Part shown: one piece after another, positions 1-64,000 of the stretch | How positions within the stretch are numbered: position 1 is the stretch's first letter | Layout of the letters: each line of letters starts with the position of its first letter | Source of the DNA: Promethearchaeota archaeon | GTDB taxonomy: Archaea > Asgardarchaeota > Lokiarchaeia > Sigyniarchaeales > SOKP01 | DNA length: 64,000 nt | Direction: 5' to 3' | NCBI GenBank assembly: GCA_019894975.1 | Contig: JAGXNO010000008.1 | Coordinates: 28,898 to 92,897, forward strand | Program-made: the position numbers and the translations under genes | The notes under the pieces: model-generated | The model's database searches: none | Told to the model about the DNA's origin: nothing | The model's input: the letters and a program-made list of their open reading frames with translations, nothing else

Positions 1-1058
1 TTGGTGCCACTAGCTATGATATTGAAGACTCTGCTACAGCCTTACAATTAAAAGAAGCTTTAAATTATATTAGAAGTGCTTTATTAGAACTACTGATGAC
101 TCTGATTAAATTAACAGAGGAAAAAAAAGATCTGGTATGTATTGGGAGAACACATGGACAACATGCAATTCCTACAACATTTGGGATGAGATTTGGGGTA
201 TGGGCTTATGAAATAGATAGGCATCTCGATCGGATATCCGAAGTTCTAGAACGCATATCTTTTGGGAAAATGTCTGGTGCTGTCGGTACGATGGCAGGTT
301 TTGAAGATAAGGGGATGGAGATACAAAAACGTGTAATGGAGAAGCTCAATTTAAGTCCAGTTCTAATCGCCAACCAAGTAGTACAGAGAGATCGTCATGC
401 TGAAGTTATCTTTTTGACTTCATTAATAGGTCAGACCTTAGCAAAAATCGCAAGAGAAAATCGAGTTCTTCAACGAACTGAAATAGCTGAGATGTTTGAA
501 CCATTCAAAAAATCACAGGTGGGAAGTAGTACTATGCCGCATAAAAGAAATCCCCACAAGTCTGAAAGAATTTGCAGCTTAGCAAGAATACTTAAATCAA
601 ATGTTATACCTGCTTTAGATAATATCGTTTTAGAAGATGAAAGAGACATGACTAACTCTGCCTCTGAAAGAATAATTTTTGGAGAAAATTTTGTTATATT
701 GGATTATATGATCAAAGGATTATTGAAAAATCTTCAAGGAATTAAATTTGACACAGTAAAAATTGAAGAAAATTTAAACCTTACAAAAGGTGCATGTTTA
801 ACTGAAAAAGTAATGGTTCAGCTTGTTAATAAAGGAATTGGGAGACAAGAGGGACATGAATTATTAAGACAATCAGCTATATTAGCCCGTAAAGAGAACC
901 GTTATATGAAAGATATTCTGTTTGAAAATAATAAAATTACTAATCTATTCTCAAAAGAAGAGGTAACTGAATTATTTGATCCACATAAATATATAGGAAA
1001 AGCAGTTGATCAAGTAGAGAATTTAGTTAAATTTCTTAAAAATAAATATAACTGCTAG
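1..1058 (+). CDS. purB: adenylosuccinate lyase (5' end lies outside the window)
   Basis: Frame is open from the window edge (GATSYDIED motif at nt 3 onward); GRTHGQHA, GAVGT and the fumarase-family signature GSSTMPHKRNP. Confidence 0.95.
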   Translation, partial: GATSYDIEDSATALQLKEALNYIRSALLELLMTLIKLTEEKKDLVCIGRTHGQHAIPTTFGMRFGVWAYEIDRHLDRISEVLERISFGKMSGAVGTMAGFEDKGMEIQKRVMEKLNLSPVLIANQVVQRDRHAEVIFLTSLIGQTLAKIARENRVLQRTEIAEMFEPFKKSQVGSSTMPHKRNPHKSERICSLARILKSNVIPALDNIVLEDERDMTNSASERIIFGENFVILDYMIKGLLKNLQGIKFDTVKIEENLNLTKGACLTEKVMVQLVNKGIGRQEGHELLRQSAILARKENRYMKDILFENNKITNLFSKEEVTELFDPHKYIGKAVDQVENLVKFLKNKYNC

Positions 1059-1067
1059 CTAACAAAA

Positions 1068-2249
1068 ATGGCTGATAATAAAAATATTTATTCCAAATTA
1101 GGTGTTTCTTCTAAAAAAGAAGATGTTCATAAAGCGATTGAAAAATTGGATAAAGGTCTCTTCCCTGGTTCATTTTGTAAAATTGTAAAAGATGTAAACA
1201 ATCGTAAGGATTATTGCTCTGTTTTCCATGCTGATGGCGCAGGAACGAAATCAAGTTTAGCTTATATGTACTATAAGGAGATTGGGGATATCGATGTTTT
1301 TAGAGGTGTTGTAAGAGATGCTATTATCATGAATGTCGATGATATTTTATGCGTTGGTGCGACTGATAACATGTTTCTATCTAATAACATCGGAAGAAAT
1401 AGTAATAATATCTCAGGAGATATCCTCGCTACAATTATAGATGAATATTATTCATATAGTAACAAGTTAACGGAACTTGGTTTGAATGTAATTATGTGTG
1501 GAGGAGAAACCGCTGATGTTGGGGATGTAGTAAAAACAGTCCTCCTAGATGCATCTGTATTCACCAGCATGAAGAGAGCGGAAGTCATAAACGCGGAAGA
1601 CATTCAGAATGATGATGTAATTATAGGACTTGCTAGTTCTGGTAAAGCAATATATGAGGAAGAATATAATAGTGGAATCGGTAGTAATGGATTAACACTA
1701 GCAAGGCATGGTATCCTCTCTCATGATTATTATAACAAATATCCTGAATGTTATGATCACAGTATAGATGAGGAACTACTATTTTTTGGTAAATATCATC
1801 TTACAGATCCTTTAAAAGGTCTTAATTTAACAGTTGGGAAGGCTTTATTATCACCTACAAGAACATATAGCCCCATTTTAATAGAAGTTTTAAATAAGTA
1901 CAGGTCAAAGATACATGGAATAATCCATAATACAGGAGGAGGTCAAACCAAGAATCTAAATTATGGTAGAAGTATTAAATATATCAAAAATAATCTATTC
2001 TCTTTACCACAAATATTTGAACTTATTCAAAATTCATCAGAAATTCAATGGAAAGAAATGTTTAGTGTTTTTAATATGGGGCATAGAATGGAATTGTATT
2101 GTGAAGAAGGAGTTGCAAAAGAGATAATCAAGATTGCTACAAAGTATAACGTCGAATCTAAAATTATTGGACATTGTGAGAAATCACCCGATAAGAATAA
2201 AAATGTTGTCGAGATTAATTCTGAATTTGGTTCTTTCAATTATAGATAA
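1068..2249 (+). CDS. purM: phosphoribosylformylglycinamidine cyclo-ligase (AIR synthase), long form
   Basis: DGAGTK, MNVDD, GGETAD, GLASSG, SNGLTLAR, LLSPTR, HNTGGG and FNMG motifs; follows purB. Confidence 0.9.
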   Translation: MADNKNIYSKLGVSSKKEDVHKAIEKLDKGLFPGSFCKIVKDVNNRKDYCSVFHADGAGTKSSLAYMYYKEIGDIDVFRGVVRDAIIMNVDDILCVGATDNMFLSNNIGRNSNNISGDILATIIDEYYSYSNKLTELGLNVIMCGGETADVGDVVKTVLLDASVFTSMKRAEVINAEDIQNDDVIIGLASSGKAIYEEEYNSGIGSNGLTLARHGILSHDYYNKYPECYDHSIDEELLFFGKYHLTDPLKGLNLTVGKALLSPTRTYSPILIEVLNKYRSKIHGIIHNTGGGQTKNLNYGRSIKYIKNNLFSLPQIFELIQNSSEIQWKEMFSVFNMGHRMELYCEEGVAKEIIKIATKYNVESKIIGHCEKSPDKNKNVVEINSEFGSFNYR

Positions 2250-2260
2250 AACGAATAGAG

Positions 2261-3211
2261 TTGATGAAAATTTTTGATGTTATTTGTATTGGAGCCGCTC
2301 TTGTTGATATGGTTGCTCGAGTTGAGAGGTATCCTGAACAGGACGACGAAGTTTTTGTTTCCAATTTAACCTTATTTTCTGGAGGAGCTGCTGCTAATAC
2401 GGTTTATGCATGTGCAAAATTAGGACTTAAAACTGCATTCATTGGGAAATTGGGGAGAAATGATGTATTTGGATCAAAAATCTTAAATGATTTTAATGAA
2501 GTAAACGTTGAAACTAAATTTCTAAAATATTCAGATGAGTTTAACACCGGTTCTGCCTACGTTGCATTAAGTAAAGAAGGAGAAAGGAAAATTTACGCAT
2601 ATAGTGGGGCTGCGAATTATCTTTCGAAGGCAGATATAATCGAAGAGGAGGTATCTCAGACCAATCTTCTTTATTTAAGCAGTTTAAAAAATATGGAACC
2701 TTTTATCCAAGCTGCTGTAATTGGGAGAAAACGTAAGATCCCTATTATTTTAAATCCAGGAATGTTGATTGTTGAGCAAGGATTAGCTAAAATTGAGAGT
2801 CTTTTGAGAAAAATAGACGTTTTAATAATATCCCAAAGAGAATTTACTGTGCTTAACGGTTTCGAACAAGAAAAAATAGATCTTGAAAGGTTTAAAAAAG
2901 AATCATATAAAATTTTTTCTTTTGGAGTAAGGGTTCTTATTATAACGATGGGTAAGAAAGGAGCTTTAATACTAACACAGAATAATGCCCAAGTTGTTCC
3001 ACCCATAGAAACGGATAATGTTGTCGACACTACAGGGGCAGGAGACGCCTTTTCTGCGGGTTTCATATATGGATTTATTCAAAATTCAAGCTTTAAATTT
3101 GAAGATCTTACAAATAATGTTAGGATTGGGAATTTTATAGCGGGTAAATGCATTGAGAAGTTAGGCGCAAGAAATGGAATACCGGAAAAGGGAGACATTG
3201 AATTAGAATAA
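2261..3211 (+). CDS. PfkB/ribokinase-family carbohydrate or nucleoside kinase
   Basis: GGAAAN, GxDxFG and DTTGAGDAF signatures. Confidence 0.9.
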   Translation: MMKIFDVICIGAALVDMVARVERYPEQDDEVFVSNLTLFSGGAAANTVYACAKLGLKTAFIGKLGRNDVFGSKILNDFNEVNVETKFLKYSDEFNTGSAYVALSKEGERKIYAYSGAANYLSKADIIEEEVSQTNLLYLSSLKNMEPFIQAAVIGRKRKIPIILNPGMLIVEQGLAKIESLLRKIDVLIISQREFTVLNGFEQEKIDLERFKKESYKIFSFGVRVLIITMGKKGALILTQNNAQVVPPIETDNVVDTTGAGDAFSAGFIYGFIQNSSFKFEDLTNNVRIGNFIAGKCIEKLGARNGIPEKGDIELE

Positions 3212-3283
3212 TTAATGGGAGTAATCAAAAAGTTTTTAATTTTTCAAATCAATAATTTTTTATCTTAAAGTGAGTGAATAGCT

Positions 3284-4357
3284 ATGTTTTATCCAAAAGC
3301 AAAGAAAAATACTGCAAAAAGGAGGTTTTCTTTTTTTCTTTATGATGTTGCATTAGTATTTGTTTTCTTATTCGTCCTTCTTATAATACCTTTATTTATT
3401 ATACCGTTAGTTGTTGAGGAAGTATCTGCTTTATACGGAGTTATTTTCTACGCTGTGAGGGCAGTTATGGTTTTAGTGGGTATTCCCGCTATATTATATT
3501 TAACTAATCTAATATTCGAGTTTCAGAAAAAAAAAGTTATCATTCATGAGGATATATCTCCCGCAACAAGTCATCTAAAGTTATTTACAATCAGTAAAAA
3601 AAATTATAAATATCAGATTCTATACGGATTCTTAATTTTCTTTTTAGTTTTCCTCCCCATAGATTTCTTTACCTTCTTACTTCTTCCTGATACAGTCGTT
3701 TACCAAGCATTGGTTCTTGGAGTGAGATCTACTAATATCTATTTATCTCCTCTAACAGATAGTTACTTAGTCTTTTTAATTTCTGCAATTGCAATTCAAA
3801 TATCTGTTGCCGTGACCGAAGAAACAATTGCGAGAGGGTTTTTAGCGAAACGAGGAAGCGAATATTTCCCTAAAATGTCAGCAGTTATGATATCATCACT
3901 TTATTTTGGATTAGGTCATTTAGCATACATTCTTGATCTTTATTCATGGTATCCTGTTCTCTGGTTTGTTCAAGCATTTATAATTGGTATTATCCTATCG
4001 TTATTTGTGTTAAGAAAAATGTGGATTCTTCCTGTAATATTGGCCCACACACTAAATAATATTGTCTCTGCGCATACAATTTGGAGTTTTTGGCACGGAA
4101 TCAGTTTTAAAATATTGGTATTTGTGATCTATATTCCTTTGTTCATTGTTGGTATTTTGTTTATTGTCGTTTGTGTATTATTAGTGTGGCCATTATCAAA
4201 TGTAAAACGGGGATTTTCAAATGGTTTTGAACTCTTTAGGTCCTATTTTAAGAAAGAGAAAGAAGAAAAATCTGTAGGAGATAGCTTATTCCGTGTGTTT
4301 TTTGATATTTTAATTGGCTGTCTAATTTTCCTTATGGGGATGTTAATTGCCATTTAA
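3284..4357 (+). CDS. CPBP (Abi/Rce1, type II CAAX protease-like) intramembrane glutamic endopeptidase
   Basis: Multiple hydrophobic helices with EExxxRG (EETIARG), FxxxH (FGLGH) and HxxxN (HTLNN). Confidence 0.85.
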   Translation: MFYPKAKKNTAKRRFSFFLYDVALVFVFLFVLLIIPLFIIPLVVEEVSALYGVIFYAVRAVMVLVGIPAILYLTNLIFEFQKKKVIIHEDISPATSHLKLFTISKKNYKYQILYGFLIFFLVFLPIDFFTFLLLPDTVVYQALVLGVRSTNIYLSPLTDSYLVFLISAIAIQISVAVTEETIARGFLAKRGSEYFPKMSAVMISSLYFGLGHLAYILDLYSWYPVLWFVQAFIIGIILSLFVLRKMWILPVILAHTLNNIVSAHTIWSFWHGISFKILVFVIYIPLFIVGILFIVVCVLLVWPLSNVKRGFSNGFELFRSYFKKEKEEKSVGDSLFRVFFDILIGCLIFLMGMLIAI

Positions 4358-4372
4358 AGGAGTGTCGTTTTA

Positions 4373-4891
4373 ATGAAGTTAGGAATAATTTCTGACACTC
4401 ATATAACCTCTATTACCAAGAAGGATCAAGTTGATTCTCTTATCAATCAAATAAAGAATGTATTCAAAGATGTCGATAAAATTATCCATGCTGGAGATGT
4501 CAGTGAACTTTTTTTTTTAAGAGAGCTTGAAAGTATTGCTCCTGTGACTGCTGTAAAAGGAGATGTTGAAGATATCGAAACCTTGCCACAATATGCAAAT
4601 ATTTCCGTTGGTCAGTATAATATTGGAATAATCCATATATTACCAGAAAATCTTGAAGAATTCATGAAAAATAATAATCTACAGATTCTTATTAATGGAC
4701 ACACTCATATCCCTCTTATAAAAGGTACCGAGTTTAATACTCTCCTATTAAATCCGGGTTCCCCTACAAAACCAAACGTACCCCCTCAAAAGCCAGGATT
4801 CCTCAAGCCTGTAGCAAGACCTACGGTTATAACATTAAATGTTGATGAGAATGATATTTTATCTACCTTTATTATAACCCTAAAGCTTTAA
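4373..4891 (+). CDS. YfcE/MJ0936/Vps29-family metallophosphoesterase
   Basis: SDTH, HAGD, GHTH and NPGS motifs; 172 aa. Confidence 0.85.
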   Translation: MKLGIISDTHITSITKKDQVDSLINQIKNVFKDVDKIIHAGDVSELFFLRELESIAPVTAVKGDVEDIETLPQYANISVGQYNIGIIHILPENLEEFMKNNNLQILINGHTHIPLIKGTEFNTLLLNPGSPTKPNVPPQKPGFLKPVARPTVITLNVDENDILSTFIITLKL

Positions 4892-5106
4892 GGAATATTG
4901 TCATTAGTAAGTTTCATCAAATTATTTAATACATTTGTAGAAATAAGATAGGAAAGTAAATGTAATTTGAATTAACAGAATTATGATAATTCAAATAATT
5001 TTAAATATTATTTAATTCATATTAATTATACATAGAAAGTTTATGCGTAAGTGTTAGATTTAGATAATTATTACTCTATTATTACTAAAAAATTAAGTAT
5101 TTAGGG

Positions 5107-5517
5107 GTGTTCGTTAAATTGGTAAGTAAACTCGGTTTAGTACTAAAAGAACTTAATGAAAATGGAAATTTTCGTGCTTCACTTTTTGCTACATCAGCAG
5201 GTCTAGTACTTGCCTCCCAAAAAGAAGAAAAAATAGATGAACGCGTAGTTGCCGCTATGGGGTCTTTATTAAGTGATGCTGCATATAAGGCTGCAGAGGA
5301 AATGGACTTAACTGAAGTAACAAGTATGAAAATTAAATACAAAGATGACTATATAATAATGAGAAACATCATTATGGGTGAAGATAAAACTCAATTTCTT
5401 TTAGCGATTCTAACGAAACTCCCTGAAAGCGAAGAAATTGAAAAATATATTGATCAATTACTAGATTGGGCAGAAGAAAATAGTAAAGGAGACCTGGAAA
5501 AACTCTCTTCGCTTTAA
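5107..5517 (+). CDS. roadblock/LC7 (MglB-like) domain protein; start may be the TTG at 5119
   Basis: Length and pattern typical of the family: ASLFATSAGLVLAS ... ERVVAAMGSLL, then beta-strands and a C-terminal helix. Confidence 0.8.
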   Translation: MFVKLVSKLGLVLKELNENGNFRASLFATSAGLVLASQKEEKIDERVVAAMGSLLSDAAYKAAEEMDLTEVTSMKIKYKDDYIIMRNIIMGEDKTQFLLAILTKLPESEEIEKYIDQLLDWAEENSKGDLEKLSSL

Positions 5518-5538
5518 TATTATCCCTATCTTTATTAT

Positions 5539-6165
5539 TTAGAAGTTACCTAAAAATTTCAATACTTCCGTAGCAACTTGCTCTTCATAACCCCCGTAAA
5601 AATGGTCTGTATCAAGGATAAGACTTGTTTTTGGATCCGAATAAGATTCATAATTCTCTAGAAATTGGTCAAATTGAGCTACTTGATCCCTGTTTCCTTG
5701 AATAAATAATTTAGGCTTAGAAGTTTGAGAATTTTGCTTATAGTTCTCCATAAATCCCCACGGAAAGGCTATAGAGATGAATCCAATTATTTTATCTGAA
5801 TAGTTCACTGTTGAACATCCTATCGCTGCCCCATATGAATATCCACATACTACTATTCTCTCAAAACCTTCTTTTATTAAAAAATCAATGCAAGCATGAA
5901 CGTCACTCACTTCTCCTGTCCCATTTGAATGAGAACCTGTAGAACTTCCAACACCTCTAAAATTGAACCTTAAACAGGAACAATCATGTTCTATTAACTT
6001 TTTAAATACTCCGGAGACAACATTATTATACATGTTACCCCCATATTGAGGATGGGGATGACATATTAATGTAATAGGTTTAATTTTACCTAAACTCGAT
6101 TGGAAAGATTCTGCTTCTAGTTTATTTTCATCATTAGGTATGAAAAATTTATCAACAGCTACCAT
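5539..6165 (-). CDS. alpha/beta-fold hydrolase
   Basis: HPHPxYGGNM, RFNFRGVG, GYSYG nucleophile elbow, GxxD and DHF. Confidence 0.9.
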   Translation of the reverse strand: MVAVDKFFIPNDENKLEAESFQSSLGKIKPITLICHPHPQYGGNMYNNVVSGVFKKLIEHDCSCLRFNFRGVGSSTGSHSNGTGEVSDVHACIDFLIKEGFERIVVCGYSYGAAIGCSTVNYSDKIIGFISIAFPWGFMENYKQNSQTSKPKLFIQGNRDQVAQFDQFLENYESYSDPKTSLILDTDHFYGGYEEQVATEVLKFLGNF

Positions 6166-6227
6166 ATAGTTTATTTAATTTAAAAATTAAATAAACTTGA
6201 TCAATGAATGTGCGAGATTTGTGAGAT

Positions 6228-7082
6228 ATGAGTCATTATAATCGGTTAATTATTCAAAAAAAACTTAAAGAATTTATTGAGGAGGATTGTAATTTTGCAG
6301 ATGTCTCCTCAAGTGTCATACCTGAAAATGCTGAAACAACAGCAAAAATTATTACCAAAAGTGCAGGGTACATTTCAGGATTAAAAGAAATAGAAATATT
6401 ATTTGACATATTAAATGTCTCTACAGTTTTTAAAAAAAAAGAGGGAGAAGAATTTAAGGAGGGGGATTTGATAACTGAATTACATGGAAAAACTAGAGAT
6501 ATTTTACTAGGAGAAAGAGTCGGACTTAATCTTTTAACTCATATGAGTGCAATAACCTCAACAACTAAAAAGTTCGTGGAAATTATAAAAAATGCCGGGA
6601 AAAATGTAAAAATTGCGTGTACACGGAAAACTACACCAGGATTACGAATTTTTGAAAAAAAAGCGGTTGAAATTGGGGGAGGAGATCCACATAGGTTTTC
6701 CTTGGATGAGGTTCTACTAAAAGATACTCACTTAAGGTTTTATAAAGGAGATATTGAAAAATTACTAGGAGATATTAAGAAAAAGGTAAGCTTCACTAAA
6801 AAAATTGAACTCGAGATTGAAGAAATAGGAGATGTCTTAATCGCTGCAAAAAATGGAGCAGATATTATTATGCTTGATAATTTTACTCCTGATCAAGTAG
6901 AGGATGCTATCAATTTATTAAAGCAAAATAACCTTCGTGAAAAGATTATTATTGAAGTTTCTGGGGGAATAACTCCAGAAAATCTTGTAGATTATTTACT
7001 TTCAGATCCTGATGTTATTAGTTCAGGCCAAATAACTCAATTTCCATCCGAACAGGTAGATTTTTCACTCCGATTTGATTGA
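6228..7082 (+). CDS. nadC: nicotinate-nucleotide diphosphorylase (quinolinate phosphoribosyltransferase)
   Basis: TRKTTPG, HRxxL, LKDxH, IMLDN and EVSGGI motifs. Confidence 0.93.
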   Translation: MSHYNRLIIQKKLKEFIEEDCNFADVSSSVIPENAETTAKIITKSAGYISGLKEIEILFDILNVSTVFKKKEGEEFKEGDLITELHGKTRDILLGERVGLNLLTHMSAITSTTKKFVEIIKNAGKNVKIACTRKTTPGLRIFEKKAVEIGGGDPHRFSLDEVLLKDTHLRFYKGDIEKLLGDIKKKVSFTKKIELEIEEIGDVLIAAKNGADIIMLDNFTPDQVEDAINLLKQNNLREKIIIEVSGGITPENLVDYLLSDPDVISSGQITQFPSEQVDFSLRFD

Positions 7083-7089
7083 AGGGGTA

Positions 7090-7482
7090 TTAATCGATAA
7101 TTATTTCACGAATAGAACAGATTACATCTTTAATTTTTGCTAATTCTCTATATAAGTCTTTAATTATCTCAACTTCGCCTACTAATAAAACTATTTCAAT
7201 TTTTTTCTCCACTATCCGCCAATCTGTTATAGTTTTTATAATTTGGTGAAATCGTGAATATAAATCTGAAATTTGATTAATAGTAACCTCCTTGAAGGGA
7301 TAAACAAGACTTATCGTCATTATTTTATATCCTTCTAAATTATCAAAATTTTCATTTTTTTCAATAAAATTAACAATTGAATCCCTCAAAGCTTCACTTT
7401 TAGAATTAAAACCACTTTGATTTCTAACTTTTTCAAATCTCTCTAATAAATCATCACTAATTTGCAATGAAATGATTGGCAT
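7090..7482 (-). CDS. NikR/CopG-like regulator (ribbon-helix-helix plus C-terminal ACT-like domain)
   Basis: N-terminal IISLQISDDLL...SKSEALRD RHH pattern; the NikR nickel-binding His residues are not evident. Confidence 0.75.
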   Translation of the reverse strand: MPIISLQISDDLLERFEKVRNQSGFNSKSEALRDSIVNFIEKNENFDNLEGYKIMTISLVYPFKEVTINQISDLYSRFHQIIKTITDWRIVEKKIEIVLLVGEVEIIKDLYRELAKIKDVICSIREIIID

Positions 7483-7533
7483 GATAAGATCACTAAAATA
7501 ATATTAAATATAATTTTTTTACTTATTTCTATT

Positions 7534-8364
7534 TTAGAGAAATTTGTTTATAAAATTAATACTCTGAGCTAGATCTTTTGCGGTAGATAATTCAATAATA
7601 ATTGGTCCTTGATAATTATGATTATTCATAACTTGAAAGATTTCATGAAAATTCACTTTTCCCGTTCCTAACGGTGGATGAGTGTCTGAATCTTTACTGA
7701 AATTATCGACAATATGAACATTTTTAATTATTTTATCGAAATAATCCCATAATTTATTAATGTCCCCGTCACAGGTATAAAAGTGGCTTGTATCATACGT
7801 AATATAAAGATCTTTGCGATTAATTTTGGAAAGCGTATTTTTTATGTCATTTTCATCAAGCATTATATGGCAATTTTTGGGCATATTTTCCAAACAAATC
7901 CTCACATCTGAGGTATTCATTGAACTTAACAACTTTTGAATTGATTGGGCTAATTTATTTTTATTATACTCTCTAATTGAATTTATTAGAAAGTTCGCTA
8001 GTCCCGGATGAATAGTCAGTAGATTGACACCAATTTCCCTACAAATTTTTATGGTTTTTAAATAAGACTCAACTGATGCGTTAGAAATGATATCATTATG
8101 TGTACACAGATTTACATCGATAAAAGGCCCATGAATCTGTTTTTTTAGTGAAAAGGAGTTAACAAGGTTTATGAACCGGGTTTTATGTTCTTCTTTAATA
8201 ACTTCGGGGGGATCAAGAACTAACTCAACAGTTTCTATATTATTATTTTCAGCAAAAATAAGACAATCCTCAGAAGCCTTGAGTACTAAATCGGCTAGGT
8301 CTTCATACTTATTAGAAAGTCCGTATTCAATAATAAATCCTAAAGAACTTATTCCTAATTCCAT
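7534..8364 (-). CDS. sugar phosphate isomerase/epimerase (xylose isomerase-like/AP endonuclease 2 TIM barrel)
   Basis: HGPF, HPG, LENM, DTSH, HIVDN, DTHxPLGxG and IIE motifs. Confidence 0.85.
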   Translation of the reverse strand: MELGISSLGFIIEYGLSNKYEDLADLVLKASEDCLIFAENNNIETVELVLDPPEVIKEEHKTRFINLVNSFSLKKQIHGPFIDVNLCTHNDIISNASVESYLKTIKICREIGVNLLTIHPGLANFLINSIREYNKNKLAQSIQKLLSSMNTSDVRICLENMPKNCHIMLDENDIKNTLSKINRKDLYITYDTSHFYTCDGDINKLWDYFDKIIKNVHIVDNFSKDSDTHPPLGTGKVNFHEIFQVMNNHNYQGPIIIELSTAKDLAQSINFINKFL

Positions 8365-8381
8365 GATTCTACACCGTATTT

Positions 8382-9071
8382 TTATATATTATTCTTTTTT
8401 TCCCGCATGCTGCGAGGGTAATTCGCAAATAAGCTTTGATATAATTTTTCAAATCTACCAAGATGTTCATTTGAGATAATTTCTGGTTCTCCTATTTGTA
8501 AAGCACCCCAGTATATTTTAGCTAATTTTTCTACTAATTCTGCAAATTTAATGGCATGATCAATTGATTTACCACAGACTATAACACCATGGCTAGCCAA
8601 TAAAGCAGCATTTTTCATACCGAGTGCATTGAGTGCTACTTGTCCGATTTCTTCTGTATGAGCTTCTCCAAAGGCTGATATGTCAATTGTTCCCCCTAAG
8701 AAAATATACATCTCTTCCATTATAATGGGTATATTTTTCCGAATTGTCGAGAACATAGATGCAAAAGTTGAATGGGTATGTATTACCGACTGGACTTTTG
8801 GTCGGGATTTATAAATCGCAATATGCATTTTTGCTTCTGTGGAGGGTAATTTTCCAGCGCTTAATGGGTTTCCTTCGAAGTCTAAATGTACGATTTCCTC
8901 CTTTTTGAGTGTAGAATATTGGTTAAATGAGGGTGTAATAAAAAATTCTTCTTTCTTACCATTTCGAATACTAACATTACCCTCACCTGTTTCTACTAAT
9001 CCTTTAGAGAAAATAGCTTTTGCTCCTTCGACTACGTCTACTCGAAGCTCATCTTCTTTTGTCAATGACAT
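8382..9071 (-). CDS. class II aldolase/adducin family protein (FucA-like)
   Basis: GNVS, ITPS, PSTExxMH, HTHS and SHG zinc-binding motifs. Confidence 0.9.
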   Translation of the reverse strand: MSLTKEDELRVDVVEGAKAIFSKGLVETGEGNVSIRNGKKEEFFITPSFNQYSTLKKEEIVHLDFEGNPLSAGKLPSTEAKMHIAIYKSRPKVQSVIHTHSTFASMFSTIRKNIPIIMEEMYIFLGGTIDISAFGEAHTEEIGQVALNALGMKNAALLASHGVIVCGKSIDHAIKFAELVEKLAKIYWGALQIGEPEIISNEHLGRFEKLYQSLFANYPRSMREKKNNI

Positions 9072-9244
9072 AATTTAAATAATTAAGAATGGATTAAAAA
9101 CCTATTTCGAATTGAGAATAAATGCTAGAATCCAAAATAACGCTCTTCTATAAAAATTCAAAATACTCTATTCTTATATATAAAATCTAACGATATCAAA
9201 GATGTTAAAGAAATATATTAATTACAGATAAAACCTCTTAAAAT

Positions 9245-10336
9245 ATGAACCGACTGATACTCCATTGTGATTTAGATTGCTTTTTTGCTGCTGTAGAGAT
9301 AAGAGACAATCCCCAATATCAAAAAAAACCAGTGATTATAGGAGCGGATCCAAAAAATGGAAAAGGGAGAGGGGTCGTATCGACATGTTCTTATGAAGCA
9401 AGAGAATTTGGTCTTCATTCTGGAATGCCGATATCTCAAGCGTATCTCAGGTGTCCTCATGGTATCTATTTAAGACCAAATATCGAAAAGTATCATAAAG
9501 CCTCGAAAGAAGTAATGGAAATATTAAATAGTTATTCAAATGATTTCCAACAAATAGGAAGTGATGAGGCATATTTGGAACTTACAGAGATATGTAGTGA
9601 TTATAAGGAAGCCAAGGAAATTGCATTCCAAATTCAGAAAGAGGTTATGGAGTGTGTACGATTGACAATATCAATTGGGATAGCCCCAACAAAATCTCTT
9701 GCAAAAATTGCATCGGATTGCAATAAACCAAATGGTGTAAGTGTTTTTGAACCAAATAATTTTAAAGAATTACTAAAAGATATGGATATCACCCGTGTTC
9801 CCGGTATTGGTAAAAAAACAAAGGTCTATTTCTATAAGAAAGGGATTAGAACGATTGGTGATATCCTTAATCTTACGTTAGCGAAGATGGTTTCCTTATT
9901 TGGGGAACATGGTAAATGGATCTGGAATGTAGTAAATGGTTTTGATAATCGAAAAGTCAAGGAATTTCACGAAGGAAGGAAGTCTATCAGTGCAGAAAGA
10001 ACTTTTTTTGAAGATACAGATGATTTCAATTCAATTTTATCAAAATTGGAGGATATTAATGAAAGGATTCATAAATCAATTATGAAAAATCATATAACAT
10101 ACAAAACTGTTTCATTGAAAATAAGATTTGAAGGCTATCAAACATATACTCGTGCGAAAACCCTCCCTTTTCATATTCAAAACAAGCAAAGAGTAATCGA
10201 AGTGATTTTAGATTTAATGAAAGAATTTACGAAAAATATGAAGAAAGTAAGGTTGGTTGGGATTAAATTATCCAATTTGGAGAGAAATGGTAAAATTCGA
10301 CAGACTGGAATTCTGAATTATGCATATATTACCTAA
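9245..10336 (+). CDS. dinB: DNA polymerase IV (Y family)
   Basis: HCDLDCFFAAVE, SYEAR, SDEAYL, AKIASD and PGIGKKT; C-terminal PIP-like QTGILNY. Confidence 0.95.
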   Translation: MNRLILHCDLDCFFAAVEIRDNPQYQKKPVIIGADPKNGKGRGVVSTCSYEAREFGLHSGMPISQAYLRCPHGIYLRPNIEKYHKASKEVMEILNSYSNDFQQIGSDEAYLELTEICSDYKEAKEIAFQIQKEVMECVRLTISIGIAPTKSLAKIASDCNKPNGVSVFEPNNFKELLKDMDITRVPGIGKKTKVYFYKKGIRTIGDILNLTLAKMVSLFGEHGKWIWNVVNGFDNRKVKEFHEGRKSISAERTFFEDTDDFNSILSKLEDINERIHKSIMKNHITYKTVSLKIRFEGYQTYTRAKTLPFHIQNKQRVIEVILDLMKEFTKNMKKVRLVGIKLSNLERNGKIRQTGILNYAYIT

Positions 10337-11261
10337 ATAATTCAGGTAAGTACTCTTTAATTTGTCTTAAGATCTCCTTGTGAAGCAGCCCATTAGAAGA
10401 AATAATCCCTGGTTTAGTGAAAATGCTTTTACTTTCTTTATATCTTAAAGGTGTACCATCTATATCGGTTACCTTACCTCCTGCTTCTCTGACAATTAAA
10501 TCTCCAGGTAAAAAGTCCCATGTAAACGAACGTTCCAAGTTTATCGGTTTTATATAAAGATCTGCTGTTCCATCAGCGACCATTGCAAATTTAACCATAC
10601 TATCAACTTGAATAAAATTAATTATCCCTATATTTCTTGCGAATTTTATTATCCAAGGTTTATCATAATGTAATGAATGACAGAAACGGAAATCATTTAA
10701 TTTGTTAATTTGACTTACTTTAGTTGGTATGAAATTATTGGTATCATAGGAAACGTGAGTACCATATCCTTGCTCAGCTGAAAAGATAGCTAATGATTTA
10801 CCGTGGTAGTTGGGGGTCGCAATTGCACACGCCTTGGGGACGGAGTTCACCATTAATCCTACACCTACAGCATAGAATAATCCTTTTTGAAAACCGATAG
10901 TTCCATCGATTGGATCTACAGTCCATTGTCGTTTCGATGATTTCCCACGATATTCAATGTAATCTTTTACGTTATTTATTCCCTCTATATTTAATTCATT
11001 GAAACATTGTTTAACAGAATTTTCTGCTTTTTTGCCAAAATAAGTCAAGTTTTCTTCTTCAGCGATTATCTGATCATCTGAAAAATGATTTTGTAACTCA
11101 GACACAATAAATATTTGAGAAGCAAAGTCAGCTAAAGTTACTGGAGACTGGTCAGCTTTTAAAAATGATTTGAATCCTTTGCTTCGAAACCATTCGGTAA
11201 TTTCAGTAGCTTTCTTTACTAGATTTACTGCTAAAGTTAATTCTTTGTTATACCTTGTCAT
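10329..11261 (-). CDS. inositol monophosphatase superfamily protein, HAL2/SAL1-like 3'(2'),5'-bisphosphate nucleotidase
   Basis: KxDxSPVTxADFxSQ, AEE, DPIDGT and WD...EAGGxVTD. Confidence 0.8.
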   Translation of the reverse strand: MTRYNKELTLAVNLVKKATEITEWFRSKGFKSFLKADQSPVTLADFASQIFIVSELQNHFSDDQIIAEEENLTYFGKKAENSVKQCFNELNIEGINNVKDYIEYRGKSSKRQWTVDPIDGTIGFQKGLFYAVGVGLMVNSVPKACAIATPNYHGKSLAIFSAEQGYGTHVSYDTNNFIPTKVSQINKLNDFRFCHSLHYDKPWIIKFARNIGIINFIQVDSMVKFAMVADGTADLYIKPINLERSFTWDFLPGDLIVREAGGKVTDIDGTPLRYKESKSIFTKPGIISSNGLLHKEILRQIKEYLPELFR

Positions 11262-11316
11262 AAAAAAATGGACGATTTAATTGATATGAATTTGATCTTT
11301 ACCTTAAAATTTATCT

Positions 11317-13413
11317 TTACCTTAAAATCGCTTTTATTTCAAATAGATAATTATCTAAAGAGGCTGAAGCCTTGTTTGAAAGATCAAGCTGATTCACCTT
11401 CTTTTTTAATTCTGATTCGAAATTATATTGGTTTAGAAGCCATAATAATTTATGAATCTCGATTTTTTTCTTAAAGTCATTATCAATTTTAAAATGATTT
11501 GAATATGTATTATAAAATGCATCATTAAAAGAAGGTATGTTTAAAGGTTTTAAAATTAAATAATCAATTTTTATAAAATCTTGAGCTCTACTTCCAATAT
11601 ACCAATTATCGAAATCTACTAATCCGTTCAGATGAATTGCACCCTGATCCTCTTTTACAATAACATTTTGACTATGAAAATCATTGTGTAATACCACAAA
11701 TTCATTTTCTTCTTCAATCAATGCTTGATTATCGTTATAATAATCTCTTATTTCTTTCCCAAGATCAATTTTATACTTTTTAGCTTCCTGAATCTCATTT
11801 TCTAATTGATTATTAAAATATTCTGAATAGCTTTTCTTATTTTTTTCCCCAATTTGACTAATGTTTTTATAAAAAGATTTAAATTTAATATTGTGCAGAT
11901 TTCCTAAATGTTCACCTAGATTTTCAAAAATATTTATAAACTTTTTAGAATCCAAGTTCTTTCCTTCAGTGATATATTTATTTATGATTTGAAATAATGG
12001 TTTTCCTCGAATATACTCTTGTACTGAGAAAATATAGGGAATAATTTCTTTACTCTCATCATAGTAGATTAAATTGCTTACAGGCATAATTGGGGGTTTT
12101 TCTTTCTCAAAAATATATGATCCTGTTTTGGAACTAATTATCTCTTTTACTTTTTCTCTTAAATCTGGCTCATCAGGTAGTAGAGTTTTGTCTAAAAGAG
12201 GAAAGAGTAGTTTTTCTTTGACCAAATTTTCATATTGAAAGAATTTACTAGTTCGAAATCTGAATACTAATTGACTTTTTTCAAATTTAACCCTATATAT
12301 CGTGTTTACATCAGCAATATAAGGTCCCTTAATTTTCATAACTTTTCCTTGATGAACTAAAACATCAATTTTTGAAAAAATATCTATAATATCTTGAAAT
12401 TGGTAAAGGTCCTTTGTTCCTATATAATACAGTTGATAAATTTGTTTATTGTTAAGCAATGAATTAACAGTGGCTTCTATTCGTTCTTTACTTATTGTTT
12501 CAATTTCATTTTGAAGCGTAGTAGTGAGATTATTAACTTCTTCATTCGTTGTTGATATTAAATCTCTATATAAATGCAGAAACGCATATTTTAATCCACG
12601 TTTTTCTTGGTCTACTTCAGCTTTAATATCATAAATGTTAGTTCTGATATCGTTAATTTGTTCTTGCAATTGTAGAAGTTCTAAGAGATTATCTTCTAAC
12701 GCATAATAGTAGAGTTTTGAAAACATATTGACCAAGTTACTTATACTCGATACAATCCCACTATTTTTTCTTTGGTTCAAGGGGATAAGTTGAAAGAAAT
12801 TTTGAGAGTTTTCTTCGAGTCCACAGAAAACTGAAAAATTCTCGTTTAGTAACTCAAGATAAGATTTACACATCTTGATATTATAGAAAGAATCATTTAA
12901 ACCTCTTAAAGATGTGAATTCAGTTAATTTTTTTAACGAAGCAGGGTCAATCTCATTTCTAGCACTTTGAGGAGGATTATTATATAAATAGATCTTATTT
13001 TTAGGATTAATAGAGCCTAAAATGTTTTCAAAATATGAATTTATTTCATCTGCTGGAAGTTTTTCCAAAGCGGGAGGAGAAATCATGTAATTAAGATCTT
13101 CATATTTACGACCTAAACTTTCAATTTGGTTAATTACATCATTAGCAGAATCACCATGGATTCCGATAAGGACTGGAATTCTATTTTCAGAAAAATTCAA
13201 TGTTAAATCGATAAGTTTAGACATTTCTTCAAGATTATTTAAAAAAAGTCTCCCGTCCCCCATTCTACCAAACAGCAAGATTGCGTTGGCATCATTTGTT
13301 AAGATATGACGTATAAGAAGTGAATTTAAATTTTCTAAAATTTCACCATTCCTATTGAAAAAAGTTAAAGCATCACAGATAACCCCGTTGATTGGAGACA
13401 TTTTAAATTTCAC
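11317..13413 (-). CDS. fusion: degenerate DapA/DHDPS-family TIM barrel plus C-terminal APH/choline-kinase-like phosphotransferase; start may be the ATG at 13401
   Basis: N-terminal GVIxxxxTFF, RIPVLIG, LYNNP, GLNDS; C-terminal HNDFHSQN and VDFD. Confidence 0.75.
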   Translation of the reverse strand: MKFKMSPINGVICDALTFFNRNGEILENLNSLLIRHILTNDANAILLFGRMGDGRLFLNNLEEMSKLIDLTLNFSENRIPVLIGIHGDSANDVINQIESLGRKYEDLNYMISPPALEKLPADEINSYFENILGSINPKNKIYLYNNPPQSARNEIDPASLKKLTEFTSLRGLNDSFYNIKMCKSYLELLNENFSVFCGLEENSQNFFQLIPLNQRKNSGIVSSISNLVNMFSKLYYYALEDNLLELLQLQEQINDIRTNIYDIKAEVDQEKRGLKYAFLHLYRDLISTTNEEVNNLTTTLQNEIETISKERIEATVNSLLNNKQIYQLYYIGTKDLYQFQDIIDIFSKIDVLVHQGKVMKIKGPYIADVNTIYRVKFEKSQLVFRFRTSKFFQYENLVKEKLLFPLLDKTLLPDEPDLREKVKEIISSKTGSYIFEKEKPPIMPVSNLIYYDESKEIIPYIFSVQEYIRGKPLFQIINKYITEGKNLDSKKFINIFENLGEHLGNLHNIKFKSFYKNISQIGEKNKKSYSEYFNNQLENEIQEAKKYKIDLGKEIRDYYNDNQALIEEENEFVVLHNDFHSQNVIVKEDQGAIHLNGLVDFDNWYIGSRAQDFIKIDYLILKPLNIPSFNDAFYNTYSNHFKIDNDFKKKIEIHKLLWLLNQYNFESELKKKVNQLDLSNKASASLDNYLFEIKAILR

Positions 13414-13692
13414 TTCTTAAAGTATGGAAGTAATATGAATTTTTATAATGTTATAAGTATATCAACTTTAAAGAGTTAATATGGTTTTTATATAAAATAT
13501 TTTTAAAATTATAGCTCATATTTTATAACTCTCTTATTAATAATTACTTATTTAATTTAAATAGATTTGATAAACCTTTTAAAGAAAGGGTTAATGTTTT
13601 CTGTAAAATTGACGGTATTAGTTTATTGATCGTATCCATTGGCACTTTTAGTTATGTAGAAAACAAAAAGAATATTTTTTTTAATGATCCTT

Positions 13693-15378
13693 CTAGATTT
13701 TCTTAGATTCTTTAAAAATTTCAAAAATGTCTTTTTCATAATCTATTGTGTCTTCTGGTAATAGGCTTGGATCTTTAACCAGTTTAGCCAAATAATAGAT
13801 TTTTGCCCCTCTTTCAAGGTATTGTAGAACTGTATAAGCGCCTTCTAAGTGGCTTCCGCAACATAAGTTACCGTGATTAGAGAGTAAAACTGCATTTCTT
13901 TCATCCAAGTCCTTTATGACGGTTTCTGCTAATTCTTCTGTGCCCGCTTCTTCATATTTTGCACATAATACTTCACCACCTATATAGGGAACTAATTCTT
14001 CCATTAACGGAGGGAGGGAGAGATTTAAGGTGCTAAGAACAGTGGAATAAATACTATGAGCATGTATAATCGCATTTATATCTTCTCGCTCCTTATACAC
14101 ACTTAAATGCATTTGCTTCTCTACTGAAGGATTTCTGTCACCATCAATAACTTTACCTCCCATATCAATGATAAGAATGTCTTCTGGTTTCATCTCAATG
14201 TAATTAACATTACTTGGTGTGATTAGCACATATTCAGAATCATCGTCTTTTACTCTGACACTTACATTCCCTGCAGAACCGATCACATGCTTGTCTTTTA
14301 ACAGAATTTTACAAAAATCGACTATTTTCTTTCTCAAATCATTAATATCTAGGTTGGAAATGACTTTTTTATCTGTTAAAACTTCGGGATTCATAATGTT
14401 TCTTGGTATCTTATTGTTTAACCACAATTTGATATCCTCTAAGAGCATTTGAGATTGACGTTCAATTACTTCTTTTGTATCACCCCCAATATGGGGTGAA
14501 ATGATGGTATTTGAGAATTTTAGAAATTTATTGTCCTCATCAATAGGTTCTAAGGGGAAGACATCTAAAGCTGCTCCTGCTATTTTTTTCTGTTCTAATG
14601 CTTTCTCTAACGCTTCATAATCAACTAAACTTCCCTTGGCAGTATTTATTAAATAAGCCGTCTTTTTCATTGATTCTAATCTTTTTTCATTGATAAGATT
14701 ATCATTCTCATCTGTGGCAGTAGCATGAATAGTTATAAAATCAGAATTTCGTACAAGAAAATCTATATCGACTATATCCCCATATTCATTTGCAACTGTT
14801 TTTGGTACGAAGGGATCGTAAATAAGGAATTTTACTCCAAAGGCTTTTAATCTTTTTGCTACTCTTATTCCAATTTGACCAAAACCAATAATCCCAACCG
14901 TTTTTCCTCCTAATTCAGTACCTTTAAATTGCACAAAATAATCTACCCAGTTTTCAAAATCTATAACTTCGAACTTTTCAGAATGAAGAATTCTTTCTAC
15001 TTCAGGGATTTTACGAGCAAGCATTAATATATAACAAACGGTTAAATCGGCGACAGCATCAACATTCCTAAAAGGTGTATTAAGGACAGGTAATCCTTTC
15101 TCTGTTGCAGCAATGAGGTTAACATTAAACGGATCTCCTCTGCATGAGATGAGTAATTTTATATTAGTTAACTCATAAAATTCCTTTTTTTTAACATCAT
15201 CAGTCTCCGTAATAAAAATATCTATACCTTCTAGTTTTTCTGCCAATTCTTTAGCATCAAAATATATTTCTCGAGTTTGAACCCATGGTTCATAAACAAC
15301 TTCCATTAATTTTCTTAATTCGTTTAGAACCTCGGGACTTAAACTTGCGGTTACCAAAGCCTTCATATTCATCATCAC
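13693..15378 (-). CDS. fusion: D-isomer-specific 2-hydroxyacid dehydrogenase plus class II aldolase
   Basis: GIIGFGQIG, INTAKG, ALDVFPLEP, SPHIGG, followed by GNVS, ITPS, PSVE, HAHS and NHG. Confidence 0.88.
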   Translation of the reverse strand: MMMNMKALVTASLSPEVLNELRKLMEVVYEPWVQTREIYFDAKELAEKLEGIDIFITETDDVKKKEFYELTNIKLLISCRGDPFNVNLIAATEKGLPVLNTPFRNVDAVADLTVCYILMLARKIPEVERILHSEKFEVIDFENWVDYFVQFKGTELGGKTVGIIGFGQIGIRVAKRLKAFGVKFLIYDPFVPKTVANEYGDIVDIDFLVRNSDFITIHATATDENDNLINEKRLESMKKTAYLINTAKGSLVDYEALEKALEQKKIAGAALDVFPLEPIDEDNKFLKFSNTIISPHIGGDTKEVIERQSQMLLEDIKLWLNNKIPRNIMNPEVLTDKKVISNLDINDLRKKIVDFCKILLKDKHVIGSAGNVSVRVKDDDSEYVLITPSNVNYIEMKPEDILIIDMGGKVIDGDRNPSVEKQMHLSVYKEREDINAIIHAHSIYSTVLSTLNLSLPPLMEELVPYIGGEVLCAKYEEAGTEELAETVIKDLDERNAVLLSNHGNLCCGSHLEGAYTVLQYLERGAKIYYLAKLVKDPSLLPEDTIDYEKDIFEIFKESKKI

Positions 15379-15410
15379 ACAAACATTATGAAAAATTAAT
15401 TAAAAAATAT

Positions 15411-15761
15411 TTAGAAAAGTAAGCTCTTTAATTTTAGTAAGTTCCTTATTTTCCCTTCAACTACTTTTATTTGACCAGAGCTATATGCTTTCACAGCTCC
15501 AATTTCTTTATTAAACAATCCAATTAGGGTCTTTTCAGTAGTAAATTCTATTTTGACAGGTATATCTTTATTTCCAGAATTATTTTCTATTTTAATTCCT
15601 TTATCTCCATTTACCAAAATAATGAACGAATATCCACTATCCAAAAAGGTAACTTGGATTGGATCATTGTAATTTACTAATTTTCTTCTAACTTTTTCAG
15701 TATTATTATAACGATCTTCAATTTCTTTTAAACAACCTGCAATATCTTCGAATTTTGACAT
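15411..15761 (-). CDS. SCP2 sterol/lipid-binding domain protein
   Basis: 116 aa with C-terminal AVKAYSSGQIKVVEG...LLKL, typical of SCP2. Confidence 0.7.
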   Translation of the reverse strand: MSKFEDIAGCLKEIEDRYNNTEKVRRKLVNYNDPIQVTFLDSGYSFIILVNGDKGIKIENNSGNKDIPVKIEFTTEKTLIGLFNKEIGAVKAYSSGQIKVVEGKIRNLLKLKSLLF

Positions 15762-15874
15762 TACTTTAATATCCCCATTTTATTTTTTACTCTTTTCAAT
15801 ATTTCATATAAGTGTTGAATGAGTATTAAAGAATTCTTGGCAGTAATTTGATTATAAAATATAGAAAAAAATAA

Positions 15875-15978
15875 CGGGCTATGAGGGATGTGTTCAGAAA
15901 ACGCTCAATGCGAGTCCCGTTGAACCCCCGACCTGCCGGTTAAGAGCCGGTTGCGCTACCTGCCTGCGCCAATAGCCC
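15875..15978 (-). tRNA. tRNA-Lys(CTT) with a 30-nt intron in the T-loop (position 58/59; intron 15890-15919)
   Basis: Acceptor GGGCTAT/ATAGCCC, D stem GCGC/GCGC, anticodon loop CT-CTT-AA; removing the intron restores TTCAAAT; bulge-helix-bulge with central helix GTTC/GAAC. Confidence 0.9.
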
Positions 15979-16005
15979 ATTTTATATTAAAATCAATCAT
16001 CAAAA

Positions 16006-16107
16006 CGCAGATGGAGGGATTCGAACCCCCGAGCGCTTATGCGCACTGGCTCACTTGGTTGTATAATACACTCAAGGCCAGCGTCTTACCAACTAGGCTA
16101 CATCTGC
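16006..16107 (-). tRNA. tRNA-Ser(TGA) with a canonical 19-nt intron at 37/38 (16052-16070)
   Basis: Acceptor GCAGATG/CATCTGC, anticodon stem CTGGC/GCCAG, long variable arm, G73; BHB central helix CTTG/CAAG. Confidence 0.92.
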
Positions 16108-16243
16108 TATTTTATTGACATCGATTGATCAAATTAGATTATGTTTACTCTAATAAAATTTTTTTTCTTTTTCATTGCTTTTTGCTTAATTCTCTCTTGA
16201 ATTTAAAGAAAAATATAAATTTTATGCTACATAGGGTATTAAT

Positions 16244-16732
16244 ATGAGTGGGGCAAAAGATTTTCGTTATTTAATACCTGAAAGTTTGTTTAAGGAAATA
16301 ACTCAAAAGGCGGCGGAAGAATATCCTCAAATTTGCCACGGCTGGTTATTTGCTGATAGAAAAGAAAATTTCGGAATCTGTACTCAATTCACCATGAATT
16401 CCGATTTACGCAGAACAAAAATACATGTAAAACCAAGAAGCTGGATGAGATATAAGAAATCTAAAATCTATAACATGCGGAAGTTTAAACAAGAGATGGC
16501 GACGGATATTGTATGGCAGTGGCACTCCCATCCTTCCGGTAGTGATAAGCTACACGCTATAGATAAGCGGATCTTAAAATATTTATCAAATGGAGTTATG
16601 ATAATCGTTGTACCAGAAGTACCAAATAGAGAACCAGAACAAAAAGCACATCTTGTCGGTTGGTATTATGACAAACGCTATACAAAGAAGCCTATCATTG
16701 AAAAAATGGTTTTCGAAATAATCTCCGAATAA
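16244..16732 (+). CDS. JAB/MPN (Mov34/JAMM) domain protein, divergent
   Basis: WHSHP-x10-D spacing (HSHPSGSDKLHAID) and an MPN-like N-terminus. Confidence 0.7.
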   Translation: MSGAKDFRYLIPESLFKEITQKAAEEYPQICHGWLFADRKENFGICTQFTMNSDLRRTKIHVKPRSWMRYKKSKIYNMRKFKQEMATDIVWQWHSHPSGSDKLHAIDKRILKYLSNGVMIIVVPEVPNREPEQKAHLVGWYYDKRYTKKPIIEKMVFEIISE

Positions 16733-16861
16733 TTTATTTCAGGTTTATTTCTTCTTTTTATTCTTCTAATCTTTTTTTCAAACAATTTTGTTATATAATA
16801 AAATATTAAAATTTTGAATCGTTATATTGAAAGTATACCTTATCAAATCTTTAGCAATTAT

Positions 16862-16944
16862 GCAATCGTTGCCTAGCCTGGTACGGCGCTGGTCTGCTAA
16901 ACCAGTATCCTACGGATGCGTGGGTTCGAATCCCACCGATTGCG
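16862..16944 (+). tRNA. tRNA-Ser(GCT)
   Basis: GCAATCG/CGATTGC acceptor, CTGGT-CTGCTAA-ACCAG anticodon arm, long variable arm, TTCGAAT T-loop. Confidence 0.95.
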
Positions 16945-16953
16945 CTTAATTAA

Positions 16954-17029
16954 GGGCCAGTGGTCTAGTGGTGATGACGCCTCGCTTACACCGAGGAAAT
17001 CGGGAGTTCAAACCTCTCCTGGCCCACCA
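16954..17029 (+). tRNA. tRNA-Val(TAC), CCA encoded
   Basis: GGGCCAG/CTGGCCC acceptor, CCTCG-CTTACAC-CGAGG anticodon arm, ACCA 3' end; starts 9 nt after tRNA-Ser(GCT). Confidence 0.95.
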
Positions 17030-17035
17030 TTTCTT

Positions 17036-17830
17036 TTATTTAGACAATCTTCTCATTCTTTTTGGCAACAATACACCAAATTTACAATTTTCTAAGTCTT
17101 TTCCAATACGAGATATGATCCCCGGGGCATTAGAATCCTGTTTCAAAAGTATTAGATTTTCTAAAAAACCAAATCTCTTTACGGTAATTATATCCCTAAA
17201 ATGACCCTTTCTCACAATTACTTTCTTAAATTGCCCCTTAGTCTCTCCGCTTAAGAAGATAGCCTCGAGATTCTCATCCATAATCTTTTTAAAGATATCT
17301 ATTGTACTTTGGGCTATTTCTCCTTGGATTTCATGCTTTTCTTTATCTATTTTTAGAATTTTCACTTCAATTGGGAAATGATCGATAAAATCATAAGCTT
17401 CAATTATCTCTGGCAAAGATTTTTCACGTCCTTTACATAATTGATCTCTGAGAGAGTGTAAATTAATTAGTACATCAACCGGAGGGTTCATAATTGCACA
17501 ATCTACAAATATACCGAACCCAACGCCCCCTACTTCGACAAGCGTTCCTTTATAAATTCCGCCTTCTTTAATCTCCTTAAATTCTTTAACAAAACCAATT
17601 TCGTTCTTTAATATATTAGATACAAAGACTTCTTCAGACCCACTAATCGTAATTTCAAATCGTTTATCAAAATCTCGTAGTTTTTTTATTTTCAGTGAAG
17701 TATCTGGAAAACCTTTTACCTTTTCTCCTAAGTATTTTAAATATCTCAAGAAGATATCTTCCTTTTGCTTCTTCTTAGAAACAAAATAGATTTTGTCAAA
17801 TAAAACCAAATTTTTAACCATAGTGAACAC
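17036..17830 (-). CDS. DUF2110-like conserved archaeal protein (S1/OB-like core)
   Basis: YxGTLVxVGxVGFGIFVD, FIDHFPIEV, GHxRDI and APGII patterns recalled from this family. Confidence 0.65.
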   Translation of the reverse strand: MFTMVKNLVLFDKIYFVSKKKQKEDIFLRYLKYLGEKVKGFPDTSLKIKKLRDFDKRFEITISGSEEVFVSNILKNEIGFVKEFKEIKEGGIYKGTLVEVGGVGFGIFVDCAIMNPPVDVLINLHSLRDQLCKGREKSLPEIIEAYDFIDHFPIEVKILKIDKEKHEIQGEIAQSTIDIFKKIMDENLEAIFLSGETKGQFKKVIVRKGHFRDIITVKRFGFLENLILLKQDSNAPGIISRIGKDLENCKFGVLLPKRMRRLSK

Positions 17831-17996
17831 AATGTAGCTAGAGGTTAAGAGAAGTTATGTAGTTTAATATTTTAAAGGTAAAATACTTTTCCTATATATT
17901 AAGGACCTATTTTTTTGGTTCTAAAAAGACTTAAATTTCTAAGTTATTATCTTTCATTTAACTAAATACAGATTTTAATTAGAAGTTGAAAAAATT

Positions 17997-18368
17997 ATGG
18001 AAGAGCAAAGATTTCAAGTATTAGTCAAGACTTTACAAGAACAAGAAGGCATAGAAGAAATTTTTCTGTTAAATAAAGGTGGGGAGGTCGTCTATAAATC
18101 AGCAGATTTTCAGCTATCAAACGAAGAAGCAGGTGCACTTCTTACTGCATGGAAAACAAAAGAACCTGCAATTATGTTTCAAAACTATAGATTTGCCGTT
18201 TTAAAAAATGAGGAAATCCAACTTGCTGCCAGAAACATTAGTGGTGGAAAAGGAAATATCGTTGGTTCAGTTACAAAGGAAGGAGATTATCTAGTAGCGC
18301 ATACTAGGGATGAAGGGCTTATCATTTTAGAGTGGTCAATATTTATAAATAAAGTTGCGTGGTCGTAG
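17997..18368 (+). CDS. profilin-like protein
   Basis: 123 aa; IFLLNKGGEVVYKS and IMFQNYRFAVLK...ARNISGGKGNIV match the Asgard profilin strand pattern as recalled. Confidence 0.7.
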   Translation: MEEQRFQVLVKTLQEQEGIEEIFLLNKGGEVVYKSADFQLSNEEAGALLTAWKTKEPAIMFQNYRFAVLKNEEIQLAARNISGGKGNIVGSVTKEGDYLVAHTRDEGLIILEWSIFINKVAWS

Positions 18369-18534
18369 CTCCTTTCAAAAAAAGATAAATAAAACCTTCT
18401 CTACATTCTTTTTTCACTCAAAATTTATCCTTTTTTTAAATTATTTAAACAAAATATTTATTTTAGAATTTATTACTACAATTTAACTAAGTAAAACAAA
18501 AAAATAATATAAAAAATAGAATTAATTAAGATTT

Positions 18535-18579
18535 AAAATTTAAGAGTATTAACCTATTTGGTTAAACTCTTTAGGTTTT
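18535..18579 (+). promoter_or_regulatory. stem-loop upstream of psmA
   Basis: AAGAGT(A)TTAACC-tattt-GGTTAA-ACTCTT, extendable by AAAATTTAA/TTAGGTTTT with G-U pairs. Confidence 0.45.
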
Positions 18580-18619
18580 TAAAAAACATATTAAATAGAA
18601 CTAAGGAGGATATGCAAAA

Positions 18620-19345
18620 ATGTTTCAGCAAGCAGGACGTGGATATGATATGGCTATCACGCAGTTTTCACCTGAAGGACGACTTTTTCAAGTTGAGTAT
18701 GCAATAGAAGCTGTTCGAAGAGGTACTACTGCTGTTGTATGTAGGAATAAAAATTCTGTAGTATTTGCGGTTGAGAAGAAAAGTTCTGAACTTCAAGAAA
18801 TTAGTATGAGTTCAGAAAAAATATTTAAGATTGATAACCATATTGGAGTTGCAATAGCCGGTCTAACCGCAGATGCACGTGTGTTGATTGATAGGGCTCG
18901 TATTCAAGCTCAGGTAAATTTATTGAATTATGATGAAAAAATCTCTGTAAAGGATAGCACTTTAAATATTTGTGAATATAAGCAAGTATTCACCCAGAAC
19001 GCAGGTGTGAGACCTTTCGGCGTCTCTTTTCTAGTTGCTGGAATTGATTCGAATGGCCCCTCCTTGTTTCTAACCGATCCTAGTGGTGCATTTTGGGCTT
19101 ATAAAGCCTTCGCAATAGGATCTGGTGCCACTGAAGCAAGGGCTTACCTTGAAGAACATTATAAAGAAGATATGAGTGATGAGGAATTAAAATTATTACC
19201 CTTACGAGCTCTCAAGGAGATAATGGGTGATAATCTAAATAAAGACACATGTGATATAGCTTTTATATTGAAAGAAGATAAAACGTTTAAACTTCTAAGT
19301 TTAGATGAAGAGGAAGAGTTGTTAAATAAATTAGCAACTTCCTAA
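18620..19345 (+). CDS. psmA: proteasome subunit alpha
   Basis: GYDxAITxFSPEGRLFQVEYA, RPFGVS and TDPSG. Confidence 0.97.
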   Translation: MFQQAGRGYDMAITQFSPEGRLFQVEYAIEAVRRGTTAVVCRNKNSVVFAVEKKSSELQEISMSSEKIFKIDNHIGVAIAGLTADARVLIDRARIQAQVNLLNYDEKISVKDSTLNICEYKQVFTQNAGVRPFGVSFLVAGIDSNGPSLFLTDPSGAFWAYKAFAIGSGATEARAYLEEHYKEDMSDEELKLLPLRALKEIMGDNLNKDTCDIAFILKEDKTFKLLSLDEEEELLNKLATS

Positions 19346-19462
19346 AACCATATATATGAAATCAAGGTTACGGCCCATTATATTTATCAATTAACGCAAA
19401 GACAAAAGTTAGGAAAAAAAGAAATTAAGGTAAATTAAGTTACGTTACTGTGAGACTATATT

Positions 19463-20266
19463 ATGATCGATCGACCAACTGACCGAGCAAGAATTGATTT
19501 AGGGGGCTTTATAGTAGGACGAATTGAGAAATCTGGAAGACAATTCGAAATGCTTATGGATCCAGAAAAAGCTTGGGAAGCCAAGAAAACGATTAGAGAA
19601 GAAATTGATAACCGTCTCAAAGAAGGAGCAGAAAAATCGCGACTCACCGTAGACGATATTATTAATAGTAATAAAATAGATCTAGAGCTCATTTTTGAAA
19701 CATTTACAGTTTTTGAAGATTTGAGAAGAGGCAAAAAGGCGACAGACGGTGATATGGAAGCGGTTTTTGATACGACAGAAGGTATGAGAATAGCTGGACA
19801 CGTTCTACTTGAAGGAGAAATACACTGGACAAAAACGCAAAGAGAAGAGGAAAGAACAAAGAGATTAAAGCAAATAATAACTATTATCAGTAAAAATGCG
19901 ATTAATCCCCAGAATAAGAAACCACATCCTTCTCAGAGAATAGAGAAAGCAATTGAAGAAGCAAATGTTAAGATCGATTTAATGAGGAACGCTGAAGAAC
20001 AGGTTGACGATGTAGTAAAAAGTATTCGAGTTATCATTCCAATTCGTATGGAACAAGTAGAAATGGCAATAAAAATACCTTCGGCTTTTACAGCTAAAGG
20101 GTACAATATCGTAGCTCAACTTGCCCAAATCAAGAATGAAGAATGGCAATCTGATGGTTCTTGGGTGTCTGTTGTTAGTTTACCTGCAGGTTTACAAATG
20201 GAAATGATTGATAAATTGAATAAATTAACTCATGGAAGAGTTCAAACCAAACTTTTAAAATCCTAA
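19463..20266 (+). CDS. ribosome assembly factor SBDS/Sdo1
   Basis: GRQFE, INPQxxxPHPxxRIE, IPIR and EWQSDGSW; expected position in the exosome superoperon. Confidence 0.93.
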   Translation: MIDRPTDRARIDLGGFIVGRIEKSGRQFEMLMDPEKAWEAKKTIREEIDNRLKEGAEKSRLTVDDIINSNKIDLELIFETFTVFEDLRRGKKATDGDMEAVFDTTEGMRIAGHVLLEGEIHWTKTQREEERTKRLKQIITIISKNAINPQNKKPHPSQRIEKAIEEANVKIDLMRNAEEQVDDVVKSIRVIIPIRMEQVEMAIKIPSAFTAKGYNIVAQLAQIKNEEWQSDGSWVSVVSLPAGLQMEMIDKLNKLTHGRVQTKLLKS

Positions 20267-20356
20267 CCAGTATAATTTTAATTAATTCTGATTTATGTTA
20301 TTTTTTTGGCAATGGTTAGGTAATATAATAAAATTAATAAAAGAGTGTGAGTAATT

Positions 20357-21247
20357 TTGGAGAATGAAACAAATAATGAGAATTTCGACAATACCGAAGA
20401 GAGAGAAGAAAAAATTGATGGTGAGTTCGAAGATTTTGAAGATGTCGAAGATACAAGAGAAGTAGTTGTACCTGGAGAGGTATTGACTGAAGATACGAAG
20501 AATTTTCTGCCAGGACGAGGTACGATTTATAATAAGAAGAGGACGCAGATAATTTCTTTAAATATAGGATTAAAACAGATAAAAAAGAATTATATAAATG
20601 TGATCCCTCTTAGAGGTTTTTATACTCCTCGACCTGGAGATAAAGTTATAGCTCTTGTTGTTGATAAGAATCCTGTGAAATATAGATGTGATATTAATGC
20701 GAAAGATTTTGGTACATTGAAGCCAAAAAATACAATAAAAAGAGGAAGAATGGGATCATTCAGAGGCGGTGGTGATCGTGGTGGTAGTCGTGGTGGTGAT
20801 CGTGGTGGTAGTCGTGGTGGTGATCGTGGTGGCAGTCGTGGTGGAGGTTATTCTCGAGATGATAGCAACGCGGAAGTATTCGATATTGGGGATATCTTGA
20901 TTGTAAAGATTTTGTCAGCTGATCGTTTAAATAAACCTGAACTAACAACTGTAGGAAAATATTTGGGTAAAAGAAATAACGGTGTTGTAATTACAATTGA
21001 TCCCCCTAAAATTCCTCGCGTTATCGGTCGCGATGGCTCAATGATTAAAATGTTAAAAGACTTAACGAAGACTAATATTTTTGTAACTCAAAATGGACGC
21101 ATATGGATAAAAGGTGAAGATATCGCTCATGAACGGCTACTTATCGAATCAATACAAAAAATAGCGATGGAAGCACATACAGTAGGTTTAACTGACCGAA
21201 TGCAGGAATATGTAATTAAAGAAAAAAAAAAAAGAGGTATAGATTAA
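20357..21247 (+). CDS. rrp4: exosome RNA-binding subunit Rrp4 (S1+KH) with acidic N-terminal extension and RGG insert
   Basis: VVPGE, YxPxPGDxVI, KH motif PRVIGRDGSM, QNGRIW, EAHTxGLTDR. Confidence 0.95.
   Translation: MENETNNENFDNTEEREEKIDGEFEDFEDVEDTREVVVPGEVLTEDTKNFLPGRGTIYNKKRTQIISLNIGLKQIKKNYINVIPLRGFYTPRPGDKVIALVVDKNPVKYRCDINAKDFGTLKPKNTIKRGRMGSFRGGGDRGGSRGGDRGGSRGGDRGGSRGGGYSRDDSNAEVFDIGDILIVKILSADRLNKPELTTVGKYLGKRNNGVVITIDPPKIPRVIGRDGSMIKMLKDLTKTNIFVTQNGRIWIKGEDIAHERLLIESIQKIAMEAHTVGLTDRMQEYVIKEKKKRGID
20768..20848 (+). repeat. three tandem copies of a 24-bp unit GGTGGTGATCGTGGTGGTAGTCGT (GGDRGGSR) inside rrp4
   Basis: Copies at 20768, 20792 and 20816 (one synonymous change in the third), followed by GGTGGAGGT. 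Confidence 0.95.
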
Positions 21248-22003
21248 ATGCCATTGATTATTAAAGATGAGTATCCTGAAAAGTTATTCCGTGAAGACGG
21301 TAAGCGTCTTGATGGAAGGGATGCAAATGAAGTAAGACCAATTAAAATGGAAGTTGGAGTTATTAAGAGTGCTGATGGTTCTGCTTATTTAGAATGGGGT
21401 AATAATAAAATCTTTGCTGCGGTCTATGGGCCAAGAGAAGTTCATCCACATCATTTAGCAAAACCAGATCGAGGGATTCTAAGAGTATTTTATAGAATGG
21501 CTACTTATTCTGTTTTTGATAGAAAAAGACCAGCTCCCGGACGCAGAGAAAAAGAAATATCGATGATTGTATCAGATTGTTTAGAGCCAATCCTCTTTCT
21601 TGAACTGTATCCAGGTACGAGTTTTGAAGTTTTTATTGAGGTAATAGATGCAGATGGAGGTACTAGATGCGCTAGTACTACAGTAGCAGCTTTAGCCTTA
21701 GCAGATGCTGGAATTCCTATGAAAAGCTTAGTTTCTGCGATCGCAGTAGGTAAGATTGACGGTAAACTAGTGGTAGACCTTTCAGGGATTGAAGATAAAG
21801 CTGGTGATGCGGATTTACCGATTGCAATCACATGGTATAATGAAGAATTATCATTACTTCAATTTGATGGAGATATGACTTTAGATGAAATGAATGAATT
21901 TTTAGATATGGCAAAAGAGTCATTAGGTAAAGTCTATCAAATGCAATTAGAAGCTTTAAAAAGGAAATATATTACTCCAACAAACGAGGAGGGTGAAAAA
22001 TAA
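21248..22003 (+). CDS. rrp41: exosome catalytic subunit Rrp41
   Basis: RLDGR, ADGSAY, VYGPRE, RREKEIS, DGGTR and EDxxGDADLP. Confidence 0.97.
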   Translation: MPLIIKDEYPEKLFREDGKRLDGRDANEVRPIKMEVGVIKSADGSAYLEWGNNKIFAAVYGPREVHPHHLAKPDRGILRVFYRMATYSVFDRKRPAPGRREKEISMIVSDCLEPILFLELYPGTSFEVFIEVIDADGGTRCASTTVAALALADAGIPMKSLVSAIAVGKIDGKLVVDLSGIEDKAGDADLPIAITWYNEELSLLQFDGDMTLDEMNEFLDMAKESLGKVYQMQLEALKRKYITPTNEEGEK

Positions 22004-22005
22004 AG

Positions 22006-22833
22006 ATGATGGACGTAAAAAGAATAATTTCACGCATAGAAAAAAATTACATTTTATCAAACTTGAAAAAAGAAGAGCGTGTTGACGGTAGAGGTTTATG
22101 GGATTATCGAGATTTTAGTATAACAAGTGACGTTGTTGCATCAGCCGAAGGTTCTGCCGATGTATCATTAGGAGACACAAGGTTAATTACAGGATTAAAA
22201 TATGATATCGGACCCCCTTTTGATGATTTACCCGATGAAGGAGTCTGCACTGTTATGGCAGAGCTACTTCCGTTAGCATCTCCTTTGTTTGAAAGAGGTC
22301 CTCCCGATGAACAATCTATCGAATTAGCGAGAGTCGTAGATCGTGGAATTAGACATGCAGATTGCATTCAAACCAAGAAACTATGTATTAAAGAAAAAGA
22401 AGCAGTCTATATTCTATTCGTTGATATGTATGTTATAAACCATGATGGTAATTTGATTGATGCCGGGGGAGTAAGTGCTTTAACCACTTTACTTTCAGCA
22501 CATCTTCCTGAAGGGAGAATTGGAGATAATGGTCTTGAATGGACAGGAAAATATTTGACAGGAGACGATTTAATCAAAGAATTGCCGTTTGTTATAACTT
22601 ATGGAAAAATTGATGATATTATTTTCTTAGATCCTAATTTACCCGAAGAATTAATCTGTGAAGGTAAAATCTCAATCTCAGTGACAGAGAAAAATATTAC
22701 ATCTATTCAAAAAAGTGGAGCGGCTACATTTTCGATTGACGATATTAAAATGTTAGGAAAGAAATCTTTAGAAATTGGTCAAAAACTAAGAAAAGAGTTA
22801 AATCTTTTGCAGTATAAAAGTTCAAATAAATAA
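22006..22833 (+). CDS. rrp42: exosome subunit Rrp42
   Basis: RVDGR, AEGSA, ELARVVDRGIR, HDGNLIDA, DPxxxEE and IQKSG. Confidence 0.96.
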   Translation: MMDVKRIISRIEKNYILSNLKKEERVDGRGLWDYRDFSITSDVVASAEGSADVSLGDTRLITGLKYDIGPPFDDLPDEGVCTVMAELLPLASPLFERGPPDEQSIELARVVDRGIRHADCIQTKKLCIKEKEAVYILFVDMYVINHDGNLIDAGGVSALTTLLSAHLPEGRIGDNGLEWTGKYLTGDDLIKELPFVITYGKIDDIIFLDPNLPEELICEGKISISVTEKNITSIQKSGAATFSIDDIKMLGKKSLEIGQKLRKELNLLQYKSSNK

Positions 22834-23020
22834 ATTTTTTTAAATCATTTTTTATTATTTTGTTTAGGTTTTCTTATTATAAACAGATAATTTCTTTTGT
22901 AATTTCACTCTAGTAAAAATGAAAAATCCAATGTAATTTTCTATCGCTATTTAGAAAAATTTATAGTTTATCCTAAGTTTTAATATATCATCAATTATTA
23001 AAAACTATTTTTGAGATAAA

Positions 23021-23302
23021 ATGGGAAAGCGAACTGGAATTACCGGTAAATACGGTGCTCGTTATGGGAGCACATTACGTAAAAGAACTCGTTTAATTTT
23101 GGAAAAAATGAAAGGAGACGCGAAATGCCCTAGGTGTGAAACTAGAGGATCTATACATAGGATATCAACGGGGATTTGGCATTGTAAAAAATGTGATGCT
23201 CGTTTTACTGGAGGGGCGTATTTTCTTGAAACTCCTAGGGGAGCTGAATCCTTCCGGATTGCAAAACGTAAGCAAAGAGAAGTTGAAACAGTTGAAGAAT
23301 AA
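23021..23302 (+). CDS. rpl37ae: 50S ribosomal protein L37Ae (eL43)
   Basis: GKYGARYG, CPRC, GIWxCxKC and FTGGAY. Confidence 0.96.
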   Translation: MGKRTGITGKYGARYGSTLRKRTRLILEKMKGDAKCPRCETRGSIHRISTGIWHCKKCDARFTGGAYFLETPRGAESFRIAKRKQREVETVEE

Positions 23303-23574
23303 TGAACCAAACAACTCTTTTTACTATTGAATCAACTATAGAATTACTTTTTGAGAATTCTCACCTGAGAGATATTTCGTATAACTCTTTTATCCCTGAA
23401 ATTAAAAAGCTGCAAACAAATAGATCAAAGATTTTTGTTGAGAAAAAAAATCAACATCAACTAGTCTTTCAGATTGAAAGTAATGATATCACCGCTTTTC
23501 GAGCCTCTATGAATGAAATTGTTAGTTTTGGTAAAATAATTGAAAATACTGTACAACTACATAAAATTTCTTAA
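23302..23574 (+). CDS. pcc1: KEOPS complex subunit Pcc1
   Basis: PE...RS, IESNDITAFRASMN motif; superoperon position. Confidence 0.85.
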   Translation: MNQTTLFTIESTIELLFENSHLRDISYNSFIPEIKKLQTNRSKIFVEKKNQHQLVFQIESNDITAFRASMNEIVSFGKIIENTVQLHKIS

Positions 23575-23638
23575 AATAATATAAAATTATAATAATTCAA
23601 TTAAAAAATAAATTATAGAAAAGGAAGAAGGTCGAAGA

Positions 23639-24001
23639 ATGTCAATTAATTTAAATAATCTTGATGAAGAACAAAGAAATAAAATTCAAAACCTTGCAAA
23701 TTTACAGCAAACCTATGAAATAATAAATACTCAAAGAAATCAGATGGAGTCTCATTTAAGAGAAACAGAGTTTGCTATTGAAGAATTGGAAAAAACTAGC
23801 GAAGAAAATGCCGTTTATAAATCAATAGGAGGAATCTTAGTAAAAAGTGAGCGAAATAAACTGCTTGATGAGAAAAAAAGTTTAAAAGTTACTCTCGAAA
23901 TGAGATTGAAAACATTAGATCAGAAGAAATCAAGATTAGAAAATCAAATTACTACATTAAGTACTTCAATTCAAGAGGATCTCAAAAATCAAAATATCTA
24001 G
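23639..24001 (+). CDS. pfdB: prefoldin subunit beta
   Basis: Coiled coils flanking a VYKSIGGILV hairpin. Confidence 0.92.
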   Translation: MSINLNNLDEEQRNKIQNLANLQQTYEIINTQRNQMESHLRETEFAIEELEKTSEENAVYKSIGGILVKSERNKLLDEKKSLKVTLEMRLKTLDQKKSRLENQITTLSTSIQEDLKNQNI

Positions 24002-24009
24002 ACGAATTC

Positions 24010-25014
24010 ATGTTATATTCTAAATATGAAGATTTTTTATCTTTTTTACAGTATAAAAAGATTCTTATCACCACTCATGATTTAGTCGATATTGATGGAT
24101 TTGCTTCATGTTTTGCTCTAAAATTCTTTTTATGTGAACGTTTTAACAAATCACCCTCAATCTTTTTTTCAGAACTCTCAAAAGCAACTAAAAATTTTAT
24201 GAATAAGTTTTTAATTAAATTTCCAGAATTTAAATTCGATTATGAAACTGAGGTAAATCTTGCCAACTATGATGTATGCTTAATAATTGATACAAATGAT
24301 TTGAGTCAAATACATTTTAATAGTAGTAAAAGCTCTAAATTAGATATACCATATATCTTAATTGATCATCACCATTATGGCAAAACTGAGCTTGAAAACC
24401 GCAATATTTCTTCATTAAATTTAATAAATGACGATATTTCTTCATCAGCAGAAATAATTTTAGACTTAATTGAATCTCAAAACCAAGATTTGCCAACTAG
24501 ATACAGATATCTGATGGCTGCTGCTATTTTAGTAGATTCAGGATTCTTTAGATATGGAAATAATGGTACGATTAGAAAATTTAGTAGATTACTAGATGAA
24601 AAGGTAAACTACCAACATCTTCTAAATATGTTGCAAAATGAAACGGACATCTCCGAGAAAATCGCCAAAATTAAAGGCTTACAGAGAGTAGAGTTAATAC
24701 GTAAAGGAGATTATTTAATTGGAGTCAGCAATGTAAGTAGTTTTGGTGCCAATGTTGCTTCGATGTTGATAAAAAATGGTTTTGATGTAGGGATTGTCTA
24801 TTCTGTGGAAAAAAATAGGAAGAATATTAATAGTAGAGCAAAAAAAAGCGTCTGTTTAAATACAGGATTACATTTAGGTAAAATTTTAGAAGAATTATCA
24901 AAATACGCTGACGGAAGTGGTGGAGGTCATGATGGAGCAGCTTCTATAGCATTTAATGCTGAGTTAAAACAGGTTCTTTCTAAGTTTATCGAGAAAATAA
25001 AACATTTTTTATAA
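24010..25014 (+). CDS. DHH-family phosphoesterase (NrnA-like, with DHHA1 domain)
   Basis: HxxxDxDG, IIDT, IDHH, DSGxF and GGGHxxAA. Confidence 0.9.
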   Translation: MLYSKYEDFLSFLQYKKILITTHDLVDIDGFASCFALKFFLCERFNKSPSIFFSELSKATKNFMNKFLIKFPEFKFDYETEVNLANYDVCLIIDTNDLSQIHFNSSKSSKLDIPYILIDHHHYGKTELENRNISSLNLINDDISSSAEIILDLIESQNQDLPTRYRYLMAAAILVDSGFFRYGNNGTIRKFSRLLDEKVNYQHLLNMLQNETDISEKIAKIKGLQRVELIRKGDYLIGVSNVSSFGANVASMLIKNGFDVGIVYSVEKNRKNINSRAKKSVCLNTGLHLGKILEELSKYADGSGGGHDGAASIAFNAELKQVLSKFIEKIKHFL

Positions 25015-25077
25015 TCTAAATTTTAAATAATTAAACATTATTATACTTCAAAACTGAATGTAGGATTCAAAATAAGA

Positions 25078-25923
25078 ATGGATTTAGTAAGGTTTGAAGG
25101 TTTTTCTTTTCGTTATAAAGGAAATGAAGTTTATGCTTTAGATAACATTAATTTAAGGATAGAAGAAAATAAATTTATTTTATTGTGCGGAGAAACAGGT
25201 TCAGGAAAAACTACGTTAATTAGATGTATGAATGGATTAATTCCTCAATTTTATTCGGGTTTTTATAAAGGTAAAGTTTATGTGCATGGAATGGACACGA
25301 CAAATACATCAATAGCAAATTTATCTACTGAAGTTGGAATAGTTTTCCAAAATCCAGAGAATCAGTTAATTGCAATGAATGTAGAGCATGAGATTGCGTT
25401 TGGATTAGAAAATCTAGGAGTTCCACCAAAAGAAATATCAAAAAGAATACAAGAAAGTGCTTCACTAACCGAAATTGAACATATTTTAGATAAAGCACCC
25501 TTTGAATTAAGTGGGGGGGAACAACAACGAGTTGCTATTGCTTCAATCTTAGTTTTAAAACCCAAATTTCTCATTTTGGATGAACCTACAGCATTATTAG
25601 ATCCTTATATGGCTAAGAAAATTATAACATTATTGAAGGAAATACAACTAGATAGAAATCTTTCGATTATGATAAGTGAACATCGATTAGATCTAGTCAT
25701 CCCTTTTGCAGAAGAGATAGTCTTAATGAAAGATGGGAGAATTATAGAACATGATTCTCGTGATAACGTTCTCAACGGATTAAAATTTCAAAACTTAAAG
25801 TTAAACAAACCCGTATTATATACAATATTTAATGAACTTAGGAAAAGAAACTTGATTAAGGGAAATATACCTGCTTCGATTCCTGCTGCTTTAGATTTGA
25901 TTAAAAAATTCCAACACGAATAA
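25078..25923 (+). CDS. ECF transporter ATPase (EcfA1)
   Basis: GETGSGKT, FQNPENQL, LSGGEQQR and LDEPT. Confidence 0.92.
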   Translation: MDLVRFEGFSFRYKGNEVYALDNINLRIEENKFILLCGETGSGKTTLIRCMNGLIPQFYSGFYKGKVYVHGMDTTNTSIANLSTEVGIVFQNPENQLIAMNVEHEIAFGLENLGVPPKEISKRIQESASLTEIEHILDKAPFELSGGEQQRVAIASILVLKPKFLILDEPTALLDPYMAKKIITLLKEIQLDRNLSIMISEHRLDLVIPFAEEIVLMKDGRIIEHDSRDNVLNGLKFQNLKLNKPVLYTIFNELRKRNLIKGNIPASIPAALDLIKKFQHE

Positions 25924-25933
25924 GGTTGCTTAT

Positions 25934-26797
25934 ATGATGAAAGAATTACCATTAATTATTATAGATGGTGTTGATTACATTTATCCAAATGGTACTGCTG
26001 CTTTAAAAAATATTAGTTTAACTATCCATAAGGGGGAGATGATAGCAATTATGGGTAAAAATGGAGCAGGTAAGACAACTCTAATCCGAACTTTGAATGG
26101 TTTAATTAGACCGACAGCAGGTGATATTTTTATCAATTATGAAAATATTAATATGAAAAGTATAGCAGAATTATCGCAGAGGGTCGGTTTAATTTTTCAA
26201 AATCCCTCTCATCAATTATTTGCTAATTCTGTAGAAGAAGAAATTAAGTTTTCCTTAAAAAACTTATATCAAGACAATGAAGAACTTCAATTAAAGACAG
26301 ATTATGTCTTAAAGAGTTTTAATCTTGAAAAATATCGAGAGAGATCTCCCTTAAACTTATCGGGAGGGGAATCAAAAAAGTTAGCCATTGCTTCTATTAT
26401 GTGCAGAGATCCGGAGGTTCTAGTATTTGATGAGCCTACTCTAGGTCAGGACGCTAATGAGATTGAATCATTCATTAAATTAATTGATAAAGAAAAGAAA
26501 AAAGAAAAAACTGTAATAATAATAACCCATAATGTTGAATTTGCATTTGAATTTATCCCTAGAACAATTTTAATGGCAGAAGGACAAATTATTGCTGATG
26601 GTCCTACTCTAAATATTTTAAGTAGTAATTTTTTAACAGAAAGATCATCATTAGTCCTTCCCCAAACTCGGCAATTATCTTTAGCATTATCCAAGGCAGG
26701 ATTCCAAGAACTCACCAATATAACTTCAAGACATGAAATCACAGAATATCTAATGAAAATTTTGGAGAATAAAATTACTTCAATCAAGGAGGAGTAA
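25934..26797 (+). CDS. ECF transporter ATPase (EcfA2)
   Basis: GKNGAGKT, FQNPSHQLF, LSGGE and FDEPTLGQD. Confidence 0.92.
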   Translation: MMKELPLIIIDGVDYIYPNGTAALKNISLTIHKGEMIAIMGKNGAGKTTLIRTLNGLIRPTAGDIFINYENINMKSIAELSQRVGLIFQNPSHQLFANSVEEEIKFSLKNLYQDNEELQLKTDYVLKSFNLEKYRERSPLNLSGGESKKLAIASIMCRDPEVLVFDEPTLGQDANEIESFIKLIDKEKKKEKTVIIITHNVEFAFEFIPRTILMAEGQIIADGPTLNILSSNFLTERSSLVLPQTRQLSLALSKAGFQELTNITSRHEITEYLMKILENKITSIKEE

Positions 26798-26803
26798 AAT
26801 TAA

Positions 26804-27571
26804 ATGTCTTTAGAATTTCTCAATGCTTTTAAATTTATGAAAAAAGAATCTTTTCTACATAATCTAGATCCAAGAACCAAGTTAGTACTTGCATTGATTT
26901 ATACGATAGGTGCATTACTATACAATCAAATTATGCCATTACTCTTTATTTTCTTGAGTTTACTTCCAATAGTTGTATTTGGTAAAATTTTAAAACAATG
27001 GGTAAAGAGCATTCGTGGTTTATCATTCTTAGTAATTTTTATCATAATATTAAACACTTTATTCATTTCATTATCATTTGCTATAGCAATGGTATTGAGA
27101 ATTTGTATAATGGTTTCAGCTTTTTCAATCTTTTTTTTAACTGTAGATCCAAATGACTTAGCCCTTTCTTTGATCTCTATGAAGGTTCCTTATGAATTTG
27201 CTTTTTCCTTCTCATTAGCATTTAGGTTCGTACCAACAATTGCTACTGAAGCCCAAAATATAATGGATGCTCAACAAAGTAGAGGTTACGAGATGCAAAA
27301 AAAAGGAATCATTAGTCAAATTAAAAACCTCTTTCCTTTATTAATCCCATTAATCATATGTTCAATAAAGAGAGCCTTTAATGTAGCAGAAGCTTTAGAA
27401 TCAAGAGCCTTTGGAAGCAATAAAGAACGTTCATATTATTATACCATCAAATTCTCAAAAAAAGATTGGATTTTTACGATTTATCTAATTTTATTTCTTA
27501 TAACACTAATCTTGATAAGAATTCAATTCAATTCAATGCCAGATTGGTTTTTATGGAGACTCCCAGTATGA
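26804..27571 (+). CDS. ECF transporter transmembrane component EcfT
   Basis: LDPRTK, AFRFVP, AQQSRG and ALESRAF (two ARG-type motifs). Confidence 0.92.
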   Translation: MSLEFLNAFKFMKKESFLHNLDPRTKLVLALIYTIGALLYNQIMPLLFIFLSLLPIVVFGKILKQWVKSIRGLSFLVIFIIILNTLFISLSFAIAMVLRICIMVSAFSIFFLTVDPNDLALSLISMKVPYEFAFSFSLAFRFVPTIATEAQNIMDAQQSRGYEMQKKGIISQIKNLFPLLIPLIICSIKRAFNVAEALESRAFGSNKERSYYYTIKFSKKDWIFTIYLILFLITLILIRIQFNSMPDWFLWRLPV

Positions 27572-28257
27572 TTACAAGAGAATTCTATATTAAACAATTG
27601 GAACTAAGATATTTTGTGGCTATAAATCAATTTAACCTTGATTTAAATCATCTATTAGAAAGAAATAAAATAACTAGTGAAGAAAAAGTTTTAGATCATC
27701 TATTTAAAACATTACAAGAAATCCAAGATAACAATAAAGAATCAGTAATACAGATAATCTGTGATAAATTTATTCTAAACCAGGATCATATTTATATTGC
27801 CTGTTATTATATGCAAAAAGCATTTTTTCGTAAAACAAATATATCTAATACGAAAAACATTGAACTAATGCTCTATTTATCAACTTATAGGCAAATTAGC
27901 AAAGCTATTGAAACCGTTGGTATTAATTCCCATGATCTAAAAGCAGGAAATATAATAATCTGTATCATCTCTCCAATTGATAATACCCCCAAAATTAACG
28001 AGGAGATCTTACAGATTCTTAATGCCAATGAGACGGAGTTAACACTAAATAACATGACGAGTGAAAAAATTAAAAAAATCATTGAGAACTATAACATTTT
28101 AGATTCTCAAATAAAACCGGTTTTAAACTCATATCTTAACAAAGAAAAGAGTAAAAATGATGTAGATAATGAAGTAGAAATCTTATCTTCTGCTGTGTTT
28201 GATTTAATTTGCGAAAAAATGGCACTTCTGAATTTAGAAAAAATAAAGTCGCGTTAA
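27568..28257 (+). CDS. cgi121: KEOPS complex subunit Cgi121 (long form); start re-placed at the ATGA overlap with ecfT
   Basis: HIxxA, ELMLYLSxxRQISKAIxxxG and C-terminal EKMALL; ATG at 27568 overlaps the ecfT TGA. Confidence 0.82.
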   Translation: MITREFYIKQLELRYFVAINQFNLDLNHLLERNKITSEEKVLDHLFKTLQEIQDNNKESVIQIICDKFILNQDHIYIACYYMQKAFFRKTNISNTKNIELMLYLSTYRQISKAIETVGINSHDLKAGNIIICIISPIDNTPKINEEILQILNANETELTLNNMTSEKIKKIIENYNILDSQIKPVLNSYLNKEKSKNDVDNEVEILSSAVFDLICEKMALLNLEKIKSR

Positions 28258-28268
28258 TGTTCTTTTTT

Positions 28269-28784
28269 TTAATTTCCTAATCGAATAGTATCATTTGGAG
28301 CAAGAAAAGAAATACCGCAATAATTTCCTAATACCTCAATCCTAATAACTATATCAGGGTTTTCAAGATCGACTTTATAATCTAGGCCACTTGCGATCCG
28401 ATCAATTAAGTTATCTCTTTCTATGCCTTCATGCCTTCTTCTTTTTAGCACTATTTTAAAAGAATCTCCTTCATTCATAAATTTCTTATGATTTTCATGT
28501 ATTAGATTAGACATTACTTTAATTTTGGTTTCACAAATATAATCAATCGGGATAATTTTTAGGATAAACTGAAAAAAATTGGGATTTTTTTTCAATATTT
28601 GTTGAATCTTATGGATTATTTTTTTAGCCTCTATATTACTTAAAGCACCAATTAACCCAGAAAACGATAACTTGGAAATAATTGGATAGTTATCACCACA
28701 CATTAATAGAGTAAACCACAACTCTGTGGAAGCATTCGTTTCATTAAATCGAGAAGTCGAAATTAATAAATTTAAGTTTTTCGT
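28269..28784 (-). CDS. THUMP-domain RNA-binding protein (Tan1-like); true start probably ACG at 28784 rather than TTG at 28721
   Basis: ILKIIPID, SFKIxLxRR and KVDLENPDxVIRIEVLG; frame open upstream (NLLISTSRFNE). Confidence 0.82.
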   Translation of the reverse strand, partial: TKNLNLLISTSRFNETNASTELWFTLLMCGDNYPIISKLSFSGLIGALSNIEAKKIIHKIQQILKKNPNFFQFILKIIPIDYICETKIKVMSNLIHENHKKFMNEGDSFKIVLKRRRHEGIERDNLIDRIASGLDYKVDLENPDIVIRIEVLGNYCGISFLAPNDTIRLGN

Positions 28785-28794
28785 GTGATCACCT

Positions 28795-29457
28795 TTATTT
28801 AATAGATAAAAACTCTACAATCTGTTCTTCTGATATGCTGCCAATTCTTAAAAATTTTGGTTCTTGAGAAGTGCAGTCAACTATAGTCGTTGAAAGTCGT
28901 GATTTAGATTTGCCACTATCAAGAATTAAATCGATGGGACTTAAAATTTTCTTAGCGACTTCCTCTCCACTAATACAGGGAGGTTCACCGGAATAATTTG
29001 CTGAAGTTCCAATTAAAATCCCAAGATGTCCCTCATTTTTTAATAGGTTCAAAATACTTAAGATAATTTCGTTCTCAGGAACCCGGACACCTATTGTATT
29101 TTTAAAAGCAGTTATTTCCGGTGGTATGACACTATGGTCCTTTTTTTTTAGTATTAGAGTTACTTGTCCCGGCCAATACCGGTTTGCTAATTTTATCGCT
29201 AAGTCATTAAATTCTGCTATCTTGAGAACTTCTTCAAAATCCGAAGCGAGTAGTAGAAAACCTTTGTCTCTATCCCGGTATTTAATATCATATATTCTGT
29301 TAATCACATCTAAATTTAAGGGATTTCCTCCAATCCCATAAACCGAATTAGTTGGAAAAGCAATAATTTTTCCCTCGATTATAGTTTCCACTGCAATTTT
29401 TAGATATAGTTCAATTTCTTCTAGTGTTTTCCCACCTAACTTTACTAAGAATCCCAT
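28795..29457 (-). CDS. L-threonylcarbamoyladenylate synthase (single-domain TsaC/YrdC type)
   Basis: FPTxSVYG, KxR, WPGxxT, GVRVP, TSAN and STxVD; no SUA5 C-terminal domain. Confidence 0.92.
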   Translation of the reverse strand: MGFLVKLGGKTLEEIELYLKIAVETIIEGKIIAFPTNSVYGIGGNPLNLDVINRIYDIKYRDRDKGFLLLASDFEEVLKIAEFNDLAIKLANRYWPGQVTLILKKKDHSVIPPEITAFKNTIGVRVPENEIILSILNLLKNEGHLGILIGTSANYSGEPPCISGEEVAKKILSPIDLILDSGKSKSRLSTTIVDCTSQEPKFLRIGSISEEQIVEFLSIK

Positions 29458-29517
29458 TTGATATTGAATAAAAATTTAAGCGTATAATACAAAAAGAGTA
29501 TTGAATAAATTTAAAGA

Positions 29518-30459
29518 TTATTTTGGGTATTGGTCTTGACAGCTTAATTCAACATTAATTCGTTCCCAATTATGATCTAATTGTTCTTGAAGCTCTATTA
29601 TTTCTTTTTCAGAGACTTGTGAGAATCGTTTTTGTTTGGAAAGATAATCAACTAATGGAGCTCTCTTTGAAGCATCTATTAAGGCTTTACTCTTTTTAGA
29701 TAATGTCATAATACCGTTTTCAACCTCAAATAATATCCACGAACCTGATTTTACAGCTAAACGTGCCACTTCTATTGATTCTTCGCTTTGATATCCCCAA
29801 CCAGGAGGGCAAGGAGCTAAAATATGGATATATTTACAACCTTTAATTGATTGAGCTTTTTTAAATTTATCATATAAATCAAGGGGTTCGCTTATACTAC
29901 AGGTTGCAACATAAGGTATATCATGTGCCGCTAAAATAGCTGGGAGGTTTTTCTTAAACCTTTCTTTTCCAAGAGTTGTGGTTGTAGTGAACGCCCCATG
30001 AGGTGTGCTTGAAGAACGTTGAATTCCGGTATTCATATATGCCTCGTTATCATAACAACAATATATGATATTTGTATTCCTTTCTGCAGCACCACTTAGA
30101 CCTTGAATACCTATGTCTGCTGTACCTCCATCTCCTGCAAATACCAATGATGTTATTTCGTCCCATCCTCTATTTGGGAACTTATGAGCTTTTGCATCGA
30201 ACGCAGCTTTCATACCTGTTGCTGCTGCTGCTCCGGCCGCAAATGCCATATTAGTAAATGGAAAATTTGGTGCCGTTTTAGGCCATAACCCAATAACAAC
30301 ATTTAAACATGAAGCAGGAGTTACAAGTGCTGTATTAGGGCCTAAAGCTTTCATTGCCCATCTAAGTGCAATTTCAAGACCACAACCAGCACAGCAAGAA
30401 TTTCCCGGGAGGAAAAACTCTTCCTGACATGATTCTAACGCTTCTTTTAGTTTTACCAT
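29518..30459 (-). CDS. porB: pyruvate/2-oxoacid:ferredoxin oxidoreductase beta subunit
   Basis: CAGCG, TPP motif GDGGTADIG...DNEAYMNTG and PCPPGW. Confidence 0.93.
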   Translation of the reverse strand: MVKLKEALESCQEEFFLPGNSCCAGCGLEIALRWAMKALGPNTALVTPASCLNVVIGLWPKTAPNFPFTNMAFAAGAAAATGMKAAFDAKAHKFPNRGWDEITSLVFAGDGGTADIGIQGLSGAAERNTNIIYCCYDNEAYMNTGIQRSSSTPHGAFTTTTTLGKERFKKNLPAILAAHDIPYVATCSISEPLDLYDKFKKAQSIKGCKYIHILAPCPPGWGYQSEESIEVARLAVKSGSWILFEVENGIMTLSKKSKALIDASKRAPLVDYLSKQKRFSQVSEKEIIELQEQLDHNWERINVELSCQDQYPK

Positions 30460-30462
30460 CTC

Positions 30463-31719
30463 TTATTCAACCTCCAATAAACCATCCCAGAAAGTCCCAT
30501 GTATAATATCCTTTGGTAACTCCCCGGTTTCTTCTAATTTTATCAAAAATTTTAATTGATTTTTTTGTTGTTCGAGAGAAACCTCTCTTCCTCCTAATCC
30601 ATTGATGATTGGTAAAATTTTAGTTTTCACTTCTGTACCATGCAAAGCTGACTTTACCTCACAACTGACAGGACCTCCAGTTTGAGAACCAAATGCTGTT
30701 GCTCTGTCAATAACTCCAATGACATTAACTTTTTTGACAGATTCTATTATATCTTCTACTGGAAACGGTCGAAAATGCCTCAACTTTACCATACCTACCT
30801 TATATCCTTCTTCCCTCAAATCATCAATAGCTTGCTCCATTTGCAAGGCTAAATCTCCATAAATTACCACGCCAGCTTTAGCATCATTCATATGATATTC
30901 TTGAATTAACCCGTTTCCATAATTTCTCCCAAATTTCTTTTCAAACTCAACGGCAACTTCCTTAATTTTTTCCTTTGCTCTTATGAAGGCTTCCTGAATT
31001 TTCATCCTAAATTCATAATAAAATCCCGAGGGCATTATAAGATTTCCAAACATCATAGGTCTTTTAGGATCCATCCATATATGAGGCCATCCCTCTTCAC
31101 CTGGCAAAGGGGGCAAAAATTCATCTACACGATCTTGGTCCTCGATTATAACTGGTTTTGAAGTGTGAGATAGAATAAAACCACCATATGCGACAAATTT
31201 TGGAAGCAATATATCGTAATCTTCACACACTTTATAAGACATTAAAATTTCGTCATAAATTTCTTGATGAGAAGCACAAAATGAACTCATCCATCCTGTG
31301 TCCCTTTGACTTAGCACATCAGTAAAGTCTGCCCAAATATTCCAAGGAGGCGCTGGAGCTCTAGAAGCAATCGCAACGACAATTGGGAGTCTGGCGCCTG
31401 CGGCCCAATGAATCATTTCATGTGCATAAAATATACCTTGACCGGATGTTGCGGTAAAAGTTCTGGTACCCGCTTTACTAGCACCAATTACTGCAGCAAA
31501 AACACTATGCTCTGATTCCATTTTAATATATTGAGTTCCTGGCATTTCTCCTTTATCTGCAAATTCCGATAGCTTCTCCACGACTGTTGTTTGAGGGGTT
31601 ATTGGATATGCGCTAATTACTTGCACCCGGGATGATTTTGCAGCATACGCAGCTGCGACATTCCCTTTAATAATAATAGTTTCGCGTTCCTGTATAAAGT
31701 CATTTTGAGCTTCAACCAT
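30463..31719 (-). CDS. porA: pyruvate/2-oxoacid:ferredoxin oxidoreductase alpha subunit
   Basis: AYPITPQT, ESEHS, TATSGQG, RPFP and GLGGRE. Confidence 0.94.
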   Translation of the reverse strand: MVEAQNDFIQERETIIIKGNVAAAYAAKSSRVQVISAYPITPQTTVVEKLSEFADKGEMPGTQYIKMESEHSVFAAVIGASKAGTRTFTATSGQGIFYAHEMIHWAAGARLPIVVAIASRAPAPPWNIWADFTDVLSQRDTGWMSSFCASHQEIYDEILMSYKVCEDYDILLPKFVAYGGFILSHTSKPVIIEDQDRVDEFLPPLPGEEGWPHIWMDPKRPMMFGNLIMPSGFYYEFRMKIQEAFIRAKEKIKEVAVEFEKKFGRNYGNGLIQEYHMNDAKAGVVIYGDLALQMEQAIDDLREEGYKVGMVKLRHFRPFPVEDIIESVKKVNVIGVIDRATAFGSQTGGPVSCEVKSALHGTEVKTKILPIINGLGGREVSLEQQKNQLKFLIKLEETGELPKDIIHGTFWDGLLEVE

Positions 31720-32056
31720 CTACATCACTCTCTCTTTTCATTTCAATATTATTTGAAGGGCATTCTTTGGCACAAATACCACAACCTTTACAATAATCTA
31801 AATTTATCTCAAAAGAACCGTCTTCTTTCTTTTTAATTACTCCTTCAGGACAATACATCCAACAGATGCCACATTGATTACATCCTTCCAAGATTATGGG
31901 TCTAAATGTTCTCCAGTCACCTGTTGTACCGATACTTCCATCAATTGGCAAAGATATAGGAATAGGGGGTAGTTCTTCCCAATTTTTATATTCTTGGAGT
32001 TTTGGACGTTCTTCAACAGACTTATTAATTTTCTCCCATTTTTTAGATTTTGTCAT
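31712..32056 (-). CDS. porD: 2-oxoacid:ferredoxin oxidoreductase delta subunit (2x[4Fe-4S])
   Basis: TGDWRTFRP, CxxCxxCxxxCP and CKGCGICAxECP. Confidence 0.93.
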   Translation of the reverse strand: MTKSKKWEKINKSVEERPKLQEYKNWEELPPIPISLPIDGSIGTTGDWRTFRPIILEGCNQCGICWMYCPEGVIKKKEDGSFEINLDYCKGCGICAKECPSNNIEMKRESDVDG

Positions 32057-32058
32057 TA

Positions 32059-32637
32059 TTATACCTCCTTTACCGTTTCAAATGCTTCCTTTGCCACACT
32101 CATATTTTTTTCTAATCTCCCCTCTCCAAATTCCTTTTTTATGACTTTTTCCATAGTTTCAAGATTGTAATAACCTGTAATCTTTCCAAATGCTCCTAAC
32201 ATAGGAATATTTAGAATGGGCCCACTAGAATGCATAAAATCTTTTCGGATACAAATTCCTGTTGCATCAACAATGTAAATTTTAATATTTTGAGGAAGGT
32301 TTGAGTTATCGATAGGTTCTGCACTATTAGCAATTAAAGTCGTGCCTTCCTTTATAGAATCTTTTATTTTTGGTATATCCAATAATGAGGTATCAAACAT
32401 TAAAATATAATCCGGATTTACAACACTATCATATGTTTTAATAGTTTTACTTCTTGATATTTTCGAAAATGCTTGTATGGGGGCACCTCTTCTCTCGGCA
32501 CCGATTATAGGGATTGCTATTGTATCCTGAAAACCTTCTTCAAATGCCATTTCAGAGAGTAATTGACTCGCGGTTATGCATGTTTGACCACCTCTACAGT
32601 GCATCGAGATTTCTACAATTTTTTGTTCTTGAGACAA
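32059..32637 (-). CDS. porG: 2-oxoacid:ferredoxin oxidoreductase gamma subunit
   Basis: HxRGGQ, GAERRGAP, VDATGI and NxxMLGA. Confidence 0.92.
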   Translation of the reverse strand: MSQEQKIVEISMHCRGGQTCITASQLLSEMAFEEGFQDTIAIPIIGAERRGAPIQAFSKISRSKTIKTYDSVVNPDYILMFDTSLLDIPKIKDSIKEGTTLIANSAEPIDNSNLPQNIKIYIVDATGICIRKDFMHSSGPILNIPMLGAFGKITGYYNLETMEKVIKKEFGEGRLEKNMSVAKEAFETVKEV

Positions 32638-32879
32638 ATTTAACCAACTTATTAATTTTGATTTCTTCTATTACAAATGAACTAGAATTCTTATGATTTT
32701 TCTCTAATAATTGCAATATTAAACAATAATATAGAGTTTTTAATTATAATTATTATATCTAAAAATAAGGTTCTAATAAATAGTTTATTTTCTAAATTCC
32801 GTTAATTTGAATTAATGTAGAGAAACATTAAAATAGTATAAGATTAATTTTATGCTTAATTATTTTTTATATCATTCTT

Positions 32880-33449
32880 ATGACTGAAGAAAACAGGAAT
32901 AGCGAAACTGTATATTCATTTAAATGCCCTTCATGTGAATTAGGTACGATTAATGTAGTAAAGAGTATATATGATCTATCTGATGGGGATCAAATGCTCA
33001 TAATAAAATTCGAATGCGATCATTGCAGCTTTCACAAAAATGATGTGATTCCTTTGACAACTAATACAGAGCCAGGATTAAAAACCTTAAAAGTGACTAA
33101 TGAGGAAGATCTTAAATCAAAGATTTATCGTTCTCCTGTAGGAAAATTAGAAATTCCTGAGCTTGAAGTAATGGTTGAACCAGGACCTAGAGCAGATTTT
33201 TATTATACTAATGTAGAAGGCATATTATATAGATTTGAAAGTGCAGTTTTAATATATAGAAATAGTCTCGAAGAAGGTGACCCAGAAATTCCTGGAATTG
33301 AAGAAATACTAAATAATTTAAGCAAAGCATTAGTAGGCAAGTTTGAATTTACATTGAAAATAACTGATTTTGGTGGAGGGAGTTATATAATCCCTAAGGA
33401 TAAATCAAAATATAAATTTGAAAAACTTGAGACTGAAGAATCAGAATAA
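32880..33449 (+). CDS. ZPR1-type zinc finger protein
   Basis: CPSC...CDHC, IPEL, PGP, TNVEG and DxxGxSYI. Confidence 0.9.
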   Translation: MTEENRNSETVYSFKCPSCELGTINVVKSIYDLSDGDQMLIIKFECDHCSFHKNDVIPLTTNTEPGLKTLKVTNEEDLKSKIYRSPVGKLEIPELEVMVEPGPRADFYYTNVEGILYRFESAVLIYRNSLEEGDPEIPGIEEILNNLSKALVGKFEFTLKITDFGGGSYIIPKDKSKYKFEKLETEESE

Positions 33450-33509
33450 AGATAAAATATAATTTTATCATAATAGTTTATTATTAAACAAAGTCATATT
33501 CTAAAATTA

Positions 33510-34673
33510 GTGATAGGCATGGGAAACCAAATTAAAAAAATTGGAATTTTAACTGGAGGGGGAGATTGCCCTGGATTAAATTCCGTGCTCTATGGAATTA
33601 TGTTAAAGGCTTATGATGCAGGGATTGAGTGTATTGGTATCCTTAAAGGATGGAAAGGATTTATAGACAATGAGTTCATTAAACTTGACATCGCAGATCA
33701 TGATGATTTGCATACTGTTGGGGGAACTATTTTATATACCAGTAGGACAAACCCTTTTGAAGGTGCAGATTCAAAAGAAGAGAGGGCTAAAGAACTTACA
33801 AAGAAATTTGAGGATTTGGGAATAGATGCTTTAATTGCTATAGGAGGTGACGATAGTCTTGGGGTAGCTAGTATGCTCTATCAATTTGCGGATGCAAAAG
33901 TAGTTGGGTGCCCAAAAACAATTGATAACGATCTGGCAGGAACCCATTATACATTTGGGTTCTGGAGTGCTGTTCAATTAGCTTCTAATGCAATGGATAA
34001 TCTAACAACAACAGCCCGTTCACATCAGAGAGTATTTGTAGTAGAGGTTATGGGAAGAGATGCCGGTTTTTTGGCTATGTATAGTGGCATTTCTGCGGGA
34101 GCAGATATTATTTTAATCCCCGAAACTCCGTTTGATTTAGAAAAGGATGTTATTGACGTTCTAAAAAAAAGAGTTAATGCGGGATATAGCTATCATATTA
34201 TAGCTACATCTGAAGGCGCTTACCCAAATGCAGAGTCTTTAGATAGAGATTTTAAGACTATATCAAAAAAAAAAATAGATAAGTTGCCTAAAGACACTTT
34301 CGGTAATCCTTTATTGGCAAAATTAAGTATGTCTAAAATAATTGTTGATGAATTGAATTTGAGAGATGACTTAAAACAAGAGTTTCAGAGGAACGGGGTG
34401 GTATTTGAATGTCGGAACGTAGTACTTGGCCATACTATGCGTGCGGGAACACCAAATTCATTTGACAGGATATTAGGCTTAAGATTTGGGTTAGCAGCTA
34501 TGAAACTTGTGTTGGAGGGTAAATTTGGGAATATGGTATCACTCCAGGGAAACAAAATAGAAACAATTCCTCTTTCAGAAGGAGTAAAAAAGAAACATAT
34601 TACCCCAGAAAACGATAAAATGGAATTACGTGATTTACTTGTAAAAATAAGATATCTTAGCAAACAAAAATAA
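33510..34673 (+). CDS. PfkA-family 6-phosphofructokinase, probably PPi-dependent
   Basis: TGGGDCPG, GGTIL, GGDD, PKTIDND, EVMGR and LGH. Confidence 0.9.
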   Translation: MIGMGNQIKKIGILTGGGDCPGLNSVLYGIMLKAYDAGIECIGILKGWKGFIDNEFIKLDIADHDDLHTVGGTILYTSRTNPFEGADSKEERAKELTKKFEDLGIDALIAIGGDDSLGVASMLYQFADAKVVGCPKTIDNDLAGTHYTFGFWSAVQLASNAMDNLTTTARSHQRVFVVEVMGRDAGFLAMYSGISAGADIILIPETPFDLEKDVIDVLKKRVNAGYSYHIIATSEGAYPNAESLDRDFKTISKKKIDKLPKDTFGNPLLAKLSMSKIIVDELNLRDDLKQEFQRNGVVFECRNVVLGHTMRAGTPNSFDRILGLRFGLAAMKLVLEGKFGNMVSLQGNKIETIPLSEGVKKKHITPENDKMELRDLLVKIRYLSKQK

Positions 34674-34694
34674 TTAACTAAAGTGATTTAGCTT

Positions 34695-34955
34695 ATGGGT
34701 GAAATAAAAGGGATTCTTTTTGCTATTACTGTAGGAAAAGGGTCAAGATCGGAAGGACCTAAATATTTTATTAAACCATTAGATGATTATAAAAACAGAT
34801 GGTCAGAAATCCTCGTTAGGAAAAAGACGCATATGTGGGAGAATGATCCTGAATTGCATAAGTATCTCGATAAAGAAGTGTTGATATCTGGGGATATAAT
34901 CGAGACCAAGAGCACAATTACAATTGACTATTCGAATGTGAAAGCATTAGAATAA
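34695..34955 (+). CDS. small hypothetical protein (possible OB-like beta fold)
   Basis: 86-aa ORF with SD-like upstream sequence, co-oriented after pfk. Confidence 0.6.
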   Translation: MGEIKGILFAITVGKGSRSEGPKYFIKPLDDYKNRWSEILVRKKTHMWENDPELHKYLDKEVLISGDIIETKSTITIDYSNVKALE

Positions 34956-34997
34956 ATCATCATTAGAAAAAATCTAATAAAAGGTGGAAATACTCAA

Positions 34998-35987
34998 TTG
35001 CATAAGCAAATTCAGAATTTAGCTCACAAAATTTTAGAGTTAAATCCCGAACCTATTCCAAAATATTTAATATTACGAGATATCTTAGAAAAAGATCCCA
35101 AGCAACTGACTGAGTTGAAAAAACAGGTTCTACAGTCTAAGTGGGTAATCGATATTTTAGACGAACAGCGAGAGAATGGCTCATGGGGACGATTTCATAG
35201 CCAAAATACTAAGTTAAAGCAAAAATATGTTACTACCGAAGTTGCTCTCCACCGTTGCGCAGTGATGGGATTAGCTAAACAGGATCTCCCAATCCAAAAA
35301 GCTATAGACTACATGGAGAAAGTTTTACAAGGAAATATTGTATGGGAAGATGGGCGTGAAAAATCGGAAGCATGGGATGCGGGTGTAGCAGTAATAACTG
35401 CAAGTACATTAGCAGAATGGTGTCCGAATCATTCTCTGGTGTTACCAATACGAATGATGTGGCAAGATATTGTAAAAGAATCATTTGAAAATTCTCAATA
35501 CAATCCATCTCTTGAAGTAGCAGCACAGCAAAAATATCATCACATTTCATCAGATTTTTACTATATAGGATCCCTATATGCCGTTAGGCTTTTAAGTACG
35601 GGAAAAAATGAGAAAGAAAAGCAATTCTCCCGTGATTTTGAAAAAGTTTATCTCAAGTGGTTATGGACTCGAGAATCAGGAATGGGTTATGTATCGCAGA
35701 ATCGTTTAGCAGATCTACCTGTGGAGGTAACCTATAAATCAATAAGATCAAAACTAAAAGCCTTAGAATTGTTAGCAGGTTTTTCCAGCACGTCATCTAT
35801 ATGCCAAGATTTCATTCAGTGGTTATGGAACAACCGGGAAGAAGATGGTTTATGGGATTTCGGACCTAAAGGAGCTGAAAAGATTGAATTACCTCTCTCA
35901 GAAAACACTCGATATAAAATAAACAGAAAAATCGATTATTCAGTCAGAATTCTCTCAATCTTACATAAAGTTATAACTAATCAGTAG
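34998..35987 (+). CDS. hypothetical protein with prenyltransferase/squalene-cyclase-like QW repeats
   Basis: QRENGSWG and REEDGLWD motifs; helical; GGTGG SD-like element. Confidence 0.55.
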   Translation: MHKQIQNLAHKILELNPEPIPKYLILRDILEKDPKQLTELKKQVLQSKWVIDILDEQRENGSWGRFHSQNTKLKQKYVTTEVALHRCAVMGLAKQDLPIQKAIDYMEKVLQGNIVWEDGREKSEAWDAGVAVITASTLAEWCPNHSLVLPIRMMWQDIVKESFENSQYNPSLEVAAQQKYHHISSDFYYIGSLYAVRLLSTGKNEKEKQFSRDFEKVYLKWLWTRESGMGYVSQNRLADLPVEVTYKSIRSKLKALELLAGFSSTSSICQDFIQWLWNNREEDGLWDFGPKGAEKIELPLSENTRYKINRKIDYSVRILSILHKVITNQ

Positions 35988-36055
35988 TTTTTTATCAACG
36001 TAATTTTTAAAATTCTTTGAAGGATTAAAGATTATTAATTAAAGTTGTTTTTTTG

Positions 36056-36157
36056 GATTCCTGAAAGGACAAATAGATGTGCTTTGAGGAAATACTTGTG
36101 AAAAAGTTCGTGAAACGCATCTTTCACGAAGATTTTTGTGTAAAATAATTAGGAATC
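36056..36157. other. nested inverted repeats in the intergenic region upstream of the MFS gene
   Basis: GATTCCT(36056)/AGGAATC(36151) enclosing perfect TTCGTGAAA(36107)/TTTCACGAA(36122). Confidence 0.45.
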
Positions 36158-36287
36158 ATTCACCACAAACTCCAAGTTCAATTGTAGTTCAACAATCTAA
36201 ACTATAAATATCATTAATTTTTTACTCTATTAGGATATATTTCTTGTAAATCTTTATAAATTCAAAATTTTAAAAGAAAATTTACTT

Positions 36288-37538
36288 ATGTTTACAAAAA
36301 TCAAACGTGTATATAATGAATACCCTAGTGCATTTAAAGTGCTGACTCTAGCTACATTCATTGATATGCTAGGCTCCTTTTTGTTATATCCCTTTTATGC
36401 TCTCTATATAACTGCCCATTTTGGTGTAGGGATGACCGAGGTAGGGATTCTATTTTCGATCTTCTCAGCAGGAAATATATTTGGGGGTATTATCGGAGGA
36501 GCCTTAGCAGATAAGTATGGTCGTCGTGTGATGGTTATAATTGGGTTGGTGGTAAGCGGAACAGGAAGTATATTCATGGGTTTAGTTGACGATTTAGTAT
36601 TATTTTATGTAATTGCCGGATTTTTAGGATTAGTTGGCAATTTTGGAGGTCCTGCAAGGCAAGCGATGGTAGTAGATTTACTTCCAAAAGAAAAACAAGC
36701 AGAAGGATTTGGAATTCTGAGAATAGCATTCAACGTTTCTGCATCGGTGGGTCCTATTCTCGGCGGTTTTTTAGCAACGAGGTCATTCATGCTTTTATTC
36801 ATAGCAGATGCTATAAGTAGTTTGGTTACTGCGGGGATAGTATATCTTGTCATTCCAGAAACTAAACCACAAAATTTAGAGGGAAAACAGGAAGAAAGTA
36901 TAATAAAAACCCTAAAAGGATACAAAGTGGTTTTAAAGGACGGTTTATTTGTATTGTTTCTCTTAATCTCTGCTATAACGGTGTTAGTATACATGCAAAT
37001 GAACAGTACTCTTTCGGTATTTTTACGGGACGAACATGGGTTTTCAGCGCAGAATTTTGGTTTCTTACTCAGTATGAATGCACTCATAGTTGTTTTCTTT
37101 CAATTTTGGATAACAAGGAAGGTATCAAAGTATGCTCCAATGAAGATGATGGCGTTCGGAACGTTATTCTATATGATTGGATTTGCTATGTATGGTTTTA
37201 TTTCTGCAACATACATGTTTTTTATTGCAATGATCATCATTACAATTGGTGAAATGATTGTGAGCCCAGTATCGCAGGCAGCGGCGGCTTCCTTTGCTCC
37301 AGAAGATAAGCGAGGAAGATACATGGCCGTTTTTAGTTTTCAATGGGCTATCCCAAACCTTTTTGGAGTAATACTCGCCGGAATAGTGATGGAAAGCCTT
37401 GGACCAAACTGGGTTTGGTATTTTGCAGGGATCTTGAGTATGTTCGCAATACTTGGATTTTGGCTGCTTCATGGCATAGCTAAACATCGGTTTTTAAAAG
37501 AAGAGTTGCCTTTAGAAGAAGAAGTCATAATAGGATAA
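36288..37538 (+). CDS. MFS transporter (MdtH-like)
   Basis: About 12 TM helices; motif A GALADKYGRR and APEDKRGRY. Confidence 0.92.
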   Translation: MFTKIKRVYNEYPSAFKVLTLATFIDMLGSFLLYPFYALYITAHFGVGMTEVGILFSIFSAGNIFGGIIGGALADKYGRRVMVIIGLVVSGTGSIFMGLVDDLVLFYVIAGFLGLVGNFGGPARQAMVVDLLPKEKQAEGFGILRIAFNVSASVGPILGGFLATRSFMLLFIADAISSLVTAGIVYLVIPETKPQNLEGKQEESIIKTLKGYKVVLKDGLFVLFLLISAITVLVYMQMNSTLSVFLRDEHGFSAQNFGFLLSMNALIVVFFQFWITRKVSKYAPMKMMAFGTLFYMIGFAMYGFISATYMFFIAMIIITIGEMIVSPVSQAAAASFAPEDKRGRYMAVFSFQWAIPNLFGVILAGIVMESLGPNWVWYFAGILSMFAILGFWLLHGIAKHRFLKEELPLEEEVIIG

Positions 37539-37540
37539 GA

Positions 37541-38692
37541 TTAATTCTCAACCTCAAATATAATTTTGAGATATTCATATTTAGAATTAAGTAATTTTAG
37601 GATCTTTTCAACAAAGGATCTTAAATTAGAGACCTGAGTTGGTTTTTCATCAACTTGTTCAAGTAAAAATTCATGTAACATATTTCTAGTATTGTCTGGG
37701 CCATTTTCTTCTAAATAGTTCGTCCAATGAATTGAAGTTCTACAAATTCTTTTTAAAACTTCATCAGGATATTCAATTTTATCGAAAATTTTATCATGAT
37801 ATTTCGCTAAAGCATTACTAAGTCTTTCTAAGTGATCAGCAATACCAAAGGAATATCTACATAAACTAATTATATTTGAAGTAATTCTAGTGCTTCTAGT
37901 ATTAGTCGCGGCTTCGAATGAGACCCATACTTCATTCCATTCATTTTTATTTCTCCCAGCTGATCCATCATTAAAAAGAGCAACATTGATTATATCGCTA
38001 AGATCAACATCGTGTCCCCTCTTAAGTTTCTTATTAAATATCTCTTTGAGCCTGGTACCTTCTAAATAACTTCCGGCGCCAAAATCGAGCAATTGATTGA
38101 GGTTATTAGCCGCGCAAAGAGCTTCATGTCTTGTTTCACCGGTATCAGGGTTAACCCATTCTACACGTTTTTCCCATTCTCCTGTCTCTTTGTTTTTTAT
38201 CCAGCCCATTTCCCTTAATACATGATCTAATAAATGAACCTGAAAAGACCAAAAATCTATATCGTCCGTGAAACGTTTTCTTCTCCAATCTCTGGTTGTG
38301 TATTTTCCTAAATATAATTTCAGAGTTCCACGTACTAATTCGAACTTTCCATCTTTCAATGTCTCGTAAGCATTTTTGTAATACACATTTTCTGGCTCAT
38401 TTGAAATTTTTACAATTCTGTTAATGACCTTTCGCGCTTCTCCTGCCACTACATCACATGGTATACTCCCATCAGAAGGATATGACCTAGATCCCCCATC
38501 TAAAAAGTTTTTAAATAAAACTAAATCATTAACTGGTATTTTATACCAAGGATTATTGAATAATAATTTACTGAATACATAATGTGTGAAATCTTGCTCA
38601 TCCACTTTAGTTTTTCCAGGTAAAGGAGAGACATCTCTTAATTTATCTCCTTTTTGAACAGCATCGGCTTTAATATCCCAAATTGTGGTCAT
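37541..38692 (-). CDS. hypothetical protein with Pol-beta/AbiEii-like nucleotidyltransferase motifs
   Basis: VRGT...RFTDDIDF and KxxRxxxxDxxD (KLKRGHDVDLSD). Confidence 0.5.
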   Translation of the reverse strand: MTTIWDIKADAVQKGDKLRDVSPLPGKTKVDEQDFTHYVFSKLLFNNPWYKIPVNDLVLFKNFLDGGSRSYPSDGSIPCDVVAGEARKVINRIVKISNEPENVYYKNAYETLKDGKFELVRGTLKLYLGKYTTRDWRRKRFTDDIDFWSFQVHLLDHVLREMGWIKNKETGEWEKRVEWVNPDTGETRHEALCAANNLNQLLDFGAGSYLEGTRLKEIFNKKLKRGHDVDLSDIINVALFNDGSAGRNKNEWNEVWVSFEAATNTRSTRITSNIISLCRYSFGIADHLERLSNALAKYHDKIFDKIEYPDEVLKRICRTSIHWTNYLEENGPDNTRNMLHEFLLEQVDEKPTQVSNLRSFVEKILKLLNSKYEYLKIIFEVEN

Positions 38693-38806
38693 ACGAGATA
38701 GTATATTGAATGTAGTTTTTAAAAATTGTTAATTTAAAATATAAAATTAATTTTTAAACTTAGAATCTATTGATAATATAACTTAAAACACGAAAAACTG
38801 AAAAAA

Positions 38807-39487
38807 ATGGATATCTTTAGTATTTTTACTTTAACCCCATGGGATTCACTTAATCTAAAAACCTTAACAGAAGTGAAATTATATTCCTTGAAAAATATTT
38901 TTAAAAGATTTCCTGTAGTTGAACCAGGATTCTTTGATGATATACTCTCGAATCTCTATAAATTCAAACATTATTCATGGGTTGAAAGCATTAAAAGAAT
39001 TGTAGGGCCTGGCGGTGAAGATTATGACATAAAGCCATGGAATCTATTATGGGGAATGGATAATGAAAGAAGAATTTTTCAATTTCTGTTTCAAAAAGTA
39101 AAAAACGAATTTAAAGACTCACAAGCCACATTGGTAGCTATAGCACCCCCTGAATTAGGGCTATTATTTAAAGATCATAAATCAGATGCTATATTAAGAA
39201 CATTATCTTTACTTGCAAATCCTAAAAAAATGAAATTCTTAATGGTTTTAGCACCTAAGGGAAAATCAGTTGCCGAAGAACAACAATTGCTCCAAGTAAA
39301 TAGGAATAATTTGGAAAAATTAAAGTTTAATAATATACTCAAACAAATGCCGAATATTCAAGGACAGTGGTTCCCTGAATATTCTCCATGTTGTCCTAAT
39401 TGTAATAAATTAGTCACACAGATAAAGGGTTTTAACGTGGGTCTTCTTAAATTTAAGTGTCCTTATTGTGGATATGAAAAAATATAG
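38807..39487 (+). CDS. hypothetical protein with C-terminal zinc ribbon
   Basis: CPNC...CPYCGY at the C-terminus. Confidence 0.65.
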   Translation: MDIFSIFTLTPWDSLNLKTLTEVKLYSLKNIFKRFPVVEPGFFDDILSNLYKFKHYSWVESIKRIVGPGGEDYDIKPWNLLWGMDNERRIFQFLFQKVKNEFKDSQATLVAIAPPELGLLFKDHKSDAILRTLSLLANPKKMKFLMVLAPKGKSVAEEQQLLQVNRNNLEKLKFNNILKQMPNIQGQWFPEYSPCCPNCNKLVTQIKGFNVGLLKFKCPYCGYEKI

Positions 39488-39588
39488 CAATAAAACCTAA
39501 TTTCTCAAGATCATTAATAACGATTTTATTAAATAATTCGATATATATCTTATTAATATAAATAAGAATAATCGAAGGTAATTCAATT

Positions 39589-41127
39589 TTGTTTGTAGCT
39601 GCATTAGATTTAGGTACAACAGGTTGTAGAACTTATATTTTTGATTTAGTAGGGACTATTATTGCTAGTGATTATCAGGAATGGCAAAGTTTTTACCCTT
39701 CTCCCTCATTTGTAGAACAAGATGCTAATGTATGGTGGGATTCTCTTAAAAAAACCATAGAAGGAGCGATTAAGAAAAGTGGGATTGATAAAACTGATAT
39801 TGTAAGTCTTTCAGTCACTAATCAAAGAGAAACTATTGTACCCGTTGATAAAGAAGGAAACCCTCTTCATAATGCGTTAGTGTGGCAAGATAGAAGAACA
39901 ATAGATCAAGTAAATTATATTGAGAAACAGGTGGGTACAGATACAGTGTATAATACTACGGGATTAACCATCGATCCTTATTTTTCTGCCACCAAAATTC
40001 TTTGGTTTAAAGACAAAAAACCTGAAATTTATCAAAAAACCCATAAATTCCTACTTGTTGCAGATTTTATAATTCATAAATTAACAGGTAAATTTTGTAC
40101 TGACTTCTCAAATGCCTCCCGTACGATGCTATTTGATATAATTAATATGAAATATTCAGAAAATATTGCTTCTGAATTAGAAATTGATTTAGATAAAATG
40201 CCAGAAACACTCAAAAGTGGTTTAGATATTGGAGAAATAGTAACCGATGAAACTTTATTCGACAAGAAAACATTAGTGGTAACAGGGGCAGGAGATCAAC
40301 AATCTGCTGCTTTGGGAGTTGGAGTTGTCAGACCTGGTGAAATTAAATGTACTACAGGAACGGGGAGTTTTATTCTAGCATTTCTAACAAAACCAAATTT
40401 CGATCCCCAAAAACGAGTTTTATGCAGTTGCCATGCGGTTCCAAATACATGGGTTCAAGAGGCAAGTATTTTTACATCTGGGGCAACTTTAAGATGGCTT
40501 AGAGATCAGATTGGGTTAGCTGAAAGTGAGATTGCTGAAGAAAAAGGGCAAAATCCTTATGATGTTATGATAGCTCAAGCTGCAGAATCTCCAATAGGGG
40601 CAAATGGGTTGATTCTAATTCCACATTTAGTGGGTGCTGGCGCTCCACACTGGAATCCTCATGCTAGAGGAGTATTATTTGGATTAGCTTTAGGGCATCA
40701 GCGTAAAGATTTATATAGGGCAGTACTAGAAGGAGTTGGTTTTGAACTTCGTAAAAATATTGAAGTTTTCAAAGAGCTTGGAATCGAACCAAAAGAATTG
40801 AAATTAACTGGAGGTGGATCACGTTCAGATTTATGGAATCAAATATATAGTGACATTTTAGGAATAACTTGTGTAAGAAACATCATTGAAGAAGCGACAT
40901 CGCTAGGTGCGGCCATTCTTGCTGCCTCAGGGGCAGGGATATTTCCAGATATTTCAAAAGCCGCAGAAAATCTGTGTAAGACAGATAAAAAATGGAATCC
41001 TAATGGAGATCGTCAACAATCCTATGAAGAGTTATATAGATACTCCTGTGAATTGTATACTATTTTAGAAAATAACAGTCTGTATAAGAAGTTAAACGAT
41101 ATATCCACTAAACTAGAGATAAAATAA
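39589..41127 (+). CDS. FGGY-family carbohydrate kinase (XylB/GlpK-like)
   Basis: DLGTTG, TNQRET, WQDRR, ASRT, GDQQ, TGTG and GGGSRS. Confidence 0.92.
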   Translation: MFVAALDLGTTGCRTYIFDLVGTIIASDYQEWQSFYPSPSFVEQDANVWWDSLKKTIEGAIKKSGIDKTDIVSLSVTNQRETIVPVDKEGNPLHNALVWQDRRTIDQVNYIEKQVGTDTVYNTTGLTIDPYFSATKILWFKDKKPEIYQKTHKFLLVADFIIHKLTGKFCTDFSNASRTMLFDIINMKYSENIASELEIDLDKMPETLKSGLDIGEIVTDETLFDKKTLVVTGAGDQQSAALGVGVVRPGEIKCTTGTGSFILAFLTKPNFDPQKRVLCSCHAVPNTWVQEASIFTSGATLRWLRDQIGLAESEIAEEKGQNPYDVMIAQAAESPIGANGLILIPHLVGAGAPHWNPHARGVLFGLALGHQRKDLYRAVLEGVGFELRKNIEVFKELGIEPKELKLTGGGSRSDLWNQIYSDILGITCVRNIIEEATSLGAAILAASGAGIFPDISKAAENLCKTDKKWNPNGDRQQSYEELYRYSCELYTILENNSLYKKLNDISTKLEIK

Positions 41128-41225
41128 TTCTCTAAATTTAATTTATATCTAAATCAACATCTTAATCATCAATTTTATATAGCTTAATTGTTATTTTTTC
41201 TTTAATCATAAATACCTAGTGTTGT

Positions 41226-41882
41226 TTGGAAGCGATTTTCTTCTCTTACAAAAACTCTAACAAAATGGATGTGAAATATATGGAAAGTGAATCTTCAACC
41301 CCGATTAAAGAGTATAATAAAACACAAAGGATTGTCTCAGGAATTTTTTATGCACTAATTGTAATAGCTAGTCTGGTTTCAATAGGAGGGGTGGTATGGA
41401 CTTTTGCGGATATATTCCTTGGAACAACAGGTAAATTTGAAATGTTCTTAGCTCTAAATTTAGGTTATAAAATAGCGATAATTGGAGGTCTTTTAGCCGG
41501 ACTATTCTTCTTATTAGTTTTCTTCTATGGATTATTCAAAAAAACTTCAAAGTCATTGATGGTATTCATTTATAAAAAAAGAGAACTTGAGGAAAGATAT
41601 CAAAATCGAAGGGGTGTGAAAATTGTTGTGGGGGGGCTATTAATAAGTTTAATAGTGATTATTGTTGGATTTGTGTTAGGTCCTATTTGGGATCTAATCA
41701 CAGGAGCTTCAGAAGATTCAGAGTCAATTTTTACATTTCTAGGAAGTATGGGACCATGGGTGCTTTTAGTAGGGGTTGGTACTTTTCTAGTTATTGGTGC
41801 ATCGCTCTTTATGATTTATTTTTGGAAAAATGGATATTATCTAATTTTAAGACTTTTAGGCGGTCTAGAAAAAGAAGAATAG
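41226..41882 (+). CDS. hypothetical membrane protein (4 TM, internal two-fold repeat); start probably ATG 41265 or 41280
   Basis: Four hydrophobic segments arranged as two similar hairpins. Confidence 0.65.
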   Translation: MEAIFFSYKNSNKMDVKYMESESSTPIKEYNKTQRIVSGIFYALIVIASLVSIGGVVWTFADIFLGTTGKFEMFLALNLGYKIAIIGGLLAGLFFLLVFFYGLFKKTSKSLMVFIYKKRELEERYQNRRGVKIVVGGLLISLIVIIVGFVLGPIWDLITGASEDSESIFTFLGSMGPWVLLVGVGTFLVIGASLFMIYFWKNGYYLILRLLGGLEKEE

Positions 41883-42000
41883 TTTCAAATCTTTTTTTTA
41901 AATCAGAAAATTCTTGCTCTTATATTTCTTTTATTTCCTTTTATTCTCTTATAAGATTAAATTAGTTTCTTTTATATTTACAACACTTCCTGTTTAGAAA

Positions 42001-43527
42001 ATGGTAACAAAAGCCGGAACAGTTTTTAATTATTTACAATTACCAGATGTGTCTCAGTTCCCTTTTGTAATAAGTAAAAGAGTAGATAATGTATTTATCC
42101 GAAAGGGATTATTTGTATTTACCAAATCTAATGAAGGATTTTTAATTGGGATTATTGAGCGAATAATCTTACTAAATGAATACTTTACTGATGCTTTAAC
42201 AATTAAAGCATATAATACCAATACTAATCCAAATATATTAAAAGGTCTTTTTCCAAGCGAAGATTTTGAATTTGCGATAGCGATTGTAAAAAGTCTGGGA
42301 ATAATAAAATTTAAGGGTAAATCAAGCAATAAAATAGAAAAGATTCTAAGAATGACCTATCCCGCAAGTCCGGGAAGAGATGTGTATATTGTAGAGGAGG
42401 ACATTCTCAACGAATTTATAGGATTTGAACAAAAAAATGGATTAGAGGTTGGAAGAGTTAAAGTCACTCACACAATGGCAAAAATTAACATGAGTAGATT
42501 GTTAAACAAGCATTTTGCAATTCTCTCAATTTCGGGGGGTGGAAAGAGCTATCTTACTTCTATACTTATTGAAGAATTATTAAAGAGAGATGCAGAATAT
42601 GGCACTCCCGCAATTATTTTATTTGACGTTCATGGGGAATATTCTTATTTAAAGGAGATCCCAGAATTAAAAGATAAGGTAAGTGTTCAAGATATCTCCT
42701 ATTTTCAAATTTCTGTTCCTAAAATGCCCTTATACACCTTCAAGAAATACCAAGAAGATATTTCAAATGTTCAAATAAGAGAATTAGCAAAATTTATTAA
42801 AAAACTCAAGAAAGATGAATCAAAGAAAAAGGGATATACTATAGGCGATATCATTGAAGCTCTCGAAAATGAATTGGAAGGGAATAAAAACTCTCGACAA
42901 GCGTTAATAGGATGGTTGTCTAATTTAGAAAGGTTAACTATTTTCGGATCCCAAGAGAACCCGATTTTGGATAACATCATTGAAAAACAAAAATTGATAA
43001 TTTTTAATCTTCAAAAGGAAGTAAGCATTAGAAAGAAGCAAATTATGGTTGATTATATTTGTACTCGCTTATTTAATCTAAGAAGATTAAACAAAATTCC
43101 TCCTTTTTTACTGATTATTGAGGAGGCACACCAGTTCTGTCCAGAAGCAGCTCATTCTAAGGCAATATCTAAACCCATAATTGAAACGATTGCAAGAGAA
43201 GGGAGAAAGTTTATGTCTTGTTTATGTTTAATCAGCCAGAGACCAAAAAGATTGAGTACAACTGCCCTTTCTCAATGCAATTCAAAAATGGTACTGAATA
43301 TAAAAAATCCATATGATATAAAACATCTTATGGATAGTTCTGAATCAATTACAAAAGAATATGGGAATATGATCTCAAGTTTAGGTGTAGGTGAAATGTT
43401 ATTGATGGGATCAGCTATTAATTATCCTGTTTTTATAGATATTAGAGAAAGGTTATATAAATCTGTATCTGAAGAAAGTACTTTAGCTCAAGTCTGTTTA
43501 AAGTGGGAAAGTAAACAATTAAAGTAA
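42001..43527 (+). CDS. HerA/FtsK-family ATPase (DUF87)
   Basis: KHFAILSISGGGKS Walker A, FDVHGEY, EEAH, AREGRKF, SQRP and LSQCN. Confidence 0.88.
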   Translation: MVTKAGTVFNYLQLPDVSQFPFVISKRVDNVFIRKGLFVFTKSNEGFLIGIIERIILLNEYFTDALTIKAYNTNTNPNILKGLFPSEDFEFAIAIVKSLGIIKFKGKSSNKIEKILRMTYPASPGRDVYIVEEDILNEFIGFEQKNGLEVGRVKVTHTMAKINMSRLLNKHFAILSISGGGKSYLTSILIEELLKRDAEYGTPAIILFDVHGEYSYLKEIPELKDKVSVQDISYFQISVPKMPLYTFKKYQEDISNVQIRELAKFIKKLKKDESKKKGYTIGDIIEALENELEGNKNSRQALIGWLSNLERLTIFGSQENPILDNIIEKQKLIIFNLQKEVSIRKKQIMVDYICTRLFNLRRLNKIPPFLLIIEEAHQFCPEAAHSKAISKPIIETIAREGRKFMSCLCLISQRPKRLSTTALSQCNSKMVLNIKNPYDIKHLMDSSESITKEYGNMISSLGVGEMLLMGSAINYPVFIDIRERLYKSVSEESTLAQVCLKWESKQLK

Positions 43528-43794
43528 ATCCTTTGTTATGCCTTCTCTTATAGCAGTGTTATTTTTATTAAAAACGATCATTTTCTTATTTTTTGAAACA
43601 CGAAAAACATTGATAATATTCATACTTTCTAGCTTCATGAATATTTCTTCTAGAAGTAAAGAGTTGACATAAGGAAATTCTTTCCTAAGAAGTTCTTCAA
43701 GACGTTTATCTAAAATTTCTCCCTTATTTTTAATGAGGATATCCATTAATGAGTTAATTATTGGTTTTTGATTCCATCTATGCGAGTCTAACAT
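43519..43794 (-). CDS. small winged-helix-like protein downstream of cdc48
   Basis: Three helices plus a beta hairpin (MKLESMNIINV...KKMIV). Confidence 0.55.
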   Translation of the reverse strand: MLDSHRWNQKPIINSLMDILIKNKGEILDKRLEELLRKEFPYVNSLLLEEIFMKLESMNIINVFRVSKNKKMIVFNKNNTAIREGITKDLL

Positions 43795-43907
43795 AAGGAG
43801 TAAATATTTTGTTTTTTAAATTTTATAATTATTTCAATTTTTTAATAATAATAAAAAATAGAGTAATATGATTGATAACGATTACTTTCTAATTAATTTT
43901 GTGAAAA

Positions 43908-46124
43908 TTATACAAACAACCTATCTTCTTTTGATTCCTCAATTCTTCTGCTTTTTAATTTTTCACCAAATTTTTCATACCAATCAAGAACTTCTGTAGT
44001 AATACTGGGATGGAGATCTTTCCTTGCTTCCTTAAAATGTTCCATCGTAACTTTTCTTGCTCTGATATTTTCTCGAAGAGCGATCATAGCTGCCTCACGA
44101 CACCATGTTTCTATATCAGCACCTGAAAAACCCTCAGTCAATTCTATCAACTTTTTCAAATCCATATTTGCTGCAAGTGGCATGCCTTTGGTAAATATTG
44201 ATAATATTTCTAGTCTTGCTTCTTTTTCTGGAGCAGTAACTAATAAAATACGGTCAATTCTTCCAGGTCTAATTAGTGCTGGATCTAATATATCAGGACG
44301 ATTTGTCGCAGCAATCACCACAATATCTTTCATAATTTCCAATCCATCTAATTCTGTTAAGAATTGTGATAATACTTTTTCGGATACTCCAGAATCAGAA
44401 GTATGCCTACCTCGACTTGGAGCTATCGAATCGAATTCATCAAAAAAGATAATACAAGGGGCTGCCATTTTCGCTTTTCTAAATACTTCTCTTATCGCTT
44501 TCTCACTTTCTCCGACCCATTTTGATAATAGTTCTGGGCCCTTTATTGAAATAAAATTAGCTTTGCTTTCAGTTGCAACAGCTCTAGCCAACAAAGTTTT
44601 ACCACAACCAGGCGGCCCGTAAAGTAAAATTCCTCTAGGGGGTCTTATTCCCATTCGTGTAAATATAGTTGGATTAGATAAGGGCCATTCAACTGCTTCC
44701 ACTAGCTGTTGTTTTAGCTTTTCTAAACCACCTACCTGATCCCATGTTACATTTGGCACTTCTACAAAGACTTCTCTTATAGCAGAGGGTAATACCTCTT
44801 TCAAAGCTTCTTCAAAATCACTTTTGGTAACCTCTATTTGCTCTAATAATTCTGGATCGATTATTTCTGATTCTAAATCTATCTTAGGCAAATATCTTCT
44901 TAAAGCTGACATAGCAGCTTCTCGAGCTACGGCAGAAATATCCGCTCCAACAAACCCATGTGTGATTTGAGCGAACTCTTTTAATGAAATTAGTTTGTCG
45001 AGAGGCATGTTACGTGTGTGAATTTGAAAAACCTCTAATCTTCCTTTTTCATTAGGAACTTTTATTTCTATTTCACGATCAAATCTACCTGGTCTTCTTA
45101 GAGCAGGATCTAAACTATTTGGTCTGTTAGTTGCACCGATGACTATTACTTTTCCTCTCCCATGTAACCCATCCATCAATGCTAGTAGCTGGGCAACGAC
45201 TCTTCGTTCTACTTCTCCTGTAACTGTTTCCCTTTTTGGAGCAATTGCATCTATTTCATCTATGAATATAATTGAAGGGCTCTTTTCTTCAGCCTCAATA
45301 AAAAGTTTGCGTAACTTCTTCTCAGACTCTCCGTAAAATTTACTCATTATTTCTGGGCCATTGATAGAAATAAAATGTGCTTCACTTTCATTAGCAACCG
45401 CTTTTGCAAGTAATGTTTTTCCGCACCCTGGTGGCCCTCTTAAGAGTATACCCTTCGGGGGATCGATACCTAATCGTTTAAAAAGAGAAGGATGGCGTAA
45501 AGGTAACTCAACCATTTCTCGTACTCTTTGGATTTCCCTGTCTAAACCACCTACATCCTCATAAGTTATATAACCGACTCCAGCTTCAACATCTTCAGTA
45601 ATTTTTTCACTAATGTTAAGGATAGTGTCTTGTCTTATTATACAAACTGCATTAGGTCTCATACTGATAACTTTAAAGGTAATCTCTCTGCTGATTCCTA
45701 TGGATATGAAAATATAATCATCTACTGTAACAGGTAGATTGTTTAGCTTTCTTTTCACGAAACTCTCGAACCGGGGGTTATTCCTAATTTTAACACTAGA
45801 TGGTGCTAAGACAATATTTTGAGCGGGTTCTTCTTTCACTTTACGAATTTCCAATGTATCATCGATCCTCGTTCCTGTATTTTTTTGTAACCTAGAATCA
45901 ATGCGAACAATTCCCAAACCATTATCTTGAGGATAACTTGGCCAGGCAATTCCAGCACTATTTTTCTTGCCAATAACCTCGATTACGTCACCTGTTTGGA
46001 TGTTTAATTTTTCCATCGTCTTTTGATCGATTCTTACGATGTTGCGATTAATATCCCTCATTTTTGCTTTTTGAACTCGCAACACTACACTGGGACTGTC
46101 ATCCTTTTCATTCTGATCAGACAT
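43908..46124 (-). CDS. cdc48: CDC48/VAT AAA+ ATPase
   Basis: N domain plus two AAA modules (GPPGCGKT twice, DEID/DEFD, RPGR). Confidence 0.97.
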
Positions 46125-46207
46125 ATTATTCCATTTTTAAGAATATGTTATTTATATAATATTTATAAAACAATAATTTTGTAAAAATTTTTCGTTTTCG
46201 TACGATA

Positions 46208-47260
46208 TTAAATCTTAACAAAATCATCTAAAGAAACTTGAGTTTTCTTGGCATCTAATTTTCTCAACCGATCTAGAGCATTTTCTACCCTTTGCTTTGA
46301 AAAATTATGTTGTTCAATTAATAGTTCTTCTATTCTTTCAAAGTTGATCTTTTTGGGCTTTGGTATGGTGTAATCCTTTCTAACATCAGGATTTAAAAAT
46401 ATTTTCTTTGTCTGCTCCACTAATTCTAGGTCAAGTTCAATGTCTTTTCCGCCAACTTTTATATTTCTCTTTAAGATGGTTTCTATAGATTCATGTTTTT
46501 TTATCAACTCTAAACCGGTTTTTTGTCCAATTCCTTTTACACCTGGGAAAAAATCAGTCCCTATTAAAATACCCATTTCTACGAGCTGTTCACGGTTTAT
46601 TCCTAAATTATTTAGGAATTTTGATAACGAAACATACTCGATATCTAAAGTAACAGTAGTATCCTTTAATTTCCTGCTTCGACTGACAGCAAAATTACGG
46701 ATTAAGCGTTCGCCCCCGAATAATAATGTATCATAATCCTGAGAAGCACATGCCCAAGCATCTCCCACTTCAACCATATAAGCGGATTGAGCTTCTCCTT
46801 CGGAACTTGCCTGAATCAATGGTATACCCATAGATTCGATCAATTTCTTACTCTCCTCAATCATTCCTTCATCGAGTTTAGAAGTTAGTTGAGCAAATTT
46901 TTTAGCTTCCTTGAAATCTTCTGCATCTTGTGCAGCAACCATCTTCTTTTGAGCTTCTTCCTTAACTTTTCTCCGTTCTTTTATTGTATTGAGCTTTAAG
47001 TCAGAAGGTTTACCATCAAAGACGTATATTGGTCTAATAGTATGTTCTAAAAAGTTAATACTTCTATAAAACAATCCAGATAGATGTGATGTTACATTTC
47101 CTTCATAATCTTTTAAAGGCGTTCCGTCTCGTTGGCGAATTATAGCTAAAAATTGATAAATTGTATTAAACGCATCAATGGCAATGTCTTTTTTAAAAAG
47201 ATTCTCAAATGTTATGGTTCTCTTAACTTCATTTACAAGTTCATTTATTTTAACGCCCAT
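46208..47260 (-). CDS. fen: flap endonuclease 1
   Basis: MGV start, IDAFN, TSHLSG, EGEAQ, SQDYD, GTDF and PIP box QVSLDDF. Confidence 0.97.
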   Translation of the reverse strand: MGVKINELVNEVKRTITFENLFKKDIAIDAFNTIYQFLAIIRQRDGTPLKDYEGNVTSHLSGLFYRSINFLEHTIRPIYVFDGKPSDLKLNTIKERRKVKEEAQKKMVAAQDAEDFKEAKKFAQLTSKLDEGMIEESKKLIESMGIPLIQASSEGEAQSAYMVEVGDAWACASQDYDTLLFGGERLIRNFAVSRSRKLKDTTVTLDIEYVSLSKFLNNLGINREQLVEMGILIGTDFFPGVKGIGQKTGLELIKKHESIETILKRNIKVGGKDIELDLELVEQTKKIFLNPDVRKDYTIPKPKKINFERIEELLIEQHNFSKQRVENALDRLRKLDAKKTQVSLDDFVKI

Positions 47261-47338
47261 TTTGCCAATTAATCCTATTTTTGCACCTTCGATAATTATA
47301 TATGATACAATTTATATAACTACCACTAATATAATCTA

Positions 47339-47875
47339 TTACTTTTTTGGTCTTCTTTTCAATTTGGATCCACAATTCTCACACACTTTATACAAGTCTT
47401 CAGGACTTTGAATGGTATAACAAGAAGGACAATAAACTTCCCATTTAATCTTCTTCTCAATACCTTCTTTAAACAAAGGAGAATAAGGAATATTTAACTC
47501 CGAACATACATTTTCTACTGAATAATCGTTAGAATAAACAATTACATTTCTTACTTGGTTTTGTATCAACTCTAATGAAAGAGCAATCAACTCTTTATCT
47601 GCAGCGGATAATGCTTTAAAATCTCCTGTTTTTTTAGAAGTTTTTTTTACAGTTTCTATAAATTCTTCATTTGGGGTTTTGATGAGTAATTTTTTACTCT
47701 CAATTGCTACAAAAATTCTATTCAAGATAATACGGTTTTTTTCTTCATATCTAAGGGCTTTTACTTCCTCAATTATCGACGGTGTGGTATAAACCATACC
47801 TTCAATTATATTAAAATCGATTCCAGTGAGGAAAATATTCGCATCAAAAATATGAACTGGGGATGTTTCCTTCAT
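47339..47875 (-). CDS. nob1: Nob1 rRNA maturation endonuclease (PIN plus zinc ribbon); start re-placed at ATG 47875
   Basis: FDAN, TGD..LS.AD, NDYSVEN and CPSC...CENCG. Confidence 0.88.
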   Translation of the reverse strand: MKETSPVHIFDANIFLTGIDFNIIEGMVYTTPSIIEEVKALRYEEKNRIILNRIFVAIESKKLLIKTPNEEFIETVKKTSKKTGDFKALSAADKELIALSLELIQNQVRNVIVYSNDYSVENVCSELNIPYSPLFKEGIEKKIKWEVYCPSCYTIQSPEDLYKVCENCGSKLKRRPKK

Positions 47876-47879
47876 ATTA

Positions 47880-48776
47880 TTATTCTTCTGGTGAATCATC
47901 AATAGGAGTTCTTACTGTAGAAAGAATTTTCTTCCTTAAACGCTTGTAATAGCTTTTATTAAACCGAATAAACTTATTATGAGAATTAGCTTTACGAATT
48001 CTAATTATAGTATTAGGCGCAATTTTTTTAATAGTACGTTGTCCGTCTATTACTATTTTCGCATTTAATCTAGGTCTTAGAAGTTGAACTTCAATTATAG
48101 AGTCAATCGGTATCACCATTGGTTTTAATCCAGAGCCGGCAAAGCTATTTAAAGGGGTTATTTGCATTACGTCCATGGTGGGATTAACTATAGCTCCTCC
48201 AGCACTTAAATTATAAGCAGTAGATCCTGTGGATGTAGAAATTATCACGCCATCTAAATAGCTACGATTTAGGAATACATCATTAATTTTAATCGATATT
48301 TGCAACACTTTGGAACTTTTTGAAGATACTATTAAAATCTCATTTAAAGCATTATTCAATCTTATTTCTTCTGAGTTTTTAACAATGTAAGGGGTGATCT
48401 TTGAACATTTCTCACAATTATATTCCCCATTAATTGCTTGTATTAAATCTTTAAATACTGTCCTTTCATTAGATTCATCTAGAAAACCAATTGAGCCAAC
48501 ATTTACGCCCAAAATAGGAGGAGGGGCTTTTTGTGATAAACCACTTGCAACTCGTAAAATTGATCCATCCCCGCCTATTATTACTATAAATTTAGTATTA
48601 TCAGCGGTCATTTCAGCTAAATCCATGCCATTATGTGGAAAGATTTTGGGAGCAATTCTAGTTTCAAGATGTACTACTTCCCCTTTTTGAACTAGGAACT
48701 CAAAAATTCTCTTTGCTAATTTGACTGCTCTTTCTGAATCTAATCTACAGGCAATAGCTATAGGTTTTTTTTCCAT
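47880..48776 (-). CDS. nadK: NAD(+) kinase
   Basis: GGDGS, GFL, LNE, DG and STGSTAYNLSAGG. Confidence 0.93.
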   Translation of the reverse strand: MEKKPIAIACRLDSERAVKLAKRIFEFLVQKGEVVHLETRIAPKIFPHNGMDLAEMTADNTKFIVIIGGDGSILRVASGLSQKAPPPILGVNVGSIGFLDESNERTVFKDLIQAINGEYNCEKCSKITPYIVKNSEEIRLNNALNEILIVSSKSSKVLQISIKINDVFLNRSYLDGVIISTSTGSTAYNLSAGGAIVNPTMDVMQITPLNSFAGSGLKPMVIPIDSIIEVQLLRPRLNAKIVIDGQRTIKKIAPNTIIRIRKANSHNKFIRFNKSYYKRLRKKILSTVRTPIDDSPEE

Positions 48777-48869
48777 GATTTCACCCTTTTCTATAATGAA
48801 ATCTTCTCAATTTAGATACCTATCAAAGAAATAAAAGACTGTTGGAAAGACTTCTATTTAATTGATTGT

Positions 48870-49298
48870 CTAGTTGGTATAAACCCGATTTATCAATGTC
48901 TTATTTGCGAGTGTCCAATAATCCACTTGAGCAGTTGCAATAATATCCGGTTTTCCCTGAAGTTCTTTTAATTTCTTTGATAATTCCTCATCTTTTGGCC
49001 AAGCAACATCAAGGGATTCATAAGATTCTAAATCCATAATATTGACTGATGTATCTTCTATAAAATTGATTTGAGCACTACCTTTAATGATTTCGGGTAT
49101 TTCGACCATGTGTCCTGAGGGTATGGTGAGTGAGCGCTTGTTATCATCAAAAAGACCAACACATACGATTCTTACTTTTGCGTGACCATGTTTACCGCTT
49201 TTAGAGCGTTCAGTACTTTTGATAATACAAGGTTCTTCCCCATCCATCATGTATTGCCCAGTTTTTAACTTTTGTATCTCTGTTCTTCTAATAGACAA
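48870..49298 (-). CDS. eif5a: translation factor aIF5A
   Basis: Hypusine loop SKSGKHGHAK; TTG start preceded by AGGTGA. Confidence 0.95.
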   Translation of the reverse strand: MSIRRTEIQKLKTGQYMMDGEEPCIIKSTERSKSGKHGHAKVRIVCVGLFDDNKRSLTIPSGHMVEIPEIIKGSAQINFIEDTSVNIMDLESYESLDVAWPKDEELSKKLKELQGKPDIIATAQVDYWTLANKTLINRVYTN

Positions 49299-49412
49299 TT
49301 ATATTTTCACCTTATTATTAACTATTAAATTATAATTATATAATGTGTCTAACTAAAAAAATTAATTCATTTTTCGAATGAATTTTAAGATTTACATAAA
49401 AATTTTAAAATA

Positions 49413-49482
49413 GAGTATCAGGATACAATCTTTGATTTGGTTTAGGGTGTTTCTACCCAAATGTATTTAACCCTGAGATTTC
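49413..49482 (+). other. candidate structured RNA hairpin between aIF5A and srp54
   Basis: Nested pairings TCAGG/CCTGA, ATACA/TGTAT, TTTGG/CCAAA and TAGGG/TTCTA. Confidence 0.4.
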
Positions 49483-49574
49483 TTTTAATTCAAAATATAT
49501 TATATTTTTCAAAAAAAAATATTAGGTTTTAAGAATTATACCACCTATATTAAAAAAAAAAGAGCTAGTTTCTA

Positions 49575-50948
49575 ATGGTTTTAGAGAATCTTGGAAGACA
49601 GTTGGATAATGCAATCCGAAGAATTAGACGGCTTCCAATGGTAGATAAAGACGCTATCAGCGCCCTTATTCAGGATCTTCAACGAAGTCTTCTTAGTGCG
49701 GACGTAAAAGTTGAACTGGTTTTCCAAATGACGGAAAATATTAAGAAAGAAGCAACGAATACTAATCTTCAAAAGGCAAAACGGAAGGATTTTATCATAA
49801 AACTAGTACATGATGAATTAATTCATTTATTAGGGGGAAGACCCGCACCTATCAGAATAAAGCCCGGTAAAAAGAATGTGATTTTACTTGTTGGAATCCA
49901 AGGTTCAGGTAAAACAACCACTGTTGGTAAGTTAGCTAAGTATTATAAAAGTAAGGGATATAAAGTAGCAGTTTTAACAACAGATACATGGAGACCTGGT
50001 GCCTACGAACAATTAGTTCAATTGACTAAGCAGATTGGTGTTAAATGTTATGGAAATCCTAATGAAAAAAATGCGATTAAAATTGCACTTCAAGAAACAA
50101 AAAAAGCAATAAATGACGGAAATGACTTAATAATTGCTGATACCGCAGGGAGACATAAAGAAGAAAAAGAATTAATGAAAGAAATGGAAATTCTCGAACA
50201 AAAATTGAAGCCTAACGAGGTATGTTTAGTAATTGATGGAACTCTTGGTCAACAAGCTTTTGCTCAAGCAGGAGAATTCGATAAAACAACTAATATTGGA
50301 AGTATAATTGTTACTAAATTAGATGGAACAGCTAAAGGCGGAGGGGCTTTATCAGCGTGCGCAGCTACAAATGCAGGCATTCGCTTCATCGGAGTTGGGG
50401 AAAGAATTGATGATCTCGAAGATTTCGAGCCATCTAAATTTGTAGGGACTCTACTTGGTGTTCCCGATATTGAATCATTAATTCAGAAAGTTGAAGAAGC
50501 AGAAATCATGCCGGATGATGAAACTGTAAGACGCATGATGCATGGTAAATTCACTCTTGAAGATTTGTATGTCCAATTATCTCAAATTAAGAAGGTAGGA
50601 AAATTTCAGCAAATTATATCCATGATGGGTGGAGGAAACATACCTGATGCATTAAAAGATGATGCTGAGAGAAACCTTGAAAGATGGAGAATTGTATTAG
50701 ATTCCATGACACATGAAGAAAAAATGGAACCAAAATTAATTAAAAAGACAAGAAAAAGAAGGATTGCCATTGGATCGGGTTCAGATTATTCAGTCATAAA
50801 TAAAATGCTCGACCAATATAACCAAATGAAAAAATTTATGAAAAGATTCCTCCAGATGCAGAAAAAAGGTAAGGGAATGCCAGGAATTCCCGGTTTACCT
50901 GGAGGAAAAGCGGGTGCTGATTTCATGAAGAAGTTAGGGAAATTTTAA
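49575..50948 (+). CDS. srp54: signal recognition particle protein SRP54
   Basis: GIQGSGKTT, DTAGRH, TKLDG, GGGALS and M domain (RRIAxGSG). Confidence 0.97.
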   Translation: MVLENLGRQLDNAIRRIRRLPMVDKDAISALIQDLQRSLLSADVKVELVFQMTENIKKEATNTNLQKAKRKDFIIKLVHDELIHLLGGRPAPIRIKPGKKNVILLVGIQGSGKTTTVGKLAKYYKSKGYKVAVLTTDTWRPGAYEQLVQLTKQIGVKCYGNPNEKNAIKIALQETKKAINDGNDLIIADTAGRHKEEKELMKEMEILEQKLKPNEVCLVIDGTLGQQAFAQAGEFDKTTNIGSIIVTKLDGTAKGGGALSACAATNAGIRFIGVGERIDDLEDFEPSKFVGTLLGVPDIESLIQKVEEAEIMPDDETVRRMMHGKFTLEDLYVQLSQIKKVGKFQQIISMMGGGNIPDALKDDAERNLERWRIVLDSMTHEEKMEPKLIKKTRKRRIAIGSGSDYSVINKMLDQYNQMKKFMKRFLQMQKKGKGMPGIPGLPGGKAGADFMKKLGKF

Positions 50949-50982
50949 AATCTATTTCTTACTTAAATAACGTTGGAGAACA

Positions 50983-51630
50983 TTGGTAAATTTCTTATTA
51001 CTTCAGGAAAATATTATTGAATACTCAAAAAAAGATATTGATGAGGGGAATACTCCTCAAAAGATTTACGAAGTATGTTCTTGTATAAGGGAAGCTTTTT
51101 GTTTATCCTATTCTATCAGAAAAGGCAATAATTTATTTATATACTCCTATGAAGAAAATCTTCTTTTAAGTTTTATAGGAACTAAATTAAGATACCTTGG
51201 TCCTGATGAACGATCTCAAGCCCTATTGCTTCTAAAAGCTTTAGAATTAGGGAAAAATGTTGTTCCTAAAGTTGAACCTGAAATGATAAAATCTACACCA
51301 GGCATTTACTCTACGAAATTTATAGAAGATTCATTACCGTTTAATTATTTTAATAATTTTTTCAATGGAAATGTTTACCTCGTAATAGATGATATAGAAT
51401 CTATAAACCAAGAGCTAGGATCTCAGTTTTTGGATAAAAAAGTTGAACGTATAATCAACAATGATCTCTATATTATTCCAACTTACACAATTTCAGCTCA
51501 AAAATCTGGATTTATCGATGGGTTTAGAGAAATGAAAAATATAAATTTTGTATCTCTTTCTAAAATTAAATCAATAGAAAATAAAATTTTATATATAAAT
51601 TTTCGAAAGGATCATCTAGAGACTCCATAA
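50983..51630 (+). CDS. TrmY-like SPOUT protein, divergent
   Basis: AFxLSxxIR, LxPDERS and STPGI motifs; lies next to srp54. Confidence 0.6.
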   Translation: MVNFLLLQENIIEYSKKDIDEGNTPQKIYEVCSCIREAFCLSYSIRKGNNLFIYSYEENLLLSFIGTKLRYLGPDERSQALLLLKALELGKNVVPKVEPEMIKSTPGIYSTKFIEDSLPFNYFNNFFNGNVYLVIDDIESINQELGSQFLDKKVERIINNDLYIIPTYTISAQKSGFIDGFREMKNINFVSLSKIKSIENKILYINFRKDHLETP

Positions 51631-51644
51631 GAGTAAATATTTTT

Positions 51645-53045
51645 ATGATTCTAAAAAATGCTAAAATCTTTTCTAAAGGTCTAGTACATAATGGAGCTAT
51701 TCTTGTTATTAAAGAAAGTATTGCAGAAATAAAGTACAATCCTAATGAAAGAGATTATAAAACATTAAAAAGTAAAAATCAAGATGGTAAGGAAATTGAT
51801 TGTAAAAATAGATTAATTCTACCAGGGATAATCGATATCCATTCTCATTTACGTGATATGGGACAATGTGATAAGGAGACTTTTAAGACAGGAACTAGAG
51901 CCGCTGCTTTTTCTGGAATTACAACTGTTTTTGATATGCCAAATACAAATCCCCCTGCGATTACCTATGAAAATGTAAAAAAATGGATGGAAAAAGCTCA
52001 AAATAATATTTATGTGAATGTAGGATTTATTGCAGGTGTTCCTAAAGAGATTAATGAAGTTGAAATAAAAAAAATTATAGAACTAGGCGTTATCGGATTT
52101 AAGATTTATCCTCTTAGCCCTTTGAATGATATTGACTGGAAAAATCCCGATTGCATACAAAAAATCTTGAATCTTTCTTCTAAATACCAGATCCCATTAT
52201 TCTTTCATGCGGGATTTCCTATATCTGAGACTCAAAAAGAAGAAATTCTTAATGATTTTCGGATTCAGAAATATTCTATATTGGACCTTCATAATCGATT
52301 AAATCCTGTAAAAATGGAGGAAAAGTACATTCAATTTTTAATTAGTAATTATGAAAAACATATTTACAACAATAATTTAAATCCAGCAAACTATCCAATT
52401 GTGCATTTTTGCCACGTTAGTTGTGAGAAGGGATATTCAATTATTCAAAAGGCTTTACAATCAGATAAAAATTTAAAGATTTCTTTTGAAATAACTCCTC
52501 ATCATCTACAATTATCTCATGACATTAAACTAGAAAAAGATACATATGGAAAAGTACTACCACCTTTAAGAAGTCTTGATAATGTAGCTTTCTTATTTAA
52601 GCAATATATGGAAGGGAATGTACCTTTAATTGGAACTGATCATGCCCCTCATACTCGAGAAGAAAAGGTTCAAGATTATTTAGCAGCACCATCTGGATTC
52701 CCCGGTTTTGAAACTTACCCATTAACGCTACTTCATAAAGTTTTTAACTTTAAACTTTCCTTGGAGAATTTTGTGAAGGCTTCCTCCGAAAATCCCGCAA
52801 GAATTTTCAATTTAAACAAAAAAGGGTTTATAAAAGAAGGTTTTGATGCTGATTTAATAATTGTTGACAAAGTACAAGAATTCCCAATTAAATCTCATAA
52901 TTTTAAAACAAAGGCACAATATTCACCCTATGAAAATTTTAAGAGTACAGTTCAGATTTGGAAGGTATTCTTAAAGGGAAAAGAAATTAATAATGAAAAT
53001 GTTAAAGCTGTTGGAAATATCATAAAGACAAGCTATAAAGTATAA
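51645..53045 (+). CDS. pyrC: dihydroorotase (amidohydrolase family)
   Basis: PGxIDxHxHxR, DMPNT, FKIY, HVS, TPHH, PPLR, TDHAPH and NPA. Confidence 0.85.
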   Translation: MILKNAKIFSKGLVHNGAILVIKESIAEIKYNPNERDYKTLKSKNQDGKEIDCKNRLILPGIIDIHSHLRDMGQCDKETFKTGTRAAAFSGITTVFDMPNTNPPAITYENVKKWMEKAQNNIYVNVGFIAGVPKEINEVEIKKIIELGVIGFKIYPLSPLNDIDWKNPDCIQKILNLSSKYQIPLFFHAGFPISETQKEEILNDFRIQKYSILDLHNRLNPVKMEEKYIQFLISNYEKHIYNNNLNPANYPIVHFCHVSCEKGYSIIQKALQSDKNLKISFEITPHHLQLSHDIKLEKDTYGKVLPPLRSLDNVAFLFKQYMEGNVPLIGTDHAPHTREEKVQDYLAAPSGFPGFETYPLTLLHKVFNFKLSLENFVKASSENPARIFNLNKKGFIKEGFDADLIIVDKVQEFPIKSHNFKTKAQYSPYENFKSTVQIWKVFLKGKEINNENVKAVGNIIKTSYKV

Positions 53046-53099
53046 ATGTGTAAACAGTATATAATAAATAACACTCACCACCACGAATGAAAGCTTATT

Positions 53100-53729
53100 A
53101 TGTCCTATGAAGATAAATTTAGTTTAGAAGATGGAAAAACCTTAATTCATTTTGCTAGAGAAAATATAGAATTTTTTCTTAAGAATGACAGAAAAATACC
53201 AGTTCCTGAATATATGAAAGACAAGTTTAATGACAAATATGGGGCATTTGTTACCTTAAATAGACATAATATTTCCGGTAATCCATTACGAGGGTGCATC
53301 GGATATATTGAACCTAAATTTTCCCTTTATGATGTCATCCATAGAGTTTCAATTCAATCTGCTATTGAAGATCCTAGATTCCCTTCTGTAACTCTTGAGG
53401 AAATGGATATAATAGTTATTGAATTATCTATATTAACACCCCCTGAGTTACTCATGGTTAACAATCCCAAAGATTATGGTGATAAAATCGTAATTGGAAG
53501 AGATGGACTCATCGCGGAGAGAGGATGGCAAAGAGGATTACTTCTTCCTCAAGTTCCTGTTGATCAAGATAGGAATTGGGATGTTGATACTTTTTTAAAA
53601 CATACATGTCAAAAAGCTATGCTTCCAGAAGACGCTTGGAAAAATTTTGATACGAAAATCTATTCTTTTCAAGCAATACTGTTTGAAGAAGAATCACCGA
53701 GAGGAGAAATCGTTAGAAAGTATCTTTAA
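53100..53729 (+). CDS. AMMECR1-domain protein
   Basis: GAFVTL, LRGCIG, DPRF, ELSILT, GRDGL and LLPQV. Confidence 0.93.
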   Translation: MSYEDKFSLEDGKTLIHFARENIEFFLKNDRKIPVPEYMKDKFNDKYGAFVTLNRHNISGNPLRGCIGYIEPKFSLYDVIHRVSIQSAIEDPRFPSVTLEEMDIIVIELSILTPPELLMVNNPKDYGDKIVIGRDGLIAERGWQRGLLLPQVPVDQDRNWDVDTFLKHTCQKAMLPEDAWKNFDTKIYSFQAILFEEESPRGEIVRKYL

Positions 53730-53801
53730 CAAGATCTTATTTTATATAATTTATATTAGTATTTTTAATCCAGCATTTAAATACAAAAAAGATAGGGAGA
53801 A

Positions 53802-55307
53802 ATGGTATATTCTGATAAAATACTATCCATTGATTTTTCTTCAAGAAAAGTAAAAGTTGCTATTGTCTCTGATAAATTAGAACTGGAATCGGTATCAACC
53901 CAAGAATATGAAATTATTGACGAAGATATTGATGGTTTTGCTAAACGATTTGAAATGGATAAAATTTGGAATAAAATTAAAGTAGGGATAAAAAATGTTA
54001 TAAAAGAGAATAAACCAGATAGGATTATAGGGATCTCCTCGTGTGCTCAAAGAATAGCTACCGTTTTTTTAGATAAAAAAGGAATGGAGATTTATGGTGG
54101 GCCTAACACAGATCTTAGGGGTATCGATTCAGCATATCTTATTGAAGATGAATACTCAGAAGAAGAACTATTTACCATTACTGCTCATAGCCCCTCTTTA
54201 ATGTTTACATTAGCACGATTATTATGGTTTCGGGAGGAGGAAAAAAACAAATATGATGATATAGGCAAAATTTTAATGTTAGATGATTGGATTGGTTATA
54301 AGCTTAGTGGATTAAGTTTTACTGACTATACATCAATAGGAGCATCTCAACTATTTGACATAAAAAAAAACAAATGGAGCATGGAAATAATTGAAAATTT
54401 TAATATTAATCCACAAATTCTCCCGGAAATAACTGATTCAGGTATGATAATTGGTGATCTAAAATCTGATTTAAGAAGAGAATTTAACTTAAAACAGGAA
54501 AAGATTCCTATTATAAAAGGATGTGGTGATACACAAGCTAATTTACTAGGTATGGGGGCTGTGGAACCTGGTGTAATTGGGATAAGCTTAGGTACAACAG
54601 CCCCTGTAAATTTAGTTGTGAATAAACCCTTAATTGATCCTAACCTGAATTTTTGGACGGAGTGCCACGTGAAAAAGGGTACTTGGTTAATTGAAGCTAA
54701 TGCTGGTGGTACTGGTAGAGCATATGATTGGTTTAAGGATACGTTTGTTAGGGATTCTCAAGGGGATGTAAATGAGATTATAAATAATTATTTATCTAAT
54801 ATTGAGCCCGGAGCAGGATCAACTTTTGCATATTTAGGACCAGAACTCATGGCAGTAAAAGATCAAACCTCTATTAAAAGAGGTGTTTTTGTTTTTCAAC
54901 CACCTAGCATGATTGGGGAAGAATTACCTAAGCTTGAACACTTTGCGAGAAGTGTAATTGAAGGTATTTGTTTTGGAATTCTTGAAAATTATCTTGCTTT
55001 ACAACAATTTTCACCATCAAAACCAATAACATTTTGTGGGGGAGGAATGTCTAAATCTAAAGAATTTTGTAAAATCTTGGCAAATATTTTAAACACAGAA
55101 CTAACAGTACCCTATACTAAAGAGTCAGCTTTTATAGGAAATGCAATAAATACTCTATTAGGGTTGAATCTATACTCGGATTATAAAAAAATTTATGATG
55201 ATCTCATGAAATTTGAGATATTCAGCGCTGATCAATCCATTTCAAAAGAATATCAGAGTATATTTACACAATGGAAGAACCTTAAAAATAAAATTGACCA
55301 ACTTTGA
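53802..55307 (+). CDS. FGGY-family carbohydrate kinase (LsrK/YoaC-like)
   Basis: QR, NxDxRG, GDTQ, GTT and GGG motifs; the phosphate loop is atypical (DFSSR). Confidence 0.8.
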   Translation: MVYSDKILSIDFSSRKVKVAIVSDKLELESVSTQEYEIIDEDIDGFAKRFEMDKIWNKIKVGIKNVIKENKPDRIIGISSCAQRIATVFLDKKGMEIYGGPNTDLRGIDSAYLIEDEYSEEELFTITAHSPSLMFTLARLLWFREEEKNKYDDIGKILMLDDWIGYKLSGLSFTDYTSIGASQLFDIKKNKWSMEIIENFNINPQILPEITDSGMIIGDLKSDLRREFNLKQEKIPIIKGCGDTQANLLGMGAVEPGVIGISLGTTAPVNLVVNKPLIDPNLNFWTECHVKKGTWLIEANAGGTGRAYDWFKDTFVRDSQGDVNEIINNYLSNIEPGAGSTFAYLGPELMAVKDQTSIKRGVFVFQPPSMIGEELPKLEHFARSVIEGICFGILENYLALQQFSPSKPITFCGGGMSKSKEFCKILANILNTELTVPYTKESAFIGNAINTLLGLNLYSDYKKIYDDLMKFEIFSADQSISKEYQSIFTQWKNLKNKIDQL

Positions 55308-55323
55308 TTCTTTGAAGGTGGGA

Positions 55324-56286
55324 TTAAATATACTGGAACAATATTTCGAAATCAGAAAAGTCGAAAGGTTTTAATATATAACCATTAGCTTTCGTTTCAG
55401 CCATGTTCTTTTCTACCTCTGAACCAGGAATCGCAGTTAATAAAAACACAGGAATCTCTTTATATTTTTTGTTATCTTTAATCATTTTACAGATTTCATA
55501 CCCCGAAATATCTGGCAAGATAATATCTAATAATATTAATTTGGGAACTCCGCCTCTTAATTCATCAATACCTTTATTTCCACTCACTACACCTTTACAT
55601 TTATAACCTTTACTTTCAAAATAGCTAGTAAGTAACCTTATAGTTGCTAAATCATCTTCTATCAGTAAAATATCATATTGAGGCGGGGTTTCTTCAGTAT
55701 TAATATCGTCTAAAATATTAATTATCTTATTTTCAAGAAGCATACTTTGATCAAAGATATTTTTAATTGTCGATAATACATCTTCGTCTAGTTCATCTTT
55801 ATAATTTTCTAAAAGGAGTTGACTAAATCCCTTGATAGTAGTTAATGGTTCTTTTAGGGCATGCGAAACGTTGGATAAAGTTTTTTCATTTATTCCCTTT
55901 AGTCCACCGCTAAGTAAATCTGACTTTTTTTCAATGTAATAATCTACACTATCTCGGATTAATGCCGATATCGTTGAATATTTATGAGATTCCTTAAAGT
56001 CTTGCCATTTAGATTTAGTTTCGTCTGACACATATAAAGAAATTCTTTCTTTATCCCTATCGTAAATTTTTTCCCCTTTTAACCACTTTTTAAATCCTTC
56101 AGTTATAGTTCCACGCCATTTAGCATATTTATCTGTTTGGTCCTCATAGATTTTCATTAATTTTTTGGCACGTTCACCCTCTAAATCCAAGTTTTCTATT
56201 TCCTCATCAGTCAAACTCACTCTTTCAGGATCTTTTTCGTGATTTTCATCTTTCTTATTTTTAGTTTTCTTGTTCTCGCCCGAAAT
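55324..56286 (-). CDS. RHH-HisKA(DHp)-receiver protein, paralog 1 (track start 56220; frame open to ATT 56286)
   Basis: RISLYVS...TISALIRDSVD (RHH); SHALKEPLTTIKGFSQLL (H-box); IEDD, LLDIILP, LTA and KPF (REC). Confidence 0.85.
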   Translation of the reverse strand: MSGENKKTKNKKDENHEKDPERVSLTDEEIENLDLEGERAKKLMKIYEDQTDKYAKWRGTITEGFKKWLKGEKIYDRDKERISLYVSDETKSKWQDFKESHKYSTISALIRDSVDYYIEKKSDLLSGGLKGINEKTLSNVSHALKEPLTTIKGFSQLLLENYKDELDEDVLSTIKNIFDQSMLLENKIINILDDINTEETPPQYDILLIEDDLATIRLLTSYFESKGYKCKGVVSGNKGIDELRGGVPKLILLDIILPDISGYEICKMIKDNKKYKEIPVFLLTAIPGSEVEKNMAETKANGYILKPFDFSDFEILFQYI

Positions 56287-56576
56287 TTTCTTCCCAACTC
56301 GTTAAGTTTTAAGATTTCTATTTTTATAAAATTGTAAAAAATAAACTATTAATAATTTTGTATACTCTGCTTGAAATTTGTATCTATTCTTATGTTTTCT
56401 TTTTTTTTTTATAAAAATTTTTAACAAAATTGTGTTTGTTTACAATAATCTTTAAATTTTTATCATTTAATAATTCTTTTTTATTATAAATATTAATATG
56501 ATACGTGAGTATGAGTCTAATACAACTTTAATAATAAATTGAGAGTATCAGAAGGGAGAAATACTTTGTAAGGATT

Positions 56577-57548
56577 CTATTTGCCTTCTTTTCCTTTTAA
56601 GATATTAAATATAATTTCAAAATCAGAAAAATCAAAGGGTTTTAAGATATAACCATTAGCATTGGTCTTATCCAAATTCTTTTTCACTTCAGATCCTGAT
56701 ATAGCTGTTAAGAAATAGACGGGTATGTTCTTATATTCTTTATCGGACTTAATTGTTTTGCAAATATCATAACCACTTAAATCTGGTAGAATAATATCTA
56801 ACAAAATGAGTTTTGGAATCGCGTTTCCAAGTTCCTCCAATCCTTTGGAACCACTTACGACTCCTTTACATTTAAAACCTTTACTTTCGAAATAGCTCTT
56901 TATTAAGCGAATAGTTGCTAAATCATCTTCGATTAATAACACATCATATTCGGATTCAACTTTAATGTTGTCAAGAATATTAATAATTTTCTTTTCCAGG
57001 AGTACACTCTGCTCAAATATATTCTTGACAGTTTCCAATACTTGATCATTCAACTTTTCTCTATAATTCTCGATAAGTAATTGTGAATATCCTTTAATCG
57101 AAGTGAGTGGTTCTTTTAATGTATGAGAAATATTAGATATAGTCTGAGGATTTAATTTACCTAAATTTGTGCCTTGTAAAAGCTCTTGGCTTTCAATGAA
57201 TGCATCCACCGCTTCCCTAATTAATTTTGAAATGGTTAAAGTCCCATCATTTTGGGTATAATCCAACCATTTCTTTTTTGTATCTTCAGAAACATATAGA
57301 GAAATTCGCTCCTTATCTCGTTGATATATTTTCTCTCCTTTTTGCCATTTTTTATAGCCCTCAGTAATTATTCCTCGCCATACCGCATATCGATTTGTTT
57401 CTTTTTCGTACCTTTTCATATCCTCAGTTTTCTCAATGGAATTATTATCAATTTTTATTAATTCCTCATTTTCTGAGGTGCCATCATCAATGTTGGTAGG
57501 ATCTCCTATGCTATTTGAAGGCGGAATTTTTTGACCACTAACTGCTAT
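56577..57548 (-). CDS. RHH-HisKA(DHp)-receiver protein, paralog 2 (track start 57419; frame open past 57548)
   Basis: RISLYVS...TISKLIREAVD; SHTLKEPLTSIKGYSQLL; IEDD, LLDIILP, LTA and KPF. Confidence 0.85.
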   Translation of the reverse strand: MAVSGQKIPPSNSIGDPTNIDDGTSENEELIKIDNNSIEKTEDMKRYEKETNRYAVWRGIITEGYKKWQKGEKIYQRDKERISLYVSEDTKKKWLDYTQNDGTLTISKLIREAVDAFIESQELLQGTNLGKLNPQTISNISHTLKEPLTSIKGYSQLLIENYREKLNDQVLETVKNIFEQSVLLEKKIINILDNIKVESEYDVLLIEDDLATIRLIKSYFESKGFKCKGVVSGSKGLEELGNAIPKLILLDIILPDLSGYDICKTIKSDKEYKNIPVYFLTAISGSEVKKNLDKTNANGYILKPFDFSDFEIIFNILKGKEGK

Positions 57549-57864
57549 CGATAGTTTTACTTGAAAACCTAATATTAGAACTTATATTTAATGTTTTTTT
57601 ATTAGTTAAATTTTGAAGATCGATCGTAGGAAAACTTTTTGGATTAAAATTCACATAGCAAAAGATAATTTTTGCACACAAATTTTTTCGAGTAAATAAT
57701 ATTCGAGCTCCCCAAATCTGAATATTTCCTAAGTATAACCCATCTAAGGTTATTTAGCACAGTACTGATATATATATTTGCAATTCAATGCATTCTAAAA
57801 CCTCAATTTTTTCTTTATAAATAACTGGTCCGAACAATTAATACAAATAAATAGATGATAAAAA

Positions 57865-58527
57865 ATGAGTCTTGAAGAATTAGTCAGTCTTGAACGAATT
57901 GAGAATTTTAACAATATAAGACTAAAAGAAACTTATTTAGTTTATAATCTTCCTTTATCAAAATTGTTTGTTGAAGTGCTAGAAGAATTAAAAAAAGATA
58001 TTTTTCCTGTTTTAGATATTCATATACTTCTTTATAGTTTAAGGTTTGTTCCCTTCACAGATGAAGCAGAAGGATTAGAAGCTTTTAAGGCTCTTAAAGC
58101 TTGTTTGGATAAGGACTTATATGGAAGTCCTGTTCAATGGACCTCTACAAAAATATGTAATAATTTAGAAAAATTATGTGAATTGATTGTTTATGAGTAC
58201 TTTATCGAAGGTTCTCTGATTGTATATCACAATTATGAAATAGAGTGGGACCTAAGTGTTTGTATCTCACCACCATCCTAAATTAATAATTTGTCGGAGT
58301 CTTTAGACTTAAATTTTAATGTTTATGTTTCATCCATGATGGAAAAACCACAATCCTATTATGAATGGCAGTTACGGTATAATTCAAAGAAAAAAGGGAA
58401 AAGTACAAAAAGAGAAAAAAAGAAAAATTCCCTTGGAATCGAAGATTATCAGTTTGAAAAGTTTGTGGAAAACTGGAAAAAGAAGAATCTTCCTGAAAAA
58501 GGACACTCAAGAAAAATTGTATTCTAA
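57865..58527 (+). pseudogene. hypothetical gene possibly split by one in-frame TAA (58279-58281); alternatively two small ORFs
   Basis: ORFs 57865-58281 and 58291-58527 are in the same frame, separated only by TAA plus three sense codons. Confidence 0.4.
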
Positions 58528-58540
58528 TTATTCACGATTT

Positions 58541-58881
58541 ATTTTGTACACGAATAATGTGAAAAAGTTTTTTAACACCAATTTTTATCTATTTTTTGAC
58601 AGTTTTGTAGGAAGTTAATGATTGTACCGACAAAATAAACTATTTTTTATAATAAAAAGTATCACATTGATAATATATTGTTTCAAAAACAATGAGTTCT
58701 AAGTTTTTTACATTAAATAGTATAACAAATTTTTTGTCTAGATATTTTTTTAAGCAAAAGTATGTTCATATATAAATGATTTTGTACAACAAATACATTT
58801 AAATATTCGATTATCGTTTATTATTATAACAAAAAAGTTTTTTACACCAAATAATATTGGTTGTGTGTTCAAAAAAAACTT
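58541..58881 (+). promoter_or_regulatory. repeat-rich upstream region of tfb
   Basis: ATTTTGTACA at 58541 and 58779; AAGTTTTTTA(A)CA near 58565, 58701 and 58835. Confidence 0.45.
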
Positions 58882-58925
58882 AAAAAAATTCATTATCAAA
58901 AGATTTGGGTTAAGGTAAAAATATC

Positions 58926-59816
58926 ATGGTTGTTGAAATTACACCTCAGGCAAATTTTTGTCCTGAATGTGGCGGGGGAACAATCTCTATCCAACAGAGA
59001 GGGGAGACAGTGTGCCAGCAATGTGGTTTAGTGGTTGGTGAGAAAGAAGTTGATGTTTCTCATAGCGGAATAAGAGCTTATTCAAAACAGGAGAAGGATA
59101 AAAAAGAACGGACTGGTTGCCCTATGTCCATTTTAATGCCAGATATAGGGTTAAGTACTGTTATCGATAGAACTAAGATTAAAAATCCTGATTTGAGAAG
59201 GGCGACGAAATGGAACACGCATTTATCATGGGAAAAAAGAAATATGCTTATTGCCATAACTGAATTAAAGAGAATTGGCGGCAATTTAAACTTTCCAGAG
59301 CGTGTGAAAAAGGCAGCAGTTCGTCTTTATAAACAGGTATTCAAAAAGAATTTATTGAGAGGAAGGTCAATAAATGGAATGATTGCGGCATGTGCTTATT
59401 ATGTCTGCAAACAAGAAAGAGTACCTATTACACTTCAGGAAATCTTAGATGAGGCATCAATTAATAATAATATCGTTAAAAAATGTTATAAGATTCTCGT
59501 ACGAGAGTTGAATCTAAAATCACCACATATCGATCCAGTTGCGCTCATTCCTAGGTATTGTGCTGATTTAGGATTAGGCATCAATGTAGAGAAAGAAGCA
59601 ATAAAAGTATTAACAAATTTTATTGCAACTAATTCAATCTGCGGTAAAGATCCAAAAGGCTTATGTGCAGGATCGATTTATTTAGTAGCAAAGCTAAAAA
59701 ATAAAAAGGTAAGCCAAAAGGATATTTCACGAGTTATAGGGGTGACAGAGGTAACCCTACGCTCGAGGTATAAGGAATTTTTACAACATATTAGTTTTAA
59801 TTTTCATACAAATTAA
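58926..59816 (+). CDS. tfb: transcription initiation factor IIB (TFB paralog)
   Basis: CPECG...CQQCG zinc ribbon, ERTG, RGRS, GKDPxGL and VTEVTLRSRYKE. Confidence 0.95.
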   Translation: MVVEITPQANFCPECGGGTISIQQRGETVCQQCGLVVGEKEVDVSHSGIRAYSKQEKDKKERTGCPMSILMPDIGLSTVIDRTKIKNPDLRRATKWNTHLSWEKRNMLIAITELKRIGGNLNFPERVKKAAVRLYKQVFKKNLLRGRSINGMIAACAYYVCKQERVPITLQEILDEASINNNIVKKCYKILVRELNLKSPHIDPVALIPRYCADLGLGINVEKEAIKVLTNFIATNSICGKDPKGLCAGSIYLVAKLKNKKVSQKDISRVIGVTEVTLRSRYKEFLQHISFNFHTN

Positions 59817-59839
59817 TTTTTTCTATTTCCACTAGGGTA

Positions 59840-59857
59840 GAGGAGATTTATCTCCTC
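59840..59857 (+). terminator. inverted repeat downstream of tfb (possible terminator or binding site)
   Basis: GAGGAGAT-TT-ATCTCCTC, 23 nt after the stop, flanked by T-rich tracts. Confidence 0.35.
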
Positions 59858-60195
59858 ATCTTATTATTATTTCTTAATGAGATTTAAGTAATTATTTCTT
59901 TAAGAATTGAACATAAGATATCTAAATATTAGTTAATTTAATTCTGATATCCAATCCTACTGGTTATAATAGATTCTGGGGAATTAAAAGTCGAAGATTT
60001 TAAAAATATATAGTGGTTTGAAATAAAAAAAGCTTATTCTCTATGAGCAATTCTAGAAAAAAATCATTATAAATTTTAGATGTTGGTATTTAAAGACCCA
60101 TCATGAATCTTAAATCTTAAAAATTGAAGTCTCTCTTATTTAATTATAAGAGATAAAAATTTATAATACTTCATATATTAAAAAAAATTCGGGGT

Positions 60196-61515
60196 ATGAA
60201 AGTCGTGGTAGAAGTAGAGAGAGAGGATATATTGTTATCATTTAGATACTTATTTGGATTTGACCCTATAGGCTCTTATTTTACAAATGATATGAGAGAG
60301 ACTTTAGAACAAGTCCTTAAACAGATTAATCTCAATAGGTTAACCCTATTAGCAGAGCAATTATCCTCCCTTCTAATTACTCTAACAAATGATGATTATC
60401 TTCTAGAATACATCTTGAGCGAGGAGTTTATCAAGGTTTATCTACAAATGATATTTCAAAAAGATTTTTCTCAAAATCCTGGTTATCTAATAAACCTAAT
60501 TTACTCCTTTTTTAAAGATCTCGAAAAACTCTATTATTATATTGGGGAGTTATCTAGTCAGATTCAAGACACCCCAGCTGGAATGAGAAGTGAGGAAGAA
60601 TGTTATAGCATTTTAATCCCAACCCTGAGGGTAACTGAAAATGGAGATTTACGTATTGAGAGTGATGCTGAATATAACGATTGGTTGTTTCAAGAATTAC
60701 ATGAACTCCTTAAGCAACAGGGGACCTTAAAACCAATAAAGACTCAAACAAGTTCAAAATATCCATATCAAAGATCTCATTCTTTACTCTATGAAAAATC
60801 TGTCCTAAGAAGAGATTTAAAAGAAAAAGAGAAAAAACCAATAATTGAAAAAAAACCAATAGGAAGTCTAAAGCAGTTAAGTTTATTTGGGGACACTTTG
60901 TCGAATAGAGAATTAGAAAAATCTCAAGAACGAATTAAAAATAAATTAACAGGGGAAATTCAAGAAATTCACATCGAGGAAAATGCATTAGCAGAGAATA
61001 TCTTGAGTCTATTTCGAAAATATAACGATTTCCTCGAAATAAGTAATGATGAGAAATTTTCAATAATAAAAAAAAAGATACAAAACTCAAAGTCAAATAG
61101 TTATCCATTGATTAGAAAGTTCTTATTTAAATTAAATGTAGCTGGTGGGTTTGTAGATACTCTATATATCTTTGAAATGGAGCTTTTTCAAAGATTACAA
61201 AAAAGATATTCTGATCTTTCTAATTTTGTTTTAAACGAGTATAAGACAGATATCATTAATTCATTCAAACAATTAACGAGTATGCTTCAAATCTTTATCG
61301 ATTTAACGAAAAATTACAACCAAGAATTTTATGATGACTATATAAGAAATTACATAGCAAACAATACGGTAAATATAAAAGATAACAGAATATTTGTAGA
61401 ATCTAGCCTATTTGGAAAAGATTATGAATTTCCAATTAACCTGAAAGAATTAGCAAATCAAGTTTCGGAAAAGAAATACAACTGGTTTATGTTTATATAT
61501 TATCGTAAGAATTAA
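60196..61515 (+). CDS. hypothetical protein (439 aa, helical) with an internal QLSLF motif
   Basis: Long ORF with no family recognised. Confidence 0.6.
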   Translation: MKVVVEVEREDILLSFRYLFGFDPIGSYFTNDMRETLEQVLKQINLNRLTLLAEQLSSLLITLTNDDYLLEYILSEEFIKVYLQMIFQKDFSQNPGYLINLIYSFFKDLEKLYYYIGELSSQIQDTPAGMRSEEECYSILIPTLRVTENGDLRIESDAEYNDWLFQELHELLKQQGTLKPIKTQTSSKYPYQRSHSLLYEKSVLRRDLKEKEKKPIIEKKPIGSLKQLSLFGDTLSNRELEKSQERIKNKLTGEIQEIHIEENALAENILSLFRKYNDFLEISNDEKFSIIKKKIQNSKSNSYPLIRKFLFKLNVAGGFVDTLYIFEMELFQRLQKRYSDLSNFVLNEYKTDIINSFKQLTSMLQIFIDLTKNYNQEFYDDYIRNYIANNTVNIKDNRIFVESSLFGKDYEFPINLKELANQVSEKKYNWFMFIYYRKN

Positions 61516-61807
61516 ATTAATCTGGATATAGCTGAAAATTAAAAGGTACTCTATGAAAATATCTATTTGTAAAAAAAGATTTAATTTTGGTATCCTGTTC
61601 TTCTTGCTGCTATTTGACCATTTTGATCATTTTACAAAAACCTCAATTTTAAGCCTTTTTCAGAGCCTTTTTTTCCTAAGGACATTTCTATAACATTTTA
61701 GTTGACAGTACTTAAATAAGTGCCTAACAAATCTAATTTTAATCATTTATTCCATATACTCTACAAATTATGTTTCCTAAAATATGTCTCTAACCGCTAT
61801 ATAGTAG

Positions 61808-61857
61808 TGTTTATAGAGTCTAAACTTTATATACAATAATGTTTATAGGTTCTAAAC
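61808..61857 (+). promoter_or_regulatory. two 18-bp imperfect palindromes flanking a TATA-like box upstream of the LRR gene
   Basis: TGTTTATAGAGTCTAAAC (61808), TTTATATA (61826) and TGTTTATAGGTTCTAAAC (61840). Confidence 0.55.
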
Positions 61858-61946
61858 AAATCGAAATAATCATAATCTTAATCCTAACACAAGTTTTAAA
61901 TAGGAATGTAGTCATATATAGCAAAAAGAAAAAATCTTGCAGTATT

Positions 61947-63131
61947 ATGACTAAGGAGTTTCGCATCAATCAGTTTCTATCATTACGATTAGAGTGTGGT
62001 CAAACTATGATATATGTGGCAGGAGAGGAGTTCATACAATGCAAGTCTCTGCTGTTAGATATTCCGGTGGCAGAGATAAGTAGTCTTGAAATGATTGACT
62101 CGATTGATGAAGCTGTACAAGAGATTGAAAACTTCTCGCAGAGAAATATGAATAGAACAAGAATCTCCCCTGAAGTAGAGTTTTGGGGCCATTGCTCGAA
62201 TTTACAAACCTGGTATGAACATGATTATGACACACGGCTACTTCACTCAAATCTTGCATTCTCGCTGCTTGGCAAGCTTACGGAGGTCGGAGATACTCTT
62301 GCTAAAGGAATATTTAAGACAGAGTTAATAAATCGTTATGAAAACGGTACTGACAAAACTCGAGAGTATATAAGGGATAGTAAAGCTTTAGGATATTTAT
62401 CGAAAGAAGAGATACTGAATTTAATGCTAAAGACAGAGGATCTCATAGCTTTGACAGAATTTGCTGAAGAAGTCTGGGTTAAAGAGGATCCTTATAAAAT
62501 AATTTTTGCGTTAATGAGTGAAGAAGAAGTCAAACTGGAAAATAGAAAAGTGACTGAGCTAGACCTATCAGGTATAGATCTGGAATTGGAAAAGTTTCCA
62601 GAATCTGTACTAAAATTGAAGAGTTTAAAAAAATTAGTTTTAAGGGGGAATTATTTTAGGGAAATCCCCGAAAACATTAGTGAACTAAACATTCTCAAAG
62701 AATTATGGTTAAATGGTAATGAAATCTCTCATCTACCAGACTCAATTTGTCACATTACGTCGCTCGAGAGATTGGAGGTAGGTGGAAATAAAATTCACGC
62801 TTTACCCAAAAATATTGGGGATTTGAAACTTTTAAGATCCTTAGGTCTGGGAAGTAATGAGATAACAAACCTCCCCGATCCATTCTATAAATTGGAATCG
62901 CTTGAAACACTCTCACTTGCAGATAACAAATTAAACGATCTCCCTGAGACATTCTGTAATTTAGCATCTCTTAAATGGCTGTCTCTATCAAACAATAAAT
63001 TAAGTAGACTGCCTGAATGCTTTTTAAATCTCAAATCGCTTGAATATTTAGATATTAGCAAAAATCCTCTTACAGAAAGTCAAGAATTATTAGAAAAAAT
63101 AAAAAAATTGAGAATTAAATCAAGGTTTTAG
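61947..63131 (+). CDS. leucine-rich repeat protein with a conserved N-terminal domain; start re-placed at ATG 61947
   Basis: About 8 LRRs of 23 aa (LxxLxLxxNxIxxLP); N-terminal EFWGHCSNLQxW...YDTRLLHSNLAF block. Confidence 0.9.
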   Translation: MTKEFRINQFLSLRLECGQTMIYVAGEEFIQCKSLLLDIPVAEISSLEMIDSIDEAVQEIENFSQRNMNRTRISPEVEFWGHCSNLQTWYEHDYDTRLLHSNLAFSLLGKLTEVGDTLAKGIFKTELINRYENGTDKTREYIRDSKALGYLSKEEILNLMLKTEDLIALTEFAEEVWVKEDPYKIIFALMSEEEVKLENRKVTELDLSGIDLELEKFPESVLKLKSLKKLVLRGNYFREIPENISELNILKELWLNGNEISHLPDSICHITSLERLEVGGNKIHALPKNIGDLKLLRSLGLGSNEITNLPDPFYKLESLETLSLADNKLNDLPETFCNLASLKWLSLSNNKLSRLPECFLNLKSLEYLDISKNPLTESQELLEKIKKLRIKSRF

Positions 63132-63145
63132 TCTTAGTAGTGAAG

Positions 63146-63769
63146 TTAATTTTCTAATGGTCTTATTCTGATTCTAAATTTGTTTTCAAAGAATCGAATA
63201 AGTTCTCTAGCATCATCAAGCAAGTAGATCGGCCAACAGTCTTCGAGAGCCCAAACAGGATTTCCGCCTTCTTGATTCCATGCATCTTGCATTGCATTAT
63301 AAATTTGTTGCCCGTCATTATCCAATCTTGATTTAGTGTTGTCCCTTGAATACAATCCGGTGATATAATCATTATTATATATCTTCCTCTGCGTTGCAAA
63401 GAGTTTATAGCCCGAAATCTCGTCACCGATGATTCCAAATGCGTTAAACATTACCAAATAGAAGGCGATATTTAACACAAATTCTCTGAATTCAGCATCA
63501 TTCACAACATTGCCGTCTTGTTTCCTAATAGTAAAAGTCATTGAGTTATGATTTTCTGCTATTAAATCTCCAAACTTATCCAGAATCCCTGAAGTTAAAG
63601 AATTACTTATTTTGGTTTTTTGGCCTAAACCTAGACTTTTCTCAACATGGAAAGTTACTTTAATTTCTTGATTATTCTCATAATTCCCAGACAATGTCGT
63701 ATAAAGGTTATCATAAAGATGGTTAATCTTATGTTCATAATCTTTTGTAACTAAATGTTGAAGGCTCAA
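63146..63769 (-). CDS. hypothetical protein, possibly 5'-truncated
   Basis: 207-aa ORF with a weak TTG start; in-frame TGA about 18 codons upstream. Confidence 0.45.
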   Translation of the reverse strand: MSLQHLVTKDYEHKINHLYDNLYTTLSGNYENNQEIKVTFHVEKSLGLGQKTKISNSLTSGILDKFGDLIAENHNSMTFTIRKQDGNVVNDAEFREFVLNIAFYLVMFNAFGIIGDEISGYKLFATQRKIYNNDYITGLYSRDNTKSRLDNDGQQIYNAMQDAWNQEGGNPVWALEDCWPIYLLDDARELIRFFENKFRIRIRPLEN

Positions 63770-64000
63770 ATCCTTTGAATGTCTTATATTATTCTTACTT
63801 GAATTAGATAACCAAACCTCTCAAAACGTATTTAAGCTAGGAATCGCCGTCGCTCAGATACAATTGCTAGCAATAATACCCGAACCTAACGAAGAATCAG
63901 TAGAGATCTATTCACAGACGCAACGTATCATAGGAGATTTAATCAGTGATAACCTATTTCCAGAACAGACAAAGGTTAAATTAGAACAATATTCTACGGT

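Follow-up and report, generated by a model that had tools for sequence, protein, structure and literature searches.

The semi-phosphorylative Entner-Doudoroff pathway of archaea such as Sulfolobus and Thermoproteus uses a KDG kinase and a KD(P)G aldolase encoded in a kdgK-kdgA operon; the KDG kinases known so far are members of the PfkB/ribokinase family and not APH-fold proteins, and kinase and aldolase are unfused and catalytically intact. Because the gene of a DHDPS-family sugar-acid aldolase lies there beside that of a kinase with the same sugar acid as its substrate, this pair may be the best functional analogy for the ancestor of the locus described in this study. The two folds of our locus are those of the DHDPS/NAL/KD(P)G aldolase superfamily (Pfam PF00701; 5c54, 4uxd, YagE 2v8z and DapA 1dhp), a TIM barrel with C-terminal helices, and of the bilobal APH-fold kinases (PF01636; the nearest being 3sgc/4n57 APH(2'')-IVa/Id, 3tdw APH(2'')-IIIa, 3tyk APH(4)-Ia, 3dxp and FN3K 9cxo). 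Passages of two reviews on pseudoenzymes (PMC10211241, PMC7586955) describe pseudokinases and other 'dead' paralogues retained beside active domains, and the pseudoenzymes treated there, like the barrel studied here, have lost catalytic residues under selection for the fold, presumably for binding, allostery or scaffolding. Compared with those cases, the dead domain here is a class I aldolase barrel, the 'live' kinase is sporadically dead, and a sister clade shows the reverse.

The window, a stretch of 64,000 nucleotides from a Promethearchaeota archaeon, carries on its minus strand an open reading frame at 11317-13413 (stop codon 11317-11319), with 698 codons when counted from a GTG. The homologues are 692-694 aa long and the ESM Atlas record begins at residue 5, so the start is probably the ATG at 13399-13401 and not the GTG, which gives a protein of 694 aa (residues are numbered here from the GTG). 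The barrel with its C-terminal helices occupies aa 8-285 (12559-13392) and is supported by Pfam and Foldseek matches, with a pLDDT of mostly 85-93. It is followed by a linker of helices and short strands (aa 286-355, 12349-12558), which is predicted with lower confidence (pLDDT 57-89) and within which the gene boundary of split relatives falls, and by the APH-fold kinase domain (aa 356-698, 11320-12348), whose domain model has a pLDDT of 89.3 and a pTM of 0.88. For the interface between the two domains in the predicted full-length model the pTM was 0.62. The motifs on which an earlier note on this sequence had relied, namely GRMGD, YNNP, GLNDS, HNDFHSQN and DFD, were all located at checked coordinates, which are given below, and the match to the two families far exceeds what chance would give.

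The N-terminal half follows the DHDPS/NAL pattern, as the earlier note had claimed. Pfam DHDPS matched aa 9-260 (E 4.5e-19, 68.7 bits against a cut-off of 22.1), and the top Foldseek matches were C. glutamicum NAL (5c55/5c54), DHDPS and the KDG aldolase 4uxd (probability 1.00, TM normalised to target 0.77-0.85; E 4e-15 with a TM to target of 0.84 for the DHDPS/NAL/KDG aldolase superfamily). The Tyr of YNxP, the G-x-x-D-S strand and the barrel glycines of the superfamily are kept, but identity to its solved members is only about 16-20%, and the active site is degenerate. The Schiff-base lysine motif GIKDS reads GLNDS (aa 171-175), and its Asn173 (codon 12895-12897) aligned in HMMER alignments exactly on the Schiff-base Lys of KDG aldolase 4uxd (GvKDS), DHDPS 4xky (GfKDS) and YagE 3n2x (GIKDT); in the AlphaFold model it lies at the C-terminal end of barrel strand 169-174. 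In 100 close homologues this residue is N in 73, I in 17, K in 5 and another residue in 5. The carboxylate-binding loop G-[ST]-T-G-E, present as GSTGE or GTTGE in intact relatives, is replaced by GRMGD (aa 49-53, 13255-13269), so that Thr51 has become Met. The catalytic Tyr of YNNP (aa 144-147, 12973-12984) is kept in this genome as Y144, yet 81 of 149 family sequences have lost it, and its position reads Y, I, H, N or L among the lysine-less relatives. Ten residues conserved in the Lys-keeping sequences (P14, F19, T51, Y144, K173, S176, P222, G268, Q271 and R272) are variable or replaced in the lysine-less ones, and conservation analysis found no barrel position that had turned into a conserved Lys in the lysine-less clade. 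With its site dismantled in this way, the barrel should be unable to perform Schiff-base chemistry, and these alignments support its reading as a true pseudo-aldolase, in line with the pseudo-enzyme domain proposed in the earlier note; the K to N change, the altered loop and the retained Tyr listed there were all found as described.

Public records label the fusion only as 'dihydrodipicolinate synthase family protein'. The DapA equivalog TIGR00674 stayed below threshold (65.8 bits against a cut-off of 206.15), and the barrel was far below the cut-offs of the KdgD, NanA and Arch_KDGaldase models. Another gene of this genome, DHDPS+Fae, is a strong match to the DHDPS family (Pfam E 1e-76).

The C-terminal half is matched by Pfam APH at aa 440-615 (E 1.7e-12, 48.1 bits against a cut-off of 23.2), and VIA-align gave Z values of 18-20 over 265-316 residues to APH(2''), APH(4), APH(9), FN3K and other small-molecule kinases. 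The catalytic loop HNDFHSQN (aa 576-583, 11665-11688), with the catalytic base Asp578 and the metal ligand Asn583, and the VDFD stretch line up with HNDFSSDH and IDFG of APH(2'')-Id, and Asp600 of DFD (aa 600-602, 11608-11616) aligned with the Mg-binding Asp of that enzyme. The HxDxxxxN motif, even as HND, and the D-F motif thus match APH(2'') residue for residue, whereas overall identity to solved APH-fold kinases is only 10-18%. The fusion kinase further differs from these in the invariants FRxR, KEK, HN(D) and DFDNW, an N-terminal extension and a long insertion at aa 410-470. Where kinases usually have the ATP-binding Lys, the beta-3 residue is Arg385 within FRFR (aa 384-387, 12253-12264), and each of the 149 sequences examined has R or K here; by its position in the sequence, the invariant K-E-K at aa 399-401 stands at the expected place of helix C.

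A single-sequence search of the PDB with the kinase half gave no match, a profile search gave weak APH(2'') matches only, and the ESM Atlas search returned generic APH clusters only. The fold searches singled out no specific APH kinase subfamily, as the Z values were tied across many families. An aminoglycoside-resistance kinase was rejected because all models of this kind stayed far below their cut-offs, the best NCBIfam match being APH_3p_I with 14.8 bits against a cut-off of 400. The Fructosamine-3-kinase family PF03881 fell just short of its gathering cut-off (21.7 against 22.4 bits), and some homologues carry a precomputed PF03881 match, so a distant relation is possible. For MtnK and choline kinase, there was no Pfam or NCBIfam match at E <= 1, and neither was among the top structural matches, the lists of which are not exhaustive. 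The description of this half as an intact kinase holds for this genome, in which the motif set is complete, but not for the family, since catalytic residues have been lost repeatedly in close relatives. The idea of the earlier note that a ligand-sensing or oligomerising barrel controls the kinase is a hypothesis, and a dead barrel in control of an intact kinase would in any case not be a constant feature of these proteins.

The comparison with relatives revealed how the fusion arose. In more distant Asgard archaea the aldolase and kinase genes are adjacent, often overlapping or at most 18 nt apart (loci L049-L052, L056 and L081-L084), and all of these loci carry GSTGE, YNNP, GxKDS, FRxR, HND, the Asn and IDFDN; the aldolases of intact split relatives have the complete catalytic set of the superfamily, GSTGE, YNNP and GIKDS. 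Stand-alone aldolases of 324-325 aa were also seen, in three clusters (P0128, P0129 and P0134). The basal fused forms P0122 and P0124 have both sites intact. Parsimony on a 149-sequence tree placed Lys at the root with at least three changes, Lys being present in 22 sequences and absent in 126-127, and its replacements in different lineages were N, I, V, M, F, S, T and D. Since some orthologues keep the lysine and the distant relatives are split with intact sites, the history began with a gene pair that fused, and the aldolase site was lost later; the lysine loss is derived and younger than the fusion. The earlier note had named lysine-keeping orthologues and separate genes as signs of a fusion artefact; both exist, and what they document is this history and not an artefact.

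Among the matches listed there were 120 full-length homologues (49-96% identity), all of DHDPS+APH architecture, and the same fusion of about 690 aa was present in more than 100 contigs from NCBI, JGI, ENA and Logan; the fusion is thus real and conserved. It is also restricted to one clade: among 201 GTDB genomes from the phylum, those with a full-length match all belong to the Lokiarchaeial family of the window itself, with all 10 of the 10 genomes from the window's genus among them. The frame was uninterrupted, with zero internal stops, in 20 fusion loci of GTDB genomes. The GTDB genome search did not find the fusion in several genera of the family (g2, g3 and g5 among them), and it has been cleanly deleted at the syntenic site in two 100%-complete genomes (G071 and G113), so the gene is dispensable. 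A simple Nei-Gojobori script applied to eight sequence pairs, seven of them lysine-less, gave dN/dS values of 0.10-0.24 for the barrel and 0.07-0.24 for the kinase, with dS nearing saturation in the more distant pairs. Mean pairwise identity inside the lysine-less clade was 0.60 for the barrel and 0.615 for the kinase. The dead barrel is under purifying selection like the kinase half, and since this selection persists in a dismantled site, the barrel would have a non-catalytic role, most likely a non-covalent hold on the ancestral ligand and/or a DHDPS-type oligomer scaffold.

The fusion lies in a syntenic block of SCP2-like, HADH+class II aldolase, fusion, IMPase-like, Dpo4, class II aldolase and xylose-isomerase-like TIM genes. 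A functional link to these neighbours was considered and rejected because the block, QRPT and Dpo4 included, is conserved as general synteny only; no conserved functional partner gene was found in the loci compared. The IMPase-like orthologue also occurs in fusion-less genomes, and at the sites of deletion about 55 nt separate it from the HADH-aldolase gene. Where genes have been inserted between fusion and IMPase gene, they are of various kinds (longin, metallophosphoesterase, B12-binding, URO-D-like and glyoxalase). The split pairs have a different conserved neighbourhood, with CxxCxxCC, JAB and proteasome subunit genes, which is uninformative on metabolism. As to the substrate, the best profile matches of the barrel are sugar-acid aldolases (YagE and Picrophilus KDG aldolase), the NCBIfam model that scores highest with the Sigynarchaeum aldolase, though under its cut-off, is Arch_KDGaldase, and one split-pair locus (L056) has a BNR_2 sialidase-like gene directly upstream and a GH2 beta-galactosidase gene downstream.

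Our preferred reading, to which we assign a probability of about 0.55, is that the protein is a fused Asgard aldolase-kinase pair in which the dead barrel is kept for a non-catalytic role and the kinase is active on a small metabolite. The ancestor would be a translationally coupled pair of a pyruvate-type class I aldolase of the DHDPS/NAL/KDG-aldolase superfamily and, after it, an APH-fold small-molecule kinase, which probably catalysed two successive reactions of a metabolite resembling a sugar acid or an amino sugar. The pair would then have fused into one gene with a single polypeptide as its predicted product, after which the aldolase site was dismantled in the window's Lokiarchaeial family and the barrel was most likely retained as a non-covalent ligand holder and/or DHDPS-type oligomer scaffold. 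The C-terminal domain, which in this genome has all canonical catalytic residues, is expected to phosphorylate a small hydroxylated metabolite. We infer the ligand-binding or scaffold role of the barrel, the kinase activity and the substrate class from motifs, alignments and conservation.

The most serious competitor, a possible but minority reading, is that both halves are pseudoenzymes, the barrel binding a metabolite and the kinase-like half a nucleotide, so that the protein would act as a sensor, scaffold or allosteric partner and the kinase motifs of this genome would merely have escaped loss so far. Within the lysine-less clade, losses of Asp578 number at least four (11 sequences) and those of Asp600 at least ten (24 sequences), and 30 of the 127 lysine-less sequences are without one or both. 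Two genomes of the window's genus are among the losers, G195 reading HNN and G156 reading VGFNN, and dN/dS between them is still 0.13 in both halves; phosphotransfer may therefore not be the selected function. Arg385, Asn577, Asn583 (with one exception), Phe601 and Trp604 are invariant even where the Asp residues are gone, and the sister clade (L033-L035 and P0123) is degenerate in reverse, with the lysine kept, the Mg-binding Asp lost (INFD/LNFE) and the beta-3 motif degenerate. Against this, Asp578, Asn583 and Asp600 are kept together in 97 of the 127, the window's protein included, which is unexpected at such divergence if catalysis were irrelevant, and where Asp600 is Gly the adjacent Asp602 is usually kept and might substitute. 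A related and rather unlikely reading makes the protein a regulator that senses metabolite and nucleotide and derives from two former enzymes, in which the barrel would bind the old keto- or sugar-acid, the kinase half ATP or GTP, and signalling would proceed by conformation or oligomer state. It would explain why a protein of about 690 residues stays under selection when either or both of its active sites are lost.

It is improbable that the barrel is still an enzyme, with a relocated lysine or with chemistry free of a Schiff base, for example on the product of the kinase. The barrel is conserved as strongly as the kinase, the stretch behind the lost lysine has become a new conserved motif, DSFYNI(K), with Asn178 in 96%, Phe176 in 85% and Lys180 in 81% of sequences, and NNP, Asp174, Gly171, Gly198/Glu200 and Asn226 are invariant or nearly so. 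However, the absence of a newly conserved Lys noted above speaks against a relocated site: Lys180 is Arg or Asn in 16% of sequences, and Lys233 and Lys275 are ancestral, being present together with Lys173 in intact enzymes. Variation also affects the catalytic Tyr, the Thr of the carboxylate loop and Arg272, and the residues that replaced the lysine are chemically unlike one another.

We regard as very unlikely that the fusion is a decaying relic without a present function, in which both activities slowly fade before the gene itself disappears. Degeneration of both active sites in different lineages, the two clean deletions and the genera in which the gene was not found would fit such a course, but the uninterrupted frame of every full-length locus examined, the low dN/dS across both halves and retention since before the genus-level splits, down to 45-50% identity, argue against it. 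An assembly or gene-calling artefact that joined two genes, which the two-gene state of distant relatives and one 'stand-alone kinase' cluster representative (P0127) might suggest, is ruled out by the same reading frame in the many contigs and the 20 GTDB genomes, and P0127 itself results from a run of N in its contig.

A full-text search of the literature found nothing on a DHDPS-APH fusion or its history; both folds are those of textbook enzymes, and their combination and history are undescribed. The practical value of the family is limited pending a ligand or substrate. If these Asgard genes are annotated as 'DapA', metabolic reconstructions of the archaea that stand nearest to eukaryotes among prokaryotes would falsely include a lysine-pathway or sugar-acid aldolase capacity. 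The conversion of bifunctional enzymes into pseudoenzymes can be followed in this family as a natural series, every stage of which occurs in living genomes: split and intact, fused and intact, with a dead aldolase, with a dead kinase, with both dead, and deleted. If the protein is indeed a sensing regulator made from two former enzymes, it would be an archaeal case of reciprocal, lineage-by-lineage 'pseudoenzymisation' of a bifunctional enzyme.

The open reading frame at 11317-13413 (-) in the window (G+C about 31%) encodes 698 residues if translated from GTG; translation more likely starts at the ATG at 13399-13401, because the homologues have 692-694 aa and residue 5 is the first in the ESM Atlas record. 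Pfam placed a DHDPS domain at aa 9-260 (E 4.5e-19) and an APH domain at aa 440-615 (E 1.7e-12), both above the gathering score, and in NCBIfam the N half fell far below the DapA, KdgD and HpaI cut-offs, and none of the aminoglycoside-kinase cut-offs was approached by the C half. The motifs GRMGD, YNNP, GLNDS, HNDFHSQN and DFD reported in the earlier note were each confirmed by coordinate in this frame, and its proposed change of lysine to asparagine holds, as HMMER alignments placed Asn173 exactly on the Schiff-base lysine of the solved KDG aldolase, DHDPS and YagE. The window's protein carries a dead barrel, in which Tyr144 is kept, and a complete kinase motif set. Its full-length AlphaFold model (pLDDT 83.9, pTM 0.62) consists of an eight-stranded barrel, a lower-confidence helical linker and a bilobal kinase; Asn173 terminates the barrel strand 169-174. 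The N half matched N-acetylneuraminate lyase of C. glutamicum, DHDPS enzymes and the KDG aldolase of Picrophilus in Foldseek, and the top matches of the barrel-family profile were YagE and KDG aldolase. The kinase half modelled alone (pLDDT 89.3, pTM 0.88) matched numerous small-molecule kinases of the APH fold (Z 18-20, identity 10-18%), none standing out; HND and IDF of APH(2'')-Id align with it in a profile alignment.

Relatives were sought exhaustively with HMMER among 1.84 billion cluster representatives; this returned more distant fused relatives (P0122, P0123 and P0124), barrel-only proteins of 324-325 aa and kinase-half-only proteins of 385-404 aa. P0127, a candidate stand-alone kinase, was rejected as an artefact of an N run in its contig. 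Scans of genome and metagenome contigs found nine loci (L049-L052, L056 and L081-L084) with two separate genes in the order aldolase-kinase, overlapping or at most 18 nt apart; their sources include a Sigynarchaeum MAG and a MAG labelled Bathyarchaeota, and one locus also encodes an Arf-like GTPase. Both catalytic sets are complete in every split pair and in the basal fused forms, with GSTGE or GTTGE, YNNP and G-x-K-D-S in the aldolase and FRxR, HND, N and IDFDN in the kinase. A history that fits these facts would begin with an aldolase-kinase operon as the ancestor, whose two genes would have fused, the aldolase site then being lost and the barrel domain retained.

With the split pairs as the root of a FastTree phylogeny that covers 149 non-redundant sequences, parsimony gave a minimum of 3 changes for the Schiff-base Lys173 (present in 22, lost in 126), 12 for the catalytic Tyr144 (68 and 81), 14 for Thr51 of the carboxylate loop (67 and 77), 4 for Asp578, the kinase catalytic base (138 and 11), and 10 for the Mg-binding Asp600 (125 and 24). 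P14, F19, S176, P222, G268, Q271 and R272 are no longer conserved in lysine-less sequences, in which a D-S-F-Y-N-I motif, placed after the former lysine, has become conserved. Asp578 and/or Asp600 are absent from 30 of the 127 lysine-less sequences, and kinase-site losses reach the window's own genus, where genome G195 has HNN and G156 has VGFNN. A sister clade (L033-L035 and P0123) shows the reverse pattern, keeping the lysine, Tyr and GTTGE and having INFD/LNFE with a degenerate beta-3 motif. In the lysine-less clade, barrel and kinase are equally conserved (mean pairwise identity 0.60 and 0.615). Nei-Gojobori dN/dS, calculated per domain on eight reasonably close pairs, lay between 0.10 and 0.24 in the barrel and between 0.07 and 0.24 in the kinase; it was 0.10 and 0.14 between the window and a 91%-identical metagenome copy, and 0.14 and 0.13 for the G156/G195 pair, in which the kinase sites are damaged. 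On these ratios, the fusion protein is maintained irrespective of its catalytic residues. The gene is dispensable all the same: it was not found in several genera of the window's family in the set of 201 GTDB species genomes from the phylum, and it has been cleanly excised from G071 and G113, both 100% complete and belonging to a sister genus; about 55 nt is left there between its two neighbours, an IMPase-like gene and a dehydrogenase-aldolase gene (L090, G071:C10, about 7054-7110; L091, G113:C16, about 7679-7734).

The most economical reading, to which we assign a probability of roughly 0.55, is that the window's protein would be a non-catalytic barrel, acting as a ligand-binding domain and/or oligomer scaffold, on a working small-molecule kinase. 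A selected function that needs neither aldolase nor kinase chemistry is a more doubtful proposal, and it draws on the finding that sister species have repeatedly lost catalytic residues of the kinase while purifying selection continues. The other explanations are less likely than these two. A barrel that is still catalytic is improbable: the substitutes for Lys173 differ by lineage (N, I, V, M, F, S, T, D), R272 is no longer conserved, and a conservation check found no new conserved lysine at any position in the barrel of lysine-less sequences; the D-S-F-Y-N-I motif speaks in its favour. A functionless relic, set against the low dN/dS of both domains, is slightly less probable again. That the fusion is an artefact is scarcely credible, with 120 homologues among the matches listed from 5.8 billion clustered proteins (49-96% identity, nearly all about 690 aa), nearly all with DHDPS+APH as their precomputed Pfam architecture; their sources are Asgard MAG assemblies of NCBI, JGI, ENA and Logan.

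Among the 201 GTDB species genomes, the full-length fusion without internal stops was found only in the window's own family, and outside it there were only weak DHDPS matches; the Hod-, Hermod-, Thor- and Odinarchaeota labels on MAGs with close homologues are therefore probably loose naming. The fusion is present in all 10 other genomes of the window's genus, and three further genera have it in part of their genomes. The only other DHDPS-family gene of the window's genome (L089:1494-2996, G000 contig C156, -) encodes a 500-aa fusion of DHDPS (Pfam E 1e-76) and formaldehyde-activating enzyme (Fae, E 4e-56), and many genomes throughout the phylum have open frames of 466-518 aa with the same DHDPS match. 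A 792-aa ORF of a Promethearchaeota MAG (L055:6027-8405, +) joins Peptidase_C25 (gingipain-type) to a C-terminal piece related to the fusion's kinase C-lobe.

The upstream neighbour in the window (13693-15378, -) is a 561-aa fusion of D-2-hydroxyacid dehydrogenase and class II aldolase, with best matches to fuculose-phosphate aldolase and PGDH/glyoxylate reductase. Ahead of it lies a gene of 116 aa for which Pfam gave no match (15411-15761, -); where the pseudo-aldolase-kinase has been deleted, these two stay together, adjoining the IMPase-like gene. The IMPase-family gene (10329-11261, -) lies 55 nt downstream and has as its best NCBIfam match the HAL2/CysQ-type 3'(2'),5'-bisphosphate nucleotidase (E 2e-44, below cut-off). 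The order dehydrogenase-aldolase, fusion, IMPase is kept across the family inside a long syntenic block including Dpo4 and quinolinate phosphoribosyltransferase. Functional coupling to the neighbours is argued against, because the IMPase orthologue persists in family genomes without the fusion and the genes inserted between the two differ among loci; the IMPase neighbour was likewise rejected as an obligatory partner. A convergent 117-137-aa ORF directly follows the fusion in L028, L031, L034-L038, L040 and L045-L047, outside the window's genus, and that of L028 (11059-11472, -) has a longin-domain match (Fuz_longin_1, E 9e-7). Split pairs adjoin CxxCxxCC, JAB and proteasome-subunit genes (named for L050, L051, L052, L081, L082 and L084), and a JAB gene (16244-16732) and a proteasome alpha gene (18620-19345) lie within a few kb of the window's fusion, so the location beside the proteasome-exosome region may be old. 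At the split locus L056 the gene immediately upstream is BNR_2 sialidase-like and a GH2 beta-galactosidase lies close by, a single hint, from one locus, of glycan or sugar-acid catabolism.

A full-text literature search found no published work on the DHDPS+APH architecture. Its components are of known kinds, namely a class I aldolase barrel, an APH kinase and a pseudoenzyme domain, and the fusion is of moderate interest pending discovery of a ligand.

Follow-up and report, generated by a model that had tools for sequence, protein, structure and literature searches.

Two adjacent genes of a Promethearchaeota archaeon, here called A and B, encode proteins that combine a ribbon-helix-helix (RHH) segment, a HisKA-type DHp hairpin and an intact receiver in a single chain, and we consider it probable (roughly 60%) that they act as dimeric DNA-binding response regulators, of which the receiver aspartate is phosphorylated by ordinary kinases encoded elsewhere and the DHp histidine is accessory. 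The genes lie in a window of 64,000 nucleotides on contig JAGXNO010000008.1, and all coordinates given are those of the window, that is, of the whole stretch of DNA that was analysed.

Gene A (56577-57419, minus strand; 280 aa from an ATG) and gene B (55324-56220, minus strand; 298 aa from a GTG) are co-oriented neighbours separated by an AT-rich spacer of 356 bases, and their products are 66% identical over 274 aligned residues. Identity, Pfam matches, alignment and fold all agree with the preliminary description of two paralogs that share the same order of parts. These parts, all read on the minus strand, are: i) a 33-residue N-terminal module, at residues 1-33 in A (57321-57419), where the AF2 model gives a helix, a beta-hairpin and a helix (pLDDT 88-95 over the first 30 residues), and at residues 22-54 in B (56059-56157; alignments, module HMM E 4e-16); ii) the RHH, at residues 36-83 in A (57171-57314; strand K-E-R-I-S-L-Y-V-S, helices 45-58 and 63-83) and, by alignment to A, at residues 57-104 in B (55909-56052); iii) the DHp hairpin (HisKA, PF00512), at residues 91-150 in A (56970-57149; His99 codon 57123-57125) and 112-174 in B (55699-55887; His120 codon 55861-55863); and iv) the receiver (Response_reg, PF00072), at residues 160-266 in A (56622-56942; Asp208 codon 56796-56798; pLDDT 81-91) and 184-290 in B (55351-55671; Asp232 codon 55525-55527). 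Both the hairpin with its phospho-histidine and the receiver scored well above the Pfam cut-offs (HisKA 35.6 bits in A and 34.0 in B, cut-off 26.9; Response_reg 70.7 and 69.1 bits, cut-off 30.2). The receiver pocket of A is complete (E164/D165, D208, T238 and K260), and the acidic pair, phospho-Asp, Thr and Lys are also present in B, so that the receivers are indeed intact. Upstream of the ATG of A the reading frame stays open (57420-57581, minus strand) without ATG, GTG or TTG, and when translated it is similar to the N-terminal extensions of homologues; in several genomes of the same genus, too, about 40 residues of open frame precede the motif. The end at 57548 that had first been assigned to the pair falls inside this frame without a start codon.

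Neither protein gave a Pfam match to HATPase_c, as had been expected from a first reading of the sequence, and the distance between the His and the receiver (61 residues in A and 64 in B, instead of the estimated "about 50") is far too short to hold an ATPase domain of about 110 residues. The H-box reads S-H-T/A-L-K-E-P-L, with the deviations that had been pointed out before: Thr (A) or Ala (B) at H+1, and Glu at H+4 in both. In HisKA proteins the acid at H+1 is needed for kinase activity and Thr/Asn at H+4 for phosphatase activity (Willett & Kirby 2012, PMC3510030). A and B lack both, and they differ from the HisKA-type histidine kinases also in the missing HATPase_c after the DHp. Judged from this kinase-less composition, both proteins would have to be phosphorylated in trans, which supports the earlier proposal on this point.

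We then compared the conservation of the His and the Asp in 28 diverged full-length members of the family (representatives clustered at 50% identity). The receiver phospho-Asp was kept in all 28 members, the second acid and the Lys in 27 each (the acidic pair overall in 27-28) and the Thr/Ser in 26. The DHp His was kept in 17, the other 11 having Y/F/N/E/K/R/V/L instead. At H+4 a Thr was found in none of the members and an Asn in one, the Leu two residues further was retained in 27, and H+1 was Asp/Glu in 15, as well as in a third paralog in the same genome, as it is in real kinases. Among 25 close homologues of A and B, both the phospho-His and the phospho-Asp were invariant; for the His this hints at importance within the lineage of A and B and counts against an accessory role. 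Since A and B lack the H+1 acid and the H+4 Thr/Asn, and since the His is variable in the family, the hairpin should be conserved for something besides His chemistry, most simply for dimerisation and for the packing of the receiver. These conservation patterns suggest that the receiver is most likely the universal switch of the family and the DHp its scaffold.

The preliminary description had seen in A and B transcription factors with a built-in His-Asp relay. In such a single-chain phosphorelay the DHp His would receive a phosphoryl group in trans, from another protein's receiver or from a kinase through its ATPase domain, and would hand it to the Asp of its own chain, or the reverse, and the protein would be a ChpT/Spo0B-like phosphotransferase and an output in one. 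The HisKA match above cut-off, the invariant His of the close homologues and the acidic H+1 of the third paralog and of 15 of the 28 members agree with such a relay, and as the receiver is tethered about 10 residues past DHp helix 2, near the His end of the hairpin, intramolecular transfer seems geometrically plausible. Yet 11 of the 28 members have lost the His next to a perfect receiver pocket, A and B themselves have no acidic H+1, and a direct route from a kinase to the receiver Asp is simpler and needs no His. The likeness to ChpT and Spo0B, too, ends at the DHp-type helical hairpin with its His and the lack of a working ATPase: those proteins have a C-terminal ATPase-like (pseudo-CA) domain, which is absent here, and neither a receiver nor a DNA-binding domain, whereas in A and B a receiver follows the DHp and the His is not conserved across the family. 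The combination of RHH, DHp and receiver in a kinase-less protein thus stands, but with the His lost in 11 of 28 members and the Asp in none, what the family conserves at its core is not the relay; a relay is possible for A and B judged by their own residues, it is not a defining family trait, and as the way in which these proteins work we regard it as doubtful. An ATPase-free HisKA hairpin with a conserved His also occurs in archaeal "HisKA, no HATPase" and REC-(PAS/GAF)n-HisKA proteins, which were proposed to be phosphate acceptors or phosphatases (PMC5847659). Both kinds carry sensor domains and no DNA-binding domain, and A and B differ from them also in missing the H+4 Thr/Asn for phosphatase activity.

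The RHH of A and B was called neither by Pfam nor by NCBIfam, and its identification therefore rests on the predicted fold; in the family as a whole, RHH_1 of Pfam matched 4 of 37 members (best E 0.031). We modelled residues 1-88 of A with AF2, with diverged short members of the family in the alignment, and obtained a model with a pLDDT of 86, consisting of a helix (2-8), a hairpin (13-18), a helix (20-26), an extended stretch and two further helices (45-58 and 63-83). The top matches that Foldseek found for this model in the PDB were the RHH domains of NikR, ParD2, CopG, CopA, ORF56 and PutA (E about 0.5-1). A second, independent aligner (all-against-all; VIA) returned TacA, MazE, ParD2, PutA, NikR, Arc, omega and SvtR, all over residues 34-88, with Z-scores of 4-5.8 and an rmsd of 1.0 over 44 residues for the RHH of PutA. 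The best PDB match of a sequence profile of the region was SvtR (2kel), an RHH regulator from an archaeal virus, at a weak E of 0.23. The scores of the fold searches are individually weak, their agreement is not, and segment 36-83 is, on this model, an RHH fold. The earlier assignment of an RHH is in this way upheld by the model and the fold searches, though it is not visible to Pfam in A or B.

In RHH proteins the strand Arg and the Ser with which helix B begins occupy positions that contact bases and backbone. The corresponding Arg38 and Ser64 were kept in 26 and 27 of the 28 diverged members, respectively, which places the RHH residues among the best conserved of the family and argues for DNA binding as the output. 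It is conceivable that the segment is an RHH-like dimer element of a protein-protein or antitoxin-like kind that does not bind DNA, and that signalling proceeds only through partners of the N-terminal module. The Pfam RHH models below significance and the presence of the module on many proteins that are not DNA-binding would fit this, but the top matches of both fold searches are nearly all DNA-binding RHH domains and the strand Arg and helix-B Ser are conserved, and we hold it to be very improbable. In a model of the full-length monomer the receiver was well defined (pLDDT 81-91), the DHp formed two long helices (91-122 and 125-150) at pLDDT 49-72, and the pLDDT stayed below 56 over the first 100 residues, the RHH included; because of the weakness of these regions we do not read the packing of the domains from it.

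The preliminary description had also remarked that the window encodes no cognate kinase, and none of the 18 HATPase_c matches in the genome (3.9 Mb, 175 contigs) is indeed located on this contig. Together with 15 HisKA matches they represent about a dozen complete kinases. Above the cut-off the genome contains 11 receiver proteins: six stand-alone receivers, two with unknown C-terminal parts and three of the RHH-DHp-receiver family, and A, B and the third paralog are the only ones among them with a recognisable DNA-binding domain. With only three DNA-binding receiver proteins against about a dozen kinases, this family is likely the transcriptional exit of the two-component network of the genome. 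The genetic context of other members points to kinases as well. The third paralog (249 aa, without the N-terminal module) adjoins an MCP-signal protein and lies about 1.8 kb from a kinase frame of 1029 aa; in another genus the genes of three PAS kinases and two CheY-like proteins are interspersed with the pair; and in GC14_75 the accessions of two members stand next to PAS kinases in the numbering, from which we infer that the genes are neighbours.

The same imbalance between several kinases and few output regulators would also suit proteins that act on the kinases themselves, as modulators whose orphan DHp forms heterodimers with a kinase DHp, in the way known from RetS and GacS, or as phosphate sinks whose receiver drains phosphate, with DNA binding as a secondary property. 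The NCBIfam matches likewise show a DHp and a receiver without an ATPase domain, and the top match is a hybrid kinase. The DHp of A, however, is only distantly similar to the kinase DHps of the genome (best E 5e-9), and the strong conservation of the RHH residues speaks for DNA binding as the output, so that a function as modulator or sink appears quite improbable to us.

For the preferred reading, that of dimeric DNA-binding response regulators, the parts of A and B suggest the following course of events. The four-helix bundle of the DHp would join two chains, and this pairing would set two RHH halves side by side, as a two-stranded ribbon with which DNA is read. The receiver, on a linker that spans about 10 residues from the end of DHp helix 2 in the full-length monomer model, would come to lie next to the start of helix 1 with its His, just below the RHH. 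PAS-type histidine kinases encoded elsewhere would phosphorylate the receiver Asp, and phosphorylation would alter the packing of the receiver on the DHp/RHH end and with it DNA binding or higher-order assembly. The promoters of the pair itself and of a divergent TFB paralog would be likely targets. The His of A and B would be accessory, perhaps as a phosphoryl store or as an intramolecular partner of the Asp, in a family mechanism that would not depend on it. Dimers are to be expected, in agreement with the earlier proposal. A and B have the same RHH strand and almost the same DHp helix 1 and receiver helix 1, and A-B heterodimers are plausible.

Such proteins would resemble the OmpR/PhoB and NarL regulators in having a full receiver pocket together with a DNA-binding domain and, as predicted for A and B, in being served by separate kinases and in coupling dimerisation to DNA binding. 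They differ in the nature and order of their domains: the DNA-binding domain is an N-terminal RHH instead of a winged helix or HTH, a DHp is placed in between and the receiver is C-terminal. With NikR and PutA, both among the top fold matches, they would share the N-terminal RHH, the control of DNA binding by a C-terminal domain and obligate oligomerisation; in those proteins the input is a metal or proline, in A and B it is predicted to be phosphorylation of the receiver.

The TFB paralog (58926-59816, plus strand; Pfam TFIIB and Zn_Ribbon_TF), one of eight in the genome, is divergent from A. The order TFB (divergent), A, B was found in six loci of three genera, with TFBs that are 80-88% identical to the copy in the window. 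An alignment of seven genomes revealed conserved non-coding blocks upstream of the TFB gene (58795-58878, plus strand), consisting of a TATA-like box (58795-58805) and T-rich and GTGTGT blocks (58824-58878). About 125 nt before the ATG of TFB a ATTTAAAT core is invariant in the seven genomes, and the T-rich and GTGTGT blocks that follow it are partly conserved. A related element, GTGGT-C/A-AAAAA, occurs about 110 nt before the ATG of A in the three genomes of the genus that were examined, the present one included. By their conservation, the upstream blocks and this element are candidate promoter or operator sites. The motif GTGKTMAAAA was also considered as an operator; it occurs three times in the 64 kb, each time between A and TFB, where 1.31 occurrences are expected and 16 of 100 shuffles reach three. 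As it was derived from those very sites and is not enriched beyond chance, the motif is no evidence by itself. The palindrome TGTACA upstream of TFB was dismissed, as it is not conserved outside the genus.

The N-terminal module matches no Pfam family, and a search of the ESM Atlas gave no usable match. A weak match of one module-bearing protein to Cauli_VI (RNase H1 N-terminal domain) was discarded, as A, B and the other copies in the genome do not match that family at E <= 1. We built an HMM from 35 family members and ran it against the six-frame translation of the genome. Besides A (E 5e-17), it recovered a frame of 343 aa with four copies (2e-17), an ABC ATPase with the module at its N-terminus (5e-11) and subunit A' of RNA polymerase (Rpo1N; 1e-7), which has it at the extreme C-terminus; a frame of 419 aa (4e-5) and a membrane protein frame (6e-4) both carry it at their C-terminal end. 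Elsewhere, one Arf-like GTPase-receiver protein, one LRR protein and one beta-helix protein have it as well. The tail of A' consists of a Lys/Glu/Pro-rich linker and then the module. A search for A' was matched in 91 of 92 genomes, and in the large majority of the matched genomes of the family the whole tail could be aligned; in each of ten further genera that were fetched the module forms the end of A', and the tail module is also present in three genomes of a sister family, in which the regulators themselves were not found. A recent account of archaeal RNA polymerase subunits makes no mention of this tail. The most economical idea is that the proteins sharing the module have a docking partner in common or associate through the module itself. 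That it is a docking domain common to A, B and RNA polymerase, by which phosphorylation signals are plugged into the polymerase or into a hub that the polymerase visits, is a tentative thought that we rate as possible, with the odds against it.

The family has a narrow distribution. The more than 120 clusters with 74-98% identity to A are all labelled as Asgard MAGs, and residues 1-88 found only 91 matches among 1.8 billion representatives. We surveyed 301 genomes of the phylum with the N-terminal 88 residues as query: 64 of the 68 genomes of the own GTDB family contained a match, with 1-10 copies each, and none of the 233 genomes of the 29 other families did. As far as sampled, the family is thus confined to one family of Lokiarchaeia-type Asgard archaea. 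With the whole protein the ESM Atlas gave nothing beyond its own clusters and small clusters of bacterial HisKA/receiver proteins, which we take as leads only.

The architecture as such is not new. The RHH-HisKA-REC layout was listed for GC14_75, in the text and in Table S3 (members Lokiarch_05110/KKK46010 and Lokiarch_07240/KKK45742), by Galperin, Makarova, Wolf and Koonin (2018, PMC5847659). That census devotes one sentence to it, gives no function, and is silent on the variable His, the N-terminal module and the linkage to TFB. A full-text literature search retrieved no further paper on the RHH-DHp-receiver design. The preliminary description had left room for the architecture being a characterised family already; it was catalogued in 2018 and not characterised, and A and B are further members, which share domain order and lineage with those of GC14_75 and do not differ from them in kind (KKK44156.1 of GC14_75 is 85% identical to A).

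Response regulators that act through a DNA-binding domain are scarce among archaea, and none of those from Asgard archaea is known to have been studied. The variable His beside an invariant Asp offers a natural experiment on the role of the DHp hairpin once the kinase domain is gone. What makes the locus worth an experiment is the linkage to TFB together with the module that is shared with RNA polymerase: the fixed position beside one of eight TFBs, and the module that A and B have in common with the tail of A', are each a testable route from a signal to the basal transcription apparatus. If the module does serve as a common docking domain, it would form, with the linked TFB, a switch by which signals control the basal machinery of transcription in the prokaryotes most closely related to eukaryotes.

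The TFB gene that adjoins A and B is one of eight TFB paralogs, which lie at eight places in the 3.9-Mb genome, and is 55-60% identical to the two closest of these. Upstream of this gene (window 58562-58857) the element AAGTTTTTTA(CA) occurs three times, at 58565, 58701 and 58835, with the copies ~135 nt apart and the third within the conserved TFB leader; the triplet looks like a duplicated promoter segment. The spacer between A and TFB also holds an open reading frame of 138 aa (57865-58281), for which no Pfam match was found and which has no counterpart in the six other TFB-A loci, where the spacers measure only 535-1145 bp. This frame may be lineage-specific, or no gene at all.

Upstream of the ATG of A, 54 codons are open in frame (57420-57581) and contain no ATG, GTG or TTG, while the translated peptide resembles the N-terminal extensions of the homologues; in several genomes of the same genus the motif likewise starts ~40 residues inside an open frame. 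Together these observations suggest that the start of A is non-canonical or was lost recently.

A third RHH-DHp-receiver protein is encoded on contig C87 of the same genome (locus L003, 913-1662). It lacks the N-terminal module, carries Asp directly after the phospho-His of the DHp hairpin (H+1), and adjoins a short MCP-signal-domain protein, with a kinase frame of 1029 aa nearby. On the same contig, a receiver-domain frame (L027, C87:156385-156729) is broken by a single in-frame TAA, downstream of which the open reading frame begins mid-receiver; it is possibly a pseudogene. In the metagenomic homologue P0196 (533 aa), the module-RHH-DHp-receiver core is preceded by an N-terminal domain containing Cys and His residues, which this protein shares with the LRR protein at window 61839-63131.

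The N-terminal module common to A and B recurs on RNA polymerase subunit A' (Rpo1N), the C-terminal end of which consists of a Lys/Glu/Pro-rich linker followed by the ~30-aa module (L032:1495-1593, i.e. C129:4731-4829 of the own genome, minus strand). This tail, of which loci L036-L059 hold further examples, is kept across the organism's GTDB family; the sister family has it as well, in three genomes, and two copies are present in one of these. In one same-genus genome (locus L046, G156:C4) the A' frame contains an in-frame TAG, after which a second module copy follows. Other frames of the own genome carry the module too: it forms the N-terminal end of an ABC-transporter ATPase (L004:1465-2643, contig C153), is repeated four times in tandem within a frame of 343 aa (C118:11736-12764), and lies C-terminally in both a 419-aa frame (C101:36799-38055) and a membrane protein frame (C15:3-380). 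The module behaves as a mobile terminal tag.
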